A stretch of DNA of 64,000 nucleotides, taken from positions 868,001-932,000 of the forward strand of contig CATNEN010000007.1 in the NCBI GenBank assembly GCA_950097015.1, in the 5' to 3' direction. This document shows, in pieces, positions 1 to 64,000 of the stretch. The notes under the pieces were generated by a model. That model did not search any database, was not told the origin of the DNA, and was given only the letters and a program-made list of their open reading frames with translations. The stretch comes from Macrostomum hystrix. Taxonomy: Eukaryota > Animalia > Platyhelminthes. A program made the position numbers and the translations under genes. Positions within the stretch are counted from its first letter, which is position 1. Each line of letters opens with the position of its first letter.

Positions 1-282
1 GGTGGAAATAAGCCAGAAGCTTTAACTGAAGCTATGCTTGACAGCCCTGTTGAATTTGTTGGTGAAACACCCACCATGACGCTTAATGGCATGCGGCAGC
101 TAGGCAACAGGAATGCTGCCAATGCACTTGGCATCAAACTTCAAGAACACCACACCCGCATTCTTGAGAGCGAAATGGAGGTGAGTATGGCAGCTGTCAC
201 ACAGCCTCACTACCAAGCCTGGCATCATGAGAGCCTTCGGTACATACCCCGTTGCATTGCCATGGAAGACATTATTGATTAA
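1..282 (+). other. 3' end of an unidentified ORF (possibly transposon-encoded), truncated by the window start
   Basis: Open frame to TAA at 280-282 with protein-like composition (..QAWHHESLRYIPRCIAMEDIID). No family recognised. Lies next to the Crypton element. Confidence 0.3.
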
Positions 283-313
283 ATTGAAAAGGGGAAGTGT
301 TGTGACGTATAGA

Positions 314-433
314 ATAATACCCCCCTGATTTCATTTCTTTGGCCTAGGAATGGCTGAGGACGCGTTTCTTGGCCCAGAAGCGCAGTCCAAAGCCGTTCCT
401 AGGCTATAAACAACAATTTCAGGGGGGTATTAT
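314..433. repeat. Nested inverted repeat / hairpin upstream of the Crypton ORF
   Basis: ataatacccccctga (314-328) is the perfect reverse complement of tcaggggggtattat (419-433). Inner arms gcctaggaatggct (342-355) and agccgttcctaggc (391-404) pair with 1 mismatch. Confidence 0.85.
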
Positions 434-613
434 AGTATTTAATCCTAAAGATTGGCCTGGCTCCCCAGCCTTGCGGGGGTGTGGGGGCAGAGCCCCCACA
501 GTTTAGCCATAGACAAATTTAAAGAAGTTTTAGAAAATTAGGCAAGAGCAAGACTATAAAACAACAGGAAAAGAAAGGCACAGCATTTGCATAGCTGGAA
601 CGATTCACAAAAC

Positions 614-1876
614 ATGGACAGTGAACTATTGGATATTCTGCCACTAGATCTCAAGATTGATGAAGAATTGTTAAACTTTGTCATTGGTGCAGAAAACAAA
701 CAAGCTACCTTTGACGAGCGGCCTTCAAGATACAAGGTTCTATTGGAAGACGATATCTAAAGGGCCATCATTGAGTCAACACCTGAAATGACTAGGAAGA
801 AGTCTCAATGGGCAATAAAGATTTTCACCGATTGGCATTCTGGAAAAAATCTCAATGGGCTACAGGTGGAGGTATGATGGTCCTGAAGGAGGTCAAGGAA
901 ATGAGCAAGTTGGATATGAATTATTTACTGAAGTTCTTCATTCTAGAAGTGCGCAGTGTCTGGTGAGAGATACAAGGGTGCATCTACATTGAAGGATTTG
1001 TTTTCCATGATACAATACTATTTACAAAATACTCTACATTTTAACTGGAGCTTGTGGAAAGACGTTGCCTTCATTGATAGCAGGCATGCCTTGGACGCTA
1101 CTATGAAGCTTTCAACCAAGGATGGAAAAGGTGCCAGTCTCTGAAAGTCCGAGCCAATTCCTGACATGGTTGAGGATTCACTTTGGACAGAGCAAGTTCT
1201 AGCAGACAGTTCGCTGCATCAGCTACAGTGCTCCCTAATCTGGCTTGTTGCGAAGCACTTTGCTCTCTGTGGCAGAACTGAACTGCGTAATCTTGAGTAT
1301 GATTGTCAGCTTCAACTGGAAACAGTTGGTAGAGAGGAGACTCTTAAGTACGTCGAGAATAATGTGACCAAAAACAATCAAGGTGGTCTGATCAGACTGC
1401 GCTGTGCTCCCAAAATTGTCCAGGCATTTCACACAGATGGACATGAATGCTGTCTCGTCTGTTTGTACAAGTTGTACTCATCGAAGTGTCCTTCTGGATC
1501 TCCCGGCACACTGTTTCTAGCGTGTAACCAGAATTGGACAAGTGACCCGTCATTGCCATGGTTTTGTAGAACTCCAATTGGTTGCCATACACTGGCCAGC
1601 ATGGTGAAGGACTTGTGCAAGGAAGTCGCTCCCAACAAAGGTGGAAAATTTACCAACCAGAGTCTTTGAAAGACTTGTGCAACACATTTGAATGAAGCTG
1701 GACTTCAGCGTGCTGAGATCTGTCACATTACCGGACATAGTAGCATGGCAGTTGAGCACTACATAACCGATTCTGTGGCTATGCAGAAACATGCGAGCGA
1801 CTTTGATAGCAGTGTTGTTCCCCATGCCCAACCACATCAGACAAGTGAGTCAACATGTGACTTCACTATTGATTAG
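614..1876 (+). mobile_element. Degenerate Crypton-type (DUF3504/CryptonA-like) tyrosine recombinase pseudogene
   Basis: Stitched translation MDSELL..TPEMTRKKSQWAIKIFTDW..GERY..FALCGRTELR..TKNNQGG..FTNQSL*KTCAT..ITGHSS..EHY follows the YR motif order R-K-HxxR-H-Y typical of Cryptons. Several stops (e.g. 1142, 1667) and frameshifts. Confidence 0.85.
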
Positions 1877-2026
1877 CTGTCAGCCAAGAAAATCAGAATT
1901 TTGGCATGCGGTGACACTAACAAGGTAGTTATCAGCTTTGAATAGATTGTCATAAAGTATCTGCTTTTTCACTAACTCACTGAGTGTTAACTTTGTTAAG
2001 TTGTTTATTATTTAATTTATTGTTTG

Positions 2027-2291
2027 ACCATAGACTATACGTTTAATCAGCCTAGGCCGTTAAATGACTGGCTTAGGTCAGTTAAATAATAAATACATAG
2101 AATTAGTAGCAAATAGGCCGGGCCAAGCTAGGGATTAAATAAAGTTTTGGGTTTGTGTTGTTCTTGTTTAAGCTTTTGTCTCACGGCTATAATGACTAAA
2201 TAAAATTCACTTTGACCTAATAAAAGTTACAAAAGACAGATTTGGAGGGACTTGACTAAATCGATATCATTTCTTTACTATAGTCTATGGT
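2027..2291. mobile_element. Short segment bounded by a 13-bp inverted repeat (MITE or Crypton right end)
   Basis: accatagactata (2027-2039) and tatagtctatggt (2279-2291) are perfect inverted repeats. Internal gactaaat motifs recur. No target-site duplication seen. Confidence 0.5.
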
Positions 2292-3228
2292 AAACCCCAA
2301 GTGCTGACTAAATCAAACTCACTGAGTTGATTTTCTAGGACTGAGCTGGCCAAGGACTAAATAAACTTCATTTATGTCCAAAAAATGTTAAAAGGTTGTA
2401 TATAAAATGTTATTATTCCAATATTATTATTAGGCCTACAGATAATATTTATAATATTTAATAATAACATAAATCAATTAAATTAAAAATGGATAAACTT
2501 TTACTGTTAGATATGGCAACAACAAAAAATAGATATGCCCATGACATGAATCTATGACACTTTACTCTTGACGGTAGTTAGTAAGAGAGAAAGAGGAATG
2601 GAGTCAATTTTTTTAATGTAGCTTTTTACAACGATACAATTCAACAACATGAGACGTCGATTACTAGCTTTAACCTAAAACATGAGCAAAGTGGCTACAT
2701 GTAACTTAACAATACTGCTAAAGTTTTAACTAAAAATGCGAGCTGTCCTTACCTGACATTCCTCCATATTGCGCTCGCACAGCACTCACGGAAAGTAAGA
2801 ACCCCAGTACATACAGTAGAATCATGGTATATTAATATGAATATGCAGTTCTTTGTGGCTGAGAGCAACAAAATTACATAAAGCACGTCAGGTACTACAG
2901 AAAAATTAAGGCGGAACAGTTAAAACGCCAGAAACAGGAAAAGTGAACCTTTTTTAATACAACAGACTGTATTTGATTTTATTAGGCTTCTTCGTGGCCA
3001 TTGGCGCAAGAAATTTGTTGATATATTTATATACATACAATTTAGCAACTCTTATGCACTTACGTTTGTTAAAATTGTAGTCGTTACAATGTTTGCAATT
3101 TTGCGCGCTTGGTACAAAAGCTTTTATATAAATGCAGCTTTTGAGAAAGAATAACTCCATCGAAAGTCTCTACTAGTATTTTGGCTTCGCTCTAAAATAT
3201 TCAATTATTGAGATAAATTTAATGCAGC

Positions 3229-5351
3229 ATGTCGTCAACAAATGTGCTGTTCATTATTATTACAAATATTCTAAACACTCACGTCAAAGTCTGCAATGGC
3301 ACCACAACTTTCCAACTACTAGGCGGCACGCCTTGCAGCAACTTTATGTCTGCGAATTTTGCTGAAAGTTACGACCAAGCATCTATCGGAGCATGCGCCA
3401 TGTCCTGTAGGCAAAATGGCATGTGTGGTGGCTTTACGTTCCAAAAGGTGAGGCGTTATTCTAATTCTACTGAGTTAAACTGTATATTGACAAATTTATT
3501 GGAAAAGGGCCTAACCAAACGACGCATGACTAGCTGACCATCGTAATTGTGCTCGATTTTTTGCAAACAACAATTTAGTTCTAGAGCTAATATCACAGAA
3601 ATTTATAAAAAATGGGCATAACTAGGCCTATAGTTCATTTAATCGTGATGTTGTCTACAACTTAACACTGTGCATGCAGAATTTCGAAAATTAATCGAAA
3701 AGCGAAAAGCCGGAAAGCATCCTTTGTACGCATCCGTGTTTTGGTGCCCTTCACTGTTCACAATCAATAAGGATTATTTCGTTTTAAGCTCTCTGCACGC
3801 GAAGCCACATGATTCTGCATCGATAGATCCATCTATCGTCACAACCACATGCAAAGCCAAGCAGTCTGTTATTAAATATGCTAAACAAAAAGTAATTATA
3901 CAATTAATACGCGACGCGAAAAAAATATTAGACTTATAGACTTGCGCGTCAATTATTGATTGACTACACAGGAACAGCTAATGCAGGGACTACATATCAT
4001 GCAGTTGTAGATATTGACAATTAAATAGATTCATTAAGATGAAAGCAAACGTGAGTATGTGCAGAAGTGATTAAAATAAAACGGTGAGATGACTGTGACA
4101 TTATTAATGAAAAGCTTTTGCTGCAGGCTGTTATGTCCGTTGGCTGACGATTACGGATCTGAGTATTTTTTGTTCACAAATGCAGCCTTTGTTTGGCTTA
4201 GCTTTTGTTTACGAGTAATTTCCTTTCTTTCAACATGAATCCTATTTTAGCTCATAAAAACTACACAATAGATGGCGCGTAGTTGAAAATTCGTTTCAGA
4301 AAAATATGACAATGGGCTTTAGTACTGTCATGAGAAGGTGATTGACAGGATTCTCAGTGAGCTGATCAGAATTCTCGCAAAATTAGAAAAAAACATACAT
4401 TTCCCGCACTGAAATCGCAAAGCATTTATCACGTCAGCTGAAATTCATTGTTAAGGTGCTGAAATATTTTAACAATCGCAGGAGGTCAGCGCCGGTTCCG
4501 GGCGCAGGTGTCACCTGGCCAGCCTCTGCCAACTGCAGCGCTGGCTGCGCGAGTCGCCGCCGCATTCGCTACCGCAGGCGGGCGACTGTTTTGTCTGGGC
4601 CAGCCTCAGCCGCTATCGGCTGCGCCGGCTCAGTTCCGGCCTATCGCCGGACCTCGTCAATGCCACGGTGATCTACGCCGACTTTCGCGACTCCGTTGTG
4701 GCCACTGCAAACTATCGCAACGTTTGCCAGACAGTGCTGGGCACCTTGTCGAATGTCCAGCCGGCTGCGCCAGAGGGACTAAAGTTTGCCGGCAGCGTTA
4801 GCTCCTACGTGAGCATCGACGCCAGGCCGTTTGCGGCGGCTGTGCTCACCGAGATGACCATTGTGCTGACAGCGACTCGCTCGCTAACTGACATCGGCGT
4901 GCACTACTTCTGGGGCTCTTTGTGCGACGGTCTATCTGAACTGCTGGTTCTCCGGGAGTACCAGGGCCACCTCAGCCTGCTGTACCAGGGCAATAATCGA
5001 GCCATAGACTGGTGCCTCTCGCCTACGCCCACTGAACAGTACACGAGGGCTCAGGTAACAATTGGAATCAGCACAGATTTTGTCAACACGACCATGTACT
5101 TCAACGGCACCCTCGGCCAGGGTACAGTCGGCAGTAACATTTCGTTCGCTGCCTCGCTATCAGCGGACACCATGCGCTGTGTGTTTCTGGGCCGGACCCC
5201 TTACAATTCCAAGCGCTGCCTGAACGGCACATTGCACAGCTTCCACCTGCTCAGGCGGGCTGTGAGCTCATCTGAGCTGCTGCAGCTGGTGAAATTCGGC
5301 GAAGGATCGTACCAATCTCCGGAGGAGTCTTGTCGTTTAAACGGTCTTTAA
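3229..5351 (+). CDS. Secreted PAN/apple-domain + LamG/concanavalin-like domain protein (exons 3229-3447, 4482-5351; about 362 aa)
   Basis: Hydrophobic N-terminus. PAN-type Cys pattern (CAMSCRQNGMCGGFTF) is completed across a phase-0 intron (aag|gtgagg ... cgcag|gag) by EVSAGSGRRCHL. C-terminal LamG-like signature LNGTLHSFHLLRRAVSSSELLQL. TATA-like tataaat near 3126. Confidence 0.75.
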
Positions 5352-5842
5352 TATACCTGCACCTAGCGGCCAGGTGTTGAAGAGACGACAGAAATGCTTA
5401 ACAATTCTTAGCTTTTGTAGTAATATAGCGAGAGTGTTTGTTTTCATCCTCAAAAGTTTTTATTAACTCTTTAGAGCTTCTTGTGACGGAAGGGCTTTTC
5501 CCGGAAACTTGGGTGTACTTTTCTAAGCAGCTCATCTCGCCTGATAAATTCGCGAATATCTTCAAGTGCCTTAAAAATAGCTAAAATCCAGTAAAAAGCA
5601 TGGAACACAAATAAAAAGCAGAATACTAGTTAATGCGAGCTACATCGGTGATATTGACATCTACTCGTATTTGTAATATCGACTTCGCTACGTCGCTTCA
5701 TCTTATCTCCTATCTAACCAGTGCTATTTGCAGCCCTGAGGTTTAAACTTAGGCCCATCAGCAATATGGGAGTTATAAAATATGCCATAGGACCCATCGA
5801 GGTATTTTTGTGACGAGCATGCGAATTCTAGCAATCATAATT

Positions 5843-5946
5843 AGCGATTAGCAATTAGCAATTAGCAATTAGCAATCAGCAATTAGCAATCAGCAATTAG
5901 CAATTAGCAATTAGCAATCAGCAATTAGCAATTAGCAATCAGCAAT
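5843..5946. repeat. Heptamer microsatellite (AATTAGC/AATCAGC)n
   Basis: Direct reading of the sequence. Confidence 0.9.
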
Positions 5947-6009
5947 TGGCACCGATAAAAGCAGGAATTGGAAAATAATTGGAAAGGCTGACATCGGGAA
6001 ACGTAGATT

Positions 6010-7462
6010 GGATCTAAGCAGGAATCGTAGCTAGAATCAAAGCAGGAATCGTAGCTAGAATCAAAGCAGGAATCGTAGCTAGAATCAAAGCAGGAATCGT
6101 AGCTTGAATCAAAGCAGGAATCGTAGCTAGAATCAAAGCAGGAATCGTAGCTAGAATCAAAGCAGGAATCGTAGCTAGAATCGAAGCAGGAATCATAGCT
6201 AGAATCGAAGCAGGAATCGTAGCTAGACTCAAAGTATGAAATGTAGCTAGAATCTAGGCAGCGACCGCATCTAGAATCGAAACAGGAACCGCAGCTAAAA
6301 TCAAAGCAGGAATCGTAGCTAGAATCAAAGCAGGAATCGCAGCTAGAATCGAAGCGGGAGTCGCAGCTAGAATCGAAGCAGGAATCGTAGCTAGAATAGA
6401 AGCAGGAATCATAGCTAAAATCGAAGCAGGAATCGTAGCTAGAATCGAAGCAGGAATCGTAGCTAGAATAGAAGCATGAATCGTAGCTGAAATCGAAGCA
6501 GGAATCGTAGCTAGAATTGAAGCAGGAATCGTAGCTAGAATCAAAGCAGAAATCATAGCTAGACTCAAAGTATGAAATGTAGCTAGAATCTAGGCAGCGA
6601 CCGCATCTAGAATCAAAGCAGGAATCATAGCAGGAATCGTAGCTAGAACCGAAACAGGAATCGCAGCTGAAATCGAAGCAGGAATCGTAGCTAGAATCAA
6701 AGCAGGAATCGTAGCTGGAATCAAAGCAGAAATCGTAGCTAAAATCGAAGCAGCAATCGTTGCTAGAATCTAGAATCGGTGCAGGAATCGTAGCTACAAT
6801 CGTAGCAGGAATCATAGCTAGAATCGAAGCAGGAATCGTTGCTGGACTGAAAGTATGAATAGTAGCTAGAATTGAAGCAGGAACCACAGCTAGAATCGAA
6901 GCAGGAATCGTAGCTAGAATAGAAGCAGGAATCGTAGCTAAAATCGAAGCAGGAATCGTAGCTAAAATCGTAGCAGGAATCGTAGCTACAATCGTAGCAG
7001 GAATCGTAGCTAGAATCAAAGCAGGAATCGTAGCTAGAATCAAAGCAGAAATCGTAGCTAAAATCGAAGCAGGAATCGTAGCTAGAATCGAAGCAGGAAC
7101 GTAGCTTAAATCGAAGCAGGAACCACAGCTAGAATCGAAGCAGGAATCGTAGCTAGAATCAAAGCAGGAACCGTAGCTAGAATCAAAGCAGAAATCGTAG
7201 CTAAAATCGAAGCAGGAATCGTAGCTAGAATCGAAGCAGGAATCGTAGCTTAAATCGAAGCAGGAACCACAGCTAGAATCGAAGCAGGAATCGTAGCTTA
7301 AATCGAAGCAGGAATCGTAGCTACAATCGTAGCAGGAATCAAAGCAGGAATCGTAGCTAGAATCGAAGAAGCAGGAATCGTAGCTAGAACCAAAGCAGGA
7401 ATCGTAGCTAGAATCGAAGAAGCAGGAATCGTAGCTAGAATCAAAGCAGGAATCGTAGCTAA
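6010..7462. repeat. 24-bp minisatellite (AGCAGGAATCGTAGCTAGAATC[A/G]A)n
   Basis: Tandem 24-bp units. A variant block recurs at 6225 and 6561 (336 bp = 14 units). Confidence 0.95.
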
Positions 7463-8109
7463 AACACTCCTTCTCAGTGCATTCATCATCACCTTACTAA
7501 TAAAATGAGGAAGTTGTTTTGCTTTACAACCTTGGTGAAGGCAGGAGAGAATGAACTCATCCTGGTGGTAAAATACGAGCGGTAAAATTTGGCAAACTCA
7601 ATTAAGTTACACAGCAGGGCTTCTACAGGAGTATAATCCCTTTTTGCTTGCATCTTCAGAAACTGAACAGGTTTAAAGAACACTACAGGATAATTTATTA
7701 CATGTCTGTCTGTCTTTAAATTCAAATCGTGTTCGGCTGTTTCCTGAGTAGCCAATTAAGATAGTTACTAAGGGGCTTTACTGGTGTACCTTTACTGATT
7801 GACATGAAAGACAACCTCTGAGTTGTTAGCCGATTTCCTATGTAAGCCTTTTTTAATCTGCAAACCTCCCCTCCTGTTGGAGTAATGCGCCAAAATGGTT
7901 GCCTTGACAACCGCACGATTAGTGGGCTAAGTGCAATTTGTCAAGCACAGGACCCAGGTGAAGAGGAAATAATTAGTAGTCTTCTTGCAGCGTGAAAACA
8001 TTTTCCAACGACTACTGACAGTAGGAAGTTTGAAATTAAAATTAGTTCAGGAACAAATAGCAGGTTGCTAGCCCAAGGAAAGGCATTTTGTGTTTTAAGC
8101 CACCTGACA

Positions 8110-8200
8110 GTAGGTTTTACAGCCTAGCAGTTTGAATGTCGAACTTGTGACTTGAAGGTCAGGGGTTCGATTCCCTATTCGATAGCTCCGGCTGCACATC
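8110..8200 (+). mobile_element. tRNA-derived SINE head fragment
   Basis: gtcgaacttgtgacttgaaggtcaggggttcgattccc contains a Pol III B box and nearly matches 61533-61570. Confidence 0.6.
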
Positions 8201-8483
8201 TGGCCCAGTTTAGTGTGTCGCTTTAATTTCACAAGATTTTTTCCCTATAATTTTTATCAGTGCAGTAGGGGAATATTTTTCTTAACAGTTGCATTGAAGC
8301 TTGAGTCGATAATCAGGTATGCATGGCAGGTGGAGCGAAATAAATTCTCTAACCTGGGCATCTGGCTTGCCTTATCGACTAAAATGTACACGCTATCAGG
8401 GCCAGGATATTTTAACGATTATGGACAGGCTGTGTACTGTAGATAATTAATCCTCACTTATTACAGTCTACGATAGCTAATAG

Positions 8484-9690
8484 AGTCTGTAAGACAGGTG
8501 ACAGTGTCTGTAAGACAGGTGACAATGTCTGTAAGACAGGTGACAGTGTCTGTAAGACAGGTGACAGTGTCTGTAAGACAGGTGACAGGTGACAGTGACA
8601 GTGTCTGTAAGACAGGTGACAGGTGACAGTGACAGTGTCTGTAAGACAGGTGACAGGTGACAGTGACAGTGTCTGTAAGACAGGTGACAGGTGACAGTGA
8701 CAGTGTCTGTAAGACAGGTGACAGGTGACAGTGACAGTGTCTGTAAGACAGGTGACAGGTGACAGTGACAGTGTCTGTAAGACAGGTGACAGGTGACAGT
8801 GACAGTGTCTGTAAGACAGGTGACAGGTGACAGTGACAGTGTCTGTAAGACAAGTGACAGTGTCTGAAAGGCAGGTGACAGTCTGTAAGACAGGCGACAG
8901 TGTCTGTATGACAGGTAACCGAGTCTGTAAGACAAGTGACAGTGTCTGTCAGACAGGTGACAGGTGACAGTGACAGTGTCTGTCAGACAGGTGACAGTCT
9001 GTAAGACAGGCGACAGTGTCTGTATGACAGGTAACCGAGTCTGTAAGACAAGTGACAGTGTCTGTCAGACAGGTGACAGTGTCTGAAATACAGGTGACAG
9101 GTGAGAGTGTCTGTAAGACAAGTGACAGTGTGTCACTTCGCCGAGTCCTACTGCCCGGAGCCGCTGCAGGAGGTCTTGCTGTACACGCAGCAGGGCCCGT
9201 TCCGGCGGGGGCAGGCGCGGACCCGGAGGTTCGTCGACTGTCTGACAGAAGACGCCAGGGCGCCTGATCAGATCAATGGCGCTACCTTCATCAGAGACTG
9301 CGCAGCTAAGCGTGCTTTTTGACAATGTCCCCCTTTCCTGACCACTTGTGGCCGGTGGCCATTGTATTTATTGTATTGTATTGTATTGTAAGTGATAGTG
9401 TCTTTAAGTCTGTGAGTGATACTGTCACTTGTAAGACAAGTGACAGTGTCTGTAAGACATGTGACAGTGTCTGCAAGACAGGCGAAAGTGTCTGTAAGAC
9501 AGGTGACAGAGTCTGTAAGACAGGTGACAGAGTCTGTTGGACAAGTGACAGTATCTAAAAGACAGGCGGCAGTTTCCGTAAGACAAGCGATAGTGTCTGT
9601 AAGACTGGTGACAGAGTCTGTAGAACAGGCGACAGTATCGTTAAGACAGGTGACAGCGTCTGTAAGAAAGATGACAGTGTCTGCAAGCCA
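8484..9690. repeat. 21-bp / 34-bp minisatellite (GTGTCTGTAAGACAGGTGACA)n interrupted by a LINE stub
   Basis: Tandem units on both sides of 9132-9389. Confidence 0.95.
9132..9389 (+). mobile_element. 5'-truncated RTE-clade LINE 3' end
   Basis: GC3-rich frame ..EVLLYTQQGPFRRGQARTRRFVDCLTEDA..AF* resembles the RTE ORF2 C-terminus (LLWxPxxGxRxRGRPxxTxxDxLxxD, recalled). Short 3' UTR, (TATTG)n tail, flanked by aagtgacagtgt / aagtgatagtgt (9120-9131, 9390-9401). Confidence 0.7.
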
Positions 9691-10534
9691 GGTGTCAAGA
9701 GATTTCGCCCAGAGGTTGCACCTGTTTAAAGTCGTTGAGAGCTCCGCCTTGGCAAACTGTGATTAGATAGATATTCAAAATGCACACAAAAGGATCAATA
9801 TCCATCTTAGGAATGAATTCAAGGTGGCAAATATTGAAACAGAAGCTTTTTCTTTCTTTCCAGACAGATTTTAGACCGCATTTCAAAAAAATTGTTTATT
9901 TAAACAAATTTGTATTATTTTTAATTAAACGTAACACCAGAAAATGTGCAAGCAGTCAAAAATAGGATGAAGCTAGCATTAAAAAACCGATTAGTTTCCG
10001 TATCCTAGCCCTAAAGCCGGCTGTCATTAATCAAACGAATTCCAATCACCAACGAGAGACCGGCAGCGGGAATGCAGAGCAAACACAACCGCTGATTAGG
10101 CGGTCCCGTGGTCGTCACAAGTGGCGGAGTTTAAGTTGCCGGCCTAGGAATCTAAGATTTGCAACTTCAAAGAATTTTCATACAATCCTTTACTTGTTCG
10201 AATGAGTCTTTACTTATGTATAACTCTACCGCACCGAGTGTCCTTGTGTTTGAGAATGCTGCGTATGAGGTTGAGTGCTTGATTATTGAGTTCTTGTGAT
10301 TTGAGTAGGGAAAAATCTGCCATTATTAATTTTCTTCGTCTGCGAAGCACTGTATTACGAGCTTAGAAAAGATCCAGGTCCACTTTTAATTGGCTTTGCA
10401 TTTTTGGTACATAACAAATAAACTCAGCTAAGTTGGAATCGCAGCATTAATCGTAGAAAAATGGTAGCTAAAATCGCTAGAGAAGAAGCTAGAATCGTAG
10501 CAAGAATCGTAGCAAAAAGTAAGGTCATTTCAGA

Positions 10535-11542
10535 AATCGTAGCTGGGTAGAATCAGATCTGGAATCGTAGCAAGGTAAAATCGCTTCTGGAATCGTAGCT
10601 AGGTAGAATCGGATCTGGAATCGTAGCTAGGTAGAATAGGATCTGGAATCGTATCCAGGTAGAATCGGATCTGGAATCGTATCCAGGTGGAATCGGATCT
10701 GGAATCGTAGCTAGATAGAATCGGATCTGGAATCGTAGCTACGTAGAATCGGATCTGGAATCGTAGCTAGGTAGAATCGGATCTGGAATCGTAGCAAGGT
10801 AAAATCGCTTCTGGAATCGTAGCTTGGTAGAATCGGATCTGGAATCGTAGCTAGGTAGAATCGGATCTGGAATCGTATCCAGGTGGAATCGGATCTGGAA
10901 TCGTAGCTTGGTAGAATCGGATCTGGAATCGTAGCTAGGTAGAATCGGATCTGGAATCGTAGCTTGGTAGAATCGGATCTGGAATCGTAGCTAGGTAGAA
11001 TCGGATCTGGAATCGTAGCTAGGTAGAATCGGATCTGGAATCGTAGCTAGGTAGAATCGGATCTGGAATCGTAGCTAGGTAGAATCGGATCTGGAATCGT
11101 AGCTAGGTAGAATCGGATCTGGAATCGTATCCAGGTGGAATCGGATCTGGAATCGTAGCTTGGTAGAATCGGATCTGGAATCGTAGCTAGGTAGAATCGG
11201 ATCTGGAATCGTAGCTAGGTAGAATCGGATCTGGAATCGTAGCTAGGTAGAATCGGATCTGGAATCGTAGCTAGGTAGAATCGGATCTGGAATCGTAGCT
11301 AGATAGAATCGGATCTGGAATCGTAGCAAGATAGAATCGGATCTGGAATCGTAGCTAGCTAGATAAAAACGGATCTGGAATCGTAGCTAGGTAGAATCGG
11401 ATCTGGAATCGTAGCTAGATAGAATCGGATCTGGAATCGTAGCAAGATAGAATCGGATCTGGAATCGTAGCTAGCTAGATAAAAACGGATCTGGAATCGT
11501 AGCTAGGTAGAATCGGATCTGGAATCGTAGCTAGGTAGAATC
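10535..11542. repeat. 28-bp minisatellite (GGTAGAATCGGATCTGGAATCGTAGCTA)n, related to the 24-bp family
   Basis: Tandem 28-bp units sharing the core GGAATCGTAGCTAG. Confidence 0.95.
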
Positions 11543-12094
11543 CTCTATAATATTTCAATTGCATTGTAAGTTCTTATTTGAACACTGAAATATTTCTATC
11601 AATTGGCTTTTTTCTAAACAGTTTAACCTATATTAGATATGGGATCTTGTGACGGGTAATTATGGACTGTCCGCTCATGTATCTATGCCAAATATTTACC
11701 AGTGCTCCCTGAAAGATGCCGGACGATTGACGTGAAAATGACAGGCCTTGAGAAATCAGCGAGTGTTCTTTGGAATGAGAATAAGCTGTAATTTTTCCGA
11801 ACTCTTTTTCTTTGTTCATTTTCTCCGTGGGAAACTGAAAAATGCAATCCCATTTGTTAAAATCAGATAGATTTTTTACAATATTTCTTTTTTTCTTTTG
11901 AGAGATAAAATACTTGACTTTTCATTCACTGCATGCAATCGTGTAGGTCAGAGCACTAAGCAGTGAATATAAAAGCAGTATTCATTCGCAGCATTTTTGT
12001 ATTCTGGAGAAAATTACTAAATTTTAAATAGAGCCTTTTAAAATCAAAGTTGCAGACGGACTAAAACCCAGCTTATATAATATTTTATTCGATG

Positions 12095-13341
12095 AATCGT
12101 AGCAGGACTCGTAGCTACAATCGAGCAGGAATCGTAGCTAGAATCGAAGCAGGAATCGTAGCTAGAATCGATGCAGGACTCGTAGCTAGAATCAAAGCAG
12201 GACTCGTAGCTACAATCGAGCAGGAATCGAAGCTAGAATCGAAGCTAGAATCGTAGCTAGAATCGAAGCAGGAATCGTAGCTAGAATCGATGCAGGACTC
12301 GTAGCTACAATCGATGCAGGACTCGTAGCTACAATCAAAGCAGGACTCGTAGCTAGAATCGAAGCAGGAATCGTAGCTAGAATCGTAGCTAGAATCGTAG
12401 CTAGAATCGTAGCTAGAATCAAAGCAGGACTCGGAGCTAGAATCAAAGCAGGAATCGTATCTAAAATCAAAGCAGGAATCGTAGCTAGAATCAAAGCAGG
12501 AATCGTATCTAGAATCGAAGCAGGAATCGTAGCTAGAATCAAAGCAGGGATCGTATCTAGAATCGAAGCAGGAATCGTAGCTAGAATCGTAGCTAGAGTC
12601 AAAGCAGGAATCGTAGCTAGAATCAAAGCAGGAATCGTATCTAAAATCGAAGCAGGAATCGAGCAGGAATCGTAGCTAGAATCAAAGCAGGAATCGTATC
12701 TAGAATCGAAGCAGGAATCGTAGCTAGAATCAAAGCAGGAATCGTAGCTAGAATCGTAGCTAGAATCGTAGCTAGAATCGTAGCTAGAATCAAAGCAGGA
12801 CTCGGAGCTAGAATCAAAGCAGGAATCGTATCTAAAATCAAAACAGGAATCGTAGCTAGAATCAAAGCAGGAATCGTATCTAGAATCGAAGCAGGAATCG
12901 TAGCTAGAATCAAAGCAGGGATCGTATCTAGAATCGAAGCAGGAATCGTAGCTAGAATCGTAGCTAGAGTCAAAGCAGGAATCGTAGCTAGAATCAAAGC
13001 AGGAATCGTATCTAAAATCGAAGCAGGAATCGAAGCAGGAATCGTAGCTAGAATCAAAGCAGGAATCTTATCTAGAATCGAAGCAGGAATCGTAGCTAGA
13101 ATCAAAGCAGGAATCGTATCTAAAATCGAAGCAGGAATCGTAGCAGGAATCGTAGCTAGAATCAAAGCAGGAATCGTATCTAAAATCGAAGCAGGAATCG
13201 TAGCTAGAATCGTAGCTAGAATCAAAGCAGGAATCGTATCTAAAATCGAAGCAGGAATCGTAGCAGGAATCGTAGCTAGAATCAAAGCAGGAATCGTATC
13301 TAGAATCGAAGCAGGAATCGTAGCTAGAATCGTAGCTAGAA
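12095..13341. repeat. 24-bp minisatellite, same family as 6010-7462
   Basis: Tandem units with 12-bp sub-unit slippage. Confidence 0.95.
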
Positions 13342-13989
13342 TTCTATATATTCGCTGATGTTATACATTTTTAATCCGTAGAAAGAAACAGCTTTCGTTG
13401 TATTTAAAAAACAGAGCATCTTCTAGAAAAGAAGATTATTAAATAGAAAAACGACTAGCGTATTGAAAGTCCATCTCTACAACAAAAGAAAAAAGAGAAG
13501 AAAAGACACAATGTCAAGTTTTGTGGAAAACTTGGATTACACCAACCCGCATACAGTATTGCTAATCCTCTTTTTGAGTCTGCTCTGACTGAGATGAGAA
13601 CAATTGCTCCTGTATAGCTCGATTTTCAGATAAAAAAGAACAGAAGTTTAACATAGTTTGGGATAAGATTCTTGCCTTCAACTATAGACTTAATTGACAA
13701 TTTGCATTGTGGGTAATAAGCCCGTGAATAAATACAAATGACAACAGCTCAATGATATCACTGCTCTAGATTGCAATCCTTACCCTCTAGGCTAGGCTAA
13801 TCCTCTAGGCTAATCCTTACAAAATTGTGAACCTTTATAACCATCTATCCTTGCATGTCTCTTTAATTCTATTATTCGTCTGGTCATATTGTTCTACTCT
13901 TGTTTCTTTCTAGTTAGAGGCATCTGCGCTCGTGTTTTTCTTTTATATTGCTCCATTAATTTCACAGTATATTTATAATTATTAATATA

Positions 13990-14232
13990 ATATTTGAAGG
14001 CTGCGTACGGCTGTTCAGTCCATGGACAGTTCAGTCCAGTCCAAGTCCACACTCATTGCCCCAGCTAGTGCTGGTACCGATTTAACAGGCAACAGCTGGG
14101 TTGAACCAAGGCAGTTTAAAGTTAAGTATATTCCTAAAGGATACAAACTGTTTCAATGGAGTCGGGAATCGAACCCCCGACCTTCAAGCCGTAAGACCGA
14201 CGCTCTAAATCACTGGGCAACAACCCCCTTAA
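13990..14232 (-). mobile_element. tRNA-derived SINE family A (CORE-like central domain)
   Basis: Minus strand shows an A box, B box ggttcgattccc, a CORE-like segment, a 3' part atggactgaacagccg and an AT-rich tail. Homologous to 54579-54905. Confidence 0.8.
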
Positions 14233-14239
14233 TGTAGTG

Positions 14240-14325
14240 AAGCCCAGGAGGCCAAGACTCGAACTCATGACCCCTGGGTCAGAATTTTGAAGCTCTGACC
14301 AGTAGGCTGATGTTAAACTGAAAGC
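14240..14325 (-). mobile_element. tRNA-like SINE head fragment
   Basis: Minus strand tggtcagagc...gagttcgagtc (A and B boxes) without a complete cloverleaf. Confidence 0.45.
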
Positions 14326-14355
14326 TTTTATTGACAATATTAAAGGTGCATGTTA

Positions 14356-14600
14356 GGGGGGGGTGAGTGACAGAGCAGTCTAACACATTTGCCTCTCGCA
14401 CCAAGGTCCCTGAGCTCGATTCCGCGTCGAGGCCACCTTCGTTTGGGGCGCAGTGCCAACCACCAAGGCACAGTGAGAGTGTACACTACCTGACGATGAG
14501 AAAGTCAGGGGCAGATGTACACACCTGAATGAGTGTGTGCTCAGGAGTCAGCGGTATGGGCAGAACTGCCACCTCGCTGGCGATAATATTATTATATAAT
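14356..14600 (+). mobile_element. tRNA-derived SINE family B (internally deleted copy)
   Basis: Shares the head and ggcacagtgagagtgtacact..gaaagtcagg..gtgctcaggagtcagcg with 21798, 35627 and 57196. ATT-rich tail. Confidence 0.8.
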
Positions 14601-15146
14601 TATGGTAAATGCTAGAAGTCGCTTTAATAAGTAACTCCGTCATACCCTGCAATTCCATTCTATGAAAGTACGTAAGAGAATGCAGCTGTTCTGTGAGCCA
14701 GCAAACCAAATTCAGGCATTCGCTCGCAGACGCAGTATTTAATCTCGCCATTCAATCGTCATCTATTGTGTTGTCAAGGCTCAAATATTAATAGCTAATG
14801 AATGCTAATACACGGAGAAATTATCAATTTGACAAATCTATCAGTTGGAATCAAGTCAATCATTGTGCAAGGCTTTTAACAACGAACTAATTAAAATTGC
14901 TGCTTTATTATGGTGGTAAATGAAAGCTGACTTTAACTAGGCCTTCTTTTCAGAGATGTTGTGCCAATCATATATTTATCACTGATCATCTGCAACATCC
15001 TGGGGGGCTTCGGGCTAGAGCAGTGATTTTAGAGCAGAAAATAAATGAGATCATCCAGCATCATTTTTCTTCTTTAACAGTTTCCGGCTAATAAGATGAA
15101 GAGTTAAAGTCAATTCGCAGGCTTGTGAATTCGCAGTTCGCTGGAA

Positions 15147-15401
15147 TCATCGCCGACCGAACTCGTACCACTTCTTGCCGAGTCTGTGGCCGTGTCCGCC
15201 GCGATTCAGCTGGCCTCGGCTGGCGTACAGCTTCAAGAACAATTCGTCATCCTCCTCCAGGATGGCTCGCAGTAGCTCCTTGGCTGCGATCTCCCGTTCA
15301 GCGGCCGCCAATTCGTTGCCGCTGGCTCTGGCGTTGGCAGCGTCGACCAGACAGACGGCAGCGACAGCGGAGAGCAGGATCAGGAAGCAGGATGCGCGCA
15401 T
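15147..15401 (-). CDS. Neuropeptide precursor (84 aa): signal peptide, acidic spacer, ..GGHGHRL-G-KK-WYEF-G-RR
   Basis: Signal peptide MRASCFLILLSAVAAVCLVDA. Two Gly-dibasic amidation/cleavage sites. Acceptor aatttcag| 14 nt upstream of the ATG (intron 15416-16030). AATAAA on the minus strand at 14904-14909. Confidence 0.85.
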   Translation of the reverse strand: MRASCFLILLSAVAAVCLVDAANARASGNELAAAEREIAAKELLRAILEEDDELFLKLYASRGQLNRGGHGHRLGKKWYEFGRR

Positions 15402-16030
15402 GGTCTAGCCGCGGACTGAAATTGTGCCAGAAATTATCAATCCGAATTGAGCAGTTTTGGACTTTCTTCACAAGCCAAATCTTGTTTATTTCACACATGT
15501 TATTTTGGCCTGACAGGGTTTAATGAAAGTCAATTAATCACTGCAGGATGCCGATGGTAGCTTAGTAGGGAATCCAAGCTTTATTGGCAAAACTTTTGTT
15601 ATAATTCTATGCTAACTACGAGCTCTATTTATTCTATTTACTTACCTTTTCGATGTTTTCTATGGAATCCAAGCTGGACTATTGTCGATTATATCTGCGG
15701 AAATATCTGGTCTCTAATTCAGTGTGAGTAGCTCAGCTTATATACTGATGAAAATCCAAAATAACCATTTTTTTTATCCCCGTGAGCAAGGATTTAAATA
15801 TTTTGATTCCCTTGCTTAGGAAAGCGATTGTCAAGAATCTAGGCTTGTTGATTTCCTGCTTGAAGATGACAATCTAATTTGTAAAATCAAACGGCTTGCC
15901 CCTTGGAGATTTTCAAGTGAACCGAATTTTCGGACAGCAATCGACATGGGAATTCCATTCCTATATTTGCATTAAAAATCTATTCAATCATAATTGTTTC
16001 GTTTCGCAAAGTGATTAAACTTAAGCTTAC

Positions 16031-16165
16031 CTCTCTCTTAGCTGTTGCTTTGGATAAATTGAAATGTTCTCAAGACTCTAATCTTTCTTGGGCGGGGAGC
16101 CTCGGGGCGTTGCTTAAAATAGCCGCGGCTTGAGGGGCCGAGACACGCCAAAGCTTTCATTGGTC
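16031..16165 (-). promoter_or_regulatory. Non-coding first exon and promoter of the neuropeptide gene
   Basis: Minus-strand donor gag|gtaagc at 16031/16030, TATA-like tattttaa near 16113-16120, CCAAT near 16160. Confidence 0.55.
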
Positions 16166-16569
16166 CACATGGAGCATGGCGATTTGGGCCGATCTAGCTG
16201 AAACTGGATAATCCGATCGATAATCCATTCGTCGCCTCACAATGCTCGCACGATCATTGAGGGAATTGCTTGATTTCTTCTAGGAGAATGAGAATTGAGC
16301 CTATTTGTTTCTCAAAGAGCGGAAATTGCAATCCAATAAGCAAGACAAGGTGATTGTTTCCGAGTCTATCAACTGGAAATAGTCAAGACTTGCTTTTGTA
16401 GAAGGAACAGTAAAGATTTCGCTGATTGGCGGGATGAACAATGAAAATTACTTCAAAGTAGTAGGTGATCCGAATGCGCATAGGTCAATGTACTATTGAA
16501 TGCTACAAGACACTATGAACAAGGACATTCTAGAATATTAAGGTAGGACACATGGCTGCAGTAATAGGA

Positions 16570-17995
16570 CTGTGATGAGATGCAGGTAGGCCTGTGATGA
16601 GATGCAGGTAGGACAGTGATGAGATGCAGGTATAGGACTGTGATGAGATGCGGGTATAGGACTGTGATGAGATGCAGGTAGGACAGTGATGAGAAGCAGG
16701 TATAGGACTGTGATGAGATGCAGGTAGGACAGTGATGAGAAGCAGGTATAGGACTGTGATGAGATGCAGGTAGGACAGTGATGAGATGCAGGTATAGGAC
16801 TGTGATGAGATGCGGGTATAGGACTGTGATGAGATGCAGGTAGGACAGTGATGAGAAGCAGGTATAGGACTGTGATGAGATGCAGGTAGGACAGTGATGA
16901 GAAGCAGGTATAGGACTGTGATGAGATGCAGGTAGGACAGTGATGAGATGCAGGTATAGGACTGTGATGAGATGCAGGTATAGGACAGTGATGAGATGCA
17001 GGTATAGGACAGTGATGAGATGCAGGTATAGGACTGTGATGAGATGCAGGTATAGGACTGTGATGAGAAGCAGGTATAGGACTGTGATGAGAAGCAGTAT
17101 AGGACTGTGATGAGATGCAGGTAGGACAGTGATGAGATGCAGGTATAGGACTCTGATGAAATGCAGGTATAGGACAGTGATGAGATGCAGGTATAGGACA
17201 GTGATGAGATGCAGGTATAGGACAGTGATGAGATACAGGTATAGGACTCTGATGAGATGCAGGTATAGGACTCTGATGAGATGCAGGTAGGACAGTGATG
17301 AGATGCAGGTAGGACAGTGATGAGATGCAGGTATAGGACTCTGATGAGATGCAGGTATAGGACTGTGATGAGATGCAGGTATAGGACAGTGATGAGATGC
17401 AGGTAGGACAGTGATGAGATGCAGGTAGACAGTGATGAGATGCAGGTATAGGACTGTGATGAGATACAGGTATAGGACTGTGATGAGATGCAGGTAGGAC
17501 AGCGATAGATGCAGGAATAGGACTCTGATGAGATGCAGGTAGGACAACGATAGATACAGGTATAGGACTCTGATGAGATGCAGGTAGGACAGTGATGAGA
17601 TACAGGTATAGGACTCTTATGAGATGCAGGTAGGACTGTGATGAGATGCAGGTAGGACAGCGATAGATGTAGGAATAGGACTCTGATGAGATGCGGCTAG
17701 GACAGTGATGGCTGCATTAATAGGACTGTGATGAGATGCAGGTAGGACTGTGATGAGATGCAGGTATGGGACAGTGATTGGTGAGATGCAGGTAGGACAG
17801 TGATGGGTGAGATGCAGGTAGGACAGTGATGGGTGAGATGCAGGTATGACAGTGATGGGTGAGATGCAGGTAGGACAGTGATGGGTGAGATGCAGGTAGG
17901 ACAGTGATGGGTGAGATGCAGGTAGGACAGTGATGGGTGAGATGCAGGTAGGACAGTGATGGGTGAGATGCAGGTAGGACAGTGATGGGTGAAGC
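16570..17995. repeat. 24/22-bp minisatellite (GTGATGAGATGCAGGTATAGGACT)n
   Basis: Tandem units. Confidence 0.95.
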
Positions 17996-18139
17996 AAGTG
18001 TATTGCTATTTTGTCCAGTTTCACAGCTTTTTCATTGCTGACTACTTGCAAGTAGAATGTAAAGATAAATGAAGAAGTAGGAAATGAATTATTTTATAAT
18101 TGAATGCATTTTTCCAGTTAGTAAATACTCCTTGCTTGT

Positions 18140-19150
18140 AGATTTAGCTACTGCCAGCTGGGAAGTAGATGAAGATAGTGCCGGTTGGGAAGTAGATGAA
18201 GTTAATGCCAGTTGGGAAGTAGATGAAGAGAGTGCCGGTTGGGAAGTAGATGAAGTTAATGCCAGTTGCGAAATAGATGAAGATAGTGCCGGTTGGGAAG
18301 TAGATGAAGATAATGCCAGTTGGGAAGTAGATGAAGATAATGCCAGTTGGGAAGTAGATGAAGATAATGCCGGTTGGGAAGTAGATGAAGAGAGTGCCGG
18401 TTGGGAAGTAGATGAAGATAATTCCAGTTAGGAAGTAGATGAAGATAATTCCAGTTGGGAAGTAGATGAAGATAATTCCAGTTGGGAAGTAGATGAAGAT
18501 AATTCCAGTTGGGAAGTAGATGAAGATAATTCCAGTTGGGAAGTAGATGAAGATAATTCCAGTTGGGAAGTAGATGAAGATAATTCCAGTTGGGAAGTAG
18601 ATGAAGATAATTCCAGTTGCGAAGTAGATGAAGATAATTCCAGTTGGGAAGTAGATGAAGATAATTCCAGTTGGGAAGTAGATGAAGATAATTCCAGTTG
18701 CGAAGTAGATGAAGATAATTCCAGTTGGGAAGTAGATGAAGATAATTCCAGTTGGGAAGTAGATGAAGATAATTCCAGTTGGGAAGTAGATGAAGATAAT
18801 TCCAGTTGGGAAGTAGATGAAGATAATTCCAGTTGGGAAGTAGATGAAGATAATTCCAGTTGGGAAGTAGATGAAGATAATTCCAGTTGGGAAGTAGATG
18901 AAGATAATTCCAGTTGGGAAGTAGATGAAGATAATTCCAGTTGGGAAGTAGATGAAGAGTGCCAGTTGGGAAGTAGATGAAGATAATTCCAGTTGGGAAG
19001 TAGATGAAGATAATGCCAGTTGGGAAGTAGATGAAGATTATTCCAGTTGGGAAGTAGATGAAGATAATTCCAGTTGGGAAGTAGATGAAGAGTGCCAGTT
19101 GGGAAGTAGATGAATAGTGCCAGTTGGTAAAAGTGCCAGTTGGGAAGAAG
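18140..19150. repeat. 27-bp minisatellite (CCAGTTGGGAAGTAGATGAAGATAATT)n
   Basis: Tandem units. Confidence 0.95.
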
Positions 19151-20610
19151 ATGAACGATATCAGCAGATTCTGCACAGCAGTTGGTGCGCCTGAACATTG
19201 GCAAACAAAAATCACTTTATGGCACTTTTAGCAAACAATAAAATCACAATGGCGGTAGCTTTATTGCATTTTCTTTTATGCTGCAGTGGAGTGCCTATGC
19301 TCAAAGTCATGGCCTGCTCAGCTGAGACTTGCATCTGTTCTGTTGGGACGGAGACTTTGGAAGCTGTAAATCAAATGCTTATGAGAGAGAGAACTCAATG
19401 GCTAAACGTACTCAGACGCAACTCATGCCGCTAAGGCTATGGGCTGATGAGCTAAATAATTAATATCTTCATTTTTATTGCGTTCGTTCTCAGTAGCAGA
19501 AATCTGTTGACTTGAGCAATGTCGGATGAGCAGTGATTTTTTTTCCGAATGTCTACCGACTCAGGTTATTTAAGATTATTATACACTTTTTGGTTTTACT
19601 GATCTACTAATCCGAATTCAAAATTGAGTAGCTTAGATAAACCTACTATCTCCTTCTTCGTCTACCCTGCTATTACCCACTATCTACTTCTTTATCTACC
19701 CAACTCTCTACTTTTTTATCTACCCTGCTAAGTACATAGATGTTCACCCTACTATTAACTTCTTTATAAACCCTACCATTAATCATCTACCTACCTAATC
19801 TATACTTTGTTTTCTACCCTAAACTCTACTGCTTTATCTAACCTACCATTCTACTTTGCTGCCTACTGTACCTTCTACTACACTTTCTTAGCCCTGAAAT
19901 CTAACTTACTAACCTAACCTAACCAAATCTAATTTACCTGGGGCATTTTAATGCCTACCCTACCATCCACTGCGCAGTCGACCCAACCCAACAATCTGCC
20001 TAGCTAGACACAGCCAGCATTCACTCCGGCTTATATTTTGCTTGTGATGGGACAACTCAGTTTGGCCCGGATGCTGGATGATGGAGCCAGTTTGAGTAGA
20101 CTCAGCATCGGCATCGCAGCATTGTTGTGCTCTAGCTCTACTCCACTGCCCTAACTTGCACTCCGCGGGTCAGGCGGCGGTGAGTATAGGGATTTCTGTT
20201 AAGGGCCTGTTTCTCTCCCAAGAGTGGTGGAAGAGAGCCAGAGAGAAAAAAACTGAATTTTGGGATTTGACCGATTGGCTCTCGTGTGAGACACGCAGAG
20301 AGGGGAGAGCAACGTGAGACCGATTGGGAAGAGCTTAAGGAGTGGAGTCTGGCTTCATGGCTGCCGGACCGGAGCTGGGGATAAGAAGAGGCGAGGGTGT
20401 GACAAACAGCGGGGCTTCCTTCCTGACAGGTTTTCACCCGCTCTGCAACCTCTTCCCGCTCATCACTACAGCCTCCGCTTCCACAAGCAATTAGCAGCTG
20501 AAAAGCAGAAGCATATTGGACTAGCAGGCATCGATTTCAGGGGCGCTACTGGTATCCTCCCTGCTTTTATTAAAACACTGAAATTGCCAGTTCCACTTGG
20601 TGAATTCAGA

Positions 20611-20670
20611 ATGATGTTTGACGATAAGAAACTGTTCCTGCTGAAGTCATGGCTTGCTGTTGCTGCTGCC

Positions 20671-20713
<43 letters not shown>

Positions 20714-23700
20714 CTGACGATGCGGCTGTCAATGTTGGCGAGCGTTTTCAAGGTAAGTCCGACCTAAGCTGATAAAATTCTCTGTTTAGCATACAATACA
20801 ATTTCACCATCTTCAACTCCCAGCAATCTAATTCATTTTCAACCCTATGATTTTACTTACTGTCTGAAATAATTTACGATTCACGATTCAAATATCTACC
20901 ACACTGTCTACCCTACTATCTACTACACTGTCTACCCTACTATCTACTACACTGTCTACCCTACAATCTACTACACTGTCTACCCTACAATCTACTACAC
21001 TGTCTACCCTACTATCTACTACACTGTCTACCCTACTATCTACTACACTGTCTACCCTACTATCTACTACACTGTCTACCCAACTATCTACTACACTGTC
21101 TACCCAACTATCTACTACACTGTCTACCCTACTATCTACTACACTGTCTACCCGACTATCTACTAGACTGTCTACCCGACTATCTATCTAAGGTAGACTG
21201 TCTACCCTACTATCTTCTACACTGTCTAACTTCTACTACCAATGTGTCCACCCTAATATCTGACAATGTGTCCACCCTATTATCTACCAATGTGTCCACC
21301 CTAATATCTGCCAATGTGTCCACCCTAATATCTACCAAAGTGTCTACTATACAATCTACTACCTTACCGACTACCTGCATTCCTTACCGATTCGTCAAAT
21401 TTCGCAGTGCCTCAAATTGCGAATTTCAAATTGCCTCACGCCTCGGCCGACATCTGCGGCTCCGACGAGGAGTGCCGGGCCGGCCGAGTCTGCAGCAGGT
21501 GGCCGCCGCCGGGGCGGTGCGTCTGCGCCAGTCGCAGCCATTGCACAGCCAGGCAGCAGCTGTACAGCCGGCCTGTGTGCGGCTCCAACGGCCGGCTGTA
21601 CAGCAGCCACTGCGAGATGCACCGTGCCGCCTGCCTCACCCGACAGAAGATAAGGGCTGCGCGCGGCTCCTGCGGCACTGCCGGCGGCAGATGGATTGCA
21701 GGTGACAATCTTTGATGAATAGGTGTCTTGCTTCCCATCGGCTAAGATTCGAACTCCTGGACTGCTATCGGAAGTCCGTAGCTTTAACTACAAGCCAGGG
21801 GGCAGGTGGCAGAGCGGTTAACGCGTCTGCCTCTCGTGCCAAGGTCCCTAAGTTCGATTCCAGGAGGCCACATTCGTTTGTGGCACAGCCGCGGAGAGAA
21901 GGCTTGAGGGCTTGTCGTGCAATTTTCGCCTTTGAGGGCCAACCTCGAAGGCACAGTGAGAGTGTACACTGCCTGACGATGAGAAAGTCAGGGCAGATGT
22001 ACACACCTGTGTCAGCGTGTACCTGTGTACGGTATTTGTGTGCGTGTGTGCTCAGGAGTCAGCGAAATGGGCAGAATTGCCTACTCGCTGACTGCGGGTC
22101 TAGTGTCACCAAATGATGTGCCATTGCCCGCAGCCCTCCTGCAATTATTATTTTTATTCACAACAAGCTCTCTTTGTTTATTTGTGTCTGTTCTAGATGT
22201 GCGTCTCTTCTAGATGTCTGTCTGTTCTAGATGTGTGTCTGTTCTAGATGTCTGTCTGTTCTAGATGTCTGTCTGTCCTAGATGTCTGTCTGTCTGTCCT
22301 AGATGTCTGTTCTAGATGTGTGTCTGTTCTAGATGTGTGTCTGTTTTAGATGTCTGTCTGTTCTAGATGTGTGTCTGTTCTAGATGTCTGTCTGTTCTAG
22401 ATGTCTGTCTGTTCTAGATGTCTGTCTGTTCTAGATGTCTGTCTGTTCTAGATGTGTGTCTGTTCTAGATGTGTGTCTGTTCTAGATGTCTGTCTGTTCT
22501 AGATGTCTGTCTGTTCTAGATGTGTGTCTGTTCTAGATGTCTGTCTGTTCTAGACGTCTGTTCTAGATGTGTGTCTGTCCTAGATGTCTGTCTGTCTGTC
22601 CTAGATGTCTGTTCTAGATGTGTGTCTGTCCTAGATGTCTGTCTGTCTGTCCTAGATGTCTGTTGTAGATGTCTGTCTGTTAGAGTGAAAAGCCAGCTCA
22701 TATTGTGTGGCGCTAAGAAGGTTCTCAATCTATTGGCACAGTTCTGGATGCCACCTGTCCCAATTGTGCCCTTATTTGCACTGATATGAAATGCAAACCG
22801 GACAGTCTTTCAAGGCTTGGAGCGATAGTCTATACTCATATATAAAAAAGTAAAGTAAAGTAGGATCAGTGGCCAGTGCCGGCTGTCACATGCTGCTTGT
22901 CTTCCTACCGCCTGACTTCCTCCTACTCGGTACGGCTCGACAAGTGGCCCTAGAGAAACCTGCAGGCCAGCCGCAGACAGGAAGGAAGGAATGAGGAAAC
23001 TGCAGATGCCCCACATCTGCGCCCTCTTGGAAAGAAAATTGTTGGGAAAAAAGAAGACTTCATGCCCCCCGGGTCGGCAAAGGATATCCCGGCACACACA
23101 CTCACACACATCCCCGAACCCCACAGATAATTACATTTCCCCTCAAAAGATCCCATCTACCGCCTCTCTCCGAGTGTATTTTTTCAACTCAACCCAAGCT
23201 GCATCTCAATGAACAGTGGACAGATCAGGACGAGACAGGGTTTGGTTTGAATCGACTGTCAATGTAGGAATTAAGTTGAGAACTGTTTCCTAGAAAAAAA
23301 TTTCATCGCAGCCTCAATAAAAACAATCTCTCTAGCCCTTGGACAAGACAACCAGCTTATTGGGGTAGAAATTAGTTCGGGTGGGTGTCTCATCCCCTCA
23401 CAGACACCTCACAGACACCCGCCTCACAGAACAGACACCCATCTAGAACAGACAGACATCTAGAACAGACAGACATCTAGAACAGACAGACATCTAGAAC
23501 AGACAGACATCTAGAACAGACAGACATCTAGAACAGACAGACATCTAGAACAGACAGACATCTAGAACAGACAGACATCTAGAACAGACACACATCTAGA
23601 ACAGACAGACATCTAGAACAGACAGACATCTATAACAGACAGACATCTATAATAGACATACATCAAGAACAGACAGACATCTAGAACAGATAGACATCTA

Positions 23701-25748
23701 GAACAGACAGACATCTAGAACAGACAGACATCTAGAACAGATAGACATCTAGAACAGACAGACATCTAGAACAGACAGACATCTAGAACAGACAGACATC
23801 TAGAACAGATACAACTAAACAAAGAGAGCTTGTAGTGAAAACTTCGGACTTCCAAAGGAAGGTCGTTAGTTCGAATTTTTGCACAGTATTTAATAATGAA
23901 AGCAATTTAAGGTTTATGACTTCGGCAAAAATTAAATTTTATTTGAAATAAGAAGATTAATCGGATCAAGACTAATTCTAATTCTCCCCCAATTTAGAAC
24001 TCATGTCCCTCGCACCCCAGGGAATTAGAAGCTTCCTGACTGGCTGCGGGTCTAGTGTCACCTAATGATGTGCAATTGCCCGCAGCCCTCGCAAGCAAAT
24101 ATTATTATCATTAAGAGGTCGGAAGTTCGACTCTTAACCAAAAATATAAAATTTTTGCTGAGGCTGAAATTCTATTGGGTGAGACACGCTTCCTCAGTCC
24201 ATGGACTGAACAGCCGGTACGCAGCCTTTGGAATAGCTGCGCAACATCAGTGGCTAGAGTATTAGTAGGACAAGTTGGGCGCCTGTGAACTCTCTGGGAG
24301 TGTGTGAGTGTGTGCCAAACGGATTCCAATGTTGACTGAAGAATCCCCGCTGCTCGATTTCCACACTTTAGAGGGGATTTCTGTTTGAGACGCTAGGATT
24401 ATCCCTGGGCTCCAGATTGTGAGTGGGCCAAGCTGAGACCAGTTCCGGGCTGGTGTTTTTTGTCCCACGCAGCCAGCAGCTTCTTGGATGATGCGTTTCG
24501 TTTCCTGGAAAAACCGCATGATGCAGCTCGAGCACTAAAAGCCAACTCATTTGCTCAACTGCCAAAACAGCATCGAGATTCTATTACTAAGGGCTTAACT
24601 CTCTCACTTACAGATCTCTCTGACACTCTACTGACTCCACAATACTCCACACAATCTCACAAAAATGCTCCCTAATCTCTAAGATGGTAAAGAAACTTTT
24701 TTTCCTAATAAATCATCACATTTTTTTGGTTCTGATCTCGTCCACTTTAGCCAGTTCAGCATCAAACTATGCTCTACTGTAGGGGAGCATTCAAGAATTA
24801 AAATAAAATCTATGAAGCCAATGGAAGCTTCACAATGGCTTAGTGAGGCCATCAACTCATGACTTTTTCTTTCGTAGAACGGCCACGGAAGTTCTAGGTA
24901 AGAGATGGCCTGAGCGGGAACTCAAGGCTTGAATAGAAAGTTCAGCTAGATCAATTTCTAAGAAATATTCCGTGAGATTTATGAAAAGAGAGACCTGAAT
25001 TGGTTTACCTTTTAAACTGCAAGGAGCTCTAAATTGTTGCTGCTGCAGGCACAACTGAGCACCAGTGCTCAGAATTTATCTTAATAACTAAATCCTCTCT
25101 CCCGTGTCTGTCTCTCTCCCTCTCTGTCTCACCCCTGTCTATCTCTTTCTCCCTGTCTCTCTCTCGCCCTGTCTGACTCTCTCCCTGTCTGTCTCTCTCC
25201 CCTGTCTCTCTCTCCCTCTGTCTCTCCCCTGTCTATCTCTCCCTGCCTTTCTCTCTCCCCTGTCTCTCTCTCCCTCTGTCTCTCCCCTGTCTATCTCCCT
25301 GTCTATCTCTTTCTCCCTGTCTCTCTCTCCCTGCCTGTCTATCTCTCCCCAGTCTGTCTCTCTCCCTGTCTATCTCTCTCTCTGGAGTTGCCTTGGTTCG
25401 AATCCTGATTTCATTTTTTTCGATACATATCGGAATCGATTCTAAAATTAGATTTTTGAAATTCAATGGGCAGTGTCCTCTCTCCTCTCTCCCGCTCTCT
25501 CTCTCCCTCTCCCTGTCTGTATCTCTCCCCTCTCTATCTCTCCCCTGTCTGTCTCTACAATCTCTACAAGTGTCATCCAATTCCATAACTTTGTTGCCCA
25601 TTTTCTTTTTTGTCTCAAAAATTTCCTGTGGGAATATAATCCCATCCCATCTCTCAGACGTTTTGAAGCCGGACACAGATTTTTAGTCCCAAATGCAGTT
25701 CCCCTTCAATTTCACGGCTGGCCAGTTTCAATCTCGACTCATTTAGTT

Positions 25749-25784
<36 letters not shown>

Positions 25785-28700
25785 TGTTGCTTCATTGAAA
25801 TATTTTCGCTTCGTATGGGAAGCGAGCAGAGATAGCGAGAGAGAGTGTGTTTGTGTGTGCCCAAGCTCAGAGCACTTGAATCAAATCGATTTGTGCCACT
25901 TTTTCAATAGAAAGTAGAGCAAAGATGCGGCTGTTTTAAGCCCGCTGTCTTTTGTAATGCGACGTAATCCCATAAAATAGCAATTATACTGTGACAATTT
26001 AAATTCGAGTGTTTGGCACCAATACGCATATGATAGACGAGGGTTGTTACACAGATGATAAAAAAATCCTCTCTCACCTGGTCGAACTGAGCTTCACCTG
26101 TTAGACATGATCCTCACCTGTTAGACATGATCCTCACCTGTTAGACATGATCCTTACCTGTTAGACATGATCCTCACCTGTTAGACATGATCCTCACCTG
26201 TTAGACATGATCCTCACCTGTTAGACATGAGCCTCACCTGTTAGACATGATCCTCACCTGTTAGACATGATCCTTACCTGTTAGACATGATCCTCACCTG
26301 TTAGACATGATCCTCACCTGGTAGACATGATCGTCACCTGGTAGACATGATCCTTACCTGTTAGACATGATCCTCACCTGTTAGATATGGTCCTCACCTG
26401 TTAGACATGATCCTTACCTGTTAGACATGATCCTCACCTGTTATACATGATATACTACTCATCTATTTAGCACGGTTCCTCAGGTGGAAAGACACGTATG
26501 TCCTTCCCTGTCAAAAAACGCTAATATTTCGCCAATTTTTTTCCAACAGAACTGCGCAAAAGGATTAAAAGGCCTTTCAGCAAGTCCTTGGCCGTTAAAT
26601 CTGGCGATGGCGAGGTCAGCCTGCGATGCGACATCCAGCTTGACGGCCAGTTGGACAGAATCCACTGGCTGAAAAATGGAATCCCACTAATTGTTGATGA
26701 GCACGTTGGAAAGGTAAGGCGGCAATCACTGAACCATCCACTGTGTGCTCATGATCTGTGTGCTGAACCATCCACTGTGTGCTCATGATCTGTGTGCTGA
26801 ACCATCCACTGTGTGCTCATGATCTGTGTGCTGAACCATCCACTGTGTGCACATGATCTATGTGCTGAACCATCCACTGTGTGCTCATGATCTGTGTGCT
26901 GAACCATCCACTGTGTGCACATGATCTATGTGCTGAACCATCCACTGTGTGCTCATGATCTGTGGACTGAACCATCCACTGTGTGCACATGATCTGTGTG
27001 CTGAACCATCCACTGTGTGCTCATGATCTGTGTGCTGAACCATCCACTGTGTGCACATGATCTGTGTGCTGAACCATCCACCGTGTGCTCATGATCTGTG
27101 TGCTGAACCATCCACTGTGTGCTCATGATCTGTGTACTGAACCATCCACTGTGTGCTCATGATCTGTGTGCTGAACCATCCACTGTGTGCTCATGATCTG
27201 TGTACTGAACCATCCACTGTGTGCTCATGATCTGTGTGCTGAACCATCCACTGTGTGCTCATGATCTGTGTGCTGAACCATCCACTGTGTGCTCATGATC
27301 TGTGTGCTGAACCATCCACTGTGTGCACATGATCTGTGTACTGAACCATTCACTGTGTGCACATGATCTGTGTACTTGAACCATCCACTGTGTGCTCATG
27401 ATCTGTGTGCTGAACCATCCACTGTGTGCTCATGATCTGTGGACTGAACATCCACTGTGTGCTCATGAAATATGGAATGAACCATCCATATTATGTCCGT
27501 GTTTCTTCAATAAAAACTCCAGGCCAACAATGAAAGCACGGTGTTGACTCTTCGTGACGTCACACCTGAAGACGCCGGCCAGTATCGCTGTCACAGTTCT
27601 GCGCATCCCAGGTCGAGCCAGAACATCTCGCTGGCTGTCATTGGTGAGAAGTTTACACCAAAAAATGAGTATAGGTACATGGTAGCACGGTTGTATACTT
27701 GTCATTTTTAATTTCCAATCCCCGATCCCCTGCTCAGCGGAGCCAAGGGTCCGAGTCTACCCGTCGATGCTAGTTCGCAGAGCCGGCGACTCGGCGAACT
27801 TCTACTGCGACATTCAGGCCACTCTTGGCGTCTCCCGCCTGAGCTGGCGTTTCGACGCTGAGCCGCTGCTGGTTGGACCCGAAGAGAAGAACATAAACAT
27901 TTCTGGTGAGCGGAATCGCACATTTCGATCTGTTCCCAAAGTCGACCCTAAGCCAACGATAGGAGGCAAATTTAGCCTCTTCCGCATCACCCATGAGCAC
28001 AATCATACACATATGGGAAAAAAGTTCTTGTTGTAGAGCGATCAAGACAGGAAACGTAGATTGGATTATTAATTGGATTAACTAGAGAATGCGCTCAGAA
28101 TATTGTTTAGAAAATTTACTAATAATCAGGTTTTAAGAAGCAGGTTGCTCAATCAATATAATAGACCAAATTAGTGCTAGTTTGATCAATTCTAGAAGTG
28201 AAGCCTCTTCAGAATGCTAAAGTTTTTACACTGTTCCTGCAAAAAGCTTTAAGTGTAAAAATAATTACGAGACTAGTGTGTGTGAGTTCTAACGCGAAAA
28301 TCAAGAGTATTAGCCCAAGCAGCAAAATACATAGTTTTGACCTAGACCTAATTATCCAGAGATCTTCATTTCCTGGTGATCCCAGGCAATAATTAACGGA
28401 AGCCTCGCTTCCGTGTGCTCACTATGTGCTCACTGCTCTCTGCCACTGATCTCTCGAAATGCCGTTCCGTGCCCCAGTCGACCTATTTTTCAGCGATCGG
28501 AGACTGCACAAGAGGTGAAATGTCAGCTGTTCGAGAGTGGAGTGGACTTACTCAGCTAGGATGCCAAGTATGGCGAGCAGGGACAGAGGAAGGACCTCTG
28601 AGGAAGATAATGCTTCATCTCATCGATGAAAGATTCGCTGAGGCGAGCTCCGACATGTTCGCTGGCTAATACCAATAATTTATTATCGCCCGAGGGGGTT

Positions 28701-31700
28701 CTAGACACCCCATAGGTTTGCAAGGTGATACAGCTAGTAGCAAGCAATGAGTTGTCAAGCTTAGATGCAATTACAGTGAGCCATATAATTTGAGGTCTTG
28801 CCTGGAAGCAGTTGGGAACTGCGCCGAGTCCTTCCTGCCCGGCGACAGTAAATTACGCAATGTGAGTCAGCGGAAAAATGACTTTCCGAAGAGTAATTGC
28901 TGTGACTCACGTCTCACGGGGTCTCATGTTCTGCTGCTTTTTTGGACATTTCTGCAATTGGCGATGACTAATGCATGCGTTTCTATCGACAAGAAGAACA
29001 AGCAGAAAACCTTCGGGCATCGTTAGGCCTTTGATCTAGGACATAGAAACAATGTCTATTGACAGCTTGCAAACTTCCTGATCGGGAGTGGGGGTAAATT
29101 TTAAACCGGGAATCATTATTAATCTGATTGTTGCGTGTTAAACTGCACTGCAGAGTCGGGTCACTGGCTGCACATCTCTAACCTGGTGAGAAATCACACA
29201 GGAATTTATTCGTGTCGCGTAGAGAACATGGCCGGTGTTTCTGAAGTTGCCGGCTCATTGTATGTGCGAAATCCAATGGAAACAGGTGAGGCAAAGGGTT
29301 AAATAGGATTTGAAATTATTTCTCATCCATGTTATAAGTAGGGATATGTGAACTGGATTTGGAACTGAAACGAGTATAGTAATTTATTGTTCAGTTCAGT
29401 ACTAGAGAAAATCGATGGAAACCTGTTCGGCAATCAACGAATAAGAAAGTAGTTTTGTGAAATCTAGTCCAGAGTATAATGATGAGACTAGTTTCGCTTC
29501 ACTGTGTTCGCTGAACTCTGCAGCACTGATTGAGGCGGTGGAGCAAGTTGCCAGCTACACTGTTCTCGTGTCCTCAAGCCATGCTATATGCGGTCAAAAT
29601 TGTCTTCTGGGAATTCCGGCTTTGACTGCGCCAGTGCCCAGTGCATTTGCAGAGGATTGCGAACCGTTTTAAAACGAGAGAACCATGATTGATAGCTTCA
29701 TTGGTGAAGCTCATTTGACTGGTTGAATGATCGTCCCCAAATCCCTAGAGGAGTTCAGACAAGAAACAAGAAAACGCGACTCCGCTTCAGAATATTTTGG
29801 ATCTCGATAGGATTTCTTCCTAGCTACTAAAAGTAGAATGAAATAAACTTTGATTTGCTACTAATTTGACCGACAAAAACAATAAATCGAGCAGCTGAGT
29901 CGAGCTACCCACTGAGCGCTGACACTTTTGACACGTCGATTCTGCTGCTGCACGCCGGCGGGGTGACATTGTGGAACGGCGAAAACTGTGAGAGTCGCAG
30001 TGGACGCAGCAAGGATCCGAATGAGACTGTCGACGACAATGACTGGGAGCTGAGCACTGAGTGGGATGTGACACTGTGCGAGAACCTCATCGCCTGTGAC
30101 TGGGGTCCGGTGACGCTGGCGGGCCGCGCGGTGGTGTTCGCCGCCCAGCCCTCTCTGGGCCGCTTGCTGCGCTTCCGACCTGGACACGAGCAAAGACAAC
30201 AAAAGCAAGCCGGAGGAGGTGAGCAAAGCCAGGCCTACGATGCGGTCCAGCTGAACTGCCCAGTGACAAGGTTAACCTACGACGAGCTGGCTGACCGAGT
30301 CTGGGCTGCATGCGGTGACGGCCAAGTCTTCACAGTGGACGGAGCCACGCAGCAGCGATCGCCAGTGGGGCGGCTGTGGCGCAAGGAGGCCGGAGAGACC
30401 GTGCTGGCTACTCCGGACAAGGTCAACCAGTACATTGTAGTGCGCAGCTCAGCAAGCTCGCAGGAGGCCGCTGAGGCAGTCATCACCGTGCTAGATAGAA
30501 ACGGACAGCGCCGACTGGCGGTTTCGATCGATGGCAGCGAGGACGCAGCCCAGAGAGCGAGCGGTCGGCGTCAAGCGGCTACTGTGCTGCCTCAGGGTGA
30601 GGGCCAGATACTTCTCTAGTGCTTCCATCTGTTATGGTATTATGTTATTGGGAACTTATTGGGACATAGATTTCGATGAAGTGGTGGAGTTCAAAGTGAG
30701 TGAGTAAAACAAACAATGTGCACAGACAATGGAGAAACAAATGGTTTCTTTGGTCTTCTAAAGTAGTATTGCTTTTGTCGCACTATGTGGAACAGTGGAC
30801 ATGCAAAACGGAACGGCCCATGGAATTCTGTGGCAAAGCGTTTGAATTCACACGAGAAAGTAAGCCATAGACAACTCAAATTGTCATGCTATGTGGAACG
30901 ATGAGCCAGAATAGAAGGAACCAGATTAGATTTTATTTGCAGAAAGAATAAAAATAAGCAGAAACAGAACATTTTTCTTAGTTGCATTCAAATGAATCTT
31001 ATTTTAAGTCTGAAATTGAAGCATCAAAGTTAAAAAAATTCAACCCCTAAAACAGATGTCGCTGCAAACACAATCGATTGCAGCGCAGCTCCCAACCAGC
31101 GCACTTGTCAGCAGTGATTGCTTGACCAACTCTGATTGTGATTGCTCGATAGTGATTGCTCGCCTCTCGTTCAAGTAGCATGAATCTCCACTGCTCAAGT
31201 GTCACTCCTTCTGGAGGAACTTGCTCATCCTCAACCATGCCGGCTTCCGCCAAATGGTTCTTGAGATTTGACTTCAACGCAGAGTTAGCAAATGCGCTGT
31301 CGATCACGTACAGCAATTTGGGGCGCCATTACTGCTTAACTGATCAAACGAAAGAAAATGAAAGCGTGTTGTCTCTGTGAAAAGCTAAAATCGTTCCTTC
31401 TATTCTGGCTCATCGTTCCGCATAGCATGACAATTTGAGTTGTCTATGGCTTACTTTCTCGTGTGAATTCAAACGCTTTGCCACAGAATTCCATGGGCCG
31501 TTCCGTTTTGCATGTCCACTGTTCCACATAGTGCGACAAAAGCAATAGTAGGACTATACTAAAGTTGTAAAGTAGCTAACTACGCTCGTACTAGTGGTCC
31601 TTGCTTCAAACTTATGATACGTACTAAGATTCGACACTGCACAGTTATCACAGGCCTTTTATTGACTGCCTTTGAGCAGACAAAAATTTGATGAGATAAA

Positions 31701-32860
31701 CTCAGACAAGACTTCAAACACGTGAAATGAAGGCTCTGCACTACTTATGCTATTCATATTGAGCTGTATCTGTTGCTTTCTCACAGGCGGAGTTTTGTTG
31801 ATCTACTCCGAAGAGACTGGCTCAACGCGAAAAGACAATTCAACAGTCCATCAGAAAGCCGATCCGCCCATAATTGCCGTCGATCTGCGCACCGGCCGCC
31901 GACTGGCCGGCTATTTGTCGGGCGGCGGTCCTGGAGTCCCAGCAAGCGGCGGGCTGTTCGTCTCTCCGTTCGGCGATTTTCTGATTCGCCTATCGTCTGG
32001 GAAGCGGGTTGTCGCCTACAAGATCAGACCGAATGGTGAGGAGGCATTTGATGAACTGCGAGGAGGGGAAACATGGCAGATATTGAAGCCTCTAAAAGTA
32101 ATTCAAGACAGGAAATAAAAATCTGAGACTCTGATGTTGATCAGCCATTTAAAAAATAAAAGTTAATTTGATGGAAATACTTTTTTTGCGTAAAAATCAA
32201 AAAACCATTTCACTAACAGGCGAACCAGCCGCCATCCTGTCGGACACAGCCGGCCTGAAGCTCCGCAGTGTCGCTTTCCACCGCGGCACGGACGCTAGTC
32301 AGCGGCTGCTAGGTGTCACTGATAGGCCCGGAGCCTTGCTGACCATCTGGCTGGAGAGGCAGCAGTTTCAGCTGGCGCTGGGTGAGTGTTTGAATTTGAA
32401 TCCCTTTTCAACATTTTCAACATTCAACTATCATTTTGAGCTATATTTGTGTAGTTTACTACTTACTGCATTGTGTTAATTTTTATTTGTCCATTACTTA
32501 CTTATCTGTCCTTAACACTCCTGGGTTTCAAGCTTCAATCAAGTGGTACGAGAATTAGGTTGTTCGCATTGTTCTGTATTGTCCCCAAGAAGGAATTTGT
32601 TGGGAAAATGATGTCTAACCTCGCGGTCAAGAGTGCACTACTAACGTTATTTTCACCTACTGCCAGGTGAATCTTTCGCCGATCATTCCGGCATCTCCGC
32701 GCCAGTGTTTGGCAATCGAGCTCTGCTCTACTCAGGCGACTCGGCAACATTTCTGCGCACGGACGACGGCCACCCGGGAGGACTGCGACCAGCGACGGCT
32801 GCGCGGTGCAACACCCGGCTGCTGCTGCAGCTGCAGCAGATTCTGTGGCTGCTTGACTGA
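20611..32860 (+). CDS. FSTL4/5: Follistatin-related protein 4/5-like: signal, Kazal/follistatin, Ig, Ig, beta-propeller-like C-terminus. Exons 20611-20752, 21408-21701, (26484-26495), 26550-26713, 27523-27643, 27738-27905, 29154-29285, 29895-30596, 31787-32035, 32220-32381, 32667-32860
   Basis: All junctions are GT-AG and phase-compatible. Kazal [21 protein letters not shown]. Ig motifs LRC..HWLKNG..DAGQYRC and FYC..W..HTGIYSC. Domain order matches FSTL4/5 except that no EF-hand was found. A 5' UTR intron lies at about 20180-20429. Confidence 0.8.
20900..21360. repeat. 24-bp minisatellite (TCTACCCTACTATCTACTACACTG)n with a diverged 3' part
   Basis: Tandem units in FSTL coding intron 1. Confidence 0.9.
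21798..22156 (+). mobile_element. tRNA-derived SINE family B, full-length copy
   Basis: A box ggtggcagagcgg, B box agttcgattcc, family body, ATT tail. Confidence 0.85.
22159..23837. mobile_element. Non-autonomous CACTA/foldback-like element with inverted arrays of a 17-bp repeat
   Basis: Left end cacaacaagctctctttgttt. The right end read on the minus strand is CACTACAAGctctctttgttt. (CTAGATGTCTGTCTGTT)n at about 22185-22680 and its reverse complement at about 23430-23815. Confidence 0.75.
24040..24250 (+). mobile_element. 3' fragments of SINE B (24040-24115) and SINE A (24195-24250)
   Basis: gctgcgggtctagtgtcacc..ttgcccgcagccctc and atggactgaacagccgg match the 3' parts of the other copies. 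Confidence 0.7.
25090..25560. repeat. CT-rich low-complexity tracts
   Basis: Direct reading. Confidence 0.9.
26093..26450. repeat. 20-bp minisatellite (CTCACCTGTTAGACATGATC)n
   Basis: Tandem units. Confidence 0.95.
26728..27465. repeat. 34-bp minisatellite (CTGAACCATCCACTGTGTGCTCATGATCTGTGTG)n
   Basis: Tandem units filling an FSTL intron. Confidence 0.95.
30767..31547. mobile_element. MITE with 155-bp terminal inverted repeats and a 4-bp GTAG target-site duplication
   Basis: 30767-30921 and 31393-31547 are inverted copies with 1 mismatch seen. gtag at 30763-30766 and 31548-31551. Confidence 0.85.
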
Positions 32861-34557
32861 CGTCATCTCTGACGAATGAGAAAAAATCAGTGGTTACATT
32901 GCCTTTTAGAAAGAATTTCGTTGTCATAAAGCCTTGCCGCGTGTTCGTCCCCTAGCTTCAGCACTCCATGCGATCCATAATCTTTGTCTAGCTTTTTTCT
33001 TGTGAAATTAGATTTCTGTGTAGCTAACACTGCTTAGCAATCGCTTCTTAGAATACATAGCGAGCGTCTTTTATCGGCTATTTCAATGCATGTTGTCAAA
33101 CTATTGATACTTTTTCGCTTGCGTACACATTGATCTTTACATTCGAGCACGAATTTTAAGACATACTTTAAGTACGAGTACCATCGGTTTTAGTCAGAAC
33201 AACATTCTCCTTTAGGAAGAGTTACTGTTTCTGTTACTTAATCTAGTCACCATTTTCATTTAAATAAAAAAATAATTGTTTCAACTGTCTGGGAGTCAAA
33301 GAACTCCCGCTCTGAAGGGAAATAAAGAAGACCAAATTTATCGAATCGATCCCCTAAGTTTCATACCTGTATACGACTCTTTCTCTAGTTTTGGTTGCAT
33401 TGCATCTGGCTTTCATTCCCGTGAGTGTACAATGTTTTGTTGTTGTGCTGTTGTTTAATAGCGTTCAGATAAAAGCTGCAGATTGACTATCCATCGCAAT
33501 TTAGTATATAAACATGAGAGTGCATGGAAGCTAGCCCTGATTTAGATGTTTGCTACTAAAACGAAAACAATAGACACTTAATAAACTAAACATAATCGCG
33601 CAAAAATATTTACTTAAAGTTAAACAGGTGAACTGCTGAATTATTCAGCCCTGCCAAATTTAGAACTAAATTGGGAAAAATAATTAGTCAAAATCAAATG
33701 CTCGCATATAAGTTTTGTCCAGACCAGTTGAAATTCTCCCAGATCGCATTGCTGTTGATGCTGCTACTGACATCTGTCAACTACGACATATTCTAAAACT
33801 AAAAGTTTTCCATACGATACATTTTAACAAACATTCTCTATACTGGCTTTTATTACTTTTTTGAAATGGTCAGGAATCTGCTGCTGAGAAAGCGTTCAAC
33901 AAAAAACGATGGTGAAATGATGGTCTTTAGATTAAAGGTAAAAAGTCGCATCTTAGAAGTAGACTGTAAATTAAGTAAATTATCGCGACTCAGAAAAGTC
34001 ATGGCCATTCTGCTCATTCCGCTGACCCAGAGAACAAAGGAGCGCATGGCTACCTTGTGAAGGCAAACTCTCACGGAGGTGTGTGAGGATGCCGTGACAG
34101 AAAATAGTTTTTTTCTCGTCAGGAAGTGAAAACACACACCGAGACGAGTGTGTCTCTCGCTGGGTGCGACAGTCAAGCAAAATTAAATATTTTTGTTGGA
34201 CTCGTTGAAGTCAACGGTGGGCTGGGGATGACTGGGATGGATCAGGGAAATTTCTCTGCGGTGCCTGTTTGAAAATTTATATTGGAAGCAACAATTAGCT
34301 AATGGAGATTGCAGACTGAATGAATAATGGACTCTCACAGGGAAGAGTTAGGTGACTAAGTGATTGCACAACAATCAAGGTAAACGCAGAAAGTCGGCGT
34401 TCAATTTCAAGAGGGGATGAAGTGTTCAGACGGGCACTCAGCGGATAAATAATGAGACACCGGGGCGTCTGGCGGTACATTAATACCCGCCACTGCTGCA
34501 AAATAGTGCATAGAGTCTGTACCACTGAGCTCCAGCCAAGGAACACACTGGTCTTAA

Positions 34558-37500
34558 ATGGAGATTCATAGAGCTGCCGGGGCTGACACAGTTGACACTG
34601 GCGGTCTGGACGTGCCATCCGCTGACGAACTGCGCATCTCCAGAGCGGACAGCGCAAGGACGCTGAGAAAACAGGCCGAAGAAAATTTGCTGACGGACTT
34701 CGCGAATCGAACCTCGGCCCATGGAATTCAACGGTTGACGATCGGCTCGACAACGCAGCGCCTGGTGTGGCTGTGTGTCATCCTGGCCTCCTGCGTCGGG
34801 TTCAGCTGTCACCTTCAGCAGCTGATCTCGCAATACCTCAGCTACCCGGTGACTAGCGAGATCCTGACCGACTCTCGCGACTTGCAGTTTCCGACCGTGA
34901 CCATCTGCCCGACGGACACTGTGCCCAACATCAACTTTGATGCAGGAATTCAGCCGCCAGCGAATCTCAGTACAGGTGTGTTGTGTGATTTGGGGTCCCT
35001 GATTAAAACTGATTGATAATCCTGCACTTTTGATATCGATTTGAGCCTTTCCTGATTTCATTAGATTGTGTAAAAATTAAACTCTCGTGTGTAGTAGAGA
35101 CAATAGTCGCTTTCTTTGAACTCGCTCGCATGGCCAAACGCCAGGCAGCACAAGGAAGGTTAGATCTATCATCCTCGACACGGCCATGCTTTACTATCAG
35201 CTGCGAATGCCCGACTGGAAGGCCTCTGTAATGAGCTGGCCCAACATGACGTTCGATGACGGCCGGTACGCCGCTAGAAAAATAATCAGCGGCATGAAGG
35301 ACAGCTTCCAGCAGCCGTACGAGACGGTACTGAACTGTCGGTACAACTCGCAGCCGTGCAGCTACGCGGACTTTACCTTGCACAACCATGAGCAAATGTG
35401 AGTTGCTTTGAGTTCATTTGAGCTGATTGATGGCATTCGTAGCTTAGAGTTGCAAAGATGATGGAAGTGCGGAAGACAACCGTTCGCCCGCCGCCGATAG
35501 CACATGTACTCTCGTATGTCAATATGAAATGACACCAACGGTTTGTGTTGGCACTCCCTTAAAGCTCATAAAATCGCTTTATAAGATCGCTCAATAAGAT
35601 TGATTGATTGATCATTTGGTGACACTAGTGTACGCTTTCGCTCTGCCTTGGAGGTTTTCCCGAAATTTCACGACAAGCCCCCAGGCCTTCTCTCCGCACA
35701 GCGCCTCAAATGAATGTGGCTTCGCCGTGGAATCGAACCCAGGGATATTGGTGCGAGAGGTTAACGCGTTAGACCGCTCTGCCACTGACCCCCAACCTTG
35801 ATGCGATAATCTGATGAATTACTGTCAGCCCTGATGTCTCGTCATCAAATAATTACTAAATTATGACTAACCCGTTATGACTAACCAGGTTCTTCTGCTT
35901 GACCTTCAATCCGCCAAACGGCACCCTGGCCAGGACGGGTGCTGGCAACGGACTCTACCTGGTTCTTCTGGGCGTCAGCACCTCCCTGCTCACGGATGAT
36001 GAGCAGGCCAGCTACACGGCTGGGTTTCGTGTAATTCTGCATGACCGAGGTAAATTTGAGAAGAAAGATTTCAGCCATACAGAGTCAAACAAGAAATATT
36101 AGTGTGAATCTTTCCAGGTGTCAGGCCGGACATGTCAACTGCATCATTCGAGGCACCTTTTGGAACTAAAACTTTGGCGAAATTCGCGATCCACTCTTTT
36201 GATCGAGTGACCCGACCGACGGCTCCGTGCGTTGACGAGCTTCCAGTGGCTTACTATACTGATGTGTACTGGGGACAAAATGCGCGGGCATTCGAGCATC
36301 AAGTCTATCGAGGCTCGACACGCGACTGCGAGTGGCGCCGAATGCATGAGGAGTTCATTGCTGAGTGCGGCTGTCTCGGCTCGCACATGCCACTGCCCAG
36401 TGACCTGATGGACAGCGGCTTCAGACCGTGTCACGACCGACTGCCGGATGATGTAAGTATTGTATTATATTTTATTCCAAATCAGTTCCATCGGGTGCTT
36501 TTGTTGAAGGTCTCGACGGAGCTCAAAGGAGCTTTGAAAGTTAGATCATCGTTTGATCCATAAAGTTTGATCTACGAGTATATGGTTAACTTTCACGAAA
36601 ATCGTCATTTGGGTTGGGACCTCTTGTGAAGTAGGCAGTGGCTATTGGAATTCCCCAAAGACAAATAGCTTGGTATTTGTAACATTCTAAAACACCTAAT
36701 AACACGTAAATATCTGATCAGAGCAGATCTAAGCTTAAATGAATAGAAGCTGAATTCCGGGATACTTAAAGTATTATAAAACGGATTGATCACTGCTGCT
36801 TACAACCCATGCAGGTGTACTTCCGCGACATCGAGGTACTGAGCCCTCCAGACAACAAAAATGTCTTTGCTTATCAAATTCTCAACCGTACTGGCCAGTA
36901 CTGCCTACTAACAGACTATATGACGGAGAACGCTGCTAAATTTGCTGGCGTACTGCAGACCGCGAAATGTTTCGATCGCGTAAAGTGAGCAAGAAGCTAT
37001 AACTCTGGTCTTCGAAATTATTTTGTATTGTTCAACTTCCTATAAGCGGTCTTTGACTTGACTTCCGAAGACTCAGCGGGAAGATCCATTCCGCTAATCC
37101 CAGAAAAACCCGCTACAGCCGATGGTGTGGTGGGCCACAGGGGAGGTCCGTAGCCGGCCCCTCTTAGATTGTGTTCCTCGCTTGGGAAAAAAGATGCTCG
37201 TCTGGAAGCCCTGAGGAACCGGGCAATGTTCCTTAAATATGCTTTGGTTGGTCTATCCAAGGTGATTTAGCCTCTCCCTATTAAAGAAAGGGCATCCTCC
37301 TTCTCAAGCATACAATAAGGACACAGCTCGTTCCGGACGTTTCCCCGGAGGAATCAGTGCCAGGCACAGCAGCCATGGCCCTTCCGGGTTCAGAAGGACC
37401 TTCCGGAACAGGGACTGCCGCACTGCATAATTCCAATTCGCCCAGAAACCGCCAGGACACGCAAGGGGTGAGCGCGGTCGTCGCATCCTGCTCGATCCGC

Positions 37501-38467
37501 TGCAGCGTCAACAAGTACGATGTGTTCCCGGATAGAGCACCTTGGCCCTCCAATCCAAGGCTGGCTGAATTCATGGTCAACCGGTTTGCCAGACGAATTC
37601 AAGCTGGTTTAATTCCAGAAGAAAGTAAAAGCAGAATTCTCCAGCGGTTGATTTTCAAAACTGACGAATACTTTACAAGCCCATCCATAAGCGTTATCGA
37701 CCTGCATGTTGCCAGCACCAAGGCCTCAGTGACCGAGGAGTCTTTGTCCTACGAGTTGCGGAACCTATTCTCTGACCTTGGAGGCATTCTCGGTAAAGTT
37801 TACAGACTTTAAAGTTTAAACTACTAAGTTCTGCAATCTCAAGTATCTATATCAGAGGTCCGCAAACTTATTAGCTAGCGGGCCAAAGAGAGAACCTAAA
37901 AGACGACAGCGGGCCGCATTGACTGTAGATGGGGAGAGATGAGACAGAGAAGAGATGACAGGGGGAGACGAGACACCAGAGAGATGAGACACAGGAGAGA
38001 TATGAGACAAGGAGACATGAGATACAGGAGAGTCGAGACACAGGAGAGATGAGACACGGGAGAGATGAGACACGGGAGAGATGAGACACGGGAGAGATGA
38101 GACACAGGATAGATGAGACACAGGATAGATGAGACACAGGATAGATGAGACACGGGAGAGATGAGACACGGGAGAGATGAGACACAGGATAGATGAGACA
38201 CAGGGGAGATGAGACACAGGATAGATGAGACACGGGAGAGATGATACAGGATACTGGATTTGGGAACTTTGAGGGCCGCATCTGGCCTAAGGGCCGGAGT
38301 TTGCCGACCTCTGATCTAAATAAATGATTTCGCATTGAACTTCCACAGGTCTGTGGATAGGAACCTCGGTGATTACCGTTCTGGAGCTTCTAGAATTTGT
38401 TGGGCAGCTATTCGCAGCTGGCGCAATCTGGATTCAAGCGAAGCTCAAACGAGCTGAGCAGCAATGA
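34558..38467 (+). CDS. DEG/ENaC (ASIC/FaNaC-related) sodium channel. Exons 34558-34975, 35145-35397, 35889-36049, 36118-36452, 36815-36984, 37287-37792 (acceptor uncertain), 38349-38467
   Basis: TSAHG pre-TM1 motif, TM1, FPTVTIC, Cys-rich thumb, and LFSDLGGILGLWIGTSVITVLE TM2. Phases are compatible. Confidence 0.9.
35627..35793 (-). mobile_element. SINE family B, 5' part
   Basis: Minus strand gggggtcagtggcagagcggtctaacgcg..ggttcgattcc. Confidence 0.8.
37853..38313. mobile_element. hAT (Charlie-like) MITE containing an 18-bp minisatellite
   Basis: TIRs cagaggtccgcaaact / agtttgccgacctctg (15/16). 8-bp TSD atctatat / atctaaat (7/8). Internal (GAGATGAGACACGGGAGA)n. Confidence 0.85.
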
Positions 38468-38577
38468 AAGCTTAAACAAATAAATGAATTTTTTAAACTC
38501 AACTATTGAAACATTAAAGAAACATGTGAGAGACACTGCAGACCGATTCACTCTGATCCGTTTGCATAAGACAAACT

Positions 38578-38819
<242 letters not shown>

Positions 38820-39177
38820 GAGACTTCTACTAGTGAGACTTCTACTCGAAACAGCGTCCCGCTTACTGTTTATGTTCACCTGAAACACAATGGCAAATAT
38901 AAGACAACCTTTCATTTCTATAGGTTAGATTTCTATTTATGTCAGATAGCGAACCAATTGTCTTTGACAGTCCCGCTTTTACCCTCAATCTCATTCCTTA
39001 GTTTTGGTTTGGCAGGCAACTCGGATGAAAAGATTTATATGAATTGGAGCTGTCTACTGAGCATACTGAGCTCAAAGCTAGGTTATTATTTAAAGCTACA
39101 CGGTAGCCTGACAGTGAAGTATTTCTTACAAGGATTTCCTGCTTTGAATTTTATAAGACGTTCAACCACTTTATCGA

Positions 39178-41613
39178 ATGCGGTTTCAAGCTCTGCTACT
39201 TCTAGCTTGCGTGCCATGGCAAGTATGCAGTGGTAAGAACATTTGTGATAACAGGGTCAGGAATTCCATTGTCTGGAATTGCAGTGTCAGGGATTGCAGT
39301 GTCAGGGATTCCAGTGTCAGGAATTCCATTGTCAGGTATTGCAGTGTCAGGGATTCCAGTGTCAGGAATTCCATTGTCTGGAATTGCAGTGTCAGGGATT
39401 GCAGTGTCAGGGATTCCAGTGTCAGGAATTCCATTGTCAGGTATTGCAGTGTCAGGGATTCCAGTGTCAGGGATTCCAGTGTCAGGAATTCCATTGTCTG
39501 GAATTGCAGTGTCAGGGATTGCAGTGTCAGGGATTCCAGTGTCAGGAATTCCATTGTCAGGTATTGCAGTGTCAGGGATTCCAGTGTCAGGAATTCCATT
39601 GTCAGGTATTGCAGTGTCAGGGATTCCAGTGTCAGGGATTCCAGTGTCAGGGATTCCAGTGTCAGGGATTCCAGTGTCAGGGATTCCAGTGTCAGGGATT
39701 CCAGTGTCAGGGATTGCAGTGTCAGGGACTCCAGTGTCAGGGATTCCAGTGTCAGGGATTTCAGTGTCAGGGATTTCAGTGTCAGGGATTCCAGTGTCAG
39801 GGATTCCAGTGTCAGGGATTACAGTGTCAGGGACTCCAGTGTCAGGGATTGCAGTGTCAGGGACTCCAGTGTCAGGGATTCCAGTGTCAGGGATTCCAGT
39901 GTCAGGGATTCCAGTGTCAGGGATTGCAGTGTCAGGGACTCCAGTGTCAGGGATTCCAGTGTCAGGGATTTCAGTGTCAGGGATTTCAGTGTCAGGGATT
40001 CCAGTGTCAGGGACTCCAGTGTCAGGGATTCCAGTGTCAGGGATTTCAGTGTCAGGGATTCCAGTGTCAGGGATTCCAGTGTCAGGGATTTCAGTGTCAG
40101 GGATTTCAGTGTCAGGGATTCCAGTGTCAGGGATTCCAGTGTCAGGGATTCCAGTGTCAGGGATCCGAGTTTTTATTGCAGCCCTGTCTGATAGCCAGAG
40201 AGGCAGACGGTCATTTGCTTACTTCTGTGACAGTACTAACGAGTTGCACGTGTTGATCCCGGCTGCGAAGTCTTTGACCAAAGCCCGGGTGTGTCTCTAC
40301 AGCCTGACTCGGTTCGACTACCGGCCAATCGTGCTGACGAATATCACATCGGTAAGTTTTCTAAGTTTTCTAACTAACGTAAAACTGAGTCACGGTCTTC
40401 CAAAATCCGCTATTTCATTTCTCATTCTAATAAGTTTTTAGCCGACTGACAAACAAGAAATTTCTCAAGCGGAACTTTTAATTTATCTTTCCATGGTGCA
40501 CTCTTTATTATTGTCTTTAAAAGTGGAAAGACCACATACATATTGGTTTGTATTGGGAAAAAAGGGTGGTTTTTCTACAGTTAAAGGATTTATTTGTACA
40601 CCTAGTCATTTACAATATCAATTCAATTTTCAAAGGTAAAATTCATCGTCAACGACAGCTCAGCGCACATTAAATTCTCTATGCCAAACGAGGCCACCAA
40701 CTCTCGTCAGCTCTTCACGTGGAAGGTGAGTGAATCATGTGGCTATCGTGAGCCAAAAAAATAGTAAAATATAATTTAAAACACGCTCAGATAATAAACA
40801 GAATAAAACTTTTAAGAAATGTCACATTATTTAAATGCCTACTGAAACTACAGAAAAATCTGCAAAACCGTTTTGTTTTATCTTCGCGTCTTGAACAGAT
40901 TCAAGTCTTAAACAGTCTTAAACAGCAACGAGACGCAAATTCAAAGAAGCCATGGCTAGCAAACAACACGCCTGACAACTCCACCACCTGCGACGAATCC
41001 ACGCCGTTGGAGTCGTGCGACCTCGAGGGTTCGTGACCATTTTTTTGAAAATTAACAGTCTAATTGATAGATACATCGACCCAAATTTCTACCCATTTTA
41101 CCATTTTAACAGAACCCAATTGAGTGCCTTGCTGAAAGACGCAAATTGTTGCCTTGTATTATGATTCGAACTCTCCACCTATCTAGTAAAAAGTCCGAGG
41201 CTTTGGAAGTTCCCTTTCGTAATGGGCTAGAATTCTCCCTAAAAATTCTATCGAAGTTAATTTAAGAGTTACTTCTGGCAAACTAAATTTGAAACTAAAT
41301 TTCAGCCGGCCGCATCACTGAATCATGGTATCGGCAACAAACGCTTCGCACCCAGGAGCTCCAGTGCATCCTATCCTCCAGTCGATTAAAAGCTCTGATG
41401 CATGGCTGCGACTTAGCCGAGCCTCATTCTATGGGAAAGGCTGTGTCGAACGCTCTGATTGCTGCTGTCATTGTCCTTGCATTATTGGTCATTATCGCCA
41501 CTGCGATCTGGTTGAAACAGAGCAGGTTGTTAAAGCGGCAGCAGAGCAGCTCGGTTCCACGGTCCGAAGAAGAAGATTTAGAGGCTGCAGTCTGGGACGA
41601 ATTCCGCGTTTAG
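39178..41613 (+). CDS. Uncharacterised single-pass type I membrane protein (about 250 aa). Exons 39178-39232, 40182-40351, 40636-40725, 40899-41028, 41306-41613
   Basis: Signal-peptide exon, phase-compatible GT-AG junctions, TM segment ALIAAVIVLALLVIIATAIWL followed by a basic stop-transfer, short acidic tail ending WDEFRV. Confidence 0.7.
39255..40165. repeat. 15-bp minisatellite (CAGTGTCAGGGATTC)n in intron 1
   Basis: Tandem units. Confidence 0.95.
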
Positions 41614-42090
41614 TTATTCGAACATTAGACATTACGTTTAGCATCATAAAATCTTCGTTTGTTCGGGTAAAGCATCGTGTATAGCATCGGCAAAGGGGCG
41701 TTGCCAGCGGGGACCGTCCTTCTCGCAGAGAGACCAAGGCCCCTAAATCACAGATGGCACACTAAGAAATTCCGAGTTGCCACCAAAAGTTGATCTCAGA
41801 TGCGATAAATTGTGTTTTTTTGCTTGTTGTTATTAGATTGTAATCATTGCAGTAAATAATCATCAAATTTTTCTCCGCTTATCTGTCAAGCTCGAGCCCT
41901 GCATCATGTATGAAATAAAGTTTAATCCTGAACTATATAATTATGCTTTGAAAGCTGAATTTATCTCAAATCTTGGCCCGAGACATAAATCTCGAATCAA
42001 AATCAATAAGCTCGACCCCAGCTTAGATCTAAAACTAGGTTCTGAGGATAGGGGACTTAAAGAATCGTATCGAGTGCATTAGCCTGACAC

Positions 42091-43231
42091 CAGTGTTGGG
42101 CACTGGTCCGTTAATAAGCGTTAATCCGTTAATAAGCGTTAATAAGCGTTAATTTTTTCTTTAACTTTTAACGGACCATCGTTAATTTAATTTTAGGTAA
42201 ACGGATTAACGATTTTTCGTTAATTTTTTTCTAATTTAACGATGGATGTGGTCCGTTAATTTTTTGCTGAATTCAGAGGCGATTTGCTGCTTCATTCGAC
42301 GATGCCGACTGCCTCCTCAGCGCCAGTTTCCAACCCAAGTTCCGGCTGGGGTGGCTCCAGAAGTTCCATCCTGAGAAGGCGGGGCCTGTCCGAGTCATGA
42401 TGCAACGCACTGTCCAAGACTGCATTGAAGAGAGTGACGATGCCAGCAGTGGCCCAGGATCATGCGCATCTGCCGGAGCAGAGCAGATTACCGACTGTGC
42501 CAGTGAGTTTGTTGACGACCTCATTCAAACTGCAAATTCCTGCACGACTGACAAGCCGACCTCAGATAGCAAGGCGCGCAGCACTGTGCAGGCGTGGATT
42601 GACAGCCCTTACAAGGCTGACGACAAGTTGACAGACAAGGCATTTCTGTACGAGCAGCACCTGATTCGGCTCTTCGCCCGGTACAATACGCCAATACCAT
42701 CAAGTGCTGCTGTGGAGCGGATGTTCTCCACGTGCAAAGACATCCTCGGTGCTAAACGAGCGCCTTTATCGGACCAGATGCTGAGTCAGTTGACTTTTCT
42801 ACGCGGCAACCAGCATCTGACTCTGTGCAGTCGAAAGTAAAGACTCAAGTGACGAAGTGGCATCTGGCATGACATTCTGCTGAAAAATGAAATATATGTG
42901 ACGTATAATCTTTTCCATCTTTTGATTCTTTTCCAACGTTACATTGCATGTAAAAGAAAAAGCGATGAACTCAAGAAATGAGTGAAACTTACTACAATCT
43001 TCGTGCAACTTCAAAGCAGTGCTGTAAAAAGGGGCAAAAGTATGCTAAAGGGGAAATTCATCGTCATTTGCAACACAGAAGATTTTTAACGCTTATTAAC
43101 GTTTAACTGCTAACTTCCGTTAAATTTATCAAACATTTAACGGAAGTTAAAGTTAAAAGTTAAATTTTTTTTATCGTTAACGCTTAATAACTTAACGAAG
43201 TTAAGAAAAATATTAACGATGCCCAACACTG
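42091..43231 (+). mobile_element. Internally deleted hAT transposon retaining the last transposase exon (about 42277-42840)
   Basis: Perfect 12-bp TIR cagtgttgggca, perfect 8-bp TSD cctgacac (42083-42090, 43232-43239), subterminal taacg repeats. ..SFQPKFRL.. and the dimerisation motif NTPIPSSAAVERMFS..R..LSD. Confidence 0.93.
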
Positions 43232-46200
43232 CCTGACACTGACTCATCACCAGTTTGACTTTGGTGCATAAAAAAGCTATGCCCGACTCTGATCAACAAC
43301 TCAGGACCAGAGACGAGATATCAAAGAGGCATTTATGTTTTATAAATGTGAATTTAAATTAACTATACCTGTCGCATCATATATTGCATGCTTTAGATGT
43401 TATAAATGCTAGCTTCGGATCTAGTTTACTAAGTAAAATAATTGTCAACGCGCTGGCCCAGATTGAGCTCAACATTTCAATCACTTAAACAAGGGTGTTT
43501 TACATCGACCTGAAATTTGGCCTTCAAAAATGATTTCGACATCTTTAAATAAAAAGGCAATCTTTTGATTGTTTTTAAACAAAAATATAAAGCTGCATAC
43601 TTAAGTATAATTACAAATGTCTCTAAACTTCGAAATCAAAATTGCAATGTCACGAAGTTTAAAAATTATATTGAAGGTTGTGTTGTTTGCTAGTACTACT
43701 TTTGCTGTTGATATCAAAATTTTTTATAATGACATAAATGTCATTTCGGTTGGCTAGGTTGCTTTTGGATTTTTTCTTTTCTCTCTCTCCGATATCTAAA
43801 TGTGCATATATTGGATATAGCTAGCAACCTAAGCTAAGCTAGGTAGGTGAATTAATAAGTCTGCTATACGTCCTATCTAAAAACATTTGGTCCTAAGCTA
43901 TACATTCCATAGGCCCCTATTTTAGCCCATAGACATGGGTCACTGTAACTATTCCGTGAACGGGCCCTAGATATTTTTATTTTCTAGGGCTGCAGTATTG
44001 CTGCAGAACTTGCCATCAGCTGCCTCAAAAATGGAAGCCAATTTCTCACTAGAATTTAGGCCGCAAACATTGTTTGTCTATGGCCCATGGATCAATGCTG
44101 TGCAGTATTAAGCAGTACAAGTTTCAACTTTCAAACTTCCTGCCAAAGTTCTTTAATGGTAACCAGCCCAGCCATTTTGGCCATAGCGGCATAAGCATTT
44201 CAGCCAAAAGCCATTTTGGCTTCAAACCATTTTGGCCAGTGGCCACAAACCAGTTGGGCCCCATACTTATTTAAAGTTACAACATTCTTATGGCTAATTT
44301 CCAATTTATTTAAGAGTTGTTAATTTTATTTGATAGCAACAATGGAAAGCACAAATTTGACTTTTAGAATGACAAAGAATTTTAAATACGTGCTCAAAGT
44401 ATTTGCACAGTATAAAAGTAATAAAAGGAAAGGACTTGGTACACAAAGAATCATAAAAACATGAATATTCTGACTAGAATTCCTTTAATCATTAAAGTCA
44501 CCAAAAAACTAATTCTCTGTAACAATGTCACATGCCTCATTTCCTAAAAAAGCAATAGAGACCTGGTTGAATGCATAACAAGTTTGCTGGCAAGTATAAA
44601 CCTCCATTGACCTTCTTAAAAGTCCCATAGAAAAGACTGGTGCAGAGTTTTCACATGTTGTGATGTCAGCTTAAATGGATCTATTCACATCAAAGAAGTC
44701 ATTTAGTCACTCCAATGAGCTTCTCTTGTCATATAGGAACTGGCTATGCAACATTCTTTATCCAAATTTTCAACCAACTGATCTTAAGAGAAATTGCTTC
44801 TACAGCTTCTTAAAGTCAAAATCATCCACTTACTTCTCTATCCTGGTACCAGTAAGTCTGCTTATCATTCCGCTAGACAGCGTGTCCAAATGAAAAAGCT
44901 GGGTCATAGTCATTTCAAAGTTTGTCAGTCAACTGATAATATATTTTCCTTTCCTTAGCTCCCTCTCTATATAACACTGTTTTGTAGGACACAGTCGATG
45001 GTAGTCTAGTAAAAATAAAACAGACTAAGTCAAAAAAGTTTTAGTTCATTCCATAGGATAGGCCCTAAGTGTATATATACTCATACATAGTATAGAACAT
45101 ATTTTTCTAAAAAATTAATTTTAGCTGGCCATGTAGTGTCTCTGCCCACACCCCAGAACTGAATTGAACATTGCCATCAATAAAACAACTAGAAATTAAA
45201 AAAAACGTAGAGATGGCATTAATGCATGGAGAGAAAAACAATGCCTCAATGTGTTAGCAGCACTGCTAAGCCAACTACTGCTATTGTTGCTATAATGCAA
45301 TAAATATAATGCAATAATTTTTAGCATCTAAAGTAATAGAAAAGATTGTGCCTATGGCCAAAACATGAAGGACCGTTGGCTACTAAAATTGGCTTCAGCT
45401 TCAGAGGCTAGTCTGGCATTCTATCTCTAGCAAAATCTATATTCTCTGCTCCTAGTCCCTTCCACCCTTCTCTATTTCACTTTGGGTTTGGCCATAGACA
45501 GCTACACATTGACTACTTCATAAAAAACTTGTGTGAGTTTAATTAATTACTTGCAATGGCTAAGTAATTACTTATCTTTTGTAAAATAATCAAATGTATG
45601 AAACTAGAGGATTGAGCAAATTTTTAATTAGGCCTATCATTTCATTTGCATCACAAAAGTATATTGAGTGATTTTAAATGGTGTATTCTAAGTGTTACAC
45701 TCTAACAAAATAAAATGTCGTAGGCCTGCCAACTGAAATTTACTATGCAACATTCAGTCATATTTACAATGCTTTACAAACACTTTAATGCTACAAAATT
45801 TTGGAGCAAAAATATAATGGTTTTAAAATAAAAATTTATCTTTTTCTTATATGTAATATAACAATGATTTTAAGTTCATATATTCAAATTTCAGTTATTC
45901 TGTAAATGAGCAAACAACTAATTCAACTGAACAAGTATAATAAAAACATGTTTCAAAATATTTTGTTAACTAGTTTAACTTAATTTTTGTTGTCTAAAAG
46001 CCTAACTTTGTCAATAGCTACTAAGTTAAAGATATATAAAGTTTGTGCCCAACACTGACAAATATACAGCTACTTAATAATAAATTTTTTTTAATTGAAC
46101 TATATTTTTTCTCATTGTAATTGGTCTGTTGCAATTGAAATGGATTAATATAATTTTGGTGTAAAAGTAAATAGGAGCTTGCTAATATTTTATTTAATAC

Positions 46201-46773
46201 TACAGAGAAAATGAATAGAAGGAAAGACGCAAGCAAGCTTGACCTAAATAATGTTAGTATTTTGCTAAAAAAGTCTAATTTTGTAAAAAAATAAAATGTT
46301 TGCTCTAAAAAAACTTTTTTATTTTACTTGATCCAAATTCTCAGAAGGCAGGTAGCATGCAAGGACAACTAAATTGTAGTTTTATGTATGATAGAATGGA
46401 TGAATTTTTTCTCCCTTTTTTATGTTATGTAACATTATATCATGTAGCTTTATCTATTTTTGTGTAGCAATAGCAAAAATCAAATTAAAATTTTTCTTTT
46501 AAATTAAAAATTGCACATAACTGGAATGATTTATGGGACAGTACTTCATAAAATATAAGTATAAGTCATAACAAAACTTCTGATAATTGTGTATAAACAA
46601 ATTAATTTAGTGTGTAAAGCTGTCAAATTAATTTAAATTCCTTTATTTTTTTTACATTAGCAGCAAAGCGATATTTTAAACCGCCCAAAACTCACCGATT
46701 TTAACTGCAGTAACTAGTTCTACAGCGGCTCTGTACAACTAGATAGAATCAGAGGCGCGGACTCCCCCAGCAA

Positions 46774-49260
46774 ATGAAGGTGAAACGGCTGGCTAACGCC
46801 GCTGGCGTTGCCCTTCCACTTGACGCCACTGCGCAGGAGAGCCTAGACGGCGTTGATGCCACCGGAGGCGTCGTAGGTGGCGCCAACAGGTCCGTACTAT
46901 TGGACGAGGATGAAGATCAGATCGACTTGGACGAGTTCATTCAGCAGATGATGCAGGAAAATGGGGCTGGTGGCGAGGGTCTCCTGGGTGACGACATGGC
47001 CCAGCTGCCATTGGCTGTGCCGCCAGAGCAGCAGCAGCAGCATCAGTTCTTTACAGGGCAGCCCCTCCAGGCGCCTGTACAGTCGTTATTATCTGGCCAG
47101 GCAAATGGTTACGCAGCTGAGCAGTATCGTTTCCATGGTAACTATGCTGGTCAGCCAGCTGGGGGTCAGATTCTAGTGACAATTCCGGCTTCCCAGCAAC
47201 AGCAGCAGCAAACTGCTGGTACTGCCGCATCCACAATGTTTCCTCTGTCTGGACCGCAATCGCTGAGTTCCGAGTTTATGCAGCAGCACCAGCAAGTGGC
47301 TCAGGTGTCGCAGCAACTACCGGTTAGCGGCATTCGAGCGGCTATCAATCTGCGGAAGCGGCCTCTGCCGCCACAGCAACAGCAAATAGTGCAGGATTTG
47401 ACTGAGACCGACTTTGCCGTGGATACTAAACCTAGTCTGCCTCTACTGCAGCAGCAGAAGCAGAAGCAGGCAACATCTTCTGTTGGTGGCGATTCCGCAG
47501 CTACTATGACAGATGTCGGCGGCGGTGGCGACTCAAATGTTGAAGATCGAAGCGAACGGAAGCGATTGAAAAATGCTCAACTGGCTAGGTGATTGCTTAT
47601 TCTCAGTTTAGAGTTCTTGTTTTGTTTAAAACAATTCTTATCCAGTGGTTGTACGAGTATCAGGGGACTAAACAATGTAAAGTCAAAATATTGGATTTTT
47701 GTTAAGCCGTTGATTTTTTTTTGTGTGTCTTATCATTTAGTTTAGATTCGGTCGCCTAGATATGCGTGGATCTGGTTTCATGAAGTTGTGGGTCATGTCA
47801 CTTAAGTATGGGTCATGTCGCTTAAGTATGGGTCATGTCACTCAAGTATGGGTCATGTCACTCAAGTATGGGTCATGTCACTTAAGTATGGGTCATGTCG
47901 CTTAAGTATGGGTCATGTCACTCAAGTATGGGTTATGTCACTTAAGTATGGGTCATGTCACTTAAGTATGGGTCATGTCACTTAAGTATGGGTCATGTCA
48001 CTTAAGTATGGGTCATGTCACTCAAGTATGGGTTATGTCACTTAAGTATGGGTCATGTCACTTAAGTATTGGTCATGTCACTTAAGTATGGGTCATGTCA
48101 CTCAAGTATGGGTTATGTCACTTAAGTATGGGTCATGTCACTTAAGTATGGGTCATGTCACTTAAGTATGGGTCATGTCACTCAAGTATGGGTCATGTCA
48201 CTCAAGTATGGGTCATGTCACTCAAGTATGGGTTATGTCACTTAAGTATGGGTCATGTCACTTAAGTATGGGTCATGTCACTTAAGTATGGGTCATGTCA
48301 CTTAAGTATGGGTCATGTCACTTAAGTATGGGTCATGTCACTCAAGTATGGGTTATGTCACATAAGTATGGGTTATGTCAATATTTTATGGGCCGTGTCA
48401 CTTAAGTATTGATTACGTTAATTATGTATGGGTCATCTCAATCATGTATGGGTCATGTCACTTAAGTATGGGTCATGTCACTTAAGTATGGGTCATGTCA
48501 CTTAAGTATGGGTCATGTCACTTAAGTATGGGTCATGTCACTTAAGTATGGGTCATGTCACTTAAGTATGGGTCATGTCACTCAAGTATGGGTTATGTCA
48601 CTTAAGTATGGGTCATGTCACTTAAGTATGGGTCATGTCACTTAAGTATGGGTTATGTCACATAAGTATGGGTTATGTCAATATTTTATGGGCCGTGTCA
48701 CTTAAGTATTGATTACGTTAATTATGTATGGGTCATCTCAATCATGTATGGGTCATGTCACTCAGATGTAGGTCAAATCTAAAGCATTCTATTGCGTCAC
48801 GCCGCCTCATTTGAACTCTAGGGAGAATCGCGAAAAGAAGAAGCAGCACGTGCATGAGCTGGAGTCGCGAGTTCGAGAGCTTGAAACCGCGCTTGCCGGC
48901 TCGCGCGAACGAGAAGCCAGCCTGTCGAATGAATTGAGCTCGGCGAAGCGGCACAATAACTATCTGCTGTCTGTGCTGTACAGGCAGAGTGAATTGGCCT
49001 CCTTCCTGTCCACTGTTCCAGCCCTGGTGTCCAGGGAGCGCCGCCTCCAGCTGCAGCAGCCTCAGCAGGCGACTACAAGAGACACTGACAGTCAGACTAG
49101 CACTGGCGGCATCTGCTTGCACCTGGACAATGCTGAGACTATCTCCGTGCTGCTGTGCGACAAATGCGCCACCCTTGGCACGAGCACTGCTTTCAGTGGC
49201 GCCACCCAGCCTTCATCATTGGCTAGCAACTCCTCAATGCAGCAGCAGCAGTCTCTTTGA
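46774..49260 (+). CDS. CREBZF: bZIP transcription factor, CREBZF/Zhangfei-like (exons 46774-47588, 48822-49260)
   Basis: Basic region KNAQLAR|ENREKKKQHVHELESRV across a phase-2 intron. CREBZF-type C-terminus YLLSVL..SELASFL..GGICLHLD..ISVLLCDKC. Confidence 0.88.
47790..48763. repeat. 20-bp minisatellite (CTTAAGTATGGGTCATGTCA)n
   Basis: Tandem units in the CREBZF intron. A diverged block at 48361 recurs at 48661. Confidence 0.95.
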
Positions 49261-49417
49261 CCGATTAGCGTTAATATGTACTTATTTACCAGAATTTTGT
49301 AATTTATTATCTATAGCAACATTAGAGTTTAAATAGGTGCGATAATTAGCTAGTTATAAACGGATGTATGAGCTATCATTGACTGACTTTCAAAATCTAA
49401 TTATAGATAAAGTTTGT

Positions 49418-49618
49418 GAGGTGATATTTACAGGTGTGACCTAGGTGCTAATTATCATGGATAAGGTCTGTGGGGTGACATTTACAGGTGTGACCTAGGT
49501 GCTAATTATCATGGATAAGGTCTGTGGGGTGACATTTACAGGTGTGACCTAGGTGCTAATTATCATGGATGAGGTTTGTGGGGTGATATTTACAGGTGTT
49601 ACCTAGGTGCTAATTATG
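49418..49618. repeat. 54-bp tandem repeat, about 3.7 copies
   Basis: tttacaggtg at 49427 and 49481 (54-bp period). Confidence 0.9.
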
Positions 49619-50571
49619 AATGAGGTTTCGATCTAAGTAAGATTTTCATTATCATAGGTAGGATAAAATTGCTAATTATTAAAATAAATGAAGAAATTAT
49701 TAAGAAAAAAAATGTATAAAGCTTGCAAGCTTGCCTATCGATCTGGCTTGCATTAGTCTTTCAATTCCTTCATCTTGTTATGCTATCCATAGCTAAAAAT
49801 AAGCATTGAAAAGAGATTTCTATGTACTATGGCACAAACACTGGCATACGAGCTAGTTACCGTTTTGCTTGTCTTAGTAAACAAATCAATGAGGTAACGC
49901 ACATAGGTTCTATTGCATTTCACATTTAGCATACTTTGTCATTTTAATTATTGATCTTACATTTAAATCATGACTTAACATGTAAAGATGAAGTGCCTAC
50001 TTAAAGAGGCCGCTAGTAGCTATGAGTTGTACATTATATTCTGAAGCAGTTATTTTTAGACACATAATATACATTGATTTGGAATATGTTTCTTCTGCAT
50101 TAGACTGTGTTATGAAATTTAACTGTCATTGCTAAACTGTATGTACATAAACATAAATAGTTTTTACTATTTTACTGTTTCTTCTAGAAAGTTAGTTTTA
50201 ACTGACTTTGTTCGAGAATATGAGTTTATAAGAACCTTTCCAAAGCCTGTTTCAAAACTATTTCAATTTTTATCAGCTGTACATTCTTTTTATTAATCAC
50301 TTAATTATTCATTATTGTACATAGCAGTTTTATAGCAATTTGAAATTGTGCACAAGATTTTATCTTTTGTAAATGTCTCATTGCGGTCATTGCTCACGCG
50401 GATGATTGCAAAAATCATTTATTTTTGCCTTTTCATTAGTCTAGATTGCTTATTTATGCGACTTTGTGTGTTCATTTGTAGAAAAGAAACGAAAATATAC
50501 TGAAATATATTTATACATTCTTTTTTAGCTTGTTTTTATAATCCTCTTTTTAAAAAAAATAGAAGTTTTCC

Positions 50572-51170
50572 ATGGGATTATTCAGTTATCTATGGGGATC
50601 ATTCAGTTATCTATGGGGATTATTCAATTATCTTAGGGGATCATTCAGTTATCTTTGGGGATCATTCAGTTATCTTTGGGGATCATTCAGTTATCTTTGG
50701 GATCATTCAGTTATCTTTGGGGATCATTCAGTTATCTTTGGGTATCGTTCAGTTATCCATGAGGATCATTCAATTATCCATGGGAATCATTCAGTTATCC
50801 GTGGGAATCATTCAGTTATCCGTGGGGATCATTCAGTTATCTTTGGGGATCATTCAATTATCTTTGGGGATCATTCAGTTATCTTAGGGGATCATTCAGT
50901 TATCTTTGGGGATCATTCAGTTATCTTTGGGGATCATTCAGTTATCTTTGGGGATCATTCAGTTATCTTTGGGGATCATTCAGTTATCTTTGGGGATCAT
51001 TCAGTTATCTTTGGGGATCATTCAGTTATCTTTGGGGATCATTCAGTTATCTATGGGTATCGTTCAGTTATCCATGAGGATCATTCAATTATCCATGGGA
51101 ATCATTCAGTTATCCGTGGGAATCATTCAGTTATCCGTGGGAATCATTCAGTTATCCGTGGGAATCATTA
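50572..51170. repeat. 21-bp minisatellite (GGGGATCATTCAGTTATCTTT)n
   Basis: Tandem units ending at the IER3IP1 acceptor. Confidence 0.95.
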
Positions 51171-51189
51171 CAGTCCTCCAGTCGCAGGC

Positions 51190-51435
51190 ATGGCATTCGG
51201 CCTATTCAGCCTCCTCGAAGCCGGCCTGCTGGTGCTGAACGCCGTCTGCGTGCTTCATCGCGAGCGCTTCCTGGCTCGCTTCGGTTGGAGCTCCGAGCAG
51301 CGGGACTTCGGCGAGCCGGGCATCAGCGCCAAGGGCCAGCTGGTGAATCTGGTGAACAGTGTGCAGTTTGTAATGCGCGGGCCCCTGATTGTGGTCAACA
51401 CTCTGGTCATTGTTTATAAACTAGTGCTAGGCTGA
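51190..51435 (+). CDS. IER3IP1: IER3IP1/Yos1 ER-Golgi membrane protein (81 aa, no intron in the CDS)
   Basis: MAFGLFSLLEAGLLVLNAVCVLHRERFLARFGW..KGQLVNLVNSVQFVMRGPLIVVN..LVLG matches the Yos1/IER3IP1 family over its full length. AATAAA at 51610. Confidence 0.93.
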   Translation: MAFGLFSLLEAGLLVLNAVCVLHRERFLARFGWSSEQRDFGEPGISAKGQLVNLVNSVQFVMRGPLIVVNTLVIVYKLVLG

Positions 51436-51814
51436 ATGAAATCTTATGTATTGGCTCCAGGTTTTTTTCAAATATTTAAAATTCGATTTTTTTCTCATTG
51501 TTGATGCGTTGGTTGATTCTGTCGTCAGTTATTTAGATTGTGTGGAAATCTATTTAATTGTTGCATTGATTTCAATTATCATCCGTGTCTTTAGTGTACT
51601 AATATGGAAAATAAATGCATATTCAATACTCATATTTACTGCATAACCTTTGAACGTACTTTGAGAAGCTCAAATGATTCTCTGAAGTGTTAGCTAGGAT
51701 AAATATTATGTAGTGAAGTTCCAGAAATTTCTAGGTCAAAGTTTATGAGTGGAATTTCCTAGTCCCCTAAATTCGAACTTCTATAATAAAAAAATATATC
51801 AAACTTCATAATAC

Positions 51815-53280
51815 ACAAACTACATAATCCACAAACTACATAATCCACAAACTACATAATCCTCAAACTACACAATCCACAAACTACATAATCCACAAAC
51901 TACATAATCCACAAACTACATAATCCGCAAACTACATAATCTACAAACTACATAATCCACAAACTACATAGTCCACAAACTACACAATCCACAAACTACA
52001 CAATCCACAAACTGCATAATCCACAAACTACACAATCCACAAACTACATAGTCCACAAACTACACAATCCACAAACTACACAATCCACAAACTACATAAT
52101 CCACAAACTACACAATCCACAAACTACACAATCCACAAACTACATAATCCACAAACTACATAATCCACAAACTACATAATCCACAAACTACATAATCCAC
52201 AAACTACACAATCCACAAACTACATAATCCACAAACTACACAATCCACAAACTACATAATCCACAAACTACACAATCCACAAACTACATAATCCTCAAAC
52301 TACACAATCCACAAACTACACAATCCACAAACTACATAATCCACAAACTACATAATCCGCAAACTACATAATCCACAAACTACATAATCCACAAACTACA
52401 TAATCCACAAACTACATAATCCTCAAACTACACAATCCACAAACTACACAATCCACAAACTACATAATCCACAAACTACACAATCCACAAACTATATAAT
52501 CCACAAACTTCACAATCCACAAACTACATAATCCACAAACTACATAATCCACAAACTACATAATCCTCAAACTACATAATCCACAAACTACACAATCCAC
52601 AAACTACACAATCCACAAACTACATAATCCACAAACTACATAATCCTCAAACTACATAATCTACAAACTACATAATCCTCAAACTACACAATCCACAAAC
52701 TACATAATCCTCAAACTACACAATCCACAAACTACACAATCCACAAACTGCATAATCCACAAACTACATAATCCACAAACTACATAATCCACAAACTACA
52801 TAATCCTCAAACTACACAATCCACAAACTACATAATCCACAAACTACACAATCCACAAACTATATGATTCACAAACTACATAATCCTCAAACTACACAAT
52901 CCACAAACTACACAATCCACAAACTACATAATCCACAAACTACACAATCCACAAACTATATGATCCACAGACTACATAATCCACAAACTACACAATCCAC
53001 AAACTACACAATCCACAAACTACATAATCCACAAACTACACAATCCACAAACTATATGATTCACAAACTACACAATCCACAAACTATATGATCCACAAAC
53101 TACACAATCCACAAACTACACAATCCACAAACTACACAATCCACAAACTACATAATCCACAAACTACACAATCCACAAACTATATGATTCACAAACTACA
53201 TAATCCACAAACTACACAATCCACAAACTATATGATTCACAAACTACATAATCCCCAAAAACATGATCCACAAACTTTAT
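51815..53280. repeat. 16-bp minisatellite (AAACTACATAATCCAC)n
   Basis: Tandem units. Confidence 0.95.
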
Positions 53281-53700
53281 AATACTCAAAATTTTCATAT
53301 TTAAAATTCTTAACCCAAAACCGCAAAATTCCTTATCCCCAAACTTCAAAATCCAAAATTTTCTATTTTCAAATTATGAAGTTTCAAATTTCAAAGTCCT
53401 AAGCTTCATATTCCTCAAAATTCATAATCCCTACACTTTTTTGTTTCCTAAATTCATGATCCCATAACTTGCTAGTTCCAGATTTCATAGTCCCTAAAGT
53501 ACATATTACCCAAACTTAATATTTCACGAACTTTACTTTCTAAAGATTATTTTTCTGTTCAGTATTGCTCGTATTTATCAGATAAATAAAGTTCATCATT
53601 TTTAATCCAGCCAGCGTCTCTGTCTTCAGGGGAAGGCGACAAGCGATAGAAAATAATTAATAATCAGAATAGCGCAAAAGCCCTGGCTTCCTCATTTGCC

Positions 53701-56700
53701 ATGAGCGCTGGAGCTGGCTCCAGCGGCAACTTGAAGCAATCTCAGCAACAGCAGCAGCAGCAGTTGCCAGCAGGCAGTGGCGAAGATATGGACGGCCTGG
53801 CCGCTGCTTACGAACGCTTGGCTGTGCGCTTCAACCAACTGGAAGCCGCTTACAATCAGCTGAGGCCAGCGGCAGCTGCAGCCGCTGCAGCCGCTTCGGC
53901 TTCGTCTAGTTCGGCTCCGCTGCCCGCTTGTTTTCGTTCGACAGCGGCTGATAGCAGTTCAGCGGCGGCAACCGCTAGCGCAGCCTCCGCCTCCGCTGCT
54001 CACGATGACGAATCCTCCTTGGCGTCAGCCGGCGCGGTAGCAGACGCCGCAAAAACGCTGCTACTGACGTCAACTTCGCCGATCTCTCCAGGTGCCTCCA
54101 CCGTGGCCAAGCCACAGCCTCATCATACTCTTCATCATCCACACCAGCAGCAAATGCAGCCGCTGCTTAGCAACAAGCCAGTCAGTCTGCTCCTAGAAGA
54201 GATTGAAAGATTGCGCGAGAGAGCGGAACGGGCCGAGAGCCTGGCCGCGGCCTGGGAGAGGCAGGCCGGGCACACTGTTGAACAGCTGGAGATGCTCAGC
54301 AGCCAGCTGGAGGAGTTGCACTCGGCTGCCATGAACGCCGGAGAGGAGGGTGGCCGGGCGTGCAGGATGCTGGAGGCCGGGCTGGCTGGCCTTCGCCGGT
54401 TGGTTAGCGGCCAGAGAGCGCTGCTGGATAAGCTGATGCTGCGCGAGACGCTGCGCTTTCAACAGCAGCAGCAGCAGCAGCGGCGCAGGCGTCACGCGCC
54501 TGATTCATCTTCATGGTTAGTTGCATCATCATAAAGGCAAACCCAGCCAGCATCAGGCTGGACTCTAGTTTCATCAAAGGAGGTTGTAGCTTTGTGTTTA
54601 GAGCATCGAACTCAAGGCTAACTGATCGGGGGTTCGAATCCCGACTCCACTGGAACAATTTGTGTCCTTTAGCAAGACACTTAACTTTTCATTGCTTCAG
54701 TTCACCCAGCTGTTAAATGGGTAGCAGCATTAGCTGGGATAATTGAGGGTGGGAGTGGCGTCCCCCACAGTCGATGGACTGAACAGCCGGACGCAGTCTT
54801 CATATGCGCCGCGCAATAGCTGCGGCTCAATTGGGACAGTTGTGACAAAATGTTTTTGGTGTTATTATTTATATTAATATTAGCGTTATTATTTTTATTA
54901 TTATTATATAATAAAGCACTTGACTTTCAGTAGGTAATTTAGTTCGCTATCACCTGCTATTCACCCTAGGCAATCTGTTGACGCGGACCTTCCCGACGGC
55001 AGCAACGACCAGCATCGGCAGCCGCACAAGCAGCAGCTGCTTCGCAAAGTCCGCCGACGCAAGCGGCATCATCAGCCGCATCAGCCGCCGCAGCAGCTGC
55101 ATCGCTTTGCCGACGGAGACAACGAGGCCGACATTGACGACGAGATTGACAACGACGTTGATAACGACGAAAATGACGACGATGATGAGGTGATTGAATA
55201 CGCGCCTGATGGCTCGGCTGTGGCTGCTGCAGCCACCGCTGCTTCCGCGCCATCTGGTGGCTCTCAGTACGACAACTATCAGCAGCAAGACGCTGAGGGC
55301 GCCGTCGGCGGAGCCGGCGCCAGCGGTGACAACTGGAGCCGCTTTTTGCTGGCTCCTTCGTCGAGTCTGCTGCCGCGCACCGACTCGCTGGATCATCTGC
55401 GAGACGACGACGATGATCAGGGAGGATACGCAATTGGCGGCGCCACAGGGCTCAGCAGCTTCGCTGGGGGCATGCAGGTGATTTATTGTATGTCCATCAA
55501 TCATTCTGTCAGTCAGTCTGTTCTGTCCATCAATCATTCTGTCAGTCAGTCTGTTCTGTCCATCAATCATTCTGTCAGTCAGTCAGTTCTGTCCATCAAT
55601 CATTCTGTCAGTCAGTCAGTTCTGTCCATCAATCATTCTGTCAGTCAGTCAGTTCTGTCCATCAATCATTCTGTCAGTCAGTCTGTTCTGTCCATCAATC
55701 ATTCTGTCAGTCAGTCTGTTCTGTCCATCAATCATTCTGTCAGTCAGTCAGTTCTGTCCATCAATCATTCTGTCAGTCAGTCAGTTCTGTCCATCAATCA
55801 TTCTGTCAGTCAGTCAGTTCTGTCCATCAATCATTCTGTCAGTCAGTCTGTTCTGTCCATCAATCATTCTGTCAGTCAGTCTGTTCTGTCCATCAATCAT
55901 TCTGTCAGTCAGTCAGTTCTGTCCATCAATCATTCTGTCAGTCAGTCAGTTCTGTCGATCAATCATTCTGTCAGTCAGTCACTTCTGTCCATCAATCATT
56001 CTGTCAGTCAGTCTGTTCTGTCCATCAATCATTCTGTCAGTCAGTCTGTTCTGTCCATCAATCATTCTGTCAGTCAGTCAGTTCTGTCCATCAATCATTC
56101 TGTCAGTCAGTCAGTTCTGTCCATCAATCATTCTGTCAGTCAGTCAGTTCTGTCCATCAATCATTCTGTCAGTCAGTCAGTTCTGTCCATCAATCATTCT
56201 GTCAGTCAGTCTGTTCTGTCCATCAATCATTCTGTCAGTCAGTCAGTTCTGTCCATCAATCATTCTGTCAGTCAGTCTGTTCTGTCCATCAATCATTCTG
56301 TCAGTCAGTCAGTTCTGTCCATCAATCATTCTGTCAGTCAGTCAGTTCTGTCCATCAATCATTCTGTCAGTCAGTCTGTTCTGTCCATCAATCATTCTGT
56401 CAGTCAGTCAGTTCTGTCCATCAATCATTCTGTCAGTCAGTCAGTTCTGTCCATCAATCATTCTGTCAGTCAGTCAGTTCTGTCGATCAATCATTCTGTC
56501 AGTCAGTCACTTCTGTCCATCAATCATTCTGTCAGTCAGTCTGTTCTGTCCATCAATCATTCTGTCAGTCAGTCTGTTCTGTCCATCAATCATTCTGTCA
56601 GTCAGTCAGTTCTGTCCATCAATCATTCTGTCAGTCAGTCAGTTCTGTCCATCAATCATTCTGTCAGTCAGTCAGTTCTGTCCATCAATCATTCTGTCAG

Positions 56701-57833
56701 TCAGTCAGTTCTGTCCATCAATCATTCTGTCAGTCAGTCTGTTCTGTCCATCAATCATTCTGTCAGTCAGTCAGTTCTGTCCATCAATCATTCTGTCAGT
56801 CAGTCTGTTCTGTCCATCAATCATTCTGTCAGTCAGTCAGTTCTGTCCATCAATCATTCTGTCAGTCAGTCTGTTCTGTCCATCAATCATTCTGTCAGTC
56901 AGTCAGTTCTGTCCATCAATCATTCTGTCAGTCAGTCAGTTCTGTCCATCAATCATTCTGTCAGTCAGTCTGTTCTGTCCATCAATCATTCTGTCAGTCA
57001 GTCTGTTCTGTCCATCAATCATTCTGTCAGTCAGTCAGTTCTATTAATCCATCATACGGCAGGAAATCAATTCTTTGGAATTTCTGCGAATCGTTCTGTC
57101 AATCAACCAGCTGTATATATCAATCAAGTTTACTGACGGTAGTATTATTCCCAATTACAAACAGGGCCTTACGAAGTCACGAAGGATTTGGGCCTAATGG
57201 TCGGTGGCAGAGCAGAGTTGTTTGCCTCTCGCACCAAGCTCCCTGAGCTCGATTCCGCGGCGAGGTCACATTCATTTGGGGCGCAGCCGCGGAGAGAAGG
57301 CTTGGAGGGCTCGCAATTGTCTTGCAATGTACGCCTTTGAAGCCCAACCTCCATGGCACAGTGAGAGTGTACACTGCCTGACAATCAGAAAGTCAAGGCA
57401 GATGTATGTGTGGCCGCGTACAGTATCTGTGTGCTCAGGAGTCAGCGGAATGGGCAGAATCGCTGGCTGCGGGTCAAGTGTGTATTGCCAAATTATTTGC
57501 CATTGCCCGCAGCCCTCCTGCAAATATTATTATCACTATTATTAGGGCCTGGAGATGAGGCACTACAACTCAGTTGACGACATGCACGCCTGGCTGGCTG
57601 CCGGGGACACATCCTGTGGTGGCAACGCCGGCTCCGGCGACATCGACATTTTGCTTGACGAAGACGACAGAAACGTTCATCATCATCAGCAGCAGCATCT
57701 GATGATGGAGACTGACTCGGCTAGCGGATTCGCAGAGCGGATGCATTGTCCAGTCTGCGGACTGGTCATGCCGCCGAACGGTGATCTGTCCGCATTTAAT
57801 TTGCATGTAAATAGCCATTTTGCTGACGATTAA
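53701..57833 (+). CDS. Coiled-coil protein with a TBK1-binding-like segment and a C-terminal UBZ-type zinc finger (TANK/AZI2/TBKBP1-like). Exons 53701-54515, 54970-55487 (or 55477), (57165-57199), 57546-57833
   Basis: N-terminal LAAAYERL coil, ACRMLEAGLAGLRRLVSGQRALLDKL segment, HCPVCGLVMPPNGDLSAFNLHVNSHF zinc finger. Phase-compatible junctions. AATAAA near 57866. Confidence 0.7.
54579..54905 (+). mobile_element. tRNA-derived SINE family A (CORE-like), full-length copy
   Basis: B box ggttcgaatccc, CORE-like segment at 54661-54721, ATT-rich tail. Confidence 0.85.
55490..57045. repeat. 33-bp minisatellite (CTGTCCATCAATCATTCTGTCAGTCAGTC[A/T]GTT)n
   Basis: Tandem units. A variant pair recurs at 55957 and 56485 (528 bp = 16 units). 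Confidence 0.95.
57196..57544 (+). mobile_element. SINE family B inserted with a GGGCCT duplication
   Basis: Family body and ATT tail. gggcct at 57190-57195 and 57545-57550. Confidence 0.8.
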
Positions 57834-59684
57834 ATTGAATTGCCCTGTGTATCAAAATTTAGTTGAATAAATGGCTAAAATAATGTGCTCACAATCCAGA
57901 TTTTTTGAAACTTTCACAATTTTCACAGACCTCTTCTTGCTCGTCGTGTCAACAGCCCCTTTCACTTGTTGGAACTAATTTATTTTAGCAAACAAAATCT
58001 TCACATGTAAAAATGTATATTTGAAATCTGATTTGTGGTGAGACTATCATATAGAAAAGAAAACATGTACTTTATCACGCTTCTGAAATGCAACAGTTTT
58101 GCAAGCTGTCTTTACTTCCTAGTTCCTTCGTTGCCGCACTAATTTTTTATTCGCTTACATTTTTAACTGATCGTACTCAATATTCTAATATGCTATAGCT
58201 GCTACTGTAGCTACATATGTAGTAGCTTATATGCTGTCGGCAATATCTATATTAAAAATGTGCTACCTGCGTATGTACAGGCGCGAGTAGAAAAGTCGAT
58301 TAGTTTTAAGCTTGCGAAGAAGATTAAACGCTTAGATTGCCTAAACCGTATGCCCATGTATAGAATGATGTGACCTGTTTATACCTGTTTTGTTTGCCCC
58401 TCTATTTTTATGGGTAACCAAGATTTGTTGTGTGCGCTTTCAATCTCTTTTCCTTGATATAAATAGATCCCAGGATCAGGCTAATTCGCTAACTTTACTA
58501 CTCCAAGTAGCACACCATGGGATGCCTCGGTTATTTATAAAAATAATGCAATTCGGCCTTTTTTGTTCTTTACTCGGTTGGATTAGAATTCCGGTCTGTC
58601 TGAAATGAAATGGGACAATGCTGTCATCATTTTGTGGTGGTGCACTGAAGGGCCAAGTTTTTTTTCAGCCAATTTCTATGACAAGAGAGCACACTAGAAT
58701 TCTAGATTAACAGTAGGACTACCATTTTGCGGCCCGTTTTCATTCCAAAGGCCCACTGAATGTTTTTGGCAGCGCCCGAATGACAGCGTAGAGGTGGTCC
58801 TGTGGTTGAGCTGTGCCTAGTACGAGATTTAGGCTGGATAAGTGAAGTTGGAGAAATTCGCATCAGGGTGTCCATAGTGGCCTATTTGCACCTATTGTAG
58901 CCCTTTAAGATGTAGCAGTCCGTCTAGATAAACGTAGGTGACCACCGAAGATGGAGATTATGAAGGCACATTCGGGTGACATGATGATAAATTTTGAAGG
59001 CTTGGCAAGCCCGCACTGAGGCGAAGTGATAATTCGTGTATAGCGGTGTATGAAATACACTAGCCCTTTCAAACAATAATCTGACCAATTCGGCCAGAAC
59101 CATTGATATCTCGACGGTCTGAAGTGCTGGCGACTTGATTCTTGTTTCAGAAGATGCGCAACAAAAACTTGGCCCGTGTTCTTGACTTTTGAGTTTGATC
59201 GAGCGGTCGGTTAGAATTTCCTATCTGCTTAGTGTACTCTCTAAATAGGACTCTCGAAACATATTTTGTGTTTCGATCCTGTGTCTGCATCTCTATCTTC
59301 TCTACGAGCTATCTATTTATATATTACTCTGACTTCATTCGCTTATAAAAGCTTACAGGCCTGTTATAAATAATAAATCATCATAGGAAACAACAGAAGA
59401 TGTACTAAATAAATAACCAGCGAGTGCAGTATCAAAAGGGCCTGCGTAGATATGGCGTAGGTATCCGTAATTTGCTTGCTCAAGGCTCAGTGGAATGCTA
59501 TCGATTCAAAGTGGATAACGCAAAACTATCGCTTTGAACGAAGCTCACATACCTTGCTCGATTTGCATTATAAGAGCCTGACGTTGTTGCCTTTAATTAG
59601 TTTCGACGATTGGCCCTTATATCGTGTCTGTGGGTTTTTAGTCACTTAGATCGATCTTGTTCTTGGCTATCTGTCTTGAGCACA

Positions 59685-61136
59685 ATGTCTGAAATCGATC
59701 AATGGTCCTTAGAATGTCGGCCGCTGCTTGAGTTTGGATTTCCAAGTCCGTCAGTTAGTAGCAAATCTGCGGTCTTGCTTCTCGCTATGAAACTGTTTGG
59801 CAACGCGCTGGAATACCAGGTAGCTTATTTCAACATTGACGCTTACATGAAGCACCACGAGAATGACACCGTATGCGACCGAGTCCCTAGTAAACAAGAG
59901 CGCAACATCTACACTACAAATACTGTACTGCTGGTGGCGGCAACCTTTGTACTTTCCACTCTTGGTGGATTAATATCAGACAAGTTCGTTGGCTGCGTTC
60001 GCGTCCTCATCGCTGGCTGCATCATCCAATTCTGGGCGTCGGTGCTGTTTCCTGTGCTCATCCGAACGTCGCTGATGTGCCAGACGCGAGCATGGTATTA
60101 CGGCATCGCTGCCTGCCTGACCCTGTCAATTGGACTGGTTGACCCGCTTCTGCTCTATGCTATTTTGCAGCACTCGGCCGGGCACCGGTCCAGGCGGTTG
60201 CTCATGTTTTCGTACTTTTTCGCAGCCGCTGTCACCGAGTGCCTTGGCTACTTACCGTCGCTGCTGCGATACCTGACTCAGAAGTCTGGGAGTGCCGAGA
60301 GCTTTGAGTTTATCGGAATCTTCTTTAACATCTGCCTAGTAACCTGCATGTGCCTCGTGGCTAGGGATCCTAGGGCGTGCGAGAAGCTGCGATCTGCGAA
60401 CTTTCAATTTCCCCGCTTAATGAGGCTCCGAAAATATTACATCATCGTCGCCGGGTTCATTCCATTTGTGGCAGCCATTATCCTCTGTCGCAATGTGTTT
60501 CATTGGAAGGAGATCAAGTATTACACAAAAAGCTTTGACGACAATGTGAGCTACACAATCGCCATGGGCAGCTACCTGCTGGCTACCATCGCGTTCAGCC
60601 TATTCGGGGCGGCCGCAACTGCGGCTGGAAAGTTTCCTCGCTGTCTGACCATCCGAGTTCGAATCCTGTCTGGCTTGCTACTGATGCTAGCCGGTAAGGC
60701 CGCCTTGTTTGTGGCTTCATTCTTTCACAGAAACCTGCTAGCTCTAGGCCTTGCCCACCCGGCTGCAATTCAAGGCGCATACTTTGCGGCCGGGTTCATC
60801 GACGGGCTGGCCAACGCTCTCACGGATGTGGCAACCTACGAACTAGTTGATTGTATAGCCGCCAAGTGCGCCAAGGCTATCTACGTTGGTATTTTCTACA
60901 CAACATGGGGCCTGGGCACTTTGATAATGGGTCTCGCTGTTACTGTTTTACGAAAAATTCCTTCCGAAGGAGAGTCATTAATTCCGGAGCGTGGTAGAGA
61001 ACCCCAATTCTATATCAGGTATGCCATCGTGATTGTTCTTCTGCTAATAAGCATTATCTACTACATGAAAGTTACATTTCCACTTTCTGAGCCTCTGATC
61101 GAGACTAATGATCTAGAAAGTGATATTGAACCGTGA
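59685..61136 (+). CDS. Intronless MFS transporter, divergent SLC15/POT (PTR2)-like (about 483 aa from ATG 59685)
   Basis: About 11-12 hydrophobic segments. LGGLISDKFVG resembles the POT GGxLAD motif. N-terminal ECRPLL dileucine. ATG start preferred over the TTG start in the ORF track. Confidence 0.7.
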   Translation: MSEIDQWSLECRPLLEFGFPSPSVSSKSAVLLLAMKLFGNALEYQVAYFNIDAYMKHHENDTVCDRVPSKQERNIYTTNTVLLVAATFVLSTLGGLISDKFVGCVRVLIAGCIIQFWASVLFPVLIRTSLMCQTRAWYYGIAACLTLSIGLVDPLLLYAILQHSAGHRSRRLLMFSYFFAAAVTECLGYLPSLLRYLTQKSGSAESFEFIGIFFNICLVTCMCLVARDPRACEKLRSANFQFPRLMRLRKYYIIVAGFIPFVAAIILCRNVFHWKEIKYYTKSFDDNVSYTIAMGSYLLATIAFSLFGAAATAAGKFPRCLTIRVRILSGLLLMLAGKAALFVASFFHRNLLALGLAHPAAIQGAYFAAGFIDGLANALTDVATYELVDCIAAKCAKAIYVGIFYTTWGLGTLIMGLAVTVLRKIPSEGESLIPERGREPQFYIRYAIVIVLLLISIIYYMKVTFPLSEPLIETNDLESDIEP

Positions 61137-61499
61137 ACCAATGTCCATTAATTTCGAGCTTTCAACGTAAGCTGCAATATTTTTGCTGTGTATGATAATG
61201 AAAGATACTTTCTGGGGGGAAATAGATAAGCACGGCCTTGGACTCGAATTTGTCCATTTGCTCGTCACAGAAGTATTGGATTCTTAACGCAATTTTTTGT
61301 TTTGACGCAACCATAAAATTATTTTTACCGTCTATCCGCCTCATTCACCTACTCGTACTAAAATCCATGGACTTTCCTTATACTAAATTTATTTTCAAAA
61401 TTAAATATATTGGCAGTTTTCGTAAATAATGGAGGTATTTTCGTTTCTATAGTTAAAAAATGTTAGACTTTTTTACGATCGTGAGGATTACTGACAGGA

Positions 61500-61650
61500 C
61501 ATAGTGACAGGTTGCAGACTAGAGGTCAAATATCGAACTTGCGACTTGAAGGTCTGGGGTTCGATTCTCGACTCTGCTGTGAGATGTTTGTGTACTCTAG
61601 CAAGAAAGTTAACTCTGTATTGCTTCAGCATTAGCTATCAGCATTCAGCA
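61500..61650 (+). mobile_element. SINE family A fragment
   Basis: B box ggttcgattct and a partial CORE-like segment tgtgtactctagcaagaaagttaact..ttgcttcag. Confidence 0.65.
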
Positions 61651-61765
61651 TTGCATTAGCTACTCCGAATCGGAACAACTGTATTGCAAGAATGGTACAT
61701 ATGCTCAACTGCGCTCTAATACAAAAAACGGTTAGATGACCAAAAACAATCAAGCAGTCGTCAAT

Positions 61766-62710
61766 CTACAGAACAAATATGGAGAGCCTGTCAGCAGTCT
61801 GAACACCGCCAACCCATTTCCCATCCGGCCGCACATTGAACAGTATCTTCGGCGCAGCGGCGAAGTTACCCTTAGAGTAGCCGCACACATCGTCCATATC
61901 AATCACCATGACAACACCGGCATCGTTTGGGCAGCTCTGGTAATAATAGTTGACGAGGAACCTTCGTTCGTGTCGCCAATTAGGTTGTGTAGAAACGTGA
62001 CCAACAACGGAGAAATAGTTGAAGGAGTTCGCGTCAATATTAGGTACGGGCCAGCTCGACTTTAGGTTAGCCTGGCTGAACCAGTTTTGATTAGTTAGTC
62101 CCGGCTTTGAAGCGTCAAAGGTCAGTCTCAGAACTGGAACGCTATTCTTGTACAGAACCACGTGAATCTCTTGCATGGTTAGCAGGGAGACAAGTGAGTT
62201 CAAATTGTCCAGAAGATCCGAACGAAACACGTCCGGCTGTTCCGTTGGGCTATCGACCGCCATCTTAATTGCGTACGCTTTTCCAGATGTGCTTACAAAG
62301 GTGTCCCATATCTTGAGACCGACTTCAGCTCGCATGGTGAAGATCAGGTAAGATTGAATATTTGTAGGGACAGGCGATTCACAGGACTGCCAGGACTCGA
62401 ATCCTAATGCTGAGGATGGCAAACACTTGTACGGACACTCACTCTTCATAATAAAGCACTCGCCAGTTTTTACAATCACCTGCTCAACAGATGGCGATCC
62501 GGGAGCGACTGACTCGATTACGAAGTCACGATGTACTTTAGCTAGCCAACAGTCAGGCGGCTTGGAGATCAGTGAGATGTCTTTCATAGCGTCAAGACAT
62601 TGCATATGGGCAAATAGCTTTTGAGGACGGAAGCAGGTATTAGCAGACACGCTTGTGAAGACCACAGAGCACAGGATAGTCACCACGAATCTAACACTAC
62701 GGTTCTCCAT
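61766..62710 (-). CDS. Intronless secreted protein (about 314 aa): Cys-containing PAN-like N-terminal part plus an uncharacterised extracellular domain
   Basis: Signal peptide MENRSVRFVVTILCSVVFTSVSA. Long uninterrupted ORF with motifs NWFSQANLKSSW and RRFLVNYYYQSCPNDAG, which I recall from uncharacterised invertebrate secreted proteins. Confidence 0.75.
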   Translation of the reverse strand: MENRSVRFVVTILCSVVFTSVSANTCFRPQKLFAHMQCLDAMKDISLISKPPDCWLAKVHRDFVIESVAPGSPSVEQVIVKTGECFIMKSECPYKCLPSSALGFESWQSCESPVPTNIQSYLIFTMRAEVGLKIWDTFVSTSGKAYAIKMAVDSPTEQPDVFRSDLLDNLNSLVSLLTMQEIHVVLYKNSVPVLRLTFDASKPGLTNQNWFSQANLKSSWPVPNIDANSFNYFSVVGHVSTQPNWRHERRFLVNYYYQSCPNDAGVVMVIDMDDVCGYSKGNFAAAPKILFNVRPDGKWVGGVQTADRLSIFVL

Positions 62711-64000
62711 TTCAGCTGTTAGCAGAAGCAAAATTAAAAATGGAGTTGCACACCATTTTTTACTAATGGATGGAAAATAAACTTTCATTTAAATTGCGAG
62801 GTCGCTGTTCTCAAGCAGCGTGATCATCGGGCTGAATCCATCAGCTACAATAGAAACATCACCCTGGGCGTGACGCGCTGTGTCTTAAAAAACCTAAGAC
62901 GCAGTTCGTTGCATATCTGCAACTGAGTTCTTTTAGAAATTCACGCGTTAGAACTTGCATCACTGCACATCAAAGTCTATTGTATCCAATTCCACAAAGA
63001 TATGCAGTGGCATTTAGCACTAGACGAGAGCGTGATCTGCGTTTTAAAGAGTTAAATAAAACTGCAAAAAAATGTGAAAGGCACACCAGTTTCAATGCAG
63101 TGAAAACTCTGCTACATGCATATGTACATAAACTCATGCACATTATTCGTTATTCCTTATTTGTTTTGTTCTGTTTTGATTTTCCGACGTCCTGGCAAGC
63201 CTTCATGTAAGCTGGGGTGTTACCGTTGAGCTGGACGCCTAGCTCGCATCTCCTGGTGAGACCGGCCATTTCTTTTACCTGCTTCATTTCGAACACTGCC
63301 TCGAGACCAAAGGGGTTCATTGAGGTCCTTAACAAGGTATAGGGCAGCGCTTGCTGAGCCTTTGTGAGCGCGATACCTTCCACCCCTTTTTCTAGCATGA
63401 ACGCCTTGTTGCGCCTAATTGCTCATGCAAGCCCTCGCGACTGCATCGTGCAGCTAAACCTATTGGGGTCTAAAACATTTGGAGTCAAGGTCTCGGCCTA
63501 AGTTGGATTCCTGGGCATTCTCGTGGCAGCCATCCCAGCAACGAGAGAGCTGGTCGATATAACATGGCAAAAACGGTTCGCTTCGAAAGGATCCTTTCTA
63601 GCTCCTTCCCATCACCCCAACTAGCTGTCGCTGTCATCTCTCGGATCAACTAGTAGTGGGTGGCTTCCAAGCACAAGGAATTAGATTAAATACCATGACA
63701 CCATTCGACTGCTGGCATGCAGTCTTGTGCTACCGTCACTTGTGCCCTTCGAAAGGCTCTATTCGGACTCGACAGCAGGGACAACAGGGCAGGCATCATT
63801 TTCCTCTCCAGCCAGAGCTATTTTGCAAGGCATCGCCACTTGTTATGTAAAATCCGCAGTGAAGAATCTGTCTCTCATGTGGAGCACTCTCTGCGACTGC
63901 CCCGCATTTTGTTACTTTGCCTGATAGGAACAAATTTGTATAAATATATAAAGTTGTATATCTGTTCAAATCTTATACCAACTGCAGATGCAATAATCTG

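Follow-up and report, generated by a model that had tools for sequence, protein, structure and literature searches.

Transposon-derived 3' splice sites are well known, for example those in which an Alu or another SINE gives a pyrimidine tract plus an AG. A second route by which transposons reshape genes is intron gain, as with the introner-like elements, where the intron is absent in orthologues and its limits are those of the element plus one target duplication. The gene considered here also has known relatives on the protein side, namely the UBZ1 autophagy/NF-kB adaptors TAX1BP1 and CALCOCO2 (Pfam PF18112). In Macrostomum, splice donors are enriched for GT[G/A]AG and acceptors for CAG (PMC8629364).

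The locus lies in a 64,000-nt window, the whole stretch of DNA that was analysed (positions 868,001 to 932,000 of contig CATNEN010000007.1), from the assembly that Wiberg et al. published for M. hystrix in 2023 (PMC10468722). A SINE stands there directly before the last coding exon of a three-exon gene, an arrangement that had been read as a retroposon in a coding exon giving rise to a new intron. Comparison with M. lignano points elsewhere: the SINE probably struck the acceptor of an ancestral intron and duplicated the boundary, so that the intron now ends in the SINE and none was gained.

The gene and its last intron

The gene is on the forward strand (Table 1), and its product is a coiled-coil protein with a C-terminal UBZ1-type zinc finger. 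The finger scores 25.8 bits against Pfam PF18112 (cut-off 23.2), which places it within the UBZ1 profile, and P0024, the full-length M. lignano orthologue described below, matches TAX1BP1 UBZ structure chains. No curated-family match above cut-off was found for the N-terminal coiled coil. Exon 2 has its acceptor at 54942/54943, with an alternative at 54969/54970. The SINE in intron 1 is of a second family, with 3060 candidates in a search of the worm's own genome; the matches span positions 86/91-338 of the query at about 90% identity. Neither a second copy nor an empty-site haplotype of the last exon was found in the assembly.

Table 1. Features of the gene, of intron 2 and of the SINE, in window coordinates (a slash marks an exon-intron boundary)
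Feature	Position	Strand	Remarks
Exon 1	53701-54515	+	ATG to donor tg/gttagt, phase 2; coiled-coil region
Intron 1	54516-54942	+	second-family SINE inside, sense, about 54575-54907
Exon 2	54943-55477	+	open frame; C-terminal ...GGMQ; homologous to P0023
Intron 2	55478-57545	+	2068 nt; phase 0, between Q and G
Phase-0 donor CAG/gtgatt	55478-55483	+	boundary after Q common to P0024, P0001 and P0023
Phase-1 donor gtatgt of the first-pass annotation	55488-55493	+	outside GT[G/A]AG
33-bp tandem array, 47 copies	55491-57042	+	TRF: 97% matches, score 2950; inside intron 2
Branch-point-like tactgac	57131-57137	+	28 nt 5' of the AG at 57163-57164
Upstream CAG acceptor	57162-57164	+	intact
First GGGCCT, with an A before it	57164-57169	+	overlaps the cAG acceptor; absent from the first-pass annotation
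31-nt piece	57165-57195	+	unique in the genome; no counterpart in the orthologue
Second GGGCCT, adjoining the SINE head	57190-57195	+	5' target duplication under H2 and H6
SINE copy	57196-57544	+ (sense)	349 nt; box A/B-like head; (ATT)n tail broken by atcact
Proposed TAG acceptor at the tail/duplication boundary	57543-57545	+	in frame with the conserved donor
Third GGGCCT, 3' target duplication	57545-57550	+	last five bases encode the start of the last exon's G-L
Last coding exon	57546-57833	+	95 codons plus stop (288 nt)
UBZ1-type zinc finger (Pfam PF18112, Zn-C2H2_12)	57747-57821	+	residues 68-92 of the last exon
AATAAA	57866-57871	+	33 nt 3' of the stop codon

The SINE family and the age of the insertion

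A first look at the genome gave 3512 candidates for the family of the SINE in intron 2, and the 40 that were scored had 76-82% identity to the window copy. Thirty-one other copies were fetched with their flanks and aligned. They share box A/B-like motifs in a common head and (ATT)n tails, and their target duplications are 7-13 bp long, lying within 0-5 nt of the head in about 20 of the family copies; the duplication of the window copy reads GGGCCT or AGGGCCT. The element is thus short and its copies many and dispersed, with the variable target-site duplications and the simple-repeat 3' tail of a SINE. The box A- and box B-like motifs may point to a tRNA-derived head; ARAGORN and the Rfam tRNA model made no tRNA call on the head of the window copy or of six others.

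The window copy is old within M. hystrix. It differs from the consensus of the 31 other copies by 9.8% substitutions and 5 indels, the highest divergence among the 32 copies (3.1 to 7.9% in the rest), although it may come in part from a divergent source copy. It would nevertheless be much younger than the split between M. hystrix and M. lignano, since its 9.8% from the consensus is set against a protein difference of about 30% even in the conserved parts, and because of this age the orthologous site in M. lignano is taken to be without the SINE. An insertion shared with M. lignano was considered and rejected, as a divergence of 9.8% is, we infer, far too low for such a protein difference.

The exon boundary in M. 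lignano

The last exon, used as query in a full HMMER search, led to the M. lignano fragment P0001 (73% identity), and word searches led to P0023, from a paralogous copy, and to the full-length P0024 (NCBI BOX15_Mlig019574g1, 539 aa). The exons were compared with P0024 separately, not as a joined (spliced) protein. Exon 1 has 68% identity to P0024 residues 1-255, and the exon 2 block DNWSR...LDHLRDDDD has 77% identity to residues 389-427; the stretch from this block to the boundary is 11 residues long in the window and 10 in P0024. Residue 1 of the last exon falls on residue 438 of P0024, and the alignment extends to residue 539 with an identity (67%, E 2e-33) similar to that of exon 1.

The decisive evidence is found at the junction itself. 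P0024 reads ...GVQ/GLETRHYNS, and the window has ...GMQ, with its last base at 55477, and GLEMRHYNS, with its first base at 57546; the same Q/G junction is present in P0001. P0023 follows exon 2 to ...EVQ and then continues into unrelated sequence that lacks the initial valine a GT would encode, which marks the divergence point as an exon boundary and not intron read-through. The GenBank models of M. lignano stem from a genome-guided RNA-seq assembly (PMC5730564), so that the Q/G junction of P0024 is transcript-based. With its boundary in M. lignano at this very residue, the phase-0 Q/G intron, intron 2, is ancestral and predates the SINE.

Constraint on the last exon

Neutral decay of the 288-nt last exon was simulated 20,000 times with the rates measured on the SINE copy. 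The reading frame was intact in 2.2% of the runs, and in 0.015% it was intact with no more than one of the last 29 residues changed. In the actual exon the frame is intact and one of these 29 positions differs from M. lignano. The last exon has thus been kept under selection with the SINE present, so it is probably still translated and reached by a splice that keeps the frame. The acceptor at 57545 would be the one that serves.

These results bear on the reading in which the insertion broke the C-terminus of the protein. The upstream acceptor is preceded by tactgac, which the general CTRAY consensus makes branch-point-like. Splicing would then go from the conserved donor to the old CAG ending at 57164, which is out of frame and meets a stop at 57195-57197, and the zinc-finger exon would be left untranslated or confined to a minor isoform. 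Both this acceptor and the branch-point-like motif before it are intact and would be met first, and CAG is the preferred acceptor motif (PMC8629364). Against this, the last exon has an intact 95-codon frame, its zinc finger is conserved almost perfectly and a poly(A) signal follows, all beside a SINE that has diverged by 9.8%, and the simulated frequencies of 2.2% and 0.015% leave little room for so much preservation under neutrality; a broken C-terminus is therefore unlikely.

A probable insertion at the old acceptor

At 57545/57546 the sequence reads tattag/GGC. The AG falls at the boundary of the element, its frame fits the conserved donor, and the junction is that of the orthologue. Immediately 5' of this AG is the U/A-rich, interrupted (ATT)n tail and immediately 3' the duplicated GGCCT. 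The conserved donor, CAG/gtgat, matches GT[G/A]AG at four of five positions. That this donor joins 57546 in frame had already been put forward in the first-pass annotation, as an alternative, and it is this alternative junction (55477/57546) that corresponds to the conserved one of M. lignano.

The favoured account runs as follows. A sense-oriented SINE, mobilised by a LINE, would have landed on the 3' splice site of intron 2, or no more than a few bases away from it, in the lineage of M. hystrix, and the target duplication would have taken in the first five exon bases and the acceptor G, probably the whole AG. Because the duplication would copy the AG/exon boundary, a second in-frame acceptor would exist from the insertion onward, and the presence of this equivalent acceptor at the element's 3' boundary is what would have made the insertion tolerable. 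Intron 2 would now terminate in the SINE, with the (ATT)n tail as its U-rich tract, and the conserved donor (55477/55478) would pair with the AG at 57544-57545, the duplicated GGCCT remaking Q/GLE exactly and the protein remaining colinear with its orthologue. The SINE thus probably supplies the end signal of intron 2 today.

The main weakness of this account is the intact upstream CAG, which has the preferred motif and a textbook branch-point-like tactgac, whereas the proposed acceptor is a TAG, not a CAG, and the SINE tail before it offers no more than weak candidates for a branch point. Some use of the upstream CAG may occur, giving a truncated isoform.

The three copies of GGGCCT

GGGCCT is present three times around the insertion, and an A precedes the first and third copies (Table 1). 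Since the lineage before the insertion should already have had Q/GLE, the two bases immediately ahead of GGCCTGGAG must have been AG, and two histories fit. Under the first (H1), the old acceptor was the CAG ending at 57164 and the empty site read ...acaaacag/GGCCTGGAG; the duplication would be AGGGCCT, of 7 bp, and the insert would have had 29 extra nucleotides at its 5' end. The upstream CAG at 57162-57164 may thus be the original acceptor. The context is that of a textbook acceptor and a 7-bp duplication is within the family range, but none of about 25 full-length copies carries more than about 5 extra bases, the 26-nt piece at 57170-57195 is without another copy in the genome, and the GGGCCT that adjoins the head would be there by chance. 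A source locus for 57170-57195, as in a 5' transduction, was sought genome-wide and none was found at 3 or fewer mismatches, a weak test at about 10% divergence.

Under the second history (H6), the empty site read ...gaaggattag/GGCCTGGAG, the duplication was ATT(A/T)GGGCCT, of 10 bp with one mismatch, and the old acceptor was at 57188-57189, the upstream AG having been lost later through A>T at 57189. This duplication has a length typical of the family and adjoins the head, but the acceptor would have stood in a purine-rich context, and a strong decoy, carrying AGGGCCT by chance, would have lain 25 nt upstream of it. Which GGGCCT copy is the true 5' duplication is an assignment that we infer from these features; under H1 and H6 alike, the insertion struck the acceptor boundary and duplicated it.

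Intron gain and other unlikely origins

The first-pass annotation had placed the SINE inside a coding exon that formerly began at 57165. Splicing at 55487/57165 would yield a 35-nt micro-exon (57165-57199), and the SINE would be removed as a new 346-nt phase-0 intron (57200-57545); the pre-insertion site would have read ...gatttgggcctggag, with the 31-nt piece coding, and about 15 residues would be added relative to M. lignano. All that had been described in the letters was borne out, coordinates, frames and phases alike. The copies of GGGCCT at 57190-57195 and 57545-57550 do flank a 349-nt element with an (ATT)n-type tail, and deletion of 57196-57550 (355 nt) joins the frame from 57167 to that of the open reading frame ending at 57833. 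The acceptor cag/57165 is present and fits the phase-1 donor 55487/gtatgt, and the GT at 57200 and the AG at 57544-57545, the latter being the boundary of SINE tail and duplication, bound a phase-0 interval of 346 nt. Heads bearing a GT are found in the family as well, with GTGAGT near 14361-14366 and again in two of the fetched copies, L029 and L034. Frames and phases therefore fit the intron-gain model, and the CAG ending at 57164, with its branch-point-like motif, is a strong acceptor.

The comparison with M. lignano does not support the new intron itself. P0024 joins GVQ to GLETRHYNS, P0001 has the same Q/G boundary and P0023 diverges after VQ, so that the intron is not absent from orthologues, and the SINE makes up the last 349 of 2068 nt, so that the limits of the intron are not those of the element plus one duplication. 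P0024, taken as SINE-free on account of the copy's age, uses the equivalent of 57546 and does not include 57165-57195; the 11 residues translated from 57167-57199 find no match there, and P0024 leaves no room for the 12-15 residues of the earlier exon model, the Q/G boundary being common to both species. The model also needs the donors gtatg and gtcgg, both poor matches to GT[G/A]AG, in competition with the conserved CAG/gtgat, and an open frame of 15 codons in the right phase arises by chance, by our own estimate, about once in six times. If true, the model would mean a lineage-specific intron and a 15-residue insertion in a conserved adaptor protein; we consider it very unlikely.

Most improbable of all is an insertion into the first 11 nt of an exon that began at 57185 (old acceptor aag/57185, phase 0, ...Q-DL-GLE...), with the intron growing over 57185-57545 and two residues lost, for although aag/GAT at 57184/57185 has the phase of the conserved donor and the duplication need not have mutated, an AAG surrounded by purines makes a poor acceptor and the present junction would equal that of M. 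lignano only by coincidence.

Comparison with known systems

If the SINE did insert at the old acceptor, the locus is a clean natural example of a gene surviving a retroposon's strike on a splice site. It also illustrates that a SINE beside an exon and a tidy open frame are insufficient for a call of intron gain, and that the exon boundary of the orthologue decides. The three GGGCCT copies and the intact, old-looking upstream acceptor make it a small test case of how an acceptor is chosen in flatworms.

Judged from its sequence, the locus belongs to the known class of transposon-supplied splice sites and not to that of intron gain. As in other transposon-derived 3' splice sites, the end of a retroposon gives a tract and an AG boundary that would be used by the host gene; unlike them, it is a sense (ATT)n tail together with the duplication that would restore the old junction here, and no new exon sequence is added. 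With intron gain by transposon insertion it shares a sense retroposon in a gene and a target duplication at a splice boundary, but the intron here predates the insertion and the SINE accounts for only the last ~350 of its 2068 nt. The encoded protein resembles the TAX1BP1 and CALCOCO2 adaptors in its C-terminal CPxC...HxxxH finger, which is above the Pfam cut-off and has its match among the TAX1BP1 UBZ structures, and differs from them in having one finger only and a coiled coil that matches no curated family.

Repeats around the intron 2 SINE

Three copies of GGGCCT lie inside 390 nt of the window around the SINE-B-family copy of intron 2 in the UBZ1 zinc-finger gene, and they are not all accountable by one simple insertion event. 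An A directly precedes copies 1 and 3, each of which is situated at an AG|G acceptor-like site. Three quarters of the same intron consists of a 33-bp tandem array in which two frames are open, giving rise to spurious long ORFs of 648 and 586 aa.

Repeats and related motifs in the window
Feature	Position	Location or description
Tandem array, 12/24-bp periodicity	from 5856 onward	large
SINE pair	13992-14600	SINE-B sense, second family antisense
GTGAGT	14361-14366	head of SINE-B copy in the pair
16-bp tandem array	51656-53276	~100 copies; immediately upstream of gene
Second-family SINE	54575-54907	intron 1; sense to gene
33-bp tandem array	55491-57042	47 copies, 97% matches; intron 2
GGGCCT copy 1	57164-57169	intron 2
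GGGCCT copy 2	57190-57195	intron 2
GGGCCT copy 3	57545-57550	intron 2/exon 3

Other SINE copies and arrays

Intron 1 is only partly occupied by its SINE, with non-SINE flanks of ~60 nt and ~35 nt, and the family to which this element belongs is younger-looking, with 3060 first-look candidates genome-wide at ~90% identity. An antisense member of that family adjoins a SINE-B copy with internal deletions in its body. The bulk of the window's repeat listing comes from the array of 12/24-bp periodicity, which accounts for ~150 overlapping repeat copies. At L006, one of the SINE-B-family loci of the M. hystrix genome, the 3' ends of two SINE-B copies face each other as an inverted repeat, making a long hairpin (L006:1782-1901) that gave rise to spurious plant-microRNA Rfam matches.

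Comparison with M. lignano protein models

The UniProt fragment P0001 is without 73 residues that are present in both the full-length orthologue P0024 and a further M. lignano model, P0023, so that RRRRR runs straight into DDDEVIEY. This gap, which falls in the region homologous to the end of the window's exon 1 and exon 2, points to either alternative splicing or a model difference.
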